A stretch of 62,854 nucleotides of DNA, counting the filler, from Nemertoderma westbladi (lineage: Eukaryota; Animalia; Xenacoelomorpha), in NCBI GenBank assembly GCA_032718475.1. It is 3 parts of 3 records of this genome, joined end to end, with 100 filler letters (N's around TTAATTAATTAA, not from the genome) between each part and the next. Parts side by side here need not be neighbours in the genome. Positions count along the whole stretch, not along the records: positions 31,598 to 56,234 come from JAUCBJ010008620.1; 2 more parts are not named here. One strand, 5' to 3'. The position numbers and the translations under genes were made by a program. The notes beneath the pieces were generated by a model. It worked only from the letters and a program-made list of their open reading frames with translations, made no database searches and was not told the DNA's origin. Below are positions 1 through 62,854 of this stretch, in pieces (positions within the stretch are counted from its first letter, which is position 1; every line of letters begins with the position of its first letter).

Positions 1-928
1 TGGGTGTTGGGGTTATTTCTCGTTATTCCAATATAATAATTCATCAACAAATATAATGAATAACCGACAACAAATAGCAGTATGCAGTATTCATAGATCA
101 ATCGTGCCAGTTTGTTTTGATATTTACAGAGTTTAAAGCCAGGTTGTTTGATGCGTAATTGCAGCCAGGTCAGTTTTGTTTGATCATCAGTCAGTTAAAG
201 GATATATGTCCTTATAATTAAACCTCCTAGTGTTGAGCTAAAAAGCAGAAAGCATAAAACACTACAAAGCCGTTCTTTCGTGGCTTTGAAAAACTCGTGA
301 CTACTGCTCTATACGAGGATACCAACTCCCTTATTCCACGAAGCTCCCGTTCAACACAGAGAAAGAGCAGTGAGATAGGAAATTTTCAGTTCAGTACTCT
401 GTGATAGGTCAACATCAAGGATAACTCAAATTCTATTGGGAGATACAAAACAAGGCTATGACGCAACCTCCCTAGGCTTGTTGGCCGATTAAACAGAGCC
501 CAGATGCCTGCGTACAGCAAATCAGCCAATAAGCTGGTAACTTGCACTATTTTTAGCTGTAGATCACTTTGAGAGTATTCTTAGCGACTGGGGGGGAACT
601 GGCCAACAAGGCAAACGAATCAGTTATCCCACAAAAGCTTTTACAATAATATTAAATCAATGTACACTCTTAAAGCTGCAGCGAAAAAATGTAGATAATT
701 TCCTAGGTTACATATAAAATAATAATATTATTTTTAAGAACATTAATTTTACTACTTTGCAAAAATTAAAATAAAAATAACCAGACAAATATATTGCGGA
801 ATAAACTATTTCAGATATAAGCCTACAACAGTCATTATATCTTCTGTCACCTGAGATAGTAAGTAATACAACATTTATAGTATATATAGGAATTGAAATA
901 CAGGCAGTGTGGTTGGAGTTATGTCTGT

Positions 929-1143
929 AAAATTCAACTTGGAAAATTTCTAAACTTTGGCCAGACTATATGTGTACCAAGTTTCGTTAAATTTCATTAA
1001 CATTTGGCTGAGTTATAACGTTTAAAATTGGACACGACAGAACGACAGAACAACAGATCGACAGATCAACAGAACAACAGACACACCGATTGAGTTAGTG
1101 GTACCCGTATGCTAAGCTCGCTTACTTTCGTCGCTCGCCCCAC
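929..1143 (+). mobile_element. Helentron/DINE-1-like short non-autonomous element with internal GACAGAAC-type microsatellite
   Basis: Core 'tgtgtaccaagtttc...ggctgagttat', a (gacagaac/aacagatc) repeat and a 3' stem-loop 'gctcgcttactttcgtcgctcgccc'. A homologous copy lies at 34666-34924. Confidence 0.55.
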
Positions 1144-1365
1144 ACTGTTTTTTTTAAACACTTTAAACATTATTAAACATTCTATGGGACATTGTGTATA
1201 TCCCGGCGGGACTTTAAATAATTTAATTATACAAAAAGAAAGTAAGAAAATAAAATTTACTTCCGTAAGAATCAGCGCAGTGATTAAAATAATTAAATAT
1301 TATTAACAATACAATAATTATACGTATATAATAAGTAACGTACCAAGCAATCAATGTACTATCAT

Positions 1366-1665
1366 TGTTAGAATTGGATGGAAAGCCCTTTAGCTCCGTA
1401 CATTCTCCTCCACTGCTGGGTCACACCAGACAGCTATGCAACGAGCCAGCCAAGCCAGACAACCAATATAATCAACTCAACTTCACCCTATTGGTGAAGG
1501 TGAGTTGATACCTTCACCCTGGCTATGGCTAGCTAACTAGTAGCCGAGTCGATAGTAGTCTGGGTGTCTGGGTGGGTAGCCGCTAGCCGGGTCGAGGTAA
1601 CTTAGTAAATATAACTCATTGCTTATCCCAGTACTACTGGTTTCACCTCAAGTTAAATAATAACA
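1366..1665. mobile_element. Possible solo LTR
   Basis: 300-bp GC-richer island bounded by TGTTA...TAACA. Flanks tcat/tgat are at best an imperfect TSD. Confidence 0.3.
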
Positions 1666-2307
1666 TGATTGTTCTGGAATGAATATTTACCACATTGGCT
1701 TCTGCTATTCGTTGCCTGCCATTTAAGAGCCCTTCTATTTTCTTTCAATGGCAATCTCTAATCAGGAATGGTCTATCTGTCTATGAATGGTGCTATATGT
1801 GAGATATATATATTTATTGATCAGCTAGAAATTAATAATTAAATGAGGTTGTTTTATCAGTGAGATAATGTGATGTAAATTTCTCCCAACTTACGGGTCC
1901 CATCAGCTGCTTCCTGTCGGTGTCGTCACGTTATGGCCACTGCCGCGCTACGGCTAATTTTTTGGGAGATAAGCCGTAACGCGACTTTCAAAGGCGCGGT
2001 ACGGCTACTCCTGAGAGTCGCGTTACGGCTAATTGTCGAGTTCCGGCTAATCTATTGTCTTGGTTTTACATAGGGAATCATTATCAATATTTTTCTATGG
2101 TGTTTACGTACAGACGAGGTCCAAAAAATGTAATAATGTTTTACAGCATAGGAGTATCCTTGGGGTGGGAGTGGAGGGAGGGGGGGGGGGGGGGGGACTT
2201 ACTTCACATTCAATATTATGTGGGGTACCGGTACATCCTTAGTTACAGCCTCAAGCTCGGGTACGGATGAATAATATATAGTAATACGGTACAGAATTAA
2301 TGTGAAT

Positions 2308-2545
2308 GGGTTCAATTCACTATCAATTCTGATACCGGGTTCAATTCACTATCAATTCTGATACCGGGTTCAATTCACTATCAATTCTGATACCGGGTTC
2401 AATTCACTATCAATTCTGATACCGGGTTCAATTCACTATCAATTCTGATACCGGGTTCAATTCACTATCAATTCTGATACCGGGTTCAATTCACTATCAA
2501 TTCTGATACCGGGTTCAATTCACTATCAATTCTGATAGTGGGTTC
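2308..2545. repeat. Minisatellite, 29-bp unit GGGTTCAATTCACTATCAATTCTGATACC, about 8 copies
   Basis: Head-to-tail near-identical copies with no spacers; only the last unit varies. Confidence 0.95.
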
Positions 2546-2549
2546 GAAG

Positions 2550-3050
2550 GTCTGCTGAAGATCTTCGAATTCGCAAAGGTTAAGAAGCCTGGTCTGTCAT
2601 CCACAAGCTGTCCAGGATCTGGAAGAGCTGTGATATTTCATGCTCTTTAAAGTTACACCTTTTCCGTGCAGCAGTGCCTGTTCTGCTCTATGGCAGCCCA
2701 TACTGGAATCTAAGTGCTCTAAGACACCAGGTCTCTGGATGGTAAATATAACAGGTTGCTGCACAGGGTGCTCAACAATCCTATGATGCACACCTATGCT
2801 AAGAGTTGTTATACAACCATGACAACATCTAATTCCCAAGCATCAGGCTGCAGAGATGCCGCCTGATACTTGCATGGCACTGTTTTCGCAGGCAGGATCA
2901 ACCTTGTGCTATGACAGCCTGCTGGTGAGAGGAGGCGCGGTGGACAGCCAAAGACTATCATCAAACACCTGCTCACTGCTCACGGGGGGGGGGGGGGGGG
3001 GGGGGGTGGACTGGGAAAGTGTATGGCTGACCATGATATCTCGGTTGCTG
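2550..3050 (+). mobile_element. Degenerate RTE-clade LINE, 3' part of ORF
   Basis: Translates with disruptions to AWSVIHKLSRIWKS..LKLHLFRAAVPVLLYGS..LDGKYNRLLHRVLN..HCFRRQDQP, typical of the RTE C-terminal region. Confidence 0.75.
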
Positions 3051-3899
3051 TGTTGCTTGGATCCACCGGCACTGCACCTTAGTACAAGCCGATCATCAAC
3101 AATCATCCACAAAAATAAAATTTTAGTTTAGCAGATGGAACAACCTCTTTGGTTTGACCCGGTTGTCTATTGTTTATTGATTGCATCTATTATAAAAGTT
3201 GATTTTTGACCACATCTAGAATCCACAAATTAACTAACTACGTAATTACCATTTGGTAAACGAAAAAGTTTGTAATCAAAATTAGTTATTTATGCAACTT
3301 ATTATCTCTGTGGCCATCTGATAGATATTATAATAGGCATCCGTGCCTGGATTAAAGATTAATATATACAATAATATAACCTATAAATATTAACATGCAG
3401 TCAATTAACCAATAACATATGCGCAAATAGGCATGGTTTTCAACATTTTGGACAAAATGTAAACACAAAGTACCACATGAATATGAAATAAAGGTTCCCT
3501 TCAAATCGATACTGTTGTACCCTTTTCTAACCTATTCTACCTTTTTTTCTACCCTATTCTACCCTTTTTTGTACCCTTTTCTACCCTTTTTGTGATCACT
3601 TAGCATCAAAACCTATTACAAAGCTGTGGATTGATAAATATATCTAAGATACTATATTTGTATGGTACTGTACATAGTGAACCAACGTAATAAATTTACA
3701 AGATAGTAATTTTATCAATTACACTATTGTGTCGCAACAATTCACAACACGTTTAGAAGTCGTTGCTTTGCAAACGTTAATTAGGGACACCATTTTTCTA
3801 ATCATTAACAAACAATGGGACGTTTTGTAGACTTTAACTTGCTAAAGTGAATGAAGATGATATTAGCTATATATATGAGATTAGCACCTATCCAAATAT

Positions 3900-4450
3900 T
3901 CCTCCATCATATAAGATTTCCAAAATCGAATTGGCTTCAAAGTCTATGATTGAGAGGGTCCAAAAGAGGCTAAGGTTCAAATGTTTAGTGCTTTCTCTTG
4001 GGAATAAGTAAACATAATATGTACGATATATGTAGATACCATTGGATCCATTGATACATGGCATATATACATACATACTACATAGGTATATGAGTGATGA
4101 GTAACTGATGATATTTACAGATGTTAGAAAATTATAGCATCAATCGTATCATGTGTGCTCCCTTTAATGATGGAAATCTTTCCTAACAATATTCTGGAAG
4201 ATATTCACTTTAAATTCCTAAACAGTCCTGAACAAATAGGGTGCAAATCCATAGTTAATTATTTTTTTGGAAATCTTCCTGTTATTCATTATGTGTTTTG
4301 TGTCCAACTTCCATAGTTATGTATCTGCTCTTTGATTTATCCTATTCTTTTCCTATCTAGCATCTACACACCTGATGACAATGGTGATTTACATCAAACT
4401 ATCATTGCTTCATTCCTTAACAACTTGGAGAAAACCATTCCTTCTTGGTC
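3900..4450 (-). mobile_element. Highly decayed hAT-like transposase remnant
   Basis: Minus-strand fragments KISKKIINYGFAPYLF and HVSMDP resemble the 'GLAPYF' and 'VSMDGPNV' motifs of a common invertebrate hAT-type family. Many stops. Confidence 0.35.
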
Positions 4451-5099
4451 AGTTTCTATCTGATTATCCGTACATTATTGCACTCGCCCTGATCTATAAA
4501 TATATGGAACGACAGAGAAGAAAACTTTAGAGGAGAATTGTCATTAAATCATTAGACAGTGTGAATTTTCAGAAACTTAATCCCTACATTATTTTACAAT
4601 GAAGGAAACCACAGGAGCTAGGATGAGTGATTGAAGAACGGTTTCTTTATAACGCATATAGGGAGCGGCTCTAATATGTATGTATTGAGAGCGCCTAAGG
4701 CGCCTCCAGCCTCAAGGGAAATGATTTCAAAGAACCTCCAGCGTTTTTGCGAGTTCTGCATTAAGTTAGTTCAAGATGGAATTAAACTTATAATTAAGTT
4801 GTGAGCCCCACAACATGATTTAGGGACAGTGCAAGCGACAATGGATAACAAACGGTATTAGTAAATCAGATCAAAATTATCAGCTAATCAGTAATGTCAT
4901 GTAGCAAATATTATTGATGCGATGTCTAAGGTATAGTGTATCATAGTTATAGCTAAAGGCTTGGTTGCCAAAACGTAAAGTGAATAAAGTCAGTAATCGG
5001 AAAAAAAAGAAGTCAGAAATCAGTAATCGCGTTACACAACACACCAGAGGCAACAAGAAGGCTTCTCCCACTTACCTGCAAGAGCAAGATAGGAGATAG

Positions 5100-5300
5100 C
5101 CTGACTAACCTCTAAGCTTGAATGCCCCAACTCAGCTCGTACCTTGCTTTATTCTCCCAGAGGAGAAGAAGCCATGTTCCCTTATCGCTGAGTGGGGGCA
5201 CCGGCTCCGAAATGGAAACATCCTCAGCGTGGGGTCGAACCTTGTCCCACACAGTTAGAGACAAATTGATTCAACTCTACCTACCAGCAGCTATCTGATT
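5100..5300 (-). mobile_element. tRNA-derived SINE remnant
   Basis: Minus strand has A-box-like TAGCTGCTGG and B-box GGTTCGACCCC at tRNA-like spacing. Confidence 0.4.
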
Positions 5301-5406
5301 GAGTGTGGTGGTTGCTATAAGGAACGTGAAAACAAAGCAGCGGACAAGGGAAAACAGACAAAACATTACTGTTTCCAGGTTCGAGTTAAATTGAACCTGT
5401 GACGTA

Positions 5407-6397
5407 AAGTGTGTCCCACAAACTTTGCCCCCTTTTCATTTTTTAATAATAGCACAGCCCCTCCCCATATGAATGTAAAGTTGGTAAATTGGTGTCGCCT
5501 GAAAGCCAGTAGACTAAGTTAGACTTTGGTATATGTCTGGATAAAAAGTGATGCTATGGAAACTATATGAGTACGTTTAACAAAATAAGTTAGTTTTCAC
5601 ATATTTTTATTAGTAATAATGTATGGGTATAGCTTGAAGAAAAGAGTTCATACAGTACACAATACCAGTAATTTACTAATGTTGGTAGACCTCACCATGG
5701 GAACCTCCGATGTCCACGACCTTTTTAGGATTCGAAATGGTCTCAGTGTAGCATTTTTGAATATGCTTTGTTAATCAAGATTCTAGAACCTGATGTGTTT
5801 ATTTTTAGTGTTGCTCTATTGCGTTGTAGTCATGCCATCATATCAACATTTCCTACAGTATGTATAATGGAGAGCAGAAAGTCTTTATCATTACGTCATT
5901 TTACCAGACAAACTCTAAAAAACTCACTAGTCTAAAATTTACACACACATATCCAGGTGTGCGGCGAGCTGACAAAAAGGACATCGCACGCTTAATAAAC
6001 AAGTTTGAAACTGAAATATTTGTGCTTCGTAAAAAAAAAAGGTTCTGGAAGACCGCCCCTTTCTCCAGCGAAGATTTCTGAAGTTAAGAGTACATTACTT
6101 TCCACTCCCGAAACATCTGTGCGTCGTGTATCGTTTACCGTTAATGTGAGTAAGAGCAGCGAGTGGTTTAGAAATTGAAGTTCAGGCCTTACAAGATACA
6201 GTTACTGCATGGATTAAAGCCAAATGATTATCTGACAAGGGTGACGGGTGCCCATGTTGAGGTCTACCAACATTAGTAAATTACTGGTATATTGTGTACT
6301 GTATAAACTCTGTTCTTTAAGCTATGCCCATACATTTTTACTAATAAAATTATGTGAAAATTATCTTATTTTTTAAACGTACTCATACAGTTTCCAT
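5407..6397 (+). mobile_element. Internally deleted Tc1/mariner element
   Basis: About 150-bp inverted repeats (~5555-5705 and ~6246-6397) enclose a frameshifted transposase N-terminus: MYNGEQKVFII..IARLINKFE..SGRP..PETSVRRVS..LKFRPYKIQLLHGLKPND (DUF4817-like HTH). Left end TA-aagtgtgtccc. Confidence 0.8.
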
Positions 6398-6692
6398 ACA
6401 GGTTCATACAGAACAAAACCATAACCTCCGAATCAATAAAAACCGTAGAAAAATAACTCTAAAAAAGACAATAATTCATAACTGATGCAAAATGACAATT
6501 ATATAAAATCTTTAAACCTCGAAAATTAACATTACTTTTACAGTAATTTATTATATTGTATATGTGCAGTATATAGGACTTGAGTATCATATAATCGTAT
6601 TTAATAACAATATTAATATAATTGTACAGAAAACCACCGATTATAATACACATAGAGATTTCATTTTAAATTTGCATTATTTATTACAAAGC

Positions 6693-7586
6693 TACGGTGA
6701 CTGATAGCGGCTAATTATTTCTATTTTTATATATTTTTAAAAACATTCATCACCCGAGTGAAAAACATTTATCACCCGCGTGAAAAACATTTATCGCCCG
6801 CGTGAAAAACATTTAATACCCAGGTGAAATAAAAACATTTATCGCCCGCGTGAAAACATTTAATACCCAGGTGAAATAAAAACATTTATCGCCCGCGTGA
6901 AAACATTTAATACCCAGGTGAAATAAAAACATTTATCGCCCTCACAGTGAAAAAGGTTTTTCACCCGTTTATGACGGGGAGGGGATACTAGATTCCATAT
7001 CATTAAGTCATCACTTATTTTTTTATGAATCAACAAAATATTACAAATGTAATAATACGAATAAGTATTACTTTGGAAAAAAATAAACGCATCATATTTT
7101 ATCCATTAATTACTGGCCATATGGCGGAGGGGGGGGGGGGGGGTGGTATGAATATTAAAATTGGATTAGGCCACACAAATCGATCAAACAAACATTATTT
7201 AATATTAATAACAGTTATAATATAATAATAATACATTTAAATCTTAAATCCGCATCATAATAAGCATACGATATTATTTATAATCAAACTAACTACTATA
7301 CATACAAATGTTCACAGTGTTCAGAGTATGGGCACATGTTTTTCACCTGGGTGATAAATCTTTTTCACAGGTTGATAAATATTTTTCTTTCACCTGGGTG
7401 ATAAATGTTTTCACACGGGTATAAATGTTTATCACTCGGGTGATAAATGTTTTTCACCCGGGTGATAAATTTTTTCACCAGGGTGAGAAATTTTCACTAG
7501 GGTTTTTCACCCAGGTGATAAATGTTTTTCACCCGGGCGAGAAATATTAAAAAGTTGGAAATAATTGGCCGCAATCAGCCACCGTA
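6693..7586. mobile_element. MITE/foldback-like element with TA target and repetitive subterminal arms
   Basis: Imperfect TIRs tacggtgactgatagcggctaattattt / aaataattggccgcaatcagccaccgta. Arrays of 'aaaaacatttatc(a/g)ccc(g/a)gtg' on the left are mirrored in inverted orientation on the right. Confidence 0.8.
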
Positions 7587-7635
7587 TATAATTATTACAA
7601 TTAATATAACACATATAATAATAATAATACCGGTA

Positions 7636-7765
7636 GCCAACGTTTTAACAGAATAAACCTGTCATCTTGAGAGAAAAATATGACCGTCAGTTTCTGTCAT
7701 ATTTATAGTGCTTTTTTCCCTGAAGATGACAGACAGCAGCAGTATTCTGTTGAAACGTTGTTGGC
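7636..7765. ncRNA. Inverted pair of degenerate minimal hammerhead motifs (Penelope pseudo-LTR-like)
   Basis: Plus strand 7720-7760: CTGAAGA-T-GACAGA...TCTGTT-GAAACGTTG. A decayed inverted copy lies at ~7637-7672. Confidence 0.5.
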
Positions 7766-8364
7766 TAGTGTTACTATTTGCCTTATGCAATAAATATTGC
7801 AAATTTAATATGCAATGTCTATATGTGTTATCGCTGGTTTCCTTACAATCAAATATTTTCGCTAACCGAAATCCAAATCAATTTGTAATCTTAATATAAA
7901 TTAATATAACAATATCATATAATATAATATATTATGAATATTTGTTAGCAAACAGAAGTGACAATTTCTCAGTTCTGTAACGCCTATATTAGTGAAACCG
8001 TTGATATTGATTTTTGATTGGCCTAGGATGTTGATTGTTTATCTACGATACGCACTGCCACCAACTCAATGACGTCATAAATTTACCATCAAGAATGATT
8101 GACGTATACAATGATATATAATATTCAATGGTATATATATACAATGGTATTGATTTTTCAAGGATTATGAACTAAACAATAATTCAACAATCTAAGTAAT
8201 ATGTATATTCAACTTGGATTTAGGAATTGCTGACGATGATCTATCTATCTATCTATAATCGGCATGCTGCATTGCTGCTGCACATTGAGATGCCGGCTTA
8301 TCAAAAACATTTTGCGCCACCATGAAATCCATAATTGGCAACCCCTAATGCAACGTACATTAAG

Positions 8365-8800
8365 AATGCTATATCGGCTTATCAACAAAGTTGCACCGCC
8401 ACAACTCCCTATCCCCAATGACTTTCGTGAGATTATCCGCATCTTCATGGCCAGTGTCCTTTAAGAAGCGTCTCAAGAAAGTCGTGGGCTGTCCACCATG
8501 CTTATTTTCCAAATAAGCATGCAAAATAAGCAACGATGATATGCAACATTGTATATAATCCAAAACTCTCGTGGAATCTGCCAATCTGGCACGTTTTGCA
8601 AAGATTTACTCATTCTGGGTTGTATATTTCGAGCAATGCTTAAACTCAAAATTTGATGTGATATATTTAATAAATTGTATGTGTCATCGTTAATATGAGT
8701 TCAACGGGACCTTCTATTCTGATTGAGTATCACAAGTGAAAGCGAACCCACGCTGAATTTGATTTACTGAACAATCAAGCAGCGTCAACAATGAACCCCC
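8365..8800 (-). mobile_element. Degenerate RTE LINE 3' fragment
   Basis: HGGQPTTFLRRFLKDTGHEDADNLTKVIGDRELWR matches the RTE C-terminal RGRP..DTG..DR..WR pattern. Confidence 0.6.
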
Positions 8801-9084
8801 GCTGTCTTTACTGTGACTAATTTTTAATTATTTTCAGTTTAGTAAGAGATGATGAACGGGATATGAGTGCAACGTTGCTTTTGATGTTGTAACAATACAA
8901 GAACTACAGATATATTATTTAGATAGATAGATATAAATATTATGGCTCGTCCTTCCTTTAATTATGATAATTACCATTTACACAGCACTAATATAAATTT
9001 GAGAATGGTTTAGATTGTATCGTTAAATATACGTTTAATAATAGAACATATAGTGTAGTCAAATTCGGCCCAACAGTAACCAAA

Positions 9085-10135
9085 CCAGGAAGAAAATACA
9101 ATATGGCATAATTTGGTATCATTCAATGCAGAATTTTTCGTAGAATACTATTATAAGGTGCCTCCAGTGCCTCGCCTTGAGGATTTTTTTAAAAATCACT
9201 TTGAATACATGTCGGTCACAAAAGATGATTTTAAGATAAATGGATATATTTAGGTACTTTGACAGTGTTATTTTGCAGATTATTTTTTATTTTAACATAC
9301 CATTAATATTCTTTGTCACCAAGTACTATTGGGGATTGCGTAATTTGTAAATTATATTACCTAAGATCCTGCGCTTCCTGTAAGAAAGTCTACTGTTAGA
9401 ATTCGGTTCCGGGTCAGCGCGTAACAACAGGGGAGGATCCAGAGGCCACCGAGCCCGGGGGGCATAAATCAGGGGCGAGCAAAATTCCAAAAAATATGCT
9501 CCATATAAGTTGACTTGTCCGGTGGAGAAAGGGGGGGGGGGGGGGGGGGGGCTGGACGCAAAACCCGCCTTATTGGCGAATTAATATCCCGCCTCAATGT
9601 TACAATTCTTAATTTAGGGTAAGGCTATATTAAGCTATATCCGGATTAAGCTATATCCTGATATCGCTAATATAAATTTGGGGCCCCGATAAATTTTTTA
9701 TTGCATCTAGAGCAGCATTTAATGGGGGTTTCAAATCTAAAAACTGCTTAAGAGAGATATCTTTTTTTAGTTCTCGAATTATCGTGGAATATCTGTCTGG
9801 CAATGTGAATGTCAAAATGTAAGACAGACAGACAACCGACCGACGGACAGACTAGATTCCATCAAATAATAAATACTACCAAGGGACATTTTCATATTAC
9901 CCCCCCCCCCCCCCCCCCCCCCCCCCTTTTTGATATATGCTGTGCACCTGACTCATTTCTGCCGCATCAAAGGTGTAAGTAAGAATCACACATAACATGT
10001 AGGCCTGTTTGATGACCTGTTTAAAGTGATTTTAAAAACATTCCTCAAGGTGGGGCACTGGAGACACCTGAAAATATTATTCTACGATAAATTCTGAGTC
10101 GAATGAAACCAAATTTAGCCATTGTATACTTCCCG
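9085..10135. mobile_element. Non-autonomous DNA element with ~130-bp inverted ends and nested repeats
   Basis: ~9090-9220 is the diverged reverse complement of ~10010-10135 (ggtgcctccagtgcctcgccttgagg / cctcaaggtggggcactggagacacc). Confidence 0.6.
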
Positions 10136-10507
10136 GTGAAATTCGCCCAGAATAATAGCACAAAAGGAAAATGTCATTATAGAGAAAGAGTAAGAGGGGC
10201 GAAATTACTTAATAATTCATTCATATTTCAATACCACTTTGTTTACATAATTTGAACTGCTTACATTTTGCGTTCATTCCTAAAGACAAATAAGGCAATT
10301 AATTCAAGTATTATAATCCACCCCCCCCTTATTTAATTAATATCATCCATCACCTGGCAGCAATACTCGAGTTGAATATTTATTTACTTCCCTCCTATGT
10401 CACTCTAACATACTTGAGGCCCGCTTAGGTCCGCTGTTAGAGATAGGATATGCAACTTAAGACTGCCTGTTCAATAGAAGTGGATTAGGTGTGAGGGTGA
10501 ATGTCAG

Positions 10508-10825
10508 GGGCAAGTGGCTGAACTGGTTAGCGCTACTGATAAGGACTGATAGACCGAAAAGTACATATAGCGCTGGTTCAACCCCGGGTGACGTGCTTCC
10601 CTATTTTTTCAATTTCTGAAGAAAACTTTCATATTACATAATTCATTATTAGCGTTTTGGTTAAATGAGTGCTTTCATATTATAACTTTCGTTGGTCACA
10701 GCGGACATACAAGGTATCAGGTAGTATTTCCCGGTTTACCATTTGCCCGAGTCGCTAGCGGAATGGTTTTAGCGGCAGACTTCCAACCCGGACGTCACCA
10801 GTTCGATCCCACCTGGACGGCAATG
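10508..10825 (+). other. Two tRNA-like Pol III heads (SINE heads or pseudo-tRNAs)
   Basis: First: A box TGGCTGAACTGG, B box GGTTCAACCCC, then a T-run near 10603. Second: A box TAGCGGAATGG, loop CTTCCAA, B box AGTTCGATCCC. Neither folds into a clean cloverleaf. Confidence 0.45.
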
Positions 10826-12487
10826 CTGTTCCCCACGAAAGTTATATATTTTATTTCATAAACATTAAACGTCTCCATTGTTAAATGGGAATATAATTTA
10901 TTAGGTAGCATAAATTCTCGCAGCTTTGATTGTTTTTAAAAAAATATTTTCTATTTCTTGGTATCCAGTTTATTAGAAAGGTGTTCGCCCGACATGTTGT
11001 TTTGGACTTCATTTAAGATTGTGGGATAATATTGTTACCTCGCAGACAAAGAATAATTTTATAAGGTGACGTTTGATCTACAGTGACTAACAAACAGTGG
11101 GTAGCCGCGTAAAAACCCTCTAGGGTGGCGTTCCGTGAATGTCAACATGCATCAAAGTGCATTAACGTGGAATAGCATTGTACTAAAATATTGTCCTAAT
11201 GTATTTAAATCTATTACCTCCTAACTAAGACTGAATAATGGTCGTTTATAATTGATGCTAAGGTAATATAATTAGGCAGCGATAATGCTGAAAAATCTCA
11301 CATAAAATATACAAACAGAAAAACGAAGATTCGGAAATTATAATATTTAAAATTTGAAAGGATCTAAAACCAAGATAAAACTGCCAGTAAAGGTAATAAA
11401 TATTATAGCCACCATAACTGATTCCGTAAATAGTTTGGCACAGAGTGCCGTAAATTTATGGTTCGCTACTATTATAGAAGGGTTTTCTTCCATGATGCAC
11501 ACGAACTTAAACCTAATTGGATCTTTCCAAATTATTATTTGTACCACATGGTAATCCCAAGTATCCACCATCATCATGCTTCAAGGCATACCAAGACAAT
11601 CGACTGCGTTTATGCCTTAATTGCACGAGGGTGATCTTTTCGTTCGGTTTGGCCGGCGGCACAAATTACTGAATTTATATAAATGATGGTGATTGCGTGC
11701 TTCGCGTGATGTTAAGAGAAGTCGTATTCATTCAGTAAGTAAATTTAACTACGAATTACAATGTACCGGTAGGGACATACTGCTGGACTACAGAGGGGTT
11801 GTACTGTACCGGTAGGGACATACTACTGGACTACAGAAAGGTTGTACTGTACATACAGGCTTCAAAGCCCACATCTTTACCAATATAAAGAATGAAGGTG
11901 CGAAAATTGTCGCATCTTCTTCCTATAATAATCAATACTAATTTGCACACCTGCCACGCGCTCATCAACCACACTACATATCAGATAACCATGCCGTACT
12001 GCTACAAACTTATATCACTGTCAATAGATATAGAATACTAATACGTAATATGCTAACAGATTTTTTTCCTCAAGATTACTTTCTAAACCGATTAATAACT
12101 ACGTTTCAACAATAAAGATTGGTCAATGGTCACTATTTCTACAAATTTCGTAGATGGAAGTAAAACAGAGGCATAATTTTTTATGAAAGTTTATGAGGTT
12201 TTACCTTTAAGGATATTTGATGTACTTACTATACAATACAACCACTTTTCCTTAGATGGACCATCCTGAACGGTGTGCTAATACTTATCCGTAGGCCTAC
12301 TTGCGTTTCTTTTCCAAAATATAATTAATAATATAATATATTTATGTGATGGTTGGTAACAGGAATGTCAATATTTGCGTAACAGCAAGAAAGAGAGGGG
12401 GGTGGGGGGGGGGGGGGGGTGGGGGGTGTCGGGTGTGTAACAGAAATGGGAGGGGGGGGGGGGGGGGGGGCAGTAAGTACGGTTACG

Positions 12488-12776
12488 TACGGTACCACTC
12501 TGGTGCGATGAGTTTGACAATTTTCGATAATGCGAAAAGTTTGAAAACGCACAAAAATTTACGATTCATCCACACGTAAATGAGCTGGCCACATATATAA
12601 GTTTCATGCAATAACGAGTAATCGAATTGAGGAAGGTCCAGCCACAATAATTGAAGTAAGACATATTCCGGGTCCGGGCATTGTTCTGGTTGGACACAAT
12701 ACCGGATTAAGCACACTGCATCGGGATCCAACGCAGTTAGCCTGTTCCAAAGTTGTACAGTACAACGATAATTAAA
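12488..12776 (-). CDS. Candidate exon of unknown gene
   Basis: Good acceptor ccttttctctctag, then ~96 open codons (FNYRCTVQLWNRLTALDPDAVC...IAPEWY) to a gtacgt donor-like site. No recognisable homology. Confidence 0.25.
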
Positions 12777-15657
12777 CTAGAGAGAAAAGGCAATTAATTG
12801 ATCCTATTATATTTTCGGTGTCCGCTCGTTGGTTGTTTCGAGTGGTTATTGCAAACGATTATTACAAGGAAGAAAGAGAAACTGCAGAACAACCGACTAA
12901 ACGGATAACCATATTAATAATAATGCCGTAATTAAAACCAGGAAATCGATGGGAATTACCGCCTATTTAATGCAAATCGGCTTTAACTGCCCAACACGGA
13001 CATCACGCCAAGGTCTGTACGTACATAAATGAACAGCTTCCAATGGCTGTTTAGGAGACAAGAACAATAAACTATAATTATGAATATGAATATAAAAAGC
13101 CTTAAATTGGAAACAACACAGAAAGGCCAAAAATGCCGTCCAGTTTGTATATTTAATACAATTGTTGATTCTGTCTTCCTATTGTATATATTGGTTGCCT
13201 TTGCTACAGTCTCACTAAGTGCCTTCAGCTTCCAATTATTTTAAAGTTAGTAAATATCCCACGCCAAACTGTCAGACAACACATGGGTATGATACTACAC
13301 GCAACCCGCGCAGCCCGTTCAGCAAACTCTTCAAATGTATTCAGTTTCCGTTATCCGCTAGAAAAGTAATTGGTGATCAGGTAGAAAATTATTATGTGAT
13401 CAGCTAGAAAAGTATTCTGATATCAGCTAGAAAAGTATTCTGTGATCAGCTAGAAAGAAATGTATTCGAATTCGGTGATCAGTCGTCCGTTGTCAGATAT
13501 TTAATTACCGTAATTTTTTTTATGTTGTTAGACTAATTCTATTCATATTTTTGACTCGGTTTTTAAATTAATTTACTTTACTAAATTAATTAATTTAACA
13601 TTAATTAACTAATAAAATATAATTTTATACTTTTAGCAATGGCATTTTAATTACAGGTTTACAGAAAAATTAATTATTTTTTAAATATAAATAATGCACA
13701 GGAAAAGGTATACACAAATGAACAACAAATTAACTACAAGTTTATATATATGGCGATCAGGGTAATTATAAATTTTATTTTTTTTTAATGGAAGTATGAG
13801 CCAATCACGGCATCACTAGGACACCTGCTACTAGCCCAAAATATATTTTCTCCAAGTGGCCACCTACAGTACAGATGCAATCATTCATTGTTAAATCCTA
13901 ACCTTTGTACTGGAATCGTGGAAGGCGGTGTAGGAAAGCCTAACCAGTGTATGTAGTAATGGAGGGCGAGGGATGAAGCGCACCACTGCCGTAAACCGGT
14001 ATAATATTCTGAGCCAACAGATTATATTGATAATCAATATCCACTATCTATAATAGCGAAGCGCACCTCTTTATAAACAGTTGGGTTCCCATTAATGTTA
14101 TCTCTGAAGAGGGTCGCTCCTCAAGGCCAATTTCAATAATCCAAGTTTGCCAAGCTCTTTATCCCAAACTAACACGGGAAGGAGGTATAGTATGCCACCC
14201 TATTAAAAAAATAAATTAAAGAATTTTCATAAATATAATGGATTCTTAATTAAATTGAAATATGATATTATGATATAATATGATTTGATAACTACTTTTG
14301 TGGATCTTAAACTTGATGGTTTCTTGTGTCGCTAATCTGTTATATTTTTATTTACGAGCGTATTGCAACTCAATTACAAAACGAAACAAATAAATGGAAC
14401 AGCAGATCTTGGAAGTTTTAATTGATTGGCCTGATCGCAAACATTATATCGGAATCAGTGACAATGACAATGAGCATTATCTTCAGTGAGGGCCTATTTT
14501 CCACTGCCTAGGATATCTTGTGTTTTATTTCCCTAAACATTCACACCCCCGCACTTCATTAAAGCAGGCGGATTTCACCCATACTCCTACACCTTCTCTA
14601 CCAACCCCAAATCCTCTCTAATCCTTTTTCCAAGGGCGAATAATGCTATAATCACAGCCAATTCTTCAAAATAAAACAAAGACAATTCAATTTATGTTAG
14701 AGGGAGGTGAGCTAGTATTGGAAATGGAACATACAATATACGTACAAAGATTCGCTATTTGGCATGTACTTTTATGTCATTTTTTGGCATGTAACTTTGT
14801 AAGAAAACATTTTTTTAAGACAAAACATTTACATTAACATCTTTTAATATGTGTAATGGCATACAGGATAACAACTTACACGTATCTAAAGACTCATGGG
14901 TTGCAGACGGACTATAGAAAAAGAAATGGAGCCGATCTTGAAATATCATTGATTCTAGAATGGATTGAATGAAATCAGAGCTTTTATTACCATCATATGG
15001 TATGCAGATTGCAGCATATAAATATACGGGGTGTCCGTCAGAATATGTTACGGGTTCATTCTTTATTAACTCTCCTGGACTTTGACAAATATTGTTCATT
15101 TTGGTTCCAATTGAAAGCCAGAATATAAACTTAGACTTTGGTATAAAACATGATGTGGTTCTTAAATGCCATCATTTCCATAGCAACTCTTTAAAATGAA
15201 AAGGTTCTAAAAAAAGGTTAAAACTAAAAAAATGTTCAAACATTAGTTTGAATTAGTTACTGTTGCTAGGTAACAAGTTATATTCCAAACAGGCTTATTT
15301 TACGGTGTTTGTTATGTGTTTGTTATTGTTTTTACGGTGGTAGTTTACGTGTTTGTGGTTACTTTAGTCTTGTTTGAATTTCTATTTTCGTTTTATTATT
15401 TTCGTGGTTTTTTGTTATAATTTTAATGGTGGGGTGGTGTAACAATGTTTACAGGTTGAATTTAAGTAATTATTGCAGTGTCAAAAGACGCGATGATCAC
15501 GCGATTAATGATCACCTTTTCAATGAAATCGAAAAAAGTAAAAAACGCACCGCACTAGCGCGCAAGACTCTCCGCTTTCAATTGATATACGCCACGTGTA
15601 AAATGATTCAGATTTAATGTGTATTGAAATGGATCTTCTTATTCGCTTGTTTCTAGC

Positions 15658-16210
15658 TCAACAATTTTTTCGCGCACCAACCCTATTTATTCTATATAGA
15701 ATCATTTTGTTGTATATTTTTGCAGCTACCACAAGCAGACAGATCCCACGATAGTTTGTTGGTATACCGAGGTCTCCTTTCTTGGGGAGTAGCTTTAGTT
15801 GACCTTTAGTCCAAATTGGTGGAGGCTTTTCCCCATTTAACATCCGGTTGCAAACATCCAATAATGGTCTGTTAAGCACTCCTGTTTTCAATACCTCTGC
15901 AGGGATTACATCTAATCCATTTGCTTTATGATTGGACATGCTGTTAATACTTCTTTGGAGTTCGACGGGTCTAAAGTCCCCTGTTTCTATAGGTAGTGTC
16001 TTGTCATATATTTTCCTTATAGGGCTGACCTCAATGGTTGGTGGCTGCCCAAGCAAGTTGCTGAAGTGATCTCTCCCTTTCCCAACACGTTCTTCAAGAC
16101 TATCAACTTAGAGGCGCCCCTTTGCACAACTGTTCCGACCAGATACCTCATTTACAGTTTGCCAGGTAAGTCTTGATCGTTGCTGTATGTGAGCTGTTGT
16201 AATTTCTTCA
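15658..16210 (-). mobile_element. RTE LINE fragment (RT N-terminal region)
   Basis: KANGLDVIPAEVLK..LPKKGDLGIPTNYRGICLL. Closely similar to the copy at ~21200-21700. Confidence 0.9.
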
Positions 16211-16298
16211 AAGCTGGGAGTTATAACCAGTCATATTACTGGTGGCAATACCCAATACCTTTGCTTCGAAGAAATTGACAAGACTCTCGGCACCCGGT

Positions 16299-17650
16299 TT
16301 AACGCTTAAGGAATATACAGGAACAACAAAGCAGCAACCCCCCCCCCCCCCCCCTCACACCTGCTCGCCCACCCCAGACAACCACCCCATAGACTACATG
16401 CACATGGTGCACATGCTCAAGCATACCATCCTTTGAGCTTATGCTCATCCGATCAGAGACTTGCTGAGGACTTTCAAAGTTAACTGTCAGAATTTTGGTC
16501 TTTCTGGAGTTAATAAAAAGACCAACACTAGAAGCAGCATGTTCTAATGAGCTGAGGAGCCGTTGGGCTCCCTCTACTGATTCTGAGAGTACTCCTAAGT
16601 CATCAGCAAAGTCTAGATCAGTTAGGTACTTGGCAGGATTTCCTCGACTTCTGGAGCCAGTAGGTGGAGTTATCATCACCCCATCATCATTATAATTATC
16701 TAAGGACATGCGTAGAACATAGTCAACCACAATAATGAACAAGAATGGTGCAAGTGTGTCTCCTTGGAGGACGCCCCATAACACTTCAAATGGTTCTGTG
16801 TCACCGTCAACAGTAGACACAAATGTTGTCGAACCATCGTATACTGATCTGATTGCTGCAATAATTTCATCAGGAATCCCATATAATGAAAGTATGCTGA
16901 ACATACGTGAGCGAGAGACTGAATCAAAGGCATTGAAGAAGTCAACAAAGATAACAGCCAGATGCCTGTCTTTCTTTTTTGATAACTCTTCAATTATCCT
17001 TCTAAGTGCCAAAATGGGCTCCATGGTCCCACGACCTTTACGGAACCCATTCTGATTTCCACGGAGCAGTCTCTCAATGGGATCCCTGATGCGATTTAAT
17101 AGAATCCTATTGTATAGCTTTGCAGCAATCGAGATCAATGAGATTCCCCGAAAAGAACCATAGAGTGTTAGGTTGCCCTTCTTGGGAACTGGCACCAACT
17201 TATTTGTTTTCATTTCTTGTGGGACTCTTGTTGTTCGGTACATGTCTACTATGATGGAATAGATGAGCTTTAAACACTCAGGTATTTTAAAGACCTCAGG
17301 GGGAACACCATCTACTCCACTGGCACGATTAGTCTTAATGCTCTTTGCAGCAGCCTTCACTTCTGCAAAGGAGATATCGCCAATGGGAATATCTGGGAGT
17401 ACAGACTCAGACACTTTTACTTCTATAAAGTTATCAGGCAATACCCTGTCATTATTGAGGAGCTTTTCAAAGTGGGCTTTCCAACCATTGAGACGATCGG
17501 CTGGTGATTCAGCCTTAACCTTGGTGGTTGGTTGGCTTTTCCGCCCAGTAAGCAGATTGATCGAATCTTCGAATGTTCGAAGCCCCTAATAGCTGTCTAT
17601 GATATATCTGCAATTGGACTATTGTTCATTTTTTTGGTATGTTCATACAA
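16299..17650 (-). mobile_element. RTE-clade LINE reverse transcriptase fragment (second family)
   Basis: 380-aa ORF with QNGFRKGR, VDFFNAFDSV, GVLQGDTLAPFLF and LDFADD motifs; 3' truncated. Confidence 0.92.
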
Positions 17651-18316
17651 TGAAAGCATCTCGAATAGCTGCATCTCGATTCTCAGTAACTTATACTGCC
17701 TGGTGGTTGCTTAAAATCTTCAAACTCAGCAAGAACTGATCCAGAGATTCGCTCAGTTTTTGACAACGACTGATGTTGTTGGTGGCGTGCATACACTTCA
17801 TTTTGTAAGCTTAATAATAGAGATTATGTAATATTTTTATCGCTCAATCATAGCTGTTATGTTTTTCAAAATATTAAAGACTTTCGGCGACATGTAAACC
17901 ATAAGAGTTTCTAACTTCTGGCGACGATCCTCCGGGATACTATCGAAGAAGTTTTGGAGAGTTCTCTTCCAGTACCTATACTCTTTATATGCGCCAGGTA
18001 TGTAATGTGGTATCGTGCTTCCTCATTTTTTCCATTTCTGAACAAAAAGCCATTATATTACAGCATTAATTACAGTTCATTAACAGCTCAAATCCAATTT
18101 GTTTAAAAGTTATCCATAATGCAGAAAGCATTAAATTATTTTTTATTAAATTGTAGTAAAACTGAATAGACAGACCTTAACTAAGGCTTTAGAAGAAGAA
18201 CAAGAAGAACTGCACAACATACAGACTGGCATAAGGGTAAATGAAGAACTGAATTAACACAATAACATACACAACACATACCATTACAGAATGGTAAAGA
18301 AGCAAGAGTTTACATC

Positions 18317-18453
18317 ACGAAATTAATAAGCATATTAATTTAATAAAACACACCGTGTTTTGAATATTTAATTCGTCATCAGGTGTAGTGATGACGAATT
18401 AAATATTCGAAACGCGTTTTGTTTTATTTAATTAATATGCTTATTAATTTCGT
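18317..18453. ncRNA. Palindrome of two minimal hammerhead-like motifs (Penelope pseudo-LTR-like)
   Basis: Minus arm CTGATGA-CGAAT-TAAAT-ATTC-AAAACAC; plus arm GTGATGA-CGAAT-TAAAT-ATTC-GAAACGCGT. Arms are about 60 bp and each carries one core mutation. Confidence 0.6.
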
Positions 18454-20069
18454 AACATATCATTACACATATGAACTAGTAACAAAATTACTATAATTAA
18501 CACGTTATTTATTAACAAATTCCTTATTAATGAATTAACTGTATTACCTCGGAGGTATGACATTGTGTCATAGGTGTCATGTATGTATAGGTAGCCGCTT
18601 CTTTCACAGCACTGTACAGTTTGGTAGTGGTGTCTGTAAATTGATATTTGTTGCTACCCTCCTTTGTAGTACATATAAATGAGTTTTTGTTGCTTCCTTG
18701 GTATATAATATCTTTATGTAGACAGTCATTTTGGACTAAACCTCGCCCCGTAGTACTTTCAGCATTTCAACTTCATATCGCTTTCTACACACAAGTTTTT
18801 TGTATATAAATAGTTATGTAACCATTATCTCTGATGACAGTCTGTATCTAACTGGCACTATTTTCAGCAAATTGTTTCTTACTTCTATAAAAATTATTAT
18901 CATATAGACCTAATCATAAATGTGCAATCTAAAATGATAATTGAAACACAGTGGCAGCTAGACACAAACAGCTGCAGAATTAATCCTATTATACAGAAGT
19001 AATTGTCGCCTTTTGGCGCTGATATTGATTGTCTAAGTGATTATTTCCTGTATAAAATAAGAAGTTTATGTAGGATTGACGAACGACTTTCAAGTTTTGT
19101 AAGAAAGATTTAAGTGATGAACCAATATTTAACTTCACCTAAACTCCACACCCTGGCGAACGTTCACTTTTCGGTTGAAATTTTATTTAATTTTATATTA
19201 TGAAGAATTGATATTTTATTTAAATTTATCTTTATTTAGTGTTTTTTTGCGCTAATTTATATTTTATTACCTGTACATCTACACTGATTAGGTCATTGTT
19301 AAGGTTAGTTACAGACCTTCTGTAACTGTAAACTGCACGCGTTTTAGTGAAAACCTGGTATTCTCATTGTATATAATACATTGGTATAATTCACATTGGC
19401 CAAATTCCATGCGAGGCCATGCTCTGCCGTTTCACTTCACCCAGGCTAGGCCATACCGTATTACACAATCCAAATAAGGTATGTGATTCAATTCAAATCC
19501 GCGGTGTTAATGCGGTGTTATGCCACGCCATGCTATGCAATGCCATACTACTCGCTGTGTTATAATGTGTTCCACTATGCCATCATGCGCTGTATGCATT
19601 CAACATGTGGCATGCTATGGCTGTCAAGAGATGCCATGATTTGCTTTGACATTCTCTACTGTAGTGCCTCGACCATGCGATACAATGATATGGCGTTCCG
19701 CGTCTGGAAATATTATCAGATATATTTTGGTCCTCAATTCGATACCGGCCCGATCCCGATCCCACCGGACAGACATTTTATGACGTTAATGGCACTTGTG
19801 CTAAATCCATTATAGATTTCTCTGAACCCAGCTCCTCCTCTGAACAAACATTCAGTTCGTCACCACTAACTATCTTCTTCACCTCTTGCATTGACAACAG
19901 AACCAACTCATCATTCGGCGAAACATTAAAGAAGTGGTGCATCATGTACATTGTTGCTTTTACGCAGCATTTTCCTCATACAAAACTAGGTAGATGCGAT
20001 TGTATACCAGTTGCTAACTCGACTAGAAATAGAGAAAGTAATAGAAAAAGACTAGAAACTAAATAAAAC

Positions 20070-22793
20070 TTTACAAACAGGGTGACATGGTCGCTCTAGC
20101 AATGGAATATAACATCGACATCATCTGCATCCAAGAACATCGGATTTGTCATGAAGACACTGCCATGAAGTACAATGACATTGGAAATGGATGGACGTTA
20201 GTAACAAGCTCAGCAGTAAGAAACTCGGCCAATGCATCTATTGGAGGAGTAGGAATTCCACCAAGTCCATTTGCACTTAAGACCCTAAACAACATCGAAT
20301 CTATAAATTCCAGGGTTATGATAGCAACATTTGAGGGGGAATCCCAAGACAACAGTAATATGTTGCTACAGTCCAACCAATGCCTCAAAACCAGAACAAG
20401 CAGTCAAGTGTTATGAAGATCTGACTGGACTTATAAAGGACATTCCGAAACACAATGTTAAAGTCATTGCTGGTGACCTGAATTCTCAAATTGGCCCAGA
20501 AGACATCAAGGGTTACACATATAACACCAGTTCTAATAGAAATGGGCACTTACTTTTAGACCTAATGGAAGAATGTGTATTGATACCAACAAACACCACA
20601 TTCAAAAAGAGTAAGTGGAAGCTATGGACCTTTCAATACCCTAATGGAACCAAAGCAAAACTGGATTACATCCTTATAAACAAAAAGTGGAGAAACAGCA
20701 TGATCAACTGCGAGGCATACAGCTTGTTCAACCTAATCGGTTCGGACCACAGAATTGTGACTGCAGAGATCAGACTCAGTTTGAGAGCCAGCAAACCCAG
20801 TACAAGCAAGCAAATCAACTATGACTGGGAGAAACTCAGAACTGATAATGCAGTAAAGGATGCTTACACAGTAGAAGTTCAAAACCGCTTTGAAGCACTT
20901 CAGTCAATGGATGAAGACCAGTCCACCGATTCAATATACCAGAATATAATAAATGCCCACAAGGAATCAGCTAAGAGGCATATCCCCCAGAAACCCAAAC
21001 GAAAACAGTATGTGCCATGGCAAAACTCTGAGGTTACTTGTAAGAGAGAAAGATCTTAAGATAGCCTACAAAGTAAAAACCGAACAAACAACAACCGAAA
21101 ACTTTAACAAGGTTGAGAAAGCTAAGGATAATCTTAAATTGGCCTACAACATCAGCCAGGAAAAGTACATACAGGATAAAATTGAAGCAATTACAACTGC
21201 TCACATACAGCAACAATGTGTGGCAAACTGTGAATGAGGTATCTGGTCGGAAAAGTTGCGCAAATGGGCGCCTTAAAGCCTATAGTCCCGAAGAACGTGT
21301 GGGGAAGTGGAAAAATCACTTCAGCAACTTACTTGGGCAGCCACCAAACATCTAGGTCAGGCCTACAAGGAAAATATATGACAAGACACTACCTATAGAG
21401 ACAGGGGACTTCACACCTGCCGAACTCCAAAGAAGCATTAAAAGCATGTCCAATCATAAAGCGAGTGGATTAGATGAAATTCCAGCGGAGGTATGGAAAA
21501 CAGGAGTGCTAAACAGACCATTATTGAATGTTTGCAACCGGATGTTAAAAGGGGAAAAGCCTCCACCAATTTTGGACTAAAGGTCAACTAAAGCCTCTCC
21601 CCAAGAAAGGATACCTCGGTATACCAACAAACTATCGTGGGATCTGTCTGCTTGTGGTAGCTGCCAAAATATACAATAAAATGATTCTATATAGGATTAG
21701 GCCTCACATAGAGAAACTACTGCATAAGAGCCAAAACGGATTTCGACCAAGTAGGTCAACAATAGCTCAGATACTTGCACTGCGGAGACTGATTGATGGA
21801 ATAATCGTAACAAGTAGCAAAGAATGGTGATGGAGACCAGATGGTGAAACTGAGTTTTTCTCAATCCTGGCTGGCGTACTGCAAGGTGACACATTAGCAC
21901 CATTACTATTTGTAATTGTGCTGGATTACGCAATGAGGATTGCCACAAAGGGTGAAGACCTGGGATTCACACTTCAAGAACGCAGAAGTAGTAAATATCC
22001 GGCAACTACAGTCACAGACACCGACTTCGTGGATGATATCGCCCTGCTCTCTAATACGCTAGCAGAGGCACAGCTTCTACTAAATAACGTGGAGAGGGCT
22101 GCTGAGGAGGTTGGATTGTATATAAATGCTACCAAGACCGAATTCATGACTTTTAATGTTGACTTGACAACCATTGATAATAATCAACTAAGGAAAGTTG
22201 ACGACTGATGATGATGATGATTCGTAATTCCAGTACCTAGGATCATGGATAGAGAGTAGCAAATAGGACATAGAAGTTAGGAAAGCAAAGGCTTGGGTAG
22301 CTCTATCAAAAATGGATACCATCTGGAAATCAGATCTCCCCAGGCACCTAAGACTAAGTTCTTTCGAGCCACAGTGGAAAGTGTATTTTTATACGGGGGT
22401 AAGACCTGGACACTGACTAAATCACTTGAACAACGAATTGATGGTTGCTATACAAGACTACTAAGAGCAGCCCTAAACATCAGCTGGAGACAACACATGA
22501 CAAATGCCGAGCTTTATGGTACAATACCACCTGTATCATCCACCCTCCGTGAACGCAGATTAAGATTCAGTGGGCACTGCTGGCAAGTAAAGATGAAGTC
22601 ATACCAGATCTAGTTTTCTGGCAACCAACTCATGGAAAGCGTAGTCGTGGATGACCACCCATAACATATATAGATCAACTTGAAAGGGATACTGAACTTG
22701 GGAGAAACGAAATTGCGACAACTATGGAGAATCGGGAAGCCTGGAAGGATCTCATTTCCACTGTCCGAGTTCGCTCGACTTAGTAGTAGTAGT
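20070..22793 (+). mobile_element. Near full-length, frameshifted RTE LINE (AP endonuclease + RT)
   Basis: IDIICIQEHR, CYSPTN, AGDLN, LDYIL and SDHRIV (APE); GVLQGDTLAP and DFVDDIAL (RT); C-terminal LRFSGHC; (TAG)n tail at 22781-22793. Confidence 0.93.
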
Positions 22794-23839
22794 GCTAACT
22801 CGAGGTTGTTCTTCAAGAATACGCTGTACCTGCACAGTAACTCTGTCACCATCAGCATATCTTACTAGCCCCATCAGTTTTATGAATGCAGACTGCGATT
22901 CAGTTTCTACTACTGGAGAAGTAAAGACAAGGAGCTCGTACATCATACCAAATCTAATTGTCTGAGTACAATGTGGGCGCCCCTGCGGACGACCGGCTAT
23001 GGCATACTGTATAGACCAAATTGAAAGGGATACTGGACTTGGGAGTGTCGAGATTGCGACTACTATGGAGAATCGTGAAGCATGGAAGGACATCATTCCT
23101 ACTGTCAGATGTCAGAATTCGTTCGACACCTAGTTTTTCGACCTATTCACTGTTCAGTCACTTTGACTGAAATAGAAATTTGATAGAATTGTGGCCATGT
23201 ATGATAAATAATTTGTTGACTATGATTAAGACATTAGACACTGCTTGAGCTTATATTGTAAACGTGGGTTGAAGAATTTACTGTGTAGAATCACCCATGG
23301 TTGTGTGTATATATATATACCCTATACATAGCTCAACCACAGACATTTCCTGTCTTCATAAGCCTAAAACCTAAAAGATTCTCCCATTCTGAGAAAGGGG
23401 GAGGAAGGGGTGGCGCAAATCCCATATAGTCGAATTAATATCCCGCCTCAAATCTTCAATTATCAACTAAGGGAAAGGTTCAGGTTACAGTGGTACGTTA
23501 TTATAACCAAAACAATAAACAAAACTCAATAATACACATTATGGTAAAATTTTTCTTAGTAATCAGAGGTTATTTACCTGTGATGTATTTACCAGGGAGA
23601 AATTTGAGTGCGTCAAGACAAGAGAAAGGAACACTGCAATATTATTCCTCCATGGTTCTCGCCTTTCATCACTTTAGCCAGAGGTTCGAAATCTGTTCGA
23701 CAACAAATGTTCATTTATAATGAGCCCCTACCATAAAAAATGCCTATAGGATAGGAAAGTTGGGCCAAACACATTCAGTAGTCTGTGTTGAATGATAATT
23801 AGAAACGGTTGAAACAACGGTCCCCAAAGTAACAAGATT

Positions 23840-24005
23840 ATATTTGGCCCAAATGTGGTTGGCCCATATGTGGTTGGCCCAAATGTGGTTGGCCGAAATG
23901 TGTTTGGTCCAAATGTGGGTCACATTTGGCCCAGATGAGGAACACACGTGGGCAAAATGTGGTTAGTTGTGGTTAATTTTTGGCCCAAATGTGGTTTGCC
24001 CAACT
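23840..24005. repeat. Degenerate 15-bp tandem repeat (GGCCCAAATGTGGTT), probably MITE-internal
   Basis: Several adjacent copies are visible. Confidence 0.7.
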
Positions 24006-24995
24006 GTCCGATCACGCAGCTATCAGCATCAGGGCCATCCTGGCAGAATGGGGACTGCATTATTTAATATAAACATCACTATTGCACTTCCACACTACTA
24101 TTTTAATGCATTATTTTATTGCATGACCCTCCTCCCCCCAGATTGTGGTCAATTGTTTCAAGTTACTTAATTGTTTATTATATGTATTATTATTACTAAT
24201 ACACAGTTGAATTATTTTATTTATCTGACGTAATAAAACCCATTCAAACGTTTGTTTGAATTTTAGTTTTATTTAAATTTGTTATGGTATTCAAATTAGT
24301 CCTGAAGATCGGTTGCATGCAACCTACAGTAGTTCGACTACTAATCATACATCTCATTCGTTTCATTTTTTTAATAAAACTAGTCATATCTCCATGTCAA
24401 TCAACTATTAAAACATTCCCACTGTAAAGTAGACCTACTAGTTTACATACACCCCTTAGTAAGCTTATAGATTTACATTGTCATTATTTTTCAGTGTACA
24501 AAATAAATTTCTCTCTTTAATAATGTAAATAAACTGTTGAACTTGAACTTTACAATTTATTTAATTTCTAATATTATACCAATCTATAATTGCCACGGTT
24601 GTAAAACCAATAATAAGATTATAGTTTTAAGTTCATTGGCTTATTCAAATAAATGTAATGAGATTAATCAAGGAAACCATATAATTGCGGTTGGTTGGGC
24701 TACCCCGGTATGGATGAATCACTGTTTGCGCAACACTGATTCTAAATAAGGCATTCAACCAGACCAGAGACACAAGGGCCTAATTATATTACACAATGCT
24801 ATGCTGCAATTTGTTAAGCCGCAGAGGAAACAGATAAGGGACAGTGCAACCCCTTTCCAAGAAATCATGTCGTCCTCATGTTTAAACAAGGAGATAAGCT
24901 TATGATATTTATACCGGGTAACCGCATTTTCTGTCCTGGCTAAACATTTCAATATACATTACACAATTGTAACAATAATTAGTAAAATAAAAAAT

Positions 24996-25265
24996 ATGGC
25001 ACCATCAAGCATTACCTTATTAATATTATTATTTATCATTGTGGGAGTGGTGTTTGAGACCGTGGGAAGTCAGTACAGGAGTCTAGATCAATCGGTTACA
25101 GAGGAAATTCGTAAGGTTTATAGTTGTGGCGATTTTACAAGCAATATCTTACCGATAATGAGTGCTGTTTGCAATAATTGTTTCGCTAGAAGAACTAGAA
25201 GGCAAGCGCCAACACTATTTAGGACGACACGGGTAACGAGAAGCGAAGAAACAAACTTTGAAAGG
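24996..25265 (+). CDS. Insulin-like peptide precursor, exon 1 (signal peptide, B chain, C peptide)
   Basis: Hydrophobic signal, RK, B chain VYSCGDFTSNILPIMSAVCNNC, RRTRR and RVTR basic sites. Phase-0 donor AGG|GTTAGT at 25266. Confidence 0.85.
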
Positions 25266-25681
25266 GTTAGTTATCCTGTAATGCTAATAAATAATTTATA
25301 CTGTGGAAGATCATCCAAGATGGTGCTCGAACAGGGATTCCTTGGCTTAATGAACCTAAAAGGATCTCCATTCATAATAAAATATAGCAATTACAGTGAG
25401 CAAAACAGTATTCAGTTACAGTATAGCAAAACAGATTATTATTTTACTGCAAGGCCAATGCGAGAGTGTTGGAGTTATTTAGTGCTGAAATAAATATATC
25501 CACGAAAAACGTTAGCCTTGCTTTGTGGTGCTCTAGTAGGCGTTAGGTTCATTCTCATTAAATTTAAATGATTAATTCTTCTCAAATGTCATTTCCGTTT
25601 GGATGGTGCCTATTGTGTTATTATGGACATAAAAAATTTGGATATTGAATTATTTACAATAATCCAATTTTACTATTAATA

Positions 25682-26340
25682 GGTCGGGCGAACTCGGACA
25701 GTGGAAATTAGGTCCTTTCAGGCTTCCCTATTCTACATAATTGTTGCAATTTTGTTTCTCCATAACCCAGTACCACTTTCAAGTTGGTTTTTATATAGCC
25801 GGTCGTCCGTGGCAACGCATACCTACCATGTGCTGTTTGCCAGAAAAGTAGATCTGGTATGACCTCATCTTTACTTCTCCAGCAGTGCCCACTGAATCTT
25901 AATCTGCGTTCACGGAGGGTGGTTGATACAGGTGATATTGTACCATAAAGCTCGGCGTTGTCATGTGTTGTCTCCAGCTGATGGTTAGGGCTGCCATTAG
26001 TAGTCTGTGTAACAATCATCAATTCGCTGTTCAAGTGATTTCGGTACTATTGGTCTTCAGGTGCCTGGAGAGGTCTGATTTACAGATGGTATCCATTTTT
26101 GATAGAACTACCCAAGCCTTTGCTTTTCTGCACATATTATATCCATTAACCAAGGTACAGAAAGTCCCTTCATCGTTTTTGAGATGATTATCATCGATGA
26201 TGGTCAGGCTTCCATTAACATTAACAGTCATGAATTCTGTTTTGGTAACTTTTTTATGCAATCCAATAATCCAAACCCCTGCACAGCCCTTTCAACGTTT
26301 AGTAAAATTCCGCATCAGCTAGCACATTAGAAAGTAGGGG
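25682..26340 (-). mobile_element. RTE LINE 3' fragment in the insulin-gene intron
   Basis: NAELYGTISPVSTTLRERRLRFSGHCWRSKDEVIPDLLFWQ; same family as 20070-22793. Confidence 0.88.
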
Positions 26341-27117
26341 GATATGTATGTATGTTTGTCGTTGCTCTATCCCCGCCTAAACGCTCCGGTGAATCGTTAC
26401 GAGACTTTGTATGGTGGTTTATATGTGTATCGGCGATGGAATAGGAAAGTTACGCGTTAATTAATTAATTAATTATCGAGATAATTATATAAGATCGTAA
26501 GTAAGAATTGGACCAACATTAATACTGTGGAGGCTGTATGCTTTTACTGTAAGGCTGAATGTTTACTCAGCCTCATAATGATTCTCCATAAGGCTAACTA
26601 ACATTACAGTTTGAAATATAAAAATCACTGCTTATTATCTGTATCAGGTTATACACTGGCATTCAAAATATTTTATAAGTGAATACCATTTAGCGGCTAA
26701 GATTACTCTCTGTCAGACTCCCCTTCAGAACGTTGTTGAGGGAATTTACTTTACTTTACTCTACTGTGCCATTCAGCTGAATGGATTTGAGCAATCGTCA
26801 TGTTACAGAGTGGGATCTCTCTCTGACCATAGGCAAATAACCAGCTGATAGCTCCTTCCCTCAGAATGCAACACAAACTCTTGCTTGGAATTTTCTAGGA
26901 GGGTGAGCCTGAGTGCTTGAAAAATTGCCTTTTTTATAATTTACTGTGAACATATTATTATATTGTTAGTTGGTCATCTACAAGGTAGGTGTATGTGACT
27001 GTATATGACATGGTGTAAACCCAAGATATTAAATAGTTGTGGCTGTCCTCTTACATAACCCAATAGGTTAGGAACCCCTTAGGATTTCCAGCATTTTACC
27101 TCTATGGATGGAGTTAA

Positions 27118-30100
27118 CCCTATTTAACCCGTGGGGTCAACATGACCCCCCCCCCCGTGGTTTTTTGTTATAACTCTGAAACAAACGCAGTTGAGAATCT
27201 GAAATTTTATGCCTTTTCTTTAAAATCTATTCCCTTCCTAATTGTAAAAACAGTATTTAAAATTTTGGGAAGTTTTCGAGTTATAGCACCATATTTTTTG
27301 AGACGTTATTTAAAAGTTCGATTTCATGAAATATGATTTGTTATTCCCCATTAAAAACTGTTTAAAATAACAATACAATGGTGGGCTATGTAAAAAAATA
27401 TCCGAATTCGCCCTAGGGAAAATATAACCAGTTATTAATCCCATCCCGCTTTTGGTAGCTTAGTTACATCCTATCAATTAGAATATAATAATAAAATATA
27501 AAATATTCGCATATTAATAGGTTCCATCCACTAGCTACCATGGTTACAATTCACAACCACTTTGATTATAACTTAAGGCAGCGACAGTAATGTACAGAGG
27601 CGCTTGCATATGCATATGTGGAAGAGGTATATTAAATCTGGAACTGATTTTAAAGATTGAGACCTGATAAAATGAGGGAGCAGAGTTCTAGAAATTCACA
27701 TTTGTTGCAATTCCTTCAATGATCAAATGTCCCTTTGATATTCAAGCAACTGAATTTTACGGTAGCTATGTTTTAGGTAAGCATAGCTATTATTTTCGAC
27801 ACTGGTTCCGTTCTCCTACTTTCCCGTAAAAAAATTTTATCGTAGCACTTGTTAATTTTTATCTATAATTTCAATTTATAATGCAGTAGTTCCTTTTAAA
27901 AAATATTATTCTAGAAGGAATACCGTTTTGACTAGAGTTCCGTATAGCACTACATTTTTGAAACATATTTCATTGTTACATGGCAACGTTGAAGAGTTGT
28001 AGAACAAATGAAAATAATTATATACTATTCTAAACCATAAATAAAATAAAATAATATTACGTTCTAGAACATATAGCTAGTTTATTTTTAATTTTAAAAT
28101 AGCTAGTAAATTAAAAAAAGTATATAAATGAATTTCTGAATACATTTAAATGAATATTGAAAATTGTTATATTTCTAACATATACCGGTAGCTAGTTTTT
28201 TTTAATTAAAATACCTAGTAAATCAAAAAAATAATTTTTAAATAAATTTCTGAATAGGCCAACATTTAAATTAATATTGAAAATTACCAAAGCCCCAAAC
28301 ATTAATAAAACAATTTTTATATTTTTTTAAAATTACAAGCTAATTAAAAATTGAAAAATAACTAGCTATATGTACTAGAACGTTATATTATTAATTTTAT
28401 TAAGTTCTAGAATAGTGTATAATATTTATATTTTGTTCTAGAACTCTACAATGTTGCCATGGTAACCATGATTTATGGTATAAAAATGTAGTGCTATGCG
28501 GATACGGAACTGTTACCTTAGTTTTAATATTTTCTACGTCAAGAGTCAGTCCCCAAATCTGCAAAACTGTTATAACAAAAGTACGTTATTCAAGAAAGAT
28601 CGATCGCTAAGGAGACGGGTTGTTGGACGCAAATCCCATCTCGGCGAATTTATATTTCGTCTTAATGTTAAATTAAAAATTAAGGGAAATTAGCTTTTAC
28701 AATTGCACTCTATTCTAACCAAAACAATAAGTTAAAGACAATAGAACAGGTTACAGTTGTATTTTTTAGGCGTAATCAGCTGTTAATTGCGTCGATTTTA
28801 CCCTGGAGCGGTATAAAGGTAAAAAAAGTAAAATGTTTATTCGGCCGTTAGGCCTGGGATTACGTGCAAAGTCGGGCGACCTATTTCCAGTGCGGGCCCC
28901 CTCGAACTACTGCATACTCCACAGAGGAAAAGCCAGTACCGGTACTCATTTGGTCATTGCAAGAAAAAATGCGCCCTTGTTACACCCGCTTTTTATTGCG
29001 TCGAAAGTCCCCTTATCTGTAGCTGGGAAATAAATCTGAGAAATAGAGCTATAAAATTTACGCTATTACCTACTATATAAATACATAATTTAATAAATGT
29101 ATTGATTGCTCTACTGCGCAGAAAGGCCACATATGAAAGCATTAAAAATGACTGAAATAATAGACATAAAATAAGATTACTGAAATAATAGACATAAAAT
29201 AAGATTACTGAAATAATGTCTACCATAAGTCATAGTCGTTGAATTAAATCGTATCAATATAGGAAAAGAATAGTGATAAGAATATATATGCATAGTTATT
29301 TCCCCCAAAAAATACCACGCCCCATTTTTAATCAACTCCCCCCAAACAAAACCCTTTTAGAAATGTTTGAAGCCTTAAGAAATAAATTACTCGTAGGTGA
29401 GTGAAGATAATGGGGAATAACACACTTATTACCCTATTATTGAGTTATTTTCCCGGTTATTTAACCCGCGGGCAGGAAATAACCCGAGGGCGAAGCCCGA
29501 GAGTGTTCCTGCCCAAGGGTAATAAATATAGTTACATCTCTATATTTGTTTGATTTGGGCCGGGTTTTTGGTGTTGGTGCTGGATTAGATGGAATTCATA
29601 TAAAATAAGCTAGAAATTTCAAATTTATTTTTTCGGCGAATGCCAACTTTTGGATTTCAAAATATGTCAGTTTTGTAAATTGATTGTTTGAAACTGTTTT
29701 TTGCGCAATATTATCAAACTTGTATTTTTCGGTGCTGTGTGCGAATTTGGTGCCAGCACGAAATTTTTAAAATCCTTTCAATAGTTCAATTCATTGTGAT
29801 AACTTATTTTTCTCGCATTTTAATGGTTTATGGGTGTTCTGAATTCAATGGAATGAAGCAGAAATACAGCGTAAGTATTATCTTAAACTAGTATTTATCA
29901 GAAGTGGGTGCAAAATTTGGTGCTAGCACCAAATTTTGAAACCCATCAAATATATCAATAGATTGTGTCACCTTGTTTCTAGCGTGATATATGGGTTTGT
30001 AAGATTTCTGAATTCAATGGAATAAGAAAAAATTGCATAACAGTTCTTAAACTTGTATTATTCGGCGCTGAGTGAAACTTTTTGTGCAATTTGTGTGCAT

Positions 30101-30714
30101 TTTTGAAAATTAGAAAATTTATAGCATCATCTTGTTTCTTGCGTAAAAAACAGCACTGGACATCTCAAACTTGTACTTTTTAGTGATGGGGTGCAGGCAT
30201 CAAAATTTGCCATATTACGCCGAAAAACACGAGTAGCAATGATCTGCAAAATTAGAATTGTATTTCATTAGAATCAGCCTGAGTACACCTGAAAATGTGA
30301 ATTTTATAGAATTGTATAAGTCAATTTTAATTTTTGTGTTCAAAATGAAAGTGCTGGTTACCGGTACTTGTTTTTTCATTTTTTTGCCTACGCAGTGGAC
30401 TGAAACTGTGACTGAAATTTATAGTAATCAGTTCATTTTTTAATATTTTCCAATGGATTTAGCGCCACAGAAAACCTGCATTGAAAAAAGATTAGGTGAA
30501 AATTGCGAATTTTGGTGCCTCAAAATAACCACCCCAGTAAATTTTTTCGAAATTTTTGTTTTCGTTCTCATTCGGACAAGTAAAAAAAAAAAAATCAGGC
30601 GTTTTCGTTAAAATTTGTAGATTTTAGAAGGGGGGGGGGGGGGGGGTTGTCAATATGCACCCCCCTCCTCCCCCGGGAGTTTGTATAACATTTTATAGAC
30701 CGGTACTAATAAGG
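27118..30714 (-). mobile_element. Non-autonomous piggyBac-type element, interrupted by nested insertions (~27350-29530)
   Basis: Starts TTAA-CCCTATT. Both ends are the reverse complement of the element at 39960-42073. Confidence 0.7.
27935..28512. mobile_element. Palindromic AT-rich MITE
   Basis: Ends agttccgtatagcactacattttt / aaaaatgtagtgctatgcggatacggaact with long inverted arms. Confidence 0.65.
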
Positions 30715-31229
30715 TGCACAAATGTCAGAAATAATTAATTCCTTCAACCAGACACCGTAGCGCTAGAACCTGAGCTATTGTTGATCAATTAAGTCGAATT
30801 CCATTTTTTCTCTTACGCACTAGTTTCTCTACATGAGTTCTAATTCTGTATCGAATCATTAAGTTGTAAATTTTGGCAGAAACAAAGTATCTCATCCCAC
30901 GATAGTTTGGTGGTACGCCGAAGCTTTTAGTCAAATTTGGCGGCTTTCCCCACCAACAAATTTTAACTGTTGCTCTATGTGAGCAGTTGGTTGTTACTTC
31001 TTATGATTGGTGATGTAAGCCACTTTGAGGTCGGTCTTCTTTAGCTTTCTCAACCTTGTTGATGTTTTCGGCTGTTAGTTGTTCAGTTTTTACTTTGTAG
31101 GCAACCGGTATCTTAACATTTTCCACTATTTTTTAATCGATTCATTCGCATTATTAAATTTAATTAAATGTTACCAAATAAACTATAATCTATAAGATCT
31201 ATAATCTATTATATTACTTTCCCTTGCAG

Positions 31230-31439
31230 GATTGTTGCCATCGCGAGCTATGTAGTCCACACTTCTTAAGCGAGTATTGCTGCGATACAAGATGGTATGA
31301 ATTCCAAGAACTGGCTAATCCTCAAACTTCTACAGAAACTGAAACGGACTCAATTGCATCACCTTCTGTGTCAACAAGCAATACAAGAAGAAGAAGACGG
31401 AGCTCTTGGGAACATTTAAGTCGTAGAAAAGTTTATTGA
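31230..31439 (+). CDS. Insulin-like peptide precursor, exon 2 (A chain + C-terminal extension)
   Basis: Acceptor tttcccttgcag|, phase 0, gives DCCHRELCSPHFLSEYCC (CC-x4-C-x8-C), then a Ser/Thr-rich and RRRRR tail and a stop. Joins exon 1 in frame (159 aa). Confidence 0.85.
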   Translation, partial: DCCHRELCSPHFLSEYCCDTRWYEFQELANPQTSTETETDSIASPSVSTSNTRRRRRSSWEHLSRRKVY

Positions 31440-31497
31440 TATAAAAGGAACTGTACTTATCTTATTGTTTGTATACAACACAGGAAATACTGTACAT

Positions 31498-31597
31498 NNN
31501 NNNNNNNNNNNNNNNNNNNNNNNNNNNNNNNNNNNNNNNNNTTAATTAATTAANNNNNNNNNNNNNNNNNNNNNNNNNNNNNNNNNNNNNNNNNNNN
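31498..31597. other. Assembly gap with TTAATTAATTAA linker
   Basis: N-run / linker / N-run; the same motif occurs at 56235-56334. Confidence 0.97.
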
Positions 31598-33179
31598 ACA
31601 CCATCTCCATACCGAAACCTAACTAACCAAAACAATAAACGATATCATTACAAATTAATGGAAAGGAGTGCCACACACGTCGCGTCTCTCCTCCACATCT
31701 TTGGAACGATACGGGTTACCACCAGCTGACGGCTGCGACCCTTCCATTAACTAAATAATTAGATAATTAGACATAGACGGGTTTAGACAAAGTTGTTGTT
31801 AGGAATGTTTTTGTTGAACGATTTAAAGCTGGCGTTTATAAACGTTTACAAGTCCGAAAAATTGACCTCAGCAAATTAAATATTTTGCCCCCCCCCCCCC
31901 CCCCAGCAAAATCCTAGAACCGCCCCTGTCGGTAGAGGACGCTCTAGGACATGAGACACGTAGTAAAGTTAATTGTTAAAGATGTCCCAACATTATTTTA
32001 GCTTTGTATTGTATTTATTTGTGTGCAATTAAAAGGTCATGGTACAATCAAATCAATCCCATCAAATCAAATCCATTCGTATTTTGAGTTTTTTCGAATT
32101 TGTTTTACAAATACAGGTTTAAATTTCAACTTTAAATTGCAAAACACATATTAATAGCGGTATCTAAGGTAACAATCGGGGGGGGGGGGGGGGGGGGGGG
32201 GTGGTTGTTGGGTTAATTAACATAGTCCTGTGGTCGGTTAGTTATAATAAATATAAAAAAAAAAAAAATTATTTAAATGATAATGGTCCGCTTTTCAAAA
32301 ATGTGCCCTACCCCACTCCAGATGCTCCCTACGTCCATGATACAGGTAAAGCTAGTAATTGGCTTGGAGGAGGGAGGGGGAACTGGAGGTACGTCGTAAA
32401 CCCTCCCACGAAATTGTTTATACTAATTAGTTGGGTAATTAGTTGTATTTGGAATCCTTGCAAGACAAGCTTTTTATTGATATGAAAAAATAAAGTTACT
32501 AAACATTAGTGTTTGATAATTTTTTAAATATTTCAAAAAATATTCGTTCTAGAACATTATTTTTTAAAAATAAAATAGCTAGTCATGTTCTGGTATATTT
32601 CAAAAAATAAATTCAAAAACTTAACTAGATAGTATATTAAATTTGGTCTTTCTGACTATCCGACAATCTGTCCATCATATATAAGAAAAGGATCAGTTTA
32701 GTTTAATACCTGGAGTATACTACGAGTTTCGTGGAGCTATACTTACCATGGAGCTATAGAGTTTCGATAAAGCTGTAAAGTTTCCCCCAGGATAATAATA
32801 ATAATTTTATAAAGGCTTTAATTAACCTAATCTTACTTAAAAATCATGACAACTAAATTATTGTTTACAAATACATTTCAACGGATACAATAAATTTGTT
32901 ACATACACTCTAATTATATTGACGCAAAGGAACAACAGATATCAAGAGAGAGACTTTCAGTCTGGATTTCCGCATAGAAAAATAGTTTTACAATAATTAG
33001 TATTAATTATTATGGGTAGAATGTATTCGAATATTTCAAGTGATTATTTCAATGAAACGTTGCAAATTATGACTACAACACTGTTGATAACGGTTATAAG
33101 ATAAGATAGTCTCTATACCATGTTATGTAGCAATCATAATAATAATCAGATTACACATCTTTACTTTAGGAAACATAAA

Positions 33180-33348
33180 TAGGTACAAGACCATACACAA
33201 CTGTTACATAATAGGTACAAAATGTACGCAACTTGGTACATAGTAGGTGTAAAAGGTACACAACTTGGTACATAATAAGTACAAAAGGTACACAACTTGG
33301 TACAATGGGTACAAAAGTTACACAACTTGGTACATTGTAGGTACAAAA
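33180..33348. repeat. Minisatellite, ~30-bp unit (AAAAGGTACACAACTTGGTACA...), about 5 copies
   Basis: Direct inspection. Confidence 0.8.
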
Positions 33349-34665
33349 CGGCGCCCGGGATACAATGGTGTACCCGGAAAGAAGATGCGCAGATAAACGG
33401 ATAAATTCGGCGAAAATAAACATAATTTCAGCATTCTTTAAAGATACCGACAGACCCAGCAACAGACTGCGGGAATACAGGAATAACGGGAGTTTGCGTA
33501 AATTAGCGGGAATCTCGAACTGTCGAAAGCTTTCCCGAGATCACTTCCGTTTTTACTGTACCGGTACCCAATTGTGCCCACATCCAGATCGATCCGATAA
33601 CCGATCACGTCGCCTAGTCCATATGGTTGTCCATAGTCGTCAAAATGCCGCCCGAAACACTTCTTACCGTTTCCTCCGAAGCCAAAACTATTTTTATCAG
33701 TCCCGATATCGAGTGTCGCGCTTCCGGTGCTCCAACCAACCCGGCATGGGCCCTCGCACCTCGTCCTTTACCGTCGCCTCGTAATAGCTGAATAGTAACG
33801 AAACGACCGGATCCGACTATTCCTTTAGTCGTCCGGGTACCGTGCCAACTCCTCTGGCCACGCGCATGACACAGCAACCGTCCGGGGAGATGGCCAACTG
33901 GTCACCTCTATCGCTCTATCGAATGAGTTCAACTGAAATTTCGTAGGCCTAGTTCTTCCCCCCGATTTCCCATCGAGTTTTCCATCTCGGAGTTTGTACC
34001 GTAGAGTTTCATGGACCAGCTGTAGTATCGGGATACAGAATGCCCCGGTCTTCCCGCTTCCGCCGCCATCAGCACAGTCTCCACCGCCCAGGATCAGAGC
34101 TGCAGAGGGACAGCCTCACCCTGCAAGTTGGTCGGTAGACTCCATTCCAGGACATCCAACGCGCGTCCGATTTCCTTCTGAACACCACAGTCAGCTACAG
34201 AGCTACGAATGATCCCATACTGTGTACTGCAGTACTGCCATACCTGCATACTGCAGTACTGCCATGCCATATACAATAGCCTAATGCAATAGGCCAATAC
34301 AGCAATAGTCATACAACCAGACTGCGTTCAGTGTTAGGCAAAACAGAAGTAGGCCTAGCCAAACAGCTAGGCTTGTACAGTCTGCAGTCTGACAGTTGTA
34401 GCTATAATAATTGCCGAAATGCATCGGATCGGATCGGATCGGACGGCATCTGACTATAAATGCACCCTAGCAGGATTCTCGATTCAGGGATTGAGTACAG
34501 CCTGACAGTACCGGTACATATGGTACATGCAGAATTGCAAAATTTGTCAGAAAACCAGCTGATTTATCCTACAGTAATAATAATTTAACGCATTTTAAAT
34601 TTGGATAAATAAATTTATTATAACTGCAATAACAGTTACACTGATGCTGCACGAAGGCCCCACGC

Positions 34666-34924
34666 AAATTCTACTTGGAAAATTTTCAAACTTTTGCCAA
34701 ACAACATGTGTACCAAGTTTGGATAGATTTCATCAAGGATTGGCCGAGTTATTAACGTTTAAAATAAAATACTGAAAAAAAACGCGACAGAACGACAGAA
34801 CGACAGAACGACAGAACGACAGAACGACAGAACGACAGAACGACAGAACGACAGAACGACAGAACGACAGGTTGATTAATGGTACCACTACGCTAAGGCT
34901 CACTCACTTCGTGGCTCGCCCCAC
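34666..34924 (+). mobile_element. Helentron/DINE-1-like element with (GACAGAAC) x ~11 expansion
   Basis: Homologous to 929-1143; perfect 8-bp repeat at ~34785-34870. Confidence 0.6.
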
Positions 34925-35221
34925 ATACAACTTGAAACAAACACCAGTCGGGATCCCTCAAACAATTAAAACAAATATTTCAAGAAAGAAAGTTTTGGCA
35001 AGCTGTATTTTTCGAGGTGTTTGTTATGATACATTTATTATAGGAAGGGATCTAGGGGTCTTAACCTCGAATGATAAGTTTATTTTAACGAAAATAACTT
35101 TATCTTTTATTGGCGCATTTGTAGGACTAATCCCATCACATGCGTACTTTATAACCGGGTAGTGTACAAATTTAGGAATCGCGTAATTTTTCTTGAAATT
35201 AATACCTCATATCTCTCCAAA

Positions 35222-35262
35222 CCATGTACGCGTTTCGACCTTGCTGGGTCTCATCAGCGTGG
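35222..35262 (-). ncRNA. Type I minimal hammerhead ribozyme, copy 1
   Basis: CCACG-CUGAUGA-GACC-cagcaa-GGUC-GAAA-CGC-GUA-CAUGG: full core, 4-bp stem II, palindromic ACGCGU stem III and GUA cleavage triplet. Confidence 0.88.
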
Positions 35263-35609
35263 TGTCGGATTCAAACCTAGGACCTCGAGGTGGAAGCCGA
35301 GACAACAACCACTAGGCCACAGATTTCAAAGCCAGCTACCATTTTATTAGCCCCTGATTTTCATTATTGATAGTAACAAGGTTTTTTGCAAGCTGTATTT
35401 TTCGAGGTGTTTGTTACGATACATTTGTTATAGGAAGGGATCTAGGGGTCTTAACCTCGAATGATAGTTTATTTTACCGAAAATAACTTATCTTTTATTG
35501 GCGCATTTGTAGGACTAATCCCATCACATGCGTACTTTATAACCGGGTAGTGTACAAATTTAGGAATCGCGTAATTTTTCTTGAATTTAATATCTCATAT
35601 CTTTCCAAA

Positions 35610-35650
35610 CCACATACGCGTTTCGACCTTACTGAGTCTCATCAGCGTGG
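35610..35650 (-). ncRNA. Type I minimal hammerhead ribozyme, copy 2
   Basis: CCACG-CUGAUGA-GACU-caguaa-GGUC-GAAA-CGC-GUA-UGUGG. Differences from copy 1 fall in the loop or keep pairing through G-U wobbles. Confidence 0.9.
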
Positions 35651-35710
35651 TGTCGGATTCGAACCTAGGACCTCGAGGTGGAAGCCGAGACAATAACCAC
35701 TAGGCCACAG
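35651..35710 (-). promoter_or_regulatory. tRNA-Gly(TCC)-derived internal Pol III promoter (second copy at ~35263-35322)
   Basis: A box TGGCCTAGTGG, loop CTTCCAC and B box GGTTCGAATCC, ending directly at hammerhead stem I. Confidence 0.8.
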
Positions 35711-36690
35711 GTTCTTGAGATATGGAGTATTAATTTCAAAGCCAGCTATCATTTTATTAGTCCCTGATTTTTATTATTGATAGTAACAAGGTTTTGGCAA
35801 GCTGTATTTTTTGAGGTGTGTGTTATGATACATTTATTATAGGAAGGGATCTAGGGGTCTTAACCTCGAATGATAAGTTTATTTTAACGAAAATAACTTA
35901 TCTTTTATTGGCGCATTTGTAGGACTAATCCCATCACATGCGTACTTTATAACCGGGAATAGATGAAAGAAAGATGATGGTATGATCAACTAATTATTAA
36001 AATTGGTGAAAGGAACAAAGGTATATGTAGCACGAAGAGGATTTGTATGAAATGAAGTGGGACTAATACCAGTCATAGAAGTCACAACTTCAGTTCAACG
36101 TAATTAAGGATGGCATATATGCCTAGGGACACGACTAAACAATGCACCTGAAGGATTGGGCTTTTATCCCTGATAATATCCTGACTATTAACCTGATAAT
36201 AATACCGAAGGAATCCCAATTGGTGTTCAAAATTATATTGGACGCACAAATAAAAGTACAGAATGGAGGAACAGAGGCAACCATTCCATTGCGGAGGTGA
36301 GACATAATTAATTATTGGATACAATCATTACGATGGAAAATAAAGAACTGCATTAACAAATGCTTTACTCAGTCTCTCACTCACGTATTGTCATACGTGA
36401 GTGAGAGACTGAATCAGGCCTGAATAAGTGAACAAAGATAACATCCAGGTGTCTGTCTTTCGTTTTTGAAAACTCTTCAAATATTGTTCCAAAAGGGCTA
36501 CTTCATTTTTACAAACACACATCTGAAACTAAAGTCCAAATTCAAACTGGGGGGATATGTGTAAATGTGTATACTCAATTTGTGTGAGCGTTTACAGTAC
36601 AGTAGTTGCGCTTAAATTTATTATTTTAATATTTTTGATGAAGTAATAAATGTAATTCAAGTTAGTGTAGATAGTTGCAAAATTAATAAA

Positions 36691-36967
36691 AATAAGTAAA
36701 CGGAGCAATACAGCAATATCGTAAATATATTTCGAATTAATATTATAATTCATTGTCAATACAAACACACTAACTAATAGAAGATAGATATATTGAATAT
36801 GAGATATGTATGTAATCCTAATCGCATAATAATAATAATGGAATAATAACACAGTCCTGCAAACTGGCCTAACTATAAGTATACTTAGTGTGTTTGTATT
36901 GACAATGAATTATAATATTAATTCGAAATATATTTACGATATTGCTGTATTGCTCCGTTTACTTATT
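36691..36967. repeat. Perfect 83-bp inverted repeat with 111-bp spacer
   Basis: 36691-36773 is the exact reverse complement of 36885-36967. Confidence 0.9.
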
Positions 36968-37056
36968 ATTATTAATTTAATATTTTTGTTAAATTTGATG
37001 GGGCTAGACATTTAGACAAAATAGTAGATAAATTCTAAATATGTTTTAATACTCAC

Positions 37057-37213
37057 GGATGGTATAAGTCGTAGTGATGACACCTGATTATCAAGAACAG
37101 TATTCCAGTCTGCAGGTGTCGCATAATCACCAGGTTCTAGAATAACGTAATAGGAACCATGTGTGCTCACATGCCAATTGAAATTCTGCAGTAGCCATGT
37201 TCCACGAGTGATT
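37057..37213 (-). CDS. Internal exon of a beta/gamma-crystallin-domain protein
   Basis: Acceptor tttttttag and donor gtgagt bound 157 nt encoding ITRGTWLL..GSYYVILEPGDYATPADWNTVLDNQVSSLRLIPS (Greek-key G.W..L.PG.Y..W..SSLR pattern). Confidence 0.75.
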
Positions 37214-37321
37214 CTAAAAAAAATTATAAAATACAATATTGATGTTAATGTCTACAGTTCTATAGGAGATTTATTAAGCAACAAAAAAATTGTTGCTTAT
37301 GACAATAAGGACATTGAGACA

Positions 37322-37545
37322 ACTAGGAAGCCCTGGTTCGATCCCTTGATGGGGCAGCACGGTTTGGGTACAATACTTCAAATGGTGCAACCTAGCCCAA
37401 CCCCGTCTTTCATTCTTGAGCGGTCGATAATAGGAATCAAGGCAACTTGAGAATCAGAGTGGAATGGTTTAATGTGGAAGATCACCCATGGCAGTGAACA
37501 GGCATTCCTTGGTTTAAAGAGCCTAAGATATTATCCCATTCAATT
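37322..37545 (+). mobile_element. Nin/Deu-domain tRNA SINE
   Basis: B box GGTTCGATCCC, then gcccaac...tttcat...ggtcgataa (Nin-domain-like). Homologous to 59398-59655, with 3' pieces at ~23270-23370 and ~25300-25375. Confidence 0.7.
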
Positions 37546-37729
37546 CTCAATATTATATTCGGGATAATCGCTCATTATATTGGTATATATTGATAAGATG
37601 TCCACAACCATGAGTGATTTTCCACAGTAAAATATTCGCCATGTTTTTTAAAGGAATGACTGTTCAATACAATGGGTAATTTTTCACGTTCATTTTTGAG
37701 TGTTCTTGGTGGGAAGAAATATTTTTTAA

Positions 37730-39900
37730 AAACATTCAGAAAGGGCGGCGTTGAGTGAGGTGAATTCGCCGCCCCTCCAAAGGACGCAGTCTACATACTG
37801 GACGCGTAGTTACTGCGAAAACGGTGTTCCCCCCCCCCCCCCCCATTCGACCTATTTTCCGAGGTATGATTTTCTTGATTTTTCGAGGGGGGACGCGTAA
37901 TGCCAAAAAAATAAGATTCTTCAGAGCTTTTAGCGAATCTATCGTTTAGACGGACATGACGGACAATTGTCTGGTTTTTTTGTCTTTTTTTCACTAGGAC
38001 TCTTAAAAAACCTCTATTTGACGCATCCAGTGACACCAAGAATCGAAAGAGGGGGCCTAAATTAGACGTTTCCACCTCTTGGAATACCCCGCCTCCGGGC
38101 TTGTTTTCCTTCTATTGTCCGTCAAAGTTGAAAAAACGGACAAAATGACTTTGCGGGATCCGTAATAACTCGGCTACTATTTATCGTACAGGAACGAAAG
38201 TAACGCGGTTGCAATGATGACGAGTGGGTCTACCTTCGTATCGAATGGGGGTAAGAGATTTATTAAAATTTCGGGTGGAAAAAGGGGCCGTATATTTGTA
38301 CGTTTTTGTCCGTCTTTTTTCGAAATTTTATTTCCGAAATGTTTAATTTGACAACGCGGGTAGGATTCCACTAATTCTTTTTTGAAACTCGTAGAAGACC
38401 ATTGGGGCTACGTTCCTATCGAGTGGGGGTACAACAAATATGTCGACAATAGGGGCCAAAGAGGGCCAGAATAGGAAAAATAGTTTTTATCGAATAATTT
38501 TTTATTTTTCACTTTAGTTGGTTAAGGTACATTTTATACGGTCAATATCGATACGGGGAATTCAAATATGCTATCGGTTTTGCTCCGCGGATGCTATTAA
38601 AAAAATGAGGGCCAAAAATAAAATTTCGCCCTTCAAACTCGCTTCGCGGGAAATCGTCTAGCTCGAAAACTACTTAACTTACGGGAGATTTGTTTACACA
38701 GACTTATAGTGCGTTAACTTATCTATCTATCTAACAGCGTTAGTTACAGCGCATTGGCTGTTATACAACTGGTGCGGCAGACGATCGTGTAAAATAAAAT
38801 GTTTAAAAAAAGGGACGAAAATTTTTTTTTTTAATAAATCGTTACTCTATGATAATTTAGCGTATTGTGCCAAAAGTAGATTTAAAATTTAGCAAATTAC
38901 CTCCGCTATCTTTTTTCTTAACATTTATAATTAAAATTACGAATTTTAAAGGTCGACAAATATCACGTAATTTTGGCCCTTTTTTTTCATTTTTTTTGGG
39001 GCCAAAAATGACCCCCTCTCAAAAGATAGAAAAAAAAATTACGGCAAAGAATATGCCAATTTTATTGAATTTGGACCACCAGAACCGAAGTTAGAGCGAT
39101 TTTAGTGAAAATATAAAAAAAAAATTTTTTTACAAAAAATTAAGAATGGTCAATATTGGATTTCGTCCCCGCGAACTTAGATTTCATTAACCTGATTGAT
39201 AACCACTAGACTATGTGACCAAGTGAATTTGAAATTTTCGAGTGACTATTTTAAAACATCAATAACTTTGGTTCTACTGGGCCGTTTGATCTGAAACTTT
39301 TTTCATTGGATATGGGATAGATTGTAGTGTGTGAAATAGGATACAACTTGGGAAAAGACGCATGTACACTTAGTGCAAAATGCACTTAAATAGTGCACAT
39401 TTTTCGATAATTCAAACAGTATTATTTCAAGTTCTATACATCCTAGAATGTTAGTTTTTGGGTTAAAATGTAGTTTGGAGTGATTTCTAACTATAATCTT
39501 AACATTTGTTTATCTTTTTATGTCTATAAAGTGACTTAAAATGTCCATGAATATGGTCCAAAATCGCAAATGTCGCGATTTATTAAATTGGATTTTTTAC
39601 ACTTTTAGCGACTGACACTTGATCATGCGCCATCGTAGATCGGTAGAGGATAGACATAAGTGTGTTAAATAGGAACCACCTTTAGGTTCCGCTAAAGTGC
39701 ACTTGTGCAAATATGTTTGCAAATGTGCAATTTTTTTTAATAAGGTCAAATTATATAGTATTGGGTTCTTTTCTTTGCAGATACTTTATTTTCATATTAA
39801 TATGTTGTTTTTACAACTGAGCGCATTCTTACTGAGCGCATTAGGGGATATGCGTACAAATAACCGGCCCTTATGAGGCTTCGATTGGGTAAATTAATAA
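37730..39900. mobile_element. Unclassified non-autonomous DNA-transposon-like sequence
   Basis: Non-coding, with internally repeated motifs (e.g. ctac..c.tatcga.tgggggta) in MITE-like style. Termini not identified. Confidence 0.3.
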
Positions 39901-39959
39901 AACATAAGGTTGTATAGTATAATATTCTAAAAACCAGTGTCATATTAAATGCACTTTAA

Positions 39960-42073
39960 CCCTATTAGTACCGTGCTATAAAATGTTGTACAAATACCGG
40001 GGGGGGGGGGGGTCATATTGACCCCCCCCCTTCTAAAATCTACAAATATTTACGAAAACTTCTGATTTTTTGTTTGTACGTAGGTATCACTTGTCTGGAT
40101 CCGACCGAAAAAAAAAATTTTCGAAAAAATGTACTGGGGTGGTTATATTGCAGCACCAAAATTACAAGTAGTGCACAATTTTCACCAAATTTGAAAGTTA
40201 CATTTTCGGCTAATTATTTTTCAATACAGGTTTTCTGGGGTGCAAAATACATTGCAAAATATTAAAAAATGATATGATTACTATAAATGGCTGTTTAGTC
40301 CTCTCTGCGTAAGAAAAAAATGAAAAAAACATGTAACCAGCACTTTTCAGTTAGAACACAAAATTTTTAATTCACTTATACGATGCTATAAATTCACAAT
40401 TTCAGGTTTTCGAGGGCGCTGATTCTAATGGAATACATTTCTAATATGCCAGATCATTGCTACTTGTATTTTTCGGCGTAATTTGGCAAATTTTGGTGCT
40501 AGCGCCAAATTTCGTACCCATCACCAAAAAGTACAAGTTTGCGATGTCCAGTGCTGTTTTTATTGATTCCATCAGATTCAGGACCCTCATAAACCAGACA
40601 GACACAAACCAGAAACAAGGTGATACTATCTACTTATCAATTTGCATATTTTCCAAAATTTGGTGCTGGCACAACAATTTTCACCCACCGGCGAAAAATA
40701 CAAGTTTGAGAACTCTTATGAAATTTTTACTGATTCCATTGAATTCAGAACCATCACAAACAAGGTGACACAATCAATTGATATATTTTATTGTGACGGG
40801 ATCCGAGAGGATCCCGGTTTATCCGGTGTCGTTTATGTACGCGTCAGGCCGCACCATGTGGTTGGAAAAGAGTTTGTGTTGTTCTAGTGTTGTTGTTAAT
40901 GATATAAGATATATATGTGGTACAATGTACAGATGTAGGTACAATAGCAGATAGCGGTAATACACGTTAATAGACCGGTAATATGGGTGACGGCGGCGAC
41001 GGTCTTAATTGTCACCGTACTGCTGTGACTGCACTGAGATAACTGAATGAATGATACACAACTGGTAGTATATATTGCACAGTTGGCCATATTGCTTTAC
41101 CCAGTCGATGCTCCCCCCCCCCTATTGGCTAATAACCCTGTTGGCGCCCTCTGCCTCCCTTGGAGGGCTTCCCTTTGCCCCTGTTGCTCTCTCTCTCTCT
41201 CAGGGGTATAACCCCTGACCCTCATTGTGTGTGTGTGTGCCTTTCTCCTTCCCACTTTGTTGGGGTGACACGAGGTTGATTGCTCACCCTCGTGTTCCCC
41301 AATATTGCTTAACGGCTCACTTTATGGGGTGGTTAGCGGAATTGGATAAGCTAACATTTATGGTTTTCAAAATTTGGTGCTAGCACCACATTTTGTACCC
41401 ACATCCGAAAAATACAAGTTTGAGATGTCTAGTTCGATAATTATATTTTCCATTGAATTCAGAACTGCCATAAACCTCTAAAACGCAAGAAATAAATTGT
41501 CACAAGCAATTTTATCTATTGAATGGATTTTCAAAATTTCGTGCTAGCACCAAAATTTGCACACAGCACCGAAAAATACAAGTTTGATACGCTTGGTGAA
41601 ACTCGTATATATCTCATCGAATCCAGAAACCCAAAAAACCCCAATTGCGTAAAAAATAAGTTTCAAACGATCAATTTACAAAATTGACTTATTTCAAAAT
41701 TTGGTGCTGGCACCAAAATTTGGCACCCACCGAAAAAAACAAGTTTGAAATTTCTAAATCAATTTATATGAATTCCATCAAATTTCTAACTCCAAAAAAC
41801 CGGTGTAAATCAAAAATAGAGATGTTACAATTCATATTTAATGAAATGTAATTTTCAAAAAACGTCTCAAAAAAGTGCCAAAAGTAGGGTTAAAAATGGT
41901 GCTATAACTCGAAAAGTACCCAATATTTTTGAAAACCGTTTTCACTACTAGGAAGACAATAGATTTTTAGGAAAAGTCATAAAATTTCAGATTCCCAACT
42001 GCGTTTGTTTCAGAATTATTCTAAAAAAACCACGAAGGGGTCATATTGACCCCCCCCCCCGGGTTTAATAGGG
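39960..42073 (+). mobile_element. Non-autonomous piggyBac-type element
   Basis: TTAA|CCCTATTA...TAATAGGG|TTAA, subterminal ggggtcatattgacccc palindromes at both ends, and internal ~130-bp-scale repeats. Confidence 0.85.
40792..41356 (-). mobile_element. Solo LTR of the BEL/Pao family
   Basis: TGTGACGGG...GCTAACA flanked by a 5-bp TSD TTTAT on both sides; homologous to the LTR at 47800-48339. Confidence 0.93.
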
Positions 42074-42465
42074 TTAAATAATAAATAGAGATCAAATAAC
42101 AAATGGACCACACAATTAAAAACTCGCACAATTTTGTACTTATTATATCGCTTCAAATTTATTTAACAGTGGATATTTGGGGGAAGGGGGAAGTTACAGT
42201 GTGCATTCGGGGGAAGTTTGGTGAACTGCATTTATGCAGTGAATCCAAACTTCCCCCTTTGATATATCATATACTTAAGACATGCTAGGGTGACGGGGAA
42301 ATATTTGTTACTGTCACACTTTGCTTCCATTTATCCTATCCTTTATTATTACCCCAGTCAGATAAGAGATAATAAATCAGTAAAAACTAAACTAAACTGT
42401 CTTTCATGCAAACAAATTTCTAACTAAAGACGGGTGAATGACCATGACCATGGAAATAATTTTAA

Positions 42466-44274
42466 CCCTTTCCGGCCTGAATTAATTTAATTTAGGAAAA
42501 AAAATTGGTTGATCTTGTTAATGGGTTAATTAAACACCAAATAATAATTTTCGATGAAAAAATTTTCAAAAAATTATTTCCAATGTTGTTTTTTTTATTG
42601 TATACAAAAGTATACGTTAGGTATATGAAACATGTTCCCAATGTATACTTTTGTATACGAACTCTAGATTGTAAGTACTTACATACATAAATCGAGTAGT
42701 AAGTATATTCTCTCTCTCTCTATATATATATATATGTAGAATAAACAAAGCATGCAACGAGCAGGCAATTTTAATTATAAAAATTTAAATTATGTTTTTT
42801 GGTAATAAAAAGCTGTCAATACTGTGAAATTTGCCAAAATGCCAAAATTGTATAATTTTGTGTGTTTTCACAACACGCGTTGTTTAAAAGCAACACAGTG
42901 CGACAATAAAACTTAAAAATGAAGAATTATACAGTGAAGGTTTTTTTCTGTCAGTTTTGTTCAAGTTTGAAAAAAACAGTATTGACTGACTTTTTTCAAT
43001 TGTTTGTATGTCTATCTGCCCTGCCTGTATACTGTGGGTGTACAACATCTACTCCCCAACGGTGGCTGCACCACATCTACTCCCCAATGGTGGCTGAATA
43101 ACATCTACTCCCAAGGCCCAATGGTAAACATCTACTCCATGTGGTGGCTACACCACATCTACTCCGCAATGGTCAACATTTACTCCATTGGTCGCTACAC
43201 CACATCTACTCATCAATGGTCAGCATCTACTCCCCAATGGTGGCTGCACCACATATACTTATCAATGGTGGGTGCGCCAGATTTACTCCCCAATGGTGAC
43301 TGCGACACATCTACTCCCCATTAGTGGCTGCATCAGATCTAATCCCAAGGCCCAATGGTAACAGCGCCACATCTACTCCCAAATAGTGGCTGCATCACAT
43401 CTACTCCCTAATGGTGGGTGTGCTAGATTTACTCCCCAATGGTGACTGCGCCACATCTACTCCCCATTGTGGCTGCATTACATCTACTCCCAAGGCCCAA
43501 TAGTGACTGCGCCACATCTACTCCCCAATAGTGGCTGCATCACTTCTACTCCAAAGGCACAATGGTCAACATCTACTCCCCTATGGTTCTACGCCACATC
43601 TACTCCACAATGGTGACTGCACCACATTTATCCACAATGGTGGCTGCATCACCTCTACTACCCTATGGTCAACATCTACTCCCCATGGTGGCTGCGCCAC
43701 ATCTACACCCCAATGGTCAACATCGACTCCCCTATGGTGGCTGCACCACATCTAGGCCTACACCCCAATGGTGGATGCACCACATCACCCAAACGGTGGC
43801 TGAATCATATCTACTCCCCAACGGTGCTGCACCACATCTACTCCACAACTGTGGCTGCACCACTTCTACTCCCCAACTTTATAAACCTAACGTAGACAAA
43901 TGTATACAGTGAGTTATCAATAACACTACCAGCCTACCTGTACTGTAAAGTTTATCCTGGAAGTATTATTATCTCATTGGACAATCCATCTTTGGAATAC
44001 CCAATCAAAATTCTCAATATCGCTTTGCCAAAGCGTTTAAATAACCATCTTTCCTATACCAGGTAGTCATCATGTCAATACATGAAAACAGGGCATCTAA
44101 AATCGTTCATTGAAGCCTTCTACTACAATTATCCAATCAGAATCGGTAATTTCTAAATAAAGGAAGTGTGATAGTGCCACAATTGGATGAAACCAACTAT
44201 AATTAGTTAAAATTATGCAATCCGTAGTGAAATAAATTCAGTGTATACAAAAATATACAGTCGGCCGGAAAGGG
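42466..44274. mobile_element. Non-autonomous piggyBac-type element carrying a minisatellite
   Basis: TTAA|CCCTTTCCGGCC ... GGCCGGAAAGGG|TTTTAA. Confidence 0.75.
43040..43878. repeat. Minisatellite of mixed ~28-bp and ~21-bp units (CCACATCTACTCCCCAATGGTGGCTGCA)
   Basis: About 30 diverged units; accounts for the ORFs called here. Confidence 0.92.
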
Positions 44275-46399
44275 TTTTAAATATAATTGTATATCAACTA
44301 TTTGGGGAGGCTTCCAAGTTAAACCCGAAAACAATTATTTTGTTACATATATAGTAAATAACGTTGTATGTTCTTCTTCCTCTCATAATAAAATATAAAT
44401 AAAATATCTCAGATCGCTATGCCCTGTAACATTTAACAACCAAAATATTTAAGTGTGAAAAGTGTAGGCCTACCACACACCGCCCAAACAACCGCAAACG
44501 CATAGCCAACAAATTTAACAAAAGGTTACATACATGTCGGGTTCATGATGAGATGAGTGAAAATTGATCGCGTAATATAAAGTAAAAAATTAAGGCTCTC
44601 CTCCACTTTCGTAAACAATGGATATGTTGTTGTAATAATCAAATATTGGGGTGGCTTTCTCTCGTTTAATCTGTTGTTTACATATAACTGGTTTGTATTT
44701 TAATATTGTATATTAAAGTTATTGCAATGGTATATGTTACGAAATATGGCGTTTTTTAACCCGTTACTACAGTATATATTTATACAGTATATCTTACATA
44801 ATCTTGACGCTGAAATTATAAGTTTAAAAAGTTTTACTGTCGTACAGTATTTACAAAATAGCGTTATTGTGCTTGGCATGTTTCTATACATTATTGAATT
44901 AGGAGTGCTTAATTAAGCAATCCAACTTAAAAACACACTAAATTTAATTGGCACATTTCCTGGATTCTGATTGGACGTATCATCAAAAGATGCACCAAGT
45001 TAAATTTAGAATGACACAATTCAATTATCAGATTTGGTACCAATAACTGATTTGCACGTTTTGTTACTTTACCGTTGTATTAGTATGCAGTACTGCTTAG
45101 TAATTTGACTGATGTATTTGAAACTGCATGTTGCTATTTGGTTAATTTCATAAAACATACTTTGCTGCGATTAATTAAACTGTCTGAAGATTATGTAATC
45201 TTATTGATTAAATCACTTGATTGTTGGACTGTCAGACTGTTTTATTTTAATTATGCGCTTACGCAATGCGATCCATTAGTATGTTAGGCTAAGGGACACA
45301 CGGGGCGCACGGGGCGCACGGGACACACGGGGCGCACTGCCGGGAAATCGATGAGTGAGCAATATGGGATCTAGCCGCATGGAAAGGCAGCGATCGAGCG
45401 ACGAGAGAGCGATATTCAACACAAACAGATACAGAGACTCCTGGTTAGCCCAAGGCAGTAAAGTAAGGCAGTATTTAGATTCTGTGTCCTCTTCAGCTGT
45501 TTCGGGTGGGTAAAATTAGAGGTAATCTGTAGGTTCTTAAGCTAATGTCGTACTACTGACACTAATGCTGTATGGCTGGCTTAAATGTTGTATTGTTGGG
45601 TAAAGTCTGTTATTTGTTGTAATGTTGCAAAACTGGCGATAATCGCTATTTCTGTTTCCTTTCCACTCACTTCACAGTTTTCTATTTCCTGATCTTGTTT
45701 GATCAATCTTGTTTGAATAGTAAAATAGGGCAAATTTAATACAGTATATTAGGCCTATACTATGTAAATCAGTAGAGTAACTATAGATAGTATTACGAAT
45801 TCTGGAATACAAATTAAATTAGTTAGCAATTTGTATAAATCAATTTAGTGTAGCCCCATACAATTTAGGTAAGTCAGGAAAGTAAGCTGCATAGTGGAGA
45901 ATGGGCTAGATTGTTGTATTTGAAAATAATTATAACAACTATTCTATAAATTAGGTGGTTGTCCATTAAAGGGGGGGGGGGGGGGGATTCGCGAGTTTAT
46001 AGACCATAGGCAGTAAACCCACTGACCTAAAGTAAGTACATGCAAGGCAGAATTACCTAATATCCAGACCCAGACCTAATATCCATTACCGCATGCTTTA
46101 ATTTGATATAATTAAAATATTCTCCAAACAAATATTCGATTGCCTAGTGAACTACATCGTCCTTACCAGTTACCAGACGGACTTAGTGTTTATGATTACC
46201 TGCACTCGTTTTTGAAACTTAGGAAGTCGAAACAGGTTATTATTTTAGTTAGCCTGTGTTCAGCTTGGTTTGAGTGATAAGAATACATCGGGTTTTGATA
46301 TTGCGATAAGAGTAATTGCGTGAATGTATTACTACGGTAGTATATTTGTGTATTTATGGACAGTAAGAACCTATTATTAATTAGTTTGTTTGCTAATGT

Positions 46400-47400
46400 T
46401 AGTGGATCCAATTCGCTGCACCACCAAGAGGAAAATGGGGAAAGGGGATGATTTACGAATCATGATTGGATATGCGATATTACCAATATAATATCTCATA
46501 CCATAGGCACCAAGGCAATATACATTGGCAGCTAGAGAGAGATGCTCATCTCAAGGGGAAGCCCCTGCCCCACAGACGTCGATGGGAAATGCACGCAGTT
46601 AGTCAAGTGAACCGGGGCTCCCAACGACGGAAGAGAATAGGGGGAGGGGGGGGGGGGGGGGGGGGCAACAGACGCCCCACAGATGTCAGTGGGAAATGTA
46701 CATGGTGAGTCAAGTGAACCGGGGTTCCCAACGACGGAGGAGAGTAGAAGGGCAGCGAATTTCTACAAGGCCGTACAACCGGGTAGGGGAAGAAACGTTT
46801 GCGCCGCAAGTGGGCAAACAAGGCAGCATCGAACCCATTCGGAGGACGGAAGGAGAACGGTAGAGTTCATCTCGTATAGACCATACGAGATCTCATGAAC
46901 GTAAATATAACACCGGGAGTAAAGGACGTGAGGATAATGATAGGAATAAGCGAGGAAATGTTGCTATGGGCAACCAGAGATGTCGAGTAGGGTTGTACTT
47001 CGGGAGATTGCCGTCGCCCTGGAGGAACACAGCCTGGCGATGTATATTACACACTGGGAGAGGGGTATAAAGTATACCAAGATGAACAGGATGAGAGAAG
47101 AAGGGATTGGAGGGAAACTTCCCGTCGGAACGTAGCTGCAACGATATGATGAATTGACGATATGGTAGTCGTGGGGAGGAGTTCTTGGAATGCTTGAGAA
47201 GATTAAACCACATGCATACAGCAGGACATACTGTAGGTCTAACTGCACATACTATAGGCCATGCTGGTGGATATAGTGAAGGTGATAGGGTGTTGCGAAT
47301 GCCAGACCTGGAATTCTGCGCGGAAGTCGCGGCTTACATACCAGTGAGTAGGCAAGAACCCGTTAAGCCTATACCGGTACCTGCACTCCAGTATGACTAT
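46400..47400 (+). mobile_element. Decayed Gypsy/Ginger-type integrase-region remnant
   Basis: Across frameshifts H..AGH...HYY..MLVDIVKVIGCCECQ...EPVKPIPVP resembles the integrase HHCC zinc-binding region. Confidence 0.45.
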
Positions 47401-47628
47401 AATATGGAAGGATACAACATATACCCAGGGGAGGGGGGGGGGGGTGTATTGCAGATAAGTGTATGGACCCCAATATAATGACATCTATCCCAGTGCAGAA
47501 TATAACACCAGTGGGGAGGGGGACAGGGTAATACACTGTATCCATAATACACTCAACAAAAAAAAATAAAAATTGCAACCCCCTCAGATCCAAGTAAGTC
47601 CTGCGATACCGATATATGGAGGGGACCA

Positions 47629-47799
47629 TTGCGCCATAAAATTCAAATTACTAATAGCACTACATTTTTGGATGTGTATGTAGATAACAATTTAAATTGG
47701 AAACCCCATATAGATTACGTTAAAAATAAAATTTCAAAATTCGCAGGCATTTTCTACAAGCTTCGACATATATTTCCACTAAGACAACTTTATTTTACA
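47629..47799 (+). mobile_element. CR1/L2-type LINE RT C-terminal fragment (target of the LTR insertion)
   Basis: FLDVYVDNNLNWKPHIDYVKNKISKFAGIFYKLRH is cut off at the LTR edge. Confidence 0.75.
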
Positions 47800-48339
47800 T
47801 GTGACGGGATCCAGGAAGGATCCCGGTTTACCCGGTTTGTCAACTCACGCGTCCCCGCCGTGTGTGAAAGATGAAAGAGTTTGTGTTGTTCGTCGTACGT
47901 AATATTCGAGGCGTATAATATAGATATGGATAATAAGATGTGATATATTGTTGTACACTGAAGGCGGGAGATGGTAATTGAAGTCCCGGTACTTCCCTAG
48001 CTAAACTATTACTACTGTAACACCAATAACTAACACTGAGATAACTGAATGAAATGATTACTGCCAACTGGTTATATTGCACGGGTTGGCCTTGTTACTG
48101 TACCTAATCGATGCCTTTCCCCCCTCTGATTGGTTGATGTCCCTATTGGCGCCCTTTGGAGTGTTTCCGTTCACTCCACCTGTTGTCCCTCTGTTAAGGG
48201 TTTGGCCCCTGACCCTTATTGTGTTTCTCCTTCCCATTTTGTTGGGGTGACACGAGTTGTTTGGTTACCCAATCTCGTGGCCCCCAATATTAATGGTTGA
48301 CTTTAAGGGTTTGTGTTAGTGGAATTGGATAAGCTAACA
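47800..48339 (-). mobile_element. 3' LTR of BEL/Pao retrotransposon (540 bp)
   Basis: Minus strand TGTTAGC...CGTCACA, preceded by polypurine tract GGGGGGGAG (48340-48348). Confidence 0.93.
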
Positions 48340-49041
48340 CTCCCCCCCATGCTATCTTCCCGGTGAGAAGATAGCATCCACCTCAAGTGCACTACAATTC
48401 CGCTGGATCCCGATCTATTATCGGGTGTGGGGTGGAACTATTTTCTTTCGGAGCCGGCTTTCCAGGCCGCTCCCTATGGGTATGATATCGCTACCCGTTT
48501 CGCCTGGCGTCCCATGTCGGGCCGATCGTGCGCTCCTCACACGACTTTTGTTTCCCCAACACTTCGCCACTTTAACTCTACTCTGTTCTCACCCTGACTC
48601 TCCTCTACTTCTCCTCACTACTGCTCTAACTCTCGGACTTCCCTGTCCCTCACTCAGCCTCTTATTCCTCCCACACATTTGAATTGCATTCGCAATTTCT
48701 CTGCACTCTGCACTATCACCACTTACTCGACCTCCCTTTGACTACCCCATCCCTTCTAACGAATCTCACTCCCCCTTTGTGCCGTCGCACTCAAGAAATG
48801 TGAAGTCGTCTGGTGTCTCGTCCATAGTACCATAGTCAGTTAGCCCCCCAGTCCCAGTAGCTAATTGAGAAAGGTTGAATGACTATAGTACTTACTTCGA
48901 ACGTATATTTTATTGCTAAACTACTGATTACTACGTACGTACATATAATTGCACTTATTTAATTATTTGCATCAGTTTGAATTTGTACTTAATAGTTCGT
49001 ACGTCCCACGTGGCGCCTTCCAGGCGTACCACATTGAAGTC

Positions 49042-51447
49042 TCAGTTCATCCCCCCTGACTTTGGGAACCACCTCAAGTCTTTCCCTTTGCCGTCCTCCT
49101 CCCTGGGTCGTTTCCTGGTCACTACCGCTCCTCTGGGATCCGCTTTCTGTCTTCGGACCCTCGCCGCCACCTCCTTACTGATCCCGGTCGTTGGCTCCCT
49201 GGGTGCTGGTGTTATCAGCTCCCGATATCGCTTCGCGGGTGGCCCCTCCAAGTGGCCCTGTTGTCTCCCCCTGGTGGCGTCCCATATGATCATCTTCATT
49301 GCCCGCAGCATGTGCTCCGCCAGGAAATCCCTAAACTCCCCTCGGTTCTGTGGCGTCCACCTGTCCAAATACCTTCGTGTATTCATCACCCCGGCATACG
49401 ACGCAGCCGTTGCTACCTCTTGATAGGTAAACGGTAGCCTCCGCTTTATGATTTCCATGTGAGCCTCCTGATTGATAAGGAAGAAACCCCACTTGAACTC
49501 CTGGGCCTTCATGCGCTGGCGCGTCATGGCCCCGACGTCAGCCCACTCCTCGAATCTTCTGAACTTCTCTTCGTCGTCCATCCAGTCGTACTGGCGTCCG
49601 TAGTGTCCCCGAAAGTTGCACTTCGGACATCGGTTATGCAACTGTGGACACGCCCCCATCCTGTGGCTCGACTCGCGGCAGTAGAGACAAAAGGTTCCCT
49701 TTTGGAACCGGTACAAACAGCTCCTTTCCTGGTGGGTCTGTCTCCCACAGTAGTCGCAACCGAGTACCAATGTCTCCCGCCCCACGTAGTCTTTCGTCCC
49801 AAGCGATCTCCGCGGTCTGTGGAGTCGCTGGTAGGCGAACTTCTGCACGTTGGTGTCCCTGTCTACGTCGATCTCTCCGCCCCTCTCGGGCATCGTCTCC
49901 CCGAATACTACCCGTGGTGCCGTCCCCGGTTGCTCGCCCAACCTGATAGTGCTCCCCGCGAAATCCATCGCCGGCTCCTCGTGCACCCAGGCCCGCTTGT
50001 CGGGTCTATCCCAGAAGGCCCTCGCCCCACTGGCCGTCACCACCCTCCCGCCAACCCAGTCCGTGTCCGAGTGGCCAATCCTCTCGATGGGCGGCACCCC
50101 TCCGAACTCGTCGTCGTCTTCCTCCTCCTCTGGCAGTGGCTCCAACCCCGGTATCCCGATGGATCCACTATGTCCCTTTCCGCCTTGGCTCTCGCCCGTA
50201 GCTCTCCATCCCTCTAGCTCCCTTAGCTTCCTTGGCGGTTGGTCGCCTTCGGCGCCCGCTGGTATGGGCATCGCTTGCAACCCCGACGTCGACTGTTTCG
50301 GCGATCCCACCGTCCATCCCAATTCTCGCCCTAGAGACTCCCCCGAACTCCCTGATGAAGTCCAACGAAGTTCGTCTAAGCCTGCCTGTTCCTCGAAGCC
50401 GTAACTCTGCGTCCTGGCCTCCTCCTCCCTCTCCTCTGCTTCTATCCTCTCCCGTCTAGCGACTTCTTCCAGTCGCTTTGCTTCTCGTCTATCCGTCTCT
50501 AGCTGCTCCCATCTCTGATACGGCGTATCTGTCTCCCCGTCTATCAGATGTCGGCTGTTGTAGTACACCGACTCGCCCTTCAGCCCCGGGTGGTCTACCA
50601 GACCGTCGAAGGCCGTTTTAAAGGCTCTCCTGTAGCTTAGGGGTGATCCCAATAACAGAAATGCCGCTGGTTCCCTCTCGATAACCACGATCATGAATAA
50701 GTTAAGCAAACTTATCATCATCCAATCTTCCTGCAGGATATATCGCTTCTGATATACCTTTATCGCTCCTCTGCGGAATTGATATACCTCCTGCTTTCCC
50801 GGTCTCGCTCCCCACTTTAGCGAGTTCGCTAGTTCTGCTCCATATTCCTCCCTGAACTTCCCCCAGTCCATCGGTTTGTGGCATACGAGCCCCAATAGTT
50901 GGCCCATTGCCACCGCCCCGCATTGGCCTGTGTTCCCGACTACCCCCAACCCATCTGGTGCCGTCATAGCCATGAAGACCTTCTGCATATCCAGGAGGTT
51001 GGTGGCGTCCGGACCGATGATTCTCTCCGCATCCTCGCGAATCGCCGATCCCACTTTCGTCGTCGACTTCTCTCTTACCAAGACTTGCACCGCTTTTGGC
51101 AACCGGTTTAATTTCGGCCCGTCCTTCTTCCCATACGTTCCTAGATCGAATAAGAAGATGTCCCCATTTGGCGCGGCCAAATGCAGGAGTATGGTCCTGG
51201 CCGACCCCGCTGATCCTCGTCTCGAACCCTCCTCGTCTTCCACGGTTCCCTCGTCGTCTAGGATCATATATCCTCCCCTGTTGACGGACTCTATGAATCT
51301 CTTCCAATCCTTCCTCGGTGACTCCCTCGGGTACTTCTGAATCCCGAACTTCGCCTCGTCCCCTTTCACCACGTAGTGGAAGTGTTGGAAGATCGCGTTG
51401 TCCAGCGACGGCGTGCCGTAGGTCCCGACCAGCCGCTGTTCGTGCAT
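49042..51447 (-). CDS. Retrotransposon accessory protein: DEDDy-type 3'-5' exonuclease-like domain + acidic/coiled linker + CCHC zinc knuckles (probable original start at 51606)
   Basis: ILDDEG (ExoI), LLHLAAPNGDIFLFDL, LPKAVQVLVREKSTTKVGSAIREDAERI (ExoII), NLLDMQ, KWGARP, QKRYILQED (ExoIII-like). Knuckles CDYCGRQTHQERSC, CLYCRESSHRMGAC and CPKCNFRGH. Confidence 0.8.
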   Translation of the reverse strand: MHEQRLVGTYGTPSLDNAIFQHFHYVVKGDEAKFGIQKYPRESPRKDWKRFIESVNRGGYMILDDEGTVEDEEGSRRGSAGSARTILLHLAAPNGDIFLFDLGTYGKKDGPKLNRLPKAVQVLVREKSTTKVGSAIREDAERIIGPDATNLLDMQKVFMAMTAPDGLGVVGNTGQCGAVAMGQLLGLVCHKPMDWGKFREEYGAELANSLKWGARPGKQEVYQFRRGAIKVYQKRYILQEDWMMISLLNLFMIVVIEREPAAFLLLGSPLSYRRAFKTAFDGLVDHPGLKGESVYYNSRHLIDGETDTPYQRWEQLETDRREAKRLEEVARRERIEAEEREEEARTQSYGFEEQAGLDELRWTSSGSSGESLGRELGWTVGSPKQSTSGLQAMPIPAGAEGDQPPRKLRELEGWRATGESQGGKGHSGSIGIPGLEPLPEEEEDDDEFGGVPPIERIGHSDTDWVGGRVVTASGARAFWDRPDKRAWVHEEPAMDFAGSTIRLGEQPGTAPRVVFGETMPERGGEIDVDRDTNVQKFAYQRLHRPRRSLGTKDYVGRETLVLGCDYCGRQTHQERSCLYRFQKGTFCLYCRESSHRMGACPQLHNRCPKCNFRGHYGRQYDWMDDEEKFRRFEEWADVGAMTRQRMKAQEFKWGFFLINQEAHMEIIKRRLPFTYQEVATAASYAGVMNTRRYLDRWTPQNRGEFRDFLAEHMLRAMKMIIWDATRGRQQGHLEGPPAKRYRELITPAPREPTTGISKEVAARVRRQKADPRGAVVTRKRPREEDGKGKDLRWFPKSGGMN

Positions 51448-52082
51448 CTCCCGGAAGTGATCCTGCAGCGCTCATGCCGCGTGACCCTTTTCCAACCTCT
51501 CGTAGTATCCTCTCGTCTTCTCTTCCGGATGCCTCTCGGTGAAATCCACCAGTATCTCCTTTCCTCCTGACTCCGCCTTTCTCTTTCTGATCAATTTGCT
51601 CGCCATTCCGAACACTCACTCGCTCACCTGTAAGGTGGTGTCTTACCAATGCGCAATACAGATGAGTGATGTATCTAAGATGTTCTGTACGGTCCGATAA
51701 TGGCCTATTTCCTATCTAATGGCGCCTTTTAGTCTAAATTCTTACTATTTAATTCCCTAGCTAATAAATGAGCCTAATTTACAATTTCTGTCCGTTACTT
51801 TAATTATGTTCCAGAATTTTCTTATCGCTGTTACCATAATTTGTAATTCTTAGCCCTTTTTCTTATTTATTCTAATTTATTTTAACCCTACTGTCTTACC
51901 ACTTGCTACTGCCTATGGATTATTCTATCTCCTAATCCACATTCTGGCCTACTCTGTGGGCCTGTGCAGTACAGCAGTATATGTCGCGCGGCCTACACGA
52001 TCTATACAACTGTACTCATATGCCCCCCTCTCGCTACTAACTGCTAATTAATATCTATATTATATACCCTTCTACCTCTTAC

Positions 52083-52545
52083 TCTCTCTCTAACTAACGG
52101 TACTACGTACCCTCTAACTCTCTAACTAACGGTACTACGTACCCTCTAACTCTCTAACTAACGGTACTACGTACCCTCTAACTCTCTAACTAACTAACAG
52201 TACTACGTACCCTTTAACTCTTTAACTAGCGGTACTACGTACCCTCTAACTCTTCTCTAACTAACGGTACTACGTACCCTCTAACTCTCTAACTAACGGT
52301 ACTACGTACCCTCTAACTCTCTAACTAACTAACGGTATTACATACCCTCTAACTCTCTAACTAGCGGTACTACATACCCTCTAACTCTTCTCTATCTAAC
52401 GGTACTATGTACCCTCTAACTCTCTAACTAACGGTACTACGTGCCCTCTAACTCTCTCCTAACTAGCGGTACTACGTACCCTCTAGCTCTCTCCTAACTA
52501 ACGGCACTACGTACCTCCTAACTAACTAAGTAACTCTAGATACTA
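52083..52545. repeat. Minisatellite inside the retrotransposon, ~32-36-bp unit TAACTAACGGTACTACGTACCCTCTAACTCTC, about 13 copies
   Basis: Direct inspection; lies between the pol stop and the accessory ORF. Confidence 0.93.
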
Positions 52546-52708
52546 CGTATCTTCTTACTGACTAACTTCTGCCTACTAACTGCGTACCTACTATGTACTA
52601 TTATTTTATTTTTATTTTCTATTTTTTATGTGTGGGAAAGGGCGTCTCGCCCTCAATCCCACCCCCCTCAGTCCAAAACTTGGACGACTAAACTCTTCTC
52701 TAACTCCA

Positions 52709-55700
52709 CTAAGGTGCCCCTTCTAACAGACAGCATTTCCCTACAGCTCTCCTGTAGGTTTTTCTGTCCTTCGCACCTATCTTACCACCTATCCGCATTT
52801 CTACCGATCGGACTCTTCCGTCTTCGTCGGAGTAAGTGCCTACAACTCTCGCCAACCGCCATTGGTTGTTGATGAAAGTATCATCCGTAACGATTACGAG
52901 ATCTCCCTCTCTTAACTCTCTATTCGGCTTCCTCCCCTTGCTTCTTTTATGGAGCGTGGGTAGGTATTCTTCTACCCACCTCCTCCAATACTCTGCGCTT
53001 ATTGCTTTAGCGACTTTCCAACTCTGGCGGGAGTGTATGTCATCTAGGTCTACACCCCGCATGTCGATGGTCGCTGGCCTTTCCATTAGAAAATGGCTGG
53101 GTGTCAGCACATCTAATGACTCAGGGTCATCATTCTCCGGATATAGCGGTCTACTATTAATGATCCCCTCGCACTTCGCAAGCACTGTCCTTAAGACGTC
53201 CTCAGTGACCATGTGGGTGTTCATTAGCTTCGTCATTAGACGCTTTGAACTGCCCACCAGTCTCTCGACGCATCCTAGTGTATGTGGTGCATACGGCGTC
53301 CTTCTCTCCCACTTTACTTGTCGTCGTCTCATGGCCGCCCTGACTTCCTCCCCTTCCAAGATGTCCAAGGCCTCTGCCATCTCATTCTCTGCTCCCACAA
53401 AGTTGGTTCCGCTGTCGGAGTACATTACTGCGATCGTCCCACCTTTGCGGTCTCTGAATCTATCTAATGCATTAATGAATGCTGATGCGGTTGCATCTTG
53501 GGCGAGTTCTATCCCTACCGCCCGCGTGTTGTTACATACGAAGATGATACCGTAGCGTTTCTCCGTGTGCCGCATCACCTTGATCTTTATCGGCCCGAAC
53601 ATGTCCACACCGCAATGTGTAAATGGCGGGTCGTGCTGTCTTACTCTACTCGCCGGTAGTGGCGCCATCTCTTGTATGGCTCGCTCCTTCTTCGCTCGTC
53701 GGCAGGTCTGGCACTGCCCCACTACCGCTTTTACCTTCTTCCTCAACTGCTTGACCCAAAAGGTCCTCCTTATCTCCGTGAGAGTTCTGTTGGTGCCCCC
53801 GTGCAATATCGACTTATGGGAGTCCCAGATAATCTGGTGGACTATTGGCGATCCTGTGGGAATGATGATGGGTTTCGGTGGTACGATTATGCTGTTGTTG
53901 TATCCCACCCTAGAATTCATTACTAGAATCCCGTCATCATTAAGTTGTGGCGACAGCGTGATCAGCTCGCTGTCCTGTCGAAGGTGCTGTTGGTTACCGA
54001 TGCGTTCCACCTCGTCGCCATAGTTCTTCCGTTGTTCATAGCGGATGACTGCCTTGGCCGCTCCTTCCAGATCTATGGTTGTCCTGATCTTCTTGTCTTT
54101 GCCAACTCCCGCGAGGAAATTCCCGAAGGCTCTCCAGTACGCCACTAATTTCTTGGTCTTATACCAACTAGAGCTGTAGCTGAGGAGTTTATCTGTCGGG
54201 TTATCGCACAGTTCTTCTGATTTAGGTTGCACGTCCCTTATCTCCCTCACCATCTGGGAGTATATCTCTTCTCCCTCTGAATCTCCCTCTTCTCCTTCTG
54301 ACACTACCTCTCCTGAGTCCGGGTCCACCTTTCTCATCGGCGGCCAGGCCTCCTTGTCGCTCAGAAACTGCGGCCCGTGTTGCCACAATCTTTCCTTTTT
54401 TAAGAAAGTGTGGCGTGCCACGCCCCGTGATAACAAGTCCGCTGGGTTCTCATCCGTTGGGCAGTAGTGCCACCTTTCCAATTCTGTGGTCGCCCTTATC
54501 TCGTCCACCCTGTTCGCGACGAATATTGGGTATCTCGTCCTTTCGTTATGTAGCCAACCAAGCACTACCATGGAGTCCGTCCAGTAGTGTGTCTCCACTA
54601 TGTTGGGAATAGTATCCACTAGGTAGGCTGTGGCTCTAACTCCTAGTCTCGCTGCTGTCAATTCTAACTTGGGAACTGATGCTGAATCTGGCGGCGTTGA
54701 CTTTGCTTTGCTAAAGGCCAGTCTGGGCTTGTGAGCCCCCTCTCGTTGTACTAAATAGAGTACCGCTCCGTACGCCTCCAACGACGCATCGGAGAACATG
54801 TGTAGGTCCAGATTCGTCATGTTCCCATCCGGGAAATACACTCGTGGCATGTCGTATGTTCCCATCTTCTCCAATTCTCCTGTCCACTTACTCCACTGTT
54901 TCTTGATTTCCTCTGGTACCTCTACGTCCCACTCATCCTTCAATTTGTATACTCTCTTGAGTATCTGTTTCCCCGTGACTAATAATGGGGATGCTAGGCC
55001 TAGGGGATCGTATATCCTTGCTATATACGATACATAGCCCCTCTTCGTGTGGATGTCTGCGCCCTCCTGGCTCAGCTGATACTTCAGTTCGTCTGTCTCT
55101 CTGTTCCACACGATTCCCAATGCCTTCTGTTGAGATTCTGTTCTCTTGTTCGCCATGTCCTGCCCTTTGGCTGTTGTGGGATTATCTATGGTCGATTCTG
55201 GTCTCTTGTCCTCTATCGCCTTGATAAATTCTTCCGAACTGGATTGGAATTTGGTCAGGTTAAAGCTGGATCCTTTTAGGATGTCGCGAACCTTGCGCCC
55301 TGTGTCCAGTATCTCCTTAACCGTATTTCCAGACTCCATTCCGTCATCTACGTAGAAGCCGCGTCGAATCATATCGACGGCCCTAGTGCTGTATCTATCT
55401 TCCTTCCCCTTCACTGTATCTCTCACTGCCATAGTCGTCGTAAATGAAGACGACTTGGCTCCCATGTTTTGTACTACCATCTTATATGCAGGTATTATCG
55501 ACGGTTCTTCCTCGCCGTTGTACCATAAGAAGCGTTGACTGTCGCTATCTTCCTCCGTTACACGGACTTGGTTGAACATGCCTTCTATGTCACACGTGAA
55601 GGCGTGTTTCCCATTCCTAAATCTAAGTAGGACCTCTATGCCCGAGTTGTATATGTTTGGACCTTCTAACAGATAGTCGTTTAAGCATTTTCCGTTGGTC

Positions 55701-56234
55701 TTTGCCGATGCGTCAACTACCATCCGCAGTTTACCTTTCTTTGGGTCTAAAGCCACGTGGAGTGGCAGGTAATATGTCCTGTCCGTGTTCGGTTCATCGA
55801 CCGGTAACTCCACGGCCCATCCTTTCTCGACGTACTTCTTAATCGTTCTGTGGATGTACTCATTCTTCTCGGGGCTCCGTTTTAGTGTTTGTTTCAGCTT
55901 GCGGAGTCTCGTGAGTACCATCCCTCTATTATTGGGCAGTGGTATCTTCGGTAGTTTCCATACCATTCCTATGGTGTACCGCCCCTCGTCGCACTTCATA
56001 GACTCCTCTACGCTCTGCTGAGCCTGTTTGTCTTCCACCGAGGTCCCGACCCCGGTCTCCTTTAATCCTTCAAAATCCTGTCTGAGCAGTCTTTTAAGTT
56101 GCTCCTCTGCTCTCTCATCACTCATTTCCTGCATAATTCCCGCGAACATGCATCCTGATGTCTCCGACATCCTAAATGGTATCTTGATCTTGATTGGGCC
56201 ACTTAGCGTCCACCCGAATGGTGTCAGTATCGCC
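52709..56234 (-). CDS. pol: BEL/Pao Pol polyprotein (RT, RNase H, integrase, C-terminal DUF5641-like); open to the gap
   Basis: YYLPLH..KLRMVVDAS..LNDYLLEGP, FYVDD, LHMFSDASLEAYGAVLY, NPADLLSRG, H..LHGG..C..C, GVDMFGP, SDSGTNF and YWRRWVEEYLPTL; no stops. Confidence 0.97.
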
Positions 56235-56334
56235 NNNNNNNNNNNNNNNNNNNNNNNNNNNNNNNNNNNNNNNNNNNNTTAATTAATTAANNNNNNNNNN
56301 NNNNNNNNNNNNNNNNNNNNNNNNNNNNNNNNNN
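56235..56334. other. Assembly gap with TTAATTAATTAA linker
   Basis: N-run / linker / N-run. Confidence 0.97.
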
Positions 56335-56854
56335 AATATACAAGTACAGTAGTAATCAGTCCAATTAGTTAGTGTATCCAACAGTCAGCCAATAAGGCCC
56401 AGTGTATGCAGCCATCCCAGTGTAGTGTAATTGCGACTATGATTTTAATTAAGCGTCTGCCAGGATGTTAATCAGCAAAAAAGAAACAGGTCTGCTCTAA
56501 TATCAGCATAACAGCAGAATGAGATTCCAGCCAGGCCGTACATAGCAGTTCCAAAGTTGCTGGTTAACAACCAATAAAAAGCTGCCATTTTGCTCTGTTT
56601 ACATTTTTCATAAAGGGATTGAGAATTCAGAAAGTGAAAAATAGCATCTATTGGTTGATTACTTTAGGTGTATACCAGAACCAGACATGGCGGGGCGTGT
56701 GGAGTAGTGGACAGAGCTTGGCTGCAATAAAAATGCTCATTTTAGGACGCAAAAGCTCTAATTACAATATTTTAAGTATAGGCCTATTATTAACTATTAC
56801 CGTGACTGCAAAAATATAATGAATATTATTTTCAATTTTGAAGTTGCATTCATA

Positions 56855-57308
56855 GGCCCTACTGTTAGGCTATTCATATCCCTGATTTTAATGTTTGAAC
56901 TTCCAGCGCAATTTCCCACTTAATTAAAATTTTCCGATCTTTGCGTGTTTAGGAACATACAGTACATGGCCCATGTGAAGAATACCAGACTTTCTGCCGT
57001 TATATTTCACTTTGCAATTACCCCCATGTGAAGAATACCACGTTTCACCAAAACCACCGGTTACAGAAGGGCTGAATCTAACCAAAACAATAAACCAATT
57101 AGTATATGTACAGGTTATAAGGCAGAAATAAGCGCTATAAAACACTTAATAAAGACATATATATATTTATTTGTTTTTCTCAATTTCTATGAAATTTTGA
57201 GAGACTCTAGAATAACAAATGGTGCATGTTTTGTTTTGTTTTACAATCATCAACCAGAATTAAATTTGTAAAAACCAGTGAAACTGGGTAAATTAGCCAC
57301 TGAGGGCC
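56855..57308. mobile_element. MITE with GGCCCT termini and TA flanks
   Basis: ta|ggccctactgttaggcta ... tagccactgagggcc|ta. Confidence 0.45.
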
Positions 57309-57830
57309 TAGTGAATATTTTTCCCTACGTGTTGTAGTTAATGTACACACCGCTGACGTGCGCTATATACCACGGAATAATACTGTAAATATAGATAGAT
57401 ATTTAGTATATACACACAGTGTACTTTATTTAGTATTCCATGGGTAAATACTGCATACTGTATCTCTAAATTGCAGGAGTGAGCGTTAAAGTGTTATCTA
57501 AATTAAAGCAAGACCAGTGAATGATTTGTGATTATTGTTGACAAATTATTACTGAACCAAATGCAGCAATATCAATAAAGTGTGTATCGCTAGCACTGTA
57601 TACCAGTATACTGTACGCGTACTGTAAAGCTGTGTACCCCCCCCCCCCCCCCCCCCCCATGCATATGCTTGCCTAATTAATTGCATTATTGCTATTCAGC
57701 TATAGTAGTACAATACAGCAGTAATACGGTATTTTATTTTGTTAGGCCTAGTAAAAGTAGGGACTAATAAAAACAGTAGTATTTGTTTAATAAATACAAT
57801 TTACGCAATAAAATAATACTGAAATATCAA

Positions 57831-58802
57831 ATGAAGTTCTTTATTGAAATTGTAACCTGGAACGTGGCTATGCAACTCCCTAATGAAACCCTTAATGAAT
57901 TACTTCTGAACAGAAACTCAGAAAATGAAGCCGATTTGATAGCAGTTGGATTACAAGAATACCAAGTGTTTCCAGTGAACCAGATCTCCCAAATGATAGA
58001 CTGGGACCCTTGGACAGGCGCCTGTATGCAGGCCTTACGTCGGAGAAAATATGTACTCGTTAGACAAGTGAAACTCTTAGGGATGTTACTAAATATATTC
58101 CTGCGACAAACACACATCCCTTATATGTGCGAGATGGCCACGTCTTCCGTTAACCTCCTGCAGTGGCTCCGTCCGACTAGCAATAAAGGCAGCGTTATAT
58201 TCGCGTGTTCGCTCTACGGCCAACCCGTATGCTTGGTCAACTGTCACCTACCCCCAGGTCCTAGCAACTGGGACAGCCGAAATGATTCCTACCAAGTTAT
58301 TAAGGATACAACTCTTAAAGGGCGGACTATTCTCGATCATAACATTGTTTTCTGGTTCGGTGACTTGAATTATAGAATTCACACATTGGGTAACGAAATT
58401 GTAAGAAAAGAAGTCTCATCCAAGGATTATCGCAACCTTATAGAGAGCGATCAATTATTAGTCTCAATGAATATGGGCAGCGCATTTTGTGGGTTTAGCG
58501 AAGGTCCGATAGTTTTCCAACCGACTTACAAGTACGACATAGATACGGACAGGTTTGACACGAGTGATAAAAAGAGGATTCCAGCGTACTGCGACAGAAT
58601 TCTGTTCTTGGATAAACTCGGTATTGTTTCACTAAAGGAATACAAATCATTTATGAGTTACAAACACAGCGACCACAAACCCGTGCGTGCTCGGTTCTCG
58701 GTGGTGTTTGAAACGGCGTCGCAGACACCTGTTGTTACGTTCTCACGGTTGAGTTACTGGTTCAACTCTTTGAATCTCGATGTGTTTTACAATATAACCC
58801 AG
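57831..58802 (+). CDS. INPP5K: Inositol polyphosphate 5-phosphatase K/J-like, exon 1 (catalytic domain)
   Basis: VTWNVA, AVGLQE, NKGSV, VNCHLP, WFGDLNYRI, PTYKYD, PAYCDRIL and SDHKPV. Phase-0 donor CAG|GTAATT at 58803. Confidence 0.9.
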
Positions 58803-58909
58803 GTAATTTCGGTTCACTTTTCTGGACAGCTTTATGCACATATATAACGCTACTAGTTATATATACCGCAGTTAACTTAATAATGTTTCTATCGTTTCTA
58901 CTTTTCTAG

Positions 58910-59197
58910 GATGACTATCTTACATCTTCATGGGATTGGATCGCCCTATATAAAATCGACTTCAACAGCCCCAAGGATTACCTCGCCTACTCTTATTGCA
59001 ACACATCCAAAGAAACATTTGGAATCTACAGATATCATACAATTATACAAGAAAACAAACTCCCTTCTAATGTCGGATTGTATTTGTTAGGTTACTATAG
59101 CTACGCGAAGCAGTCTATATTGGGATTGAGTGACCCTTTCCAATTGTTATCACCTAATGGTGTTTCCCACGCAATGGAGTTAATGTCTTTGTGTTAA
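58910..59197 (+). CDS. INPP5K: Inositol polyphosphate 5-phosphatase K/J-like, exon 2 (SKICH domain)
   Basis: Acceptor cttttctag|, in frame: SSWDWIALYK..DYLAY..YLLGYYS..ILGLSDPFQ, the SKICH signature. Total 419 aa. Confidence 0.88.
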   Translation, partial: DDYLTSSWDWIALYKIDFNSPKDYLAYSYCNTSKETFGIYRYHTIIQENKLPSNVGLYLLGYYSYAKQSILGLSDPFQLLSPNGVSHAMELMSLC

Positions 59198-59397
59198 TTG
59201 GAAGTCGAGACACCTAAGATTGCTATAACTAACTCACAGGGCTAATATCGACCTACTATTCTATACCTATATATTTCATAGACAATGCTAGACTAATCTA
59301 TGACGAATACCAGGTTTTCCCATTTGGATCGGACTCGGAAAGTCATTGAAAATTTATATTGTCATTTATATATGAAGAATAGACCAGCAGCAGCAAC

Positions 59398-59655
59398 TTG
59401 GTCTATTGGTGACATTCATGAGGTTCCAATCGGGAGGCCCTGGTTCAATCCCTCGATTGGGCAGCACTATTTGGGCACAGTGCTATAAATTCTGCAGCCT
59501 AGCCCAACCTTGGCTTTCATCCTTCACTGGTCGATAAATGAGAACCAAGGCAACTTGGGAAACAGAGTGGAAGGGTTTACTGTGAAAGATTACCCATGGT
59601 GGTGAACAGGCATTCCTTGGCTTAAACAGCCTAAAAGGTTCTCCCATTCAACTTA
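59398..59655 (+). mobile_element. Nin/Deu-domain tRNA SINE
   Basis: A box TGGTCTATTGG, B box GGTTCAATCCC, Nin-like gcccaaccttggctttcatcctt...ggtcgataaatgagaacc, and an aactt tail. Confidence 0.75.
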
Positions 59656-60887
59656 AACTTAAATTAAACTGTAGAGTAAAATATAAAGCGGAAAGTCTCG
59701 TATACTTTACATAATTCAAAGTGATTGGACCAATGTGTTAACGCCATGGATTGGACTGCAATTCACATTGGCACTGACACCACCCGAGCGGGTTCGTTGA
59801 TTAGAGATTTAATTGCTGAAGGATTCTCGCGGGAAATTTGAATTTCACTTATTCCAGTTTCGGCTCTAGCTGTACAATACAGATTAACGCGTTAACTTTA
59901 TTCATTTTGTGTTTTAACGGAAGGCTAGGAGCTGATGTTACACTGGCATAAAATGAATGTGCAAGAAATTAAAGGAATGTAATAGCAACAACACGCGGGC
60001 GATAACGTGAACTATATAACTAACCTGTGCGGTACATGGCCTTGCAAATTTTTCAACTATAATGAAATAGGGCCTACTAGTAAAAATTCAAACAGTAAAA
60101 CTCCAAAAGTAAAAACCTTAACCGCGGGTGCAAAGTCTGCAATTATATCTGTACTTAATGAACCCGCGGCTTATGACAGTGACACTACTAACGGAATAGG
60201 ATTTGTTAGTTTTCGTTTTTCATTTTGTTTCCCTACAAACATCTAGCGGTCTATGTTACTGTGTGCGATTAGAAGGGTTGCTGGAAAATGTTTTTAATTG
60301 CAATAATTTCCACACTGTCGCTGTGCTTCTGTTAAAAGTGCTATGCTTAATAATATATTTTGTTTTGTAGTAGTTCAGTTGCAGTAGGGCGTCTACGATA
60401 TATATATATTTATTTGTTTAATATTTCTATAAATATTTAATGATTAATATTTATCTCTATCACTCGTATTTAATACAATGCAATTAATTAATATACGCCA
60501 TACCCCGAAATAGAACGTTCGTGATTCAGTGACACGAACCCCTCACCCCTTCCCTCTATTTTTTCTACAAAACGTAATGAGATTGCATGAAATTTGAAAC
60601 AGAGATAGTTTCACCTCCCGACCACTGACTGGGTGAGCCAGAATTTTTATTTTCGTTTTCAATATTTAGCTACAAGCGTTTAATAAAATGTTTCCGGCGA
60701 TATTGCACCAGTTATTATTCATCCTTAAGCCTTCACCTTAGTGATTTGCTGGTACCGATTGAAATCTGGACGGACAAGCAACGATTCCAAACACCGAACA
60801 CAATTTAACCCAATAAGGCGAGTAATTTTTCACCTAATTAGATGTAGCCTTAAAAGTTGTGAGACAGGGGGGGGGGGGGGGGGGGCA

Positions 60888-61158
60888 TGACGCAAATCCC
60901 ATCCCAGCGAATTAATATTTCATATCAATGTTAATCTCATATCATATCAATGTTTTACTGTAGTAAAAATTCCTCCCTCTCCAGGGAAAATTGGACGAAA
61001 ATAATAGCTGAATGCTCTCAAAAAATAAACCTGTAACTATTGTGTTTAGTTTACTGTTTTGGTTAAAATAACGTGCCACTGTAACCTGCTCCTGTCCTTA
61101 AATTGAGAATTTAACATTGAGGCGGGATATTAATTCGTGAAGATGGGATTTGCGTCCA
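60888..61158. mobile_element. MITE; partial copies at ~9555, ~23410 and ~28625
   Basis: Inverted ends gacgcaaatcccatc..cgaattaatat / atattaattcg..gatgggatttgcgtc. Confidence 0.7.
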
Positions 61159-61329
61159 GTCTGTCTCGAGAATTAAATCCTTTTCCGTGAAATTGTCCTC
61201 ATTGAATGCACACTGTACTGTTATTCATACCTTCAGATTGGCGTAAATGTTAGGCATATTTTACTGTATTAACTGGTTTCATATGTCTGTATACTGGTAT
61301 GTGGCGGGTGTAAACGCTACGCCGACAAC

Positions 61330-62310
61330 CGATTATGGTTCACAGCTTTTTTAACGAATCGAACTCAACAAGTTGTTGTTGGTAATGCCTTTTCTACCGT
61401 ATGTGACGTCATTTCGGGCACTCAAGGAACAGTATCAGGGCCGCTGTTGTTTATAATTTTTATTAACGACTTACCAGATGTGGTGCATTTTGTGACGTGT
61501 AATTTGTTCGCTGATGATGTTAAGTTGCATTCAGTAGTCACCGACTGTACTAATTTAATTCGTGCTCTACATATTTTGGAATCTTGTGCTGATACTTGGC
61601 AATTGAAAGTTGCAGCTCATAAGTGCCATGTGCTTCAAATAGGAACCTACGGCCGAGATAATGGTGCTATTACTTACCAGTTGTGCGGTAGTATTTTGAA
61701 ACTGAATGCATCGTGTAGGGACTTGGGAATTACCATGTGCAGTGACTTAAATTTTGACCTATATTGTCGTGAACAAGTTTCCAAGGCGTTCAAGATTGTA
61801 AATATTATTTTCAGATGCATCTGTACAAATAATACTCGTGCCTTTCTCACTGCTTTTAAATCCTATGTACTTTGTAATATGTACTATGTAATTATTAGAA
61901 TATTGCACCTCTGTTTGGTCGCCCTATCATGTTGGAGCAATTGATCTCCTTGAGCGGGTACAAAGATATTTTACGCGCCGACTTTTTCGACGGGGCAATT
62001 TGGAACCTGTAGGTTATTTAGATAGGATTAGGATATTAAAACTACAACCTCTCGAAGTGCGCCGTGGTATTTTTGACTTAAAAATGGCACATTCTATAGT
62101 TTACAGTAATATCGACTTAAATTTGAACGATTTCTTCACTATTGCGCCGAGAGCTGGACTTAGAGGTCACGAGCTTAAACTCTACCATAAACAGTCGAGG
62201 CTTCTAATGTGCAAGAATAATTTTGCCCAGTTCCAATTTGGAACTGGCTCCCATCGGAATCTGTCAATACTGAAAGTAAATTTTTATTTTCCAAAAAGCT
62301 TAAAGACCTT
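61330..62310 (+). mobile_element. CR1-type LINE RT 3' fragment, frameshifted
   Basis: QGTVSGPLLFIIFINDLP..LFADDVKL..RDLGI..LERVQRYFTRR..LRGHELKL. Confidence 0.88.
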
Positions 62311-62854
62311 GACATGCTATCTTTTTGTAAATTTAATAGAAATTTGTAAACATGCGCATATTTTTATTTTTTTTTATTATTTTTGTGAATCATAACAATC
62401 AATTTTTATTGTGAATATTTTATTGCACATAGCCTACTGTTTACTGTACCCTTGTATTTATTTTATTTTATATTTTCAGCACCGCTTCTGTCTATTCTAC
62501 TGCACCGTTTTATGCTTTTTTATTTTGAATGTAAATATGATATCTTTATTCACTGCACCAATTTTTTTTTATCAATTTTCAGAAATTCGTAGACTATGAC
62601 ATTGTTGCGTTAATTTTAATTTTATTTTGTAGAATATATTTCTGTATTTTTGTGTAATTTTAGAGCCTGCTCGGTAAACCATTGGTGTTTAATTTTTAAT
62701 AACCTGGTTGTTTTCTCTCCTCATGTACTTTTAATTAAATTTTTATAAATACATAGAGTGATAATAATAATAATAAACATCCGACAACCCCTGTCTTCAT
62801 AACAGCAAATATGAAATTGTAACCTGAGTTCGTGACTCTCGCTTATTGTTTTGG

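What the first reader, a model, noticed from the sequence alone, without database searches (positions are those of the whole stretch)
34992..35957. Tandem tRNA-promoter + hammerhead units: a candidate retrozyme producing a 388-nt RNA
Seen in sequence: 2.4 tandem units. On the minus strand each full unit has Pol III A/B boxes from a tRNA-Gly(TCC)-like head abutting a complete type I hammerhead core. Predicted GUA cleavage sites at 35227 and 35615 are 388 nt apart. Stem III is the palindrome ACGCGU. Established: minimal metazoan hammerheads with palindromic stem III cleave as dimers, tandem non-LTR retrozymes yield circular RNAs, and schistosome Sm-alpha repeats combine Pol III boxes with a hammerhead. 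Inference: a non-coding mobile RNA family that carries its own promoter and spreads as concatemers by reverse transcription of a circle. The array starting and ending mid-unit fits that model.
Basis: partly seen in the sequence, partly recalled or inferred. Interest (0 to 1): 0.85.

Follow-up and report, generated by a model that had tools for sequence, protein, structure and literature searches.

The report
tRNA-promoter hammerhead repeat family, decayed copy
This is a slightly decayed 2.4-unit copy of a very abundant 410-base non-coding repeat of an animal that places a tRNA-type promoter sequence directly in front of a hammerhead ribozyme motif, a design already known from blood flukes; its RNA is predicted to cut itself into one-unit pieces that likely close into circles and are likely copied back into the genome by Penelope-type jumping genes.

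Summary
Observation confirmed: 2.35 tandem units (34993-35957, minus strand). Two carry A/B boxes and a canonical type I hammerhead with an ACGCGU stem III; the GUA sites at 35615 and 35227 are 388 nt apart. My descriptor finds 2 hammerheads in the window and none in 100 shuffles.

Correction: 388 nt is a local 22-nt deletion variant; the family unit is 410-411 nt. The family is very high-copy (contig depth about 10^5-10^6 against about 30 on the unique flank), has head-to-tail joints, and its majority letters repair 5 weakened base pairs of this copy. The 3' ends of dispersed copies cluster 188-197 nt after the cut site, in varied AT-rich flanks, as Penelope internal priming would give; a 9-bp target duplication is likely. 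A 23-bp stem would clamp the monomer's two ends.

Caveats: no cleavage, circle or Pol III transcript is shown; a TTTT lies 132 nt past the cut; no partner element was found.

It works like a non-LTR retrozyme built as schistosome Sm-alpha is, with a Gly-like rather than Gln-derived head. This scan noted similar designs in several other genomes. New member of a known kind.

The parts
34993..35957 (-). Whole array, 2.35 head-to-tail units
35548..35957 (-). Full-length 410-nt period (family-type length)
   Evidence: head-to-tail joint 35957->35548 in 11, 3, 7 and 1 contigs of X1, X2, X3, X5
35160..35547 (-). 388-nt period lacking 22 nt (equivalent to 35711-35732) and one more base net
   Evidence: deletion not listed at 1% share or more
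34993..35159 (-). Partial third unit (3' end of the array on the transcribed strand)
35697..35707 (-). A box, upper copy (lower copy 35309-35319)
   Evidence: sequence
35655..35665 (-). B box, upper copy intact; lower copy 35267-35277 has C56>T at 35273
35655..35714 (-). tRNA-derived head, anticodon loop read as UCC (Gly-like); predicted to refold as a rod, not a cloverleaf
   Evidence: relaxed ARAGORN calls both heads among 7 calls; 18 of 20 listed BLAST rows are tRNA-Gly at E 2-8; folds
35609..35651 (-). Type I hammerhead 1: stem I 35651-46/35614-09, core 35645-39, stem II 35638-25, palindrome 35621-16, predicted cut between 35615 and 35614
35221..35263 (-). Type I hammerhead 2, predicted cut between 35227 and 35226; C.A mismatch at stem I pair 2 (35225)
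35717..35739 (-). 5' arm of a 23-bp closing stem, at or upstream of the expected Pol III start; mostly deleted in the lower unit
   Evidence: (I3)
35581..35603 (-). 3' arm of the closing stem, just after the cut site (lower copy 35193-35215)
   Evidence: 5' ends of other copies at 35579 in 4, 4 and 5 contigs
35890..35893 (-). Only T4 run of the unit on the transcribed strand (also 35480-35483 and 35091-35094), 132 nt after the cut
35828..35837 (-). Family hot spot of 3' ends (candidate reverse-transcription start), 188-197 nt after the cut
   Evidence: loose ends; distances
34984..34992 (+). Candidate 9-bp target-site duplication, left copy
   Evidence: null fraction 0.00085
35965..35973 (+). 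Candidate 9-bp target-site duplication, right copy, after a 7-nt filler

Best explanation
The locus is one decayed insertion of a very high-copy, non-coding 410-nt tandem repeat family whose unit joins tRNA-derived A/B boxes to a canonical type I hammerhead; it likely works as a self-promoted retrozyme, with transcripts predicted to self-cleave as hammerhead dimers, likely close into circles, and likely be reverse-transcribed by a Penelope-like element. Inferred steps: (1) Pol III starts at one unit's head and reads through one leaky TTTT into the next unit. (2) Two hammerheads pair through the ACGCGU palindrome and cut out a 410-nt monomer. (3) A 23-bp stem plus stem I holds the monomer's two ends together for a host ligase (RtcB type). 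(4) A Penelope-type RT/endonuclease primes internally about 190 nt after the cut site, at an AT-rich nick, and copies more than one unit. This gives permuted arrays, each with a promoter upstream of a full unit. This copy has since decayed, and its own 388-nt product is probably defective.
For: Shown: anatomy above chance. High copy number: 2922, 1178 and 1594 contigs on one unit; summed depth 1.1e5-9.4e5 against 27-48 on the unique flank, which is present with no differing letter over 473 nt in X1-X3. Head-to-tail joints. A closed 441-nt contig, 411 nt plus a 30-nt overlap, in X5. Majority letters turn 5 weak pairs of the upper copy into Watson-Crick pairs: 35586 and 35603 (closing stem), 35614 (stem I), 35635 (stem II), 35667 (head helix). 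Long, low-agreement AT-rich flanks attach at 35828-35837: 17+11+9 contigs in X1, 19+5+10 in X2, 13+13 in X3. This array's own 3' end lies about 38-47 nt beyond that hot spot, like the 30-40 bp Penelope 'tail' between two internal RT starts (PMC11167929, PMC8557442). Candidate 9-bp TSD. 7 of 17 non-majority letters are shared by every array copy that covers them, which fits one template. Established: single-pair helix III with a palindromic tetraloop needs dimers, tandem type I repeats give circles, and RtcB ligates them (PMC7229834). Sm-alpha has promoter then hammerhead in tandem, the upstream unit driving the next (PMC6765202).
Against: No cleavage, circle or Pol III transcript was observed; all runs laid are contigs. 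The X5 cycle would look the same from low-coverage DNA of tandem arrays. A TTTT lies 132-135 nt after the cut, before the 3'-end hot spot, so the template needs read-through or Pol II. Whole-unit folding is not more stable than shuffles (circular z -1.3 for 410 nt, -0.3 for 388 nt). No autonomous partner was found and no genome is held. Only 18 of 564 and 24 of 245 loose-end rows were shown, and the 35828 cluster abuts mismatches of this copy, so true ends may lie a few bases further. The shared letters fit local duplication or an uncleaved multimer equally well, and site 35887 does not fit a single template. Only 1 of 9 Xenopus dimers cleaved in vitro (10.64898/2026.07.22.740005). Hammerhead cleavage was not needed for insertion by the anole Penelope enzyme (PMC11167929).
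Confidence: 0.6

Rival explanations
1. Same family and same Penelope-type mobilisation, but the template is a linear, uncleaved multimer (Pol III or Pol II read-through); the hammerhead cuts rarely and circles are a by-product or absent.
For: Anole PLE inserts unprocessed RNA, and its hammerhead is protein-assisted and dispensable in vitro (PMC11167929). No cluster of copy ends at the cut site in the rows shown. One site (35887) differs in a way a single circle does not explain. The array lies 1.1 kb downstream of a same-strand exon, so Pol II may cross it.
Against: The hammerhead is canonical with Watson-Crick stems I and II in the majority form, and the closing stem pairs sequence from both ends of the cut monomer. 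The same stem can, however, also form within an uncleaved multimer.
Confidence: 0.2
2. The unit is the pseudo-LTR of an autonomous Penelope element that captured a tRNA promoter; these arrays are its truncated ends.
For: PLE-like ends and tail. Retrozymes resemble pLTRs in Xenopus (10.64898/2026.07.22.740005). Unchecked notes e1-8862452 and e1-10340415 read similar units this way in other genomes.
Against: Helix I of 6 bp, helix II of 4 bp and no extra base at 9/10.1 match the canonical class, not the PLE min-HHR (PMC4209133). The unit closes on itself at 410-411 nt. No long, high-agreement extension at one junction appears in the rows shown. The one long repeated contig seen (X4, 1831 nt) has three broken core positions.
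Confidence: 0.1
3. A satellite DNA amplified at the DNA level, with promoter and ribozyme now vestigial.
For: Very high depth with very few variants at 1% share or more fits homogenised arrays. No RNA evidence.
Against: Many dispersed junctions share a 10-nt 3' window; there is a candidate TSD; the majority form keeps the boxes and the stems.
Confidence: 0.08
4. A single-locus tandem duplication of an ordinary SINE with a chance hammerhead.
For: The copies in this array share 7 non-majority letters.
Against: The head-to-tail joint and the intact hammerhead are family-wide; 0 hammerheads in 100 shuffles.
Confidence: 0.02

Closest known systems
Sm-alpha / Sj-alpha SINE-like hammerhead retroposons of Schistosoma (PMC6765202, PMC2770079, PMC8490949, passages read; Ferbeyre 1998 not held)
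   Same: tRNA-derived Pol III promoter directly followed by a type I hammerhead; tandem arrangement in which the upstream unit would transcribe the next; high copy number.
   Different: Head reads as Gly(UCC)-like, against tRNA-Gln(TTG)-derived for the Sm-alpha-like SINEs; unit 410 against 335 bp; host unplaced, with no flatworm among the named rows of the 120 best hits of a neighbouring gene. The 23-bp closing stem and the 3'-end hot spot do not appear in the passages read. Sequence homology to Sm-alpha was not tested.
Metazoan non-LTR retrozymes (PMC7229834; bioRxiv 10.64898/2026.07.22.740005)
   Same: Tandem non-coding units of 150-450 bp with a canonical type I hammerhead, GC below 50%, TSD longer than 4 bp; helix III like axolotl HHR_Amex1; a length variant of about 20 nt, as in coral.
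   Different: No tRNA-type promoter is mentioned in PMC7229834 (0 hits for 'pol iii' and 'sine' in its main text; supplements not read). Circles are shown there, not here.
Penelope/Poseidon PLE pLTRs, e.g. anole PAc (PMC11167929, PMC4209133, PMC8557442)
   Same: Type I hammerhead, partial-tandem insertions, AT-rich junctions, preferred internal 3' ends with a further end about 40 nt on.
   Different: No ORF; canonical rather than minimal hammerhead; internal tRNA-type promoter.

Membership tests
Non-LTR retrozyme | Tandem units of about 150-450 bp | tested here: met
   410/388-nt periods; family-wide head-to-tail joint
Non-LTR retrozyme | Canonical type I hammerhead in consecutive units | tested here: met
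   Rfam HH9 below its gathering score
Non-LTR retrozyme | Non-coding, no LTR structure, GC below 50% | tested here: met
   GC 37% (153 of 410); the two ORFs of 75 aa or more that overlap the array reach no Pfam cut-off
Non-LTR retrozyme | Multi-copy and dispersed; TSD longer than 4 bp when present | tested here: met
   one candidate 9-bp TSD with a 7-nt filler
Non-LTR retrozyme | Self-cleavage of the RNA | not testable with these tools
   folding only
Non-LTR retrozyme | Expressed as a monomer-length circular RNA | tested here: inconclusive
   closed 411-nt contig in X5, whose RNA label is a guess
Sm-alpha-type SINE-like retroposon | tRNA-derived A/B boxes immediately 5' of the hammerhead | tested here: met
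Sm-alpha-type SINE-like retroposon | Pol III transcription through into the next unit | not testable with these tools
   T4 at nt 132-135 of the monomer
Sm-alpha family proper | tRNA-Gln(TTG)-derived head, about 335 bp | tested here: not met
   UCC anticodon loop and 410 nt; Gln origin from PMC2770079, length from PMC8490949
Sm-alpha family proper | Sequence homology to Sm-alpha; schistosome host | not tested
   no Sm-alpha sequence was on hand; host unplaced
PLE pLTR | Flanks an RT + GIY-YIG ORF | tested here: inconclusive
   none beside this locus; genome not held
PLE pLTR | Minimal hammerhead (helix II 7-8 bp, helix I 4-5 bp, extra base at 9/10.1) | tested here: not met
   helix I 6 bp, helix II 4 bp, no extra base (PMC4209133, which also notes PLE variants with a palindromic helix III)
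PLE-mobilised element | Preferred internal 3' ends, AT-rich junctions, 30-40 bp tail | tested here: inconclusive
   hot spot 35828-35837 and this array's end about 40 nt further fit, but only 18 of 564 rows were shown

The most novel reading that the evidence does not exclude
An independent, non-schistosome origin of a self-promoted retrozyme: a young family whose tRNA-Gly promoter, dimer-dependent hammerhead and end-clamping 23-bp stem make a 410-nt circular RNA that a Penelope enzyme copies from a fixed internal start about 190 nt after the cut. It would give a defined substrate for testing the proposed but unshown circle-to-genome step of animal retrozymes.
Probability: 0.35. Interest if true: 0.6.

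Novelty: new member of a known kind. Interest (0 to 1): 0.38.

Why it matters
How animal retrozymes are transcribed and re-inserted is proposed but not shown in the papers read. This family has an identifiable promoter, a predicted cut site, a stem that would join the monomer's ends, and a preferred 3' insertion end, so each step is a concrete prediction. If the host is not a trematode, the Sm-alpha design arose more than once. The design itself is known, and this locus is a decayed copy.

Tried and rejected
No whole genome is held, so copy number, array lengths and partner elements could not be mapped.

Sequencing runs: no RNA holder listed. 5 of the 7 listed runs were laid (X1-X5; X6 and X7 were not). 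X5's lack of cover on the flank is uninformative.

T-run depletion on the transcribed strand as a sign of Pol III selection: rejected (1 run seen, 1.7 expected, P about 0.46).

Overall stability of the monomer: not above shuffles. Only the 166-nt head, hammerhead and stem region is (z -2.5, 3 of 200 shuffles), and the 23-nt inverted repeat (3 of 300).

Relatives in other collections: a B-box + hammerhead pattern gave 2 loci in metagenome contigs, both in prokaryote-like sequence and without stem II, and 4 in viral contigs, of which 1 has hammerhead stems. The family-specific pattern gave 0 in genome and viral contigs.

tRNA isotype: no Rfam tRNA hit and none by default ARAGORN; relaxed ARAGORN gives 7 calls in 1.15 kb, 5 of them elsewhere; BLAST support for Gly is below significance.

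A GIY-YIG-like motif in the right flank was rejected: it aligns to the window's BEL/Pao polyprotein.

Host taxon: INPP5K hits are about 28-41% identical. A 121-row tree did not finish; a 49-row tree (48 of the 120 hits) leaves the query on a long branch. A DDX1 fragment search found nothing.

Ferbeyre 1998 and Lunse 2017 are not held.

Full report
Observation. The array spans 34993-35957, 965 nt or 2.35 periods, and has no second copy in the window. Read on the minus strand, two units carry an A box (35707-35697; 35319-35309), a B box 31 nt later (35665-35655; 35277-35267) and, 3 nt after it, stem I of a type I hammerhead. The cores are complete (CUGAUGA, 4-bp stem II opening with G-C, GAAA, CGCG, UA), with H17 at 35615 and 35227. 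A descriptor that requires the stems finds these 2 in the window and 0 in 100 shuffles; the A..B pattern hits 3 times against a mean of 0.1. The bare motif is at chance level. Rfam gives only sub-threshold HH9 matches. The hammerhead and B-box numbering and the box consensus are recalled.

The 388 figure. The two periods are 410 and 388 nt; the shorter lacks 22 nt just upstream of the A box. In 4 runs no such deletion is listed at 1% share or more. The family joint goes back 410, and one closed contig gives 411. So 388 is local. The missing segment is most of one arm of a 23-bp stem (35739-35717 with 35581-35603). That stem has 18 Watson-Crick pairs in this copy, reached by 3 of 300 shuffles, and 20 with the majority letters. 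It lies at or upstream of the expected Pol III start (10-20 nt before the A box, recalled). Both arms therefore meet only in a read-through transcript or in the cut monomer, where they join its two ends.

Family. Of 7 listed runs, 5 were laid. In X1-X3 (2 samples) 2922, 1178 and 1594 contigs fall on one unit. Summed depth is 1.1e5-9.4e5 against 27-48 on the unique flank, which matches without a differing letter. The tool warns that this is no copy number; allowing up to about 31-fold overlap of short contigs, I infer at least several hundred and probably thousands of units. At 17 sites the majority letter differs from the upper copy. Five of these lie in predicted helices, and all five restore Watson-Crick pairs. 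Seven are shared by every array copy that covers them. The locus thus descends from one variant template and has decayed since: G.U at stem I pair 1 in the upper copy; C.A at pair 2, B-box C56T and the deletion in the lower.

Ends. Among the 18 of 564 loose-end rows shown, long flanks of low agreement (0.42-0.53), AT-rich, attach on the 3' side at 35828-35837 in all three runs. That is 188-197 nt after the cut. A smaller set attaches at 35773. This array's own 3' end is about 38-47 nt beyond the hot spot. Among the 24 of 245 rows shown, 5' ends recur at 35579 (4, 4 and 5 contigs), the base of the closing stem, where an RT could stall (inference); 3' ends also recur at 35597. No cluster appears at the expected start site or at the cut. 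A 9-mer flanks both sides with a 7-nt filler (null fraction 0.00085). Internal RT starts, AT-rich targets and a 30-40 bp tail are Penelope traits (PMC11167929, parts 1-2 of 4; PMC8557442, passages).

Mechanism. Shown: anatomy, high copy number, tandem joints, dispersed junctions. Predicted: dimer folding; forcing the double hammerhead costs 8 kcal/mol over the minimum-energy fold, two single ones 22. Inferred from established work: dimer cleavage, circles and RtcB ligation (PMC7229834: passages, Results parts 1-2 of 3, Discussion); the upstream promoter driving the next unit (PMC6765202, passages); mobilisation by Penelope elements (bioRxiv 10.64898/2026.07.22.740005, parts 1-3 of 5). Against: one TTTT per unit 132 nt after the cut; no RNA evidence beyond an ambiguous closed contig in X5; no excess stability of the whole monomer; hammerhead cleavage dispensable for the anole enzyme; 8 of 9 Xenopus dimers inactive.

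Comparison. By the helix sizes in PMC4209133 (parts 1-2 of 4) this is a canonical metazoan hammerhead, not the Penelope minimal type. U at position 1.7 and a 6-nt loop II ending in A resemble the Sm-alpha tertiary contact (recalled, not tested). Promoter followed by hammerhead in tandem is the Sm-alpha design. Sm-alpha-like SINEs derive from tRNA-Gln (PMC2770079, passages) and measure 335 bp (PMC8490949, passages), so this is not Sm-alpha itself. PMC6155905, PMC5680766 and PMC10886601 (passages) added nothing decisive. Six literature searches (listings, plus the papers named here) showed no paper describing this family or a tRNA-headed retrozyme outside schistosomes. Subscription papers, Repbase and all supplements were not seen and may hold such cases. 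Unchecked notes of this scan report similar designs in other genomes; none matched this sequence, and none in this genome mentions a hammerhead.

Context. The host is an animal on a long branch, unplaced. The array sits among decayed repeats, beside a BEL/Pao relic and 1.1 kb downstream of a same-strand crystallin-like exon.

Verdict. A real feature: a decayed member of an abundant, homogeneous retrozyme-like family of Sm-alpha design. New member of a known kind; interest 0.38.

Noticed in passing
window 33441-34190 (-): Decayed, apparently intronless DEAD-box helicase fragment with a SPRY domain (Pfam E 7.8e-12); the DDX1 label is recalled. Likely a processed pseudogene.
   Followed up: partly
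window 37057-37213 (-): Clean AG/GT exon coding a beta/gamma-crystallin-like motif (E 5e-4, below the Pfam cut-off); the array may lie in its intron or 3' region, in sense orientation. The next exon was not found.
   Followed up: partly
window about 24990-25200 (+) and ORF 31182-31439 (+): Signal peptide with an insulin-like B-chain pattern and, 6 kb on, a CC-x4-C-x8-C A-chain-like pattern: possible two-exon insulin-like peptide gene (by eye; no Pfam hit).
   Followed up: no
window 57780-59194 (+): INPP5K-like phosphatase with its catalytic domain in one long open frame and a separate SKICH exon; at most about 39% identical to any near-full-length hit.
   Followed up: partly
window 49042-56278 (-): BEL/Pao LTR retrotransposon with a 1159-aa open pol frame and an 809-aa upstream ORF without a Pfam match; a decayed relative lies at about 36196-36370 (+).
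   Followed up: no
run X4, record 26: 1831-nt contig at depth 401 carrying a copy of the tRNA head and a hammerhead broken at three core positions near one end: a larger repeat that captured a dead fragment.
   Followed up: no
L004 about 590-650 (-): Viral contig with a hammerhead (4-pair stem II, 6-pair stem I) directly after a T-loop-like motif; no tRNA called and no Rfam hit.
   Followed up: partly
window 36680-36978, 36362-36419, 34785-34870, 43034-43876: MITE-like 97-nt inverted repeat (98% complementary), a 27-nt hairpin, a CGACAGAA microsatellite within a repeat also found near 930-1144, and a 28-nt minisatellite.
   Followed up: no

What the first reader, a model, noticed from the sequence alone, without database searches (positions are those of the whole stretch)
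49042..51606. BEL/Pao retrotransposon carries a DEDDy exonuclease-zinc-knuckle accessory gene where env would be
Seen in sequence: an uninterrupted 801-codon ORF lies between pol and the PPT/3' LTR, on the same strand as pol, with no signal peptide or env-like architecture. Residues ~55-255 follow the order and spacing of WRN-exo/EXD2/Mut-7/RNase D motifs (D64-x-E66, LLHLA..FLFDL, KVG..I..D139, W..RP, Y236-xxx-E240-D241). Two intact CCHC knuckles and one degenerate knuckle follow, with basic NLS-like ends. Established: Mut-7/Nibbler and EXD1 of this family act in small-RNA/piRNA pathways, and RNase D-like exonuclease ORFs are known as captured genes in bdelloid rotifer retroelements. I do not know of this exonuclease + knuckle fusion in a Pao element. 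Inference: an element-encoded RNA nuclease or decoy that counters small-RNA silencing, or one that processes or proofreads element nucleic acid.
Basis: partly seen in the sequence, partly recalled or inferred. Interest (0 to 1): 0.88.

Follow-up and report, generated by a model that had tools for sequence, protein, structure and literature searches.

The report
BEL/Pao exonuclease–zinc-knuckle third gene
Where an envelope gene would sit, a large and old group of BEL/Pao jumping genes carries a selection-maintained gene for an exonuclease-fold domain joined to a triple zinc knuckle, which likely grips RNA 3' ends, probably to blunt the host's small-RNA silencing; the copy in this window is broken.

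Summary
The gene is real and belongs to the element family. ORF3 lies between a Pao pol and the PPT/3' LTR and has no hydrophobic segment. It really starts at 51606 (854 aa); this copy has a private stop at codon 45, so the 801-aa ORF is its downstream part. The N-terminal domain is a DnaQ/DEDDy exonuclease fold: the family profile hits EXD2 (E 9e-11) and the model matches Nibbler (Z 14.0). Catalytic positions are D64, E66, D139, Y236, E240. Among other copies in the same organism, 32 of 36 family variants shown are synonymous. A zinc-motif scan of metagenomes found 120 or more loci; 30 of 33 with at least 5 kb upstream carry a Pao-like pol, only 25-32% identical to this one in the core compared. 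Pol and exonuclease distances track each other (Mantel rho 0.84). The catalytic acids are intact in 14 of 34 domains and lost in 15, which form one clade and stay under purifying selection (dN/dS 0.04-0.32). So binding matters as much as cutting. DEDDy ORF3s are described in rotifer Juno/Vesta elements; I found none described for BEL/Pao. The target is untested.

The parts
49042..51606 (-). ORF3, 854 codons, broken in this copy by one in-frame stop at codon 45 (51472-51474); the 801-aa open part is 49042-51447
50665..51309 (-). DEDDy/DnaQ exonuclease domain (aa 47-261 of 801; D64, E66, D139, Y236, E240)
   Evidence: leave-query-out HMM 88 bits; EXD2 E 9e-11; Nibbler Z 14.0, rmsd 3.2, 200 aligned
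49777..50403 (-). Acidic/Gly-rich linker predicted disordered (aa 349-557, pLDDT under 50)
49378..49776 (-). Zinc domain: three Cys/His knuckle-type sites plus a conserved helical cap (FE..AD.G..T..R...WGF...Y); third site degenerate in this copy only
51628..51640 (-). Candidate splice acceptor (CCACCTTACAG, AG ending at 51628) about 20 nt before the ORF3 start; untested
   Evidence: sequence; no RNA run available
52075..52534 (.). Tandem array (32-nt unit, about 13 copies) in the pol-ORF3 spacer
52709..56170 (-). BEL/Pao pol (RT, Pao RNase H/Peptidase_A17, integrase, DUF5641), cut upstream by the assembly gap
48340..48361 (-). Polypurine tract
47800..48339 (-). 3' LTR candidate (TGT...ACA, 540 bp); its partner is not in the assembly
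56235..56334 (.). Assembly gap that hides gag and the 5' LTR

Best explanation
This is a broken copy of a selection-maintained third gene of an old BEL/Pao lineage, coding for an EXD2/Nibbler-fold DEDDy exonuclease domain linked to a triple zinc knuckle, which likely binds RNA and engages its 3' end, most probably to blunt host small-RNA silencing. Shown: position, fold, catalytic residues, purifying selection, co-inheritance with pol, and a catalytically dead but constrained clade. Inferred: the protein is intracellular and made from a separate (probably spliced) message; the knuckles hold single-stranded RNA and feed the 3' end to the nuclease pocket, as the zinc-finger domain does in trypanosome RNase D; active versions (including this family) would trim the RNA, dead versions would cap or sequester it. 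Least certain: that the RNA is the host's piRNA/siRNA or its precursors rather than the element's own RNA.
For: Fold and motifs. No hydrophobic segment in this ORF (max KD19 1.63) or in 13 of 14 relatives' ORF3 frames tested. Selection: 32 of 36 family variants synonymous against 33.6% expected, P 8e-12; dN/dS 0.09-0.50 in 9 intact pairs, 0.15-0.20 in 3 partial pairs and 0.04-0.32 in 9 dead pairs. Linkage: 30 of 33 loci with at least 5 kb upstream hold pol on the same strand; all 12 long pol or gag-pol frames scanned are Pao type. The dead domains form one clade in both the pol tree (99/99) and the exonuclease tree (99); Mantel rho 0.84, 19 elements. Accessory rather than core: ICTV lists only gag, pol and env for the family (PMC8742986, whole text), and catalysis or the whole domain can be lost. 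Nearest structural neighbours act on small RNAs: Nibbler, TbRND, EXD1, Egalitarian. TbRND's zinc fingers drive RNA binding and cleavage (PMC7797062, abstract and section 13).
Against: No activity, expression or target data. The structural hits include DNA-acting enzymes tied within 1 Z unit (WRN 13.1, apicoplast polymerase 13.4, diDNase 13.7), so RNA over DNA is not settled by fold. No sign of an arms race: between close elements the domain is as conserved as pol (0.81-0.89 against 0.81-0.87). The zinc domain resembles nucleocapsid knuckles, which fits work on the element's own RNA equally well. Rodriguez et al. favour auxiliary replication roles for rotifer DEDDy ORF3s (PMC5408684).
Confidence: 0.42

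Rival explanations
1. The protein serves the element's own RNA or particle: the knuckles chaperone or package genomic RNA and the exonuclease pocket trims or protects its 3' end, or (dead versions) carries it to the germ line as the pseudonuclease Egalitarian does.
For: Knuckles match Lin28 and retroviral nucleocapsid; strict co-inheritance with pol; slow evolution; Egalitarian is among profile and fold hits, including its complex with I-factor RNA.
Against: Gag of these elements should already supply nucleocapsid (established knowledge; not checked here); most described BEL/Pao elements have no such gene; L022 keeps the gene between direct repeats with no pol, which fits a trans-acting role.
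Confidence: 0.33
2. The domain is a DNA exonuclease that proofreads or trims cDNA during reverse transcription, or destroys cDNA by-products that would trigger host sensing.
For: EXD2, WRN and polymerase proofreading domains are among the top hits; basic NLS-like ends in the sequence.
Against: 15 of 34 domains lack the catalytic acids yet sit in intact-looking elements and remain constrained; L047 and L059 have no detectable exonuclease domain; five of six elements whose 5' junction was printed show TGGCGCCCAAC or TGGTGCCGAAC right after the LTR, and a sixth (L068) has it a little further on, so there is no self-primer to trim.
Confidence: 0.15
3. A passenger: a captured host gene or nested insertion without use to the element.
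For: This copy is broken.
Against: Present across copies and in elements with pol cores 25-32% identical, under purifying selection. This copy's pol also carries private non-synonymous changes, as expected from decay after insertion.
Confidence: 0.02
4. An unconventional envelope or entry protein.
For: It occupies the env position.
Against: No signal peptide-like or transmembrane segment in this ORF; 13 of 14 relatives under KD19 1.8, the exception (L069, 2.51 at residue 68 of a stop-to-stop frame) not followed up; nuclease fold.
Confidence: 0.03

Closest known systems
DEDDy ORF3 of bdelloid rotifer LTR retrotransposons Juno and Vesta, and of Terminons (PMC5408684, parts 1-3 of 5 read; PMC6431247, passages)
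   Same: RNase D-like DEDDy exonuclease as a separate gene downstream of pol, no TM or coiled-coil env features, function untested.
   Different: Those are rotifer clades with dUTPase-bearing pol, not described as BEL/Pao; motif DEED with acids intact; no triple-knuckle domain described (a Cys-His-Cys motif is noted); no selection test on DEDDy ORFs and no dead clade reported. Direct sequence comparison was not possible.
Trypanosoma brucei RNase D (TbRND; PDB 7c42-7c4c; PMC7797062, abstract and section 13)
   Same: DEDD exonuclease plus C-terminal CCHC zinc-finger domain that trims small RNAs; top Foldseek hit for both models (the latter only E 1.0) and profile hit E 1.6e-8.
   Different: Cellular mitochondrial enzyme; four fingers close to the nuclease; here a 200-1000 aa disordered linker and a helical cap with no structural match. 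Probably convergent architecture (inference).
EXD2 / WRN-exo / Nibbler (Mut-7) / EXD1 / Egalitarian
   Same: Same fold; EXD2 is the best sequence-profile hit (E 9e-11 and 1.7e-9), Nibbler the best structural hit; the family also has dead members (recalled for EXD1 and Egalitarian).
   Different: Only 11-17% identity; the EXD2 match covers the N-terminal half; none has this zinc domain; the donor cannot be named.
Belpaoviridae (Semotivirus) with env-like third genes (PMC8742986, whole text; PMC3118150, passages)
   Same: Gag-pol, PPT, LTR of 0.2-1.2 kb, optional third gene.
   Different: The third gene described is env-like; 'exonuclease' does not occur in the main text of PMC3118150.

Membership tests
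BEL/Pao (Belpaoviridae) | Pol with RT, Pao RNase H (Peptidase_A17), integrase, DUF5641 in that order | tested here: met
   12 of 12 relatives' long frames hit Peptidase_A17 and DUF5641
BEL/Pao (Belpaoviridae) | PPT before a TG...CA 3' LTR | tested here: met
BEL/Pao (Belpaoviridae) | Two LTRs, PBS, gag, target-site duplication | tested here: inconclusive
   lost in the gap in this copy; relatives show gag (DUF1759), paired repeats (L023, L013) and a tRNA-type PBS
DEDDy/DnaQ 3'-5' exonuclease (PF01612-like) | RNase H-like DnaQ fold | tested here: met
   Z 13-14 to Nibbler, WRN, RNase D; Foldseek E 3e-5 to 3e-4
DEDDy/DnaQ 3'-5' exonuclease (PF01612-like) | ExoI D-x-E, ExoII D, ExoIII Y-x3-D | tested here: met
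   D64, E66, D139, Y236 and E240 (Glu for the last Asp, as in 4 further homologues with Tyr); met in 14 of 34 loci, partly in 5, lost in 15
DEDDy/DnaQ 3'-5' exonuclease (PF01612-like) | Pfam PF01612 score above cut-off | tested here: not met
   no hit for this ORF; best homologue P0017 23.3 bits against cut-off 23.6, 2 of 40 proteins with any hit
DEDDy/DnaQ 3'-5' exonuclease (PF01612-like) | Metal-dependent 3'-5' nuclease activity | not testable with these tools
   needs an assay
Bdelloid DEDDy ORF3 pool | Groups with Juno/Vesta/Athena DEDDy ORFs in a tree | not testable with these tools
Host EXD2 / Mut-7 / EXD1 orthologue | Groups with one host family in a tree | tested here: inconclusive
   profile favours EXD2, structure ties Nibbler, WRN, NrnC/diDNase and RNase D; no host sequences were available for a tree
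env gene | Signal peptide and transmembrane anchor | tested here: not met
   max KD19 1.63 for the ORF, -0.43 for the first 43 codons

The most novel reading that the evidence does not exclude
An ancient BEL/Pao clade encodes its own piRNA-trimmer mimic: an EXD/Nibbler-type enzyme with a new zinc-knuckle RNA-gripping domain that destroys host small RNAs in some lineages and has become a catalytically dead decoy in others, a transposon-encoded suppressor of small-RNA silencing that replays the host's own active-to-dead EXD evolution.
Probability: 0.3. Interest if true: 0.92.

Novelty: new variant of a known kind. Interest (0 to 1): 0.74.

Why it matters
Animal retrotransposons are thought to have few ways of actively resisting small-RNA silencing, and the function of exonuclease ORF3s has been open since they were reported in rotifers in 2017. 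This family gives many intact natural homologues in active, dead and nuclease-less forms, with evidence of selection and co-inheritance with pol, so the question becomes directly testable. It also widens the gene set known for Belpaoviridae and adds a zinc domain with no structural match.

Tried and rejected
Single-sequence searches of the ORF found nothing: Pfam, word-indexed protein search (and with alignment A1), PDB sequences (one hit at E 0.36). The ESM Atlas held none of three sequences tried. No genome is held for the window. The search for related loci could not seed from A1 and found no relative in viral contigs. No RNA holder was listed, which says nothing about expression. The zinc domain model (pLDDT 77) had no structural match above Z 3.2 or Foldseek E 1.0; this does not prove a new fold. 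Homologue look-ups gave no names, so hosts are unknown. Profile A5 (eight loci with weak exonuclease hits) hit nothing in PDB but matched the exonuclease profile (probability 82%, E 1e-5). Self-priming with primer trimming, a lead from other notes, was rejected because the relatives read have tRNA-type primer sites. The IQ-TREE exonuclease tree did not finish and was replaced by FastTree; the window's element is a long branch in both trees and its place is unsure. Summed contig depth was not used as a copy number. Four look-ups of older papers failed. No complex was predicted because no partner is indicated.

Full report
Observation. The window holds the 3' two-thirds of a BEL/Pao element on the minus strand: pol at 52709-56170 (Peptidase_A17 E 7e-41, DUF5641, Integrase_H2C2), a 1.1-kb spacer with a 32-nt tandem array, a long second ORF, a polypurine tract and a 540-bp TGT...ACA LTR candidate. 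Gag and the 5' LTR fall in an assembly gap. The second ORF is open for 801 codons from 51447, but the frame continues to an ATG at 51606 with one stop at codon 45.

Other copies. Five public DNA runs of one coded organism hold the stretch or part of it; one may be the source of the window. Laying four of them gave thousands of variant contigs over both pol and ORF3. In the zoomed call (40 of 92 variant rows shown, three runs from two samples) the stop codon differs in 99.6-100% of laid depth and the internal ATG varies in 41-65%, so the gene is 854 codons and this copy is a pseudogene. Leaving out the stop row, 3 of 39 rows were private to this copy (97% or more in all runs) and 36 were family variants; 32 of the 36 are synonymous against 33.6% expected for transitions (P 8e-12, pN/pS about 0.06; 33 of 39 and 0.09 with all rows). 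Variants at codons D139, E240 and D241 are synonymous. Synonymous variants also occur at codons 3, 4, 7, 32 and 49, most upstream of the stop, which supports the longer frame. The codon at which the third knuckle breaks pattern is also a private difference.

The protein. Single-sequence searches failed, but the exhaustive search gave 60 proteins through the cysteine-rich region. Twenty-one longer ones aligned over an N-terminal domain as well; a profile made without the query scores residues 47-261 at 88 bits. The family profile hits EXD2 at E 9e-11, Egalitarian at 0.004 and WRN at 0.014. The AlphaFold model (mean pLDDT 58, confident in the two domains, disordered at 349-557) matches Nibbler (Z 14.0, rmsd 3.2, 200 aligned), diDNase 13.7, WRN 13.1, RNase D 13.0 and TbRND 12.6; Foldseek ranks TbRND and Nibbler first. 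The catalytic positions are D64, E66, D139, Y236 and E240; 12 of 21 homologues keep all five with Asp or Glu last (read). The C-terminal domain has near-invariant Cys/His in three sites plus a helical cap; it folds at pLDDT 77, resembles Lin28, TbRND and nucleocapsid knuckles by profile and has no structural match above Z 3.2. No transmembrane-like segment was found.

Distribution. Of the 80, 39 have a pol match upstream on the same strand; of 33 with at least 5 kb upstream, 30 do. The three others are a decayed locus (L012), a pol-less locus between direct repeats (L022) and a chance match in a pyrophosphatase gene (L071). Of 48 loci with at least 2.5 kb upstream, 41 have an exonuclease profile hit, and L051 shows the motifs by eye. 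All 12 long pol or gag-pol frames scanned are Pao type. Twenty-five pol cores are 25-87% identical (median 40%), form 22 groups at 80% and 14 at 60%, and are 25-32% identical to the window's. Caveats: 67 of the 80 contigs come from one accession series, so host breadth is unknown; loci were found by the zinc motif, so exonuclease-only versions could not appear; no host is named.

Active and dead forms. Among 34 full-length exonuclease domains from these loci, 14 keep D-E-D-Y-D, 5 keep part and 15 have lost the acids. The dead set is one side of a branch in the pol tree (99/99) and in the exonuclease tree (99), and pol and exonuclease identities correlate over 19 elements (rho 0.84, P 1e-4; kin share labels, so this shows co-inheritance, not co-evolution). 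Dead domains stay constrained (dN/dS 0.04-0.32 in 9 pairs; intact 0.09-0.50 in 9 pairs). L047 and L059, a separate pol clade, keep the zinc domain with no detectable exonuclease. Relatives show tRNA-type primer sites.

Mechanism. Shown: a conserved, non-membrane accessory gene with a DEDDy fold and a zinc domain, whose catalysis is kept in this family and dispensable elsewhere. Inferred: RNA 3'-end engagement by knuckles plus nuclease pocket, by analogy with TbRND, where the zinc-finger domain is needed for RNA binding and efficient cleavage (PMC7797062, abstract and section 13). I put counter-silencing first (0.42) because the gene is accessory, tolerates conversion to a binder, and its nearest folds are small-RNA trimmers. 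Handling of the element's own RNA is close behind (0.33) and is favoured by the slow evolution. DNA proofreading is weaker (0.15).

What is known. Rodriguez et al. 2017 (PMC5408684; parts 1-3 of 5 read) describe DEDDy ORF3s in rotifer Juno and Vesta elements and Terminons, state that none had been reported in retrotransposons before, and leave function open. The ICTV profile (PMC8742986, whole text) lists gag, pol and env only; PMC3118150 (passages) does not mention exonucleases. PMC6431247, PMC5029228, PMC11599104 and PMC11662393 (passages) added nothing on this point. Nine searches on the element side found no BEL/Pao exonuclease gene; the phrase 'BEL Pao' may miss 'BEL/Pao', and Repbase, Dfam, GyDB, subscription journals and supplements were not seen. 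I have an uncertain recollection, from no call, that nematode Cer elements were once drawn with an exonuclease domain near env; the papers were not held and this could lower the novelty. Unchecked notes of this scan report Rrp6-like or dead DEDDh ORF3s in Gypsy elements, which suggests repeated capture; none matched this sequence or the words BEL, Pao and exonuclease together.

Verdict. A real, old, selected accessory gene of BEL/Pao elements; a new variant of a kind known from rotifer LTR elements, with a distinct zinc domain and active, dead and nuclease-less forms. Interest 0.74.

Noticed in passing
L022:5187-10931: Exonuclease and zinc coding sequence plus a 396-aa ORF lie between two direct repeats with no pol match: a possible non-autonomous element that kept ORF3.
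   Followed up: partly
L047:3341-6529 and L059:6880-9648: Pao elements whose ORF3 has the zinc domain but no detectable exonuclease domain, with a long helical extension instead.
   Followed up: partly
L013, L062, L065, L068, L069 (5' junctions): Primer-binding site TGGCGCCCAAC, which I recall as tRNA-Lys type; the ICTV profile names tRNA-Arg or tRNA-Gly for the family.
   Followed up: partly
L051:1-4767 (-): A further 1589-aa open frame without Pfam hit follows ORF3 on the same strand.
   Followed up: no
P0001: Homologue with a degenerate exonuclease domain and two copies of the zinc domain.
   Followed up: no
window 52075-52534: 32-nt tandem array between pol and ORF3, variable in length among copies (joints).
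   Followed up: partly
window 15689-16164 and 21221-21697; ORFs 16299-17243 (-), 20565-21059 (+): Two inverted, 89% alike LINE-like copies; the first ORF hits RVT_1.
   Followed up: partly
window 24996-25493 (+): 165-aa ORF with a signal-peptide-like start, cysteines and RRTRR, inside long inverted repeats (22279-22791 / 25671-26129); no Pfam hit of note.
   Followed up: partly
window 57831-58847 (+): 338-aa inositol polyphosphate 5-phosphatase-like frame (Exo_endo_phos2 E 2e-65) beyond the gap.
   Followed up: no
window 29880-30638 and 40022-41742: Several inverted repeat pairs about 10 kb apart with short repeated units, possibly a foldback-type element.
   Followed up: no
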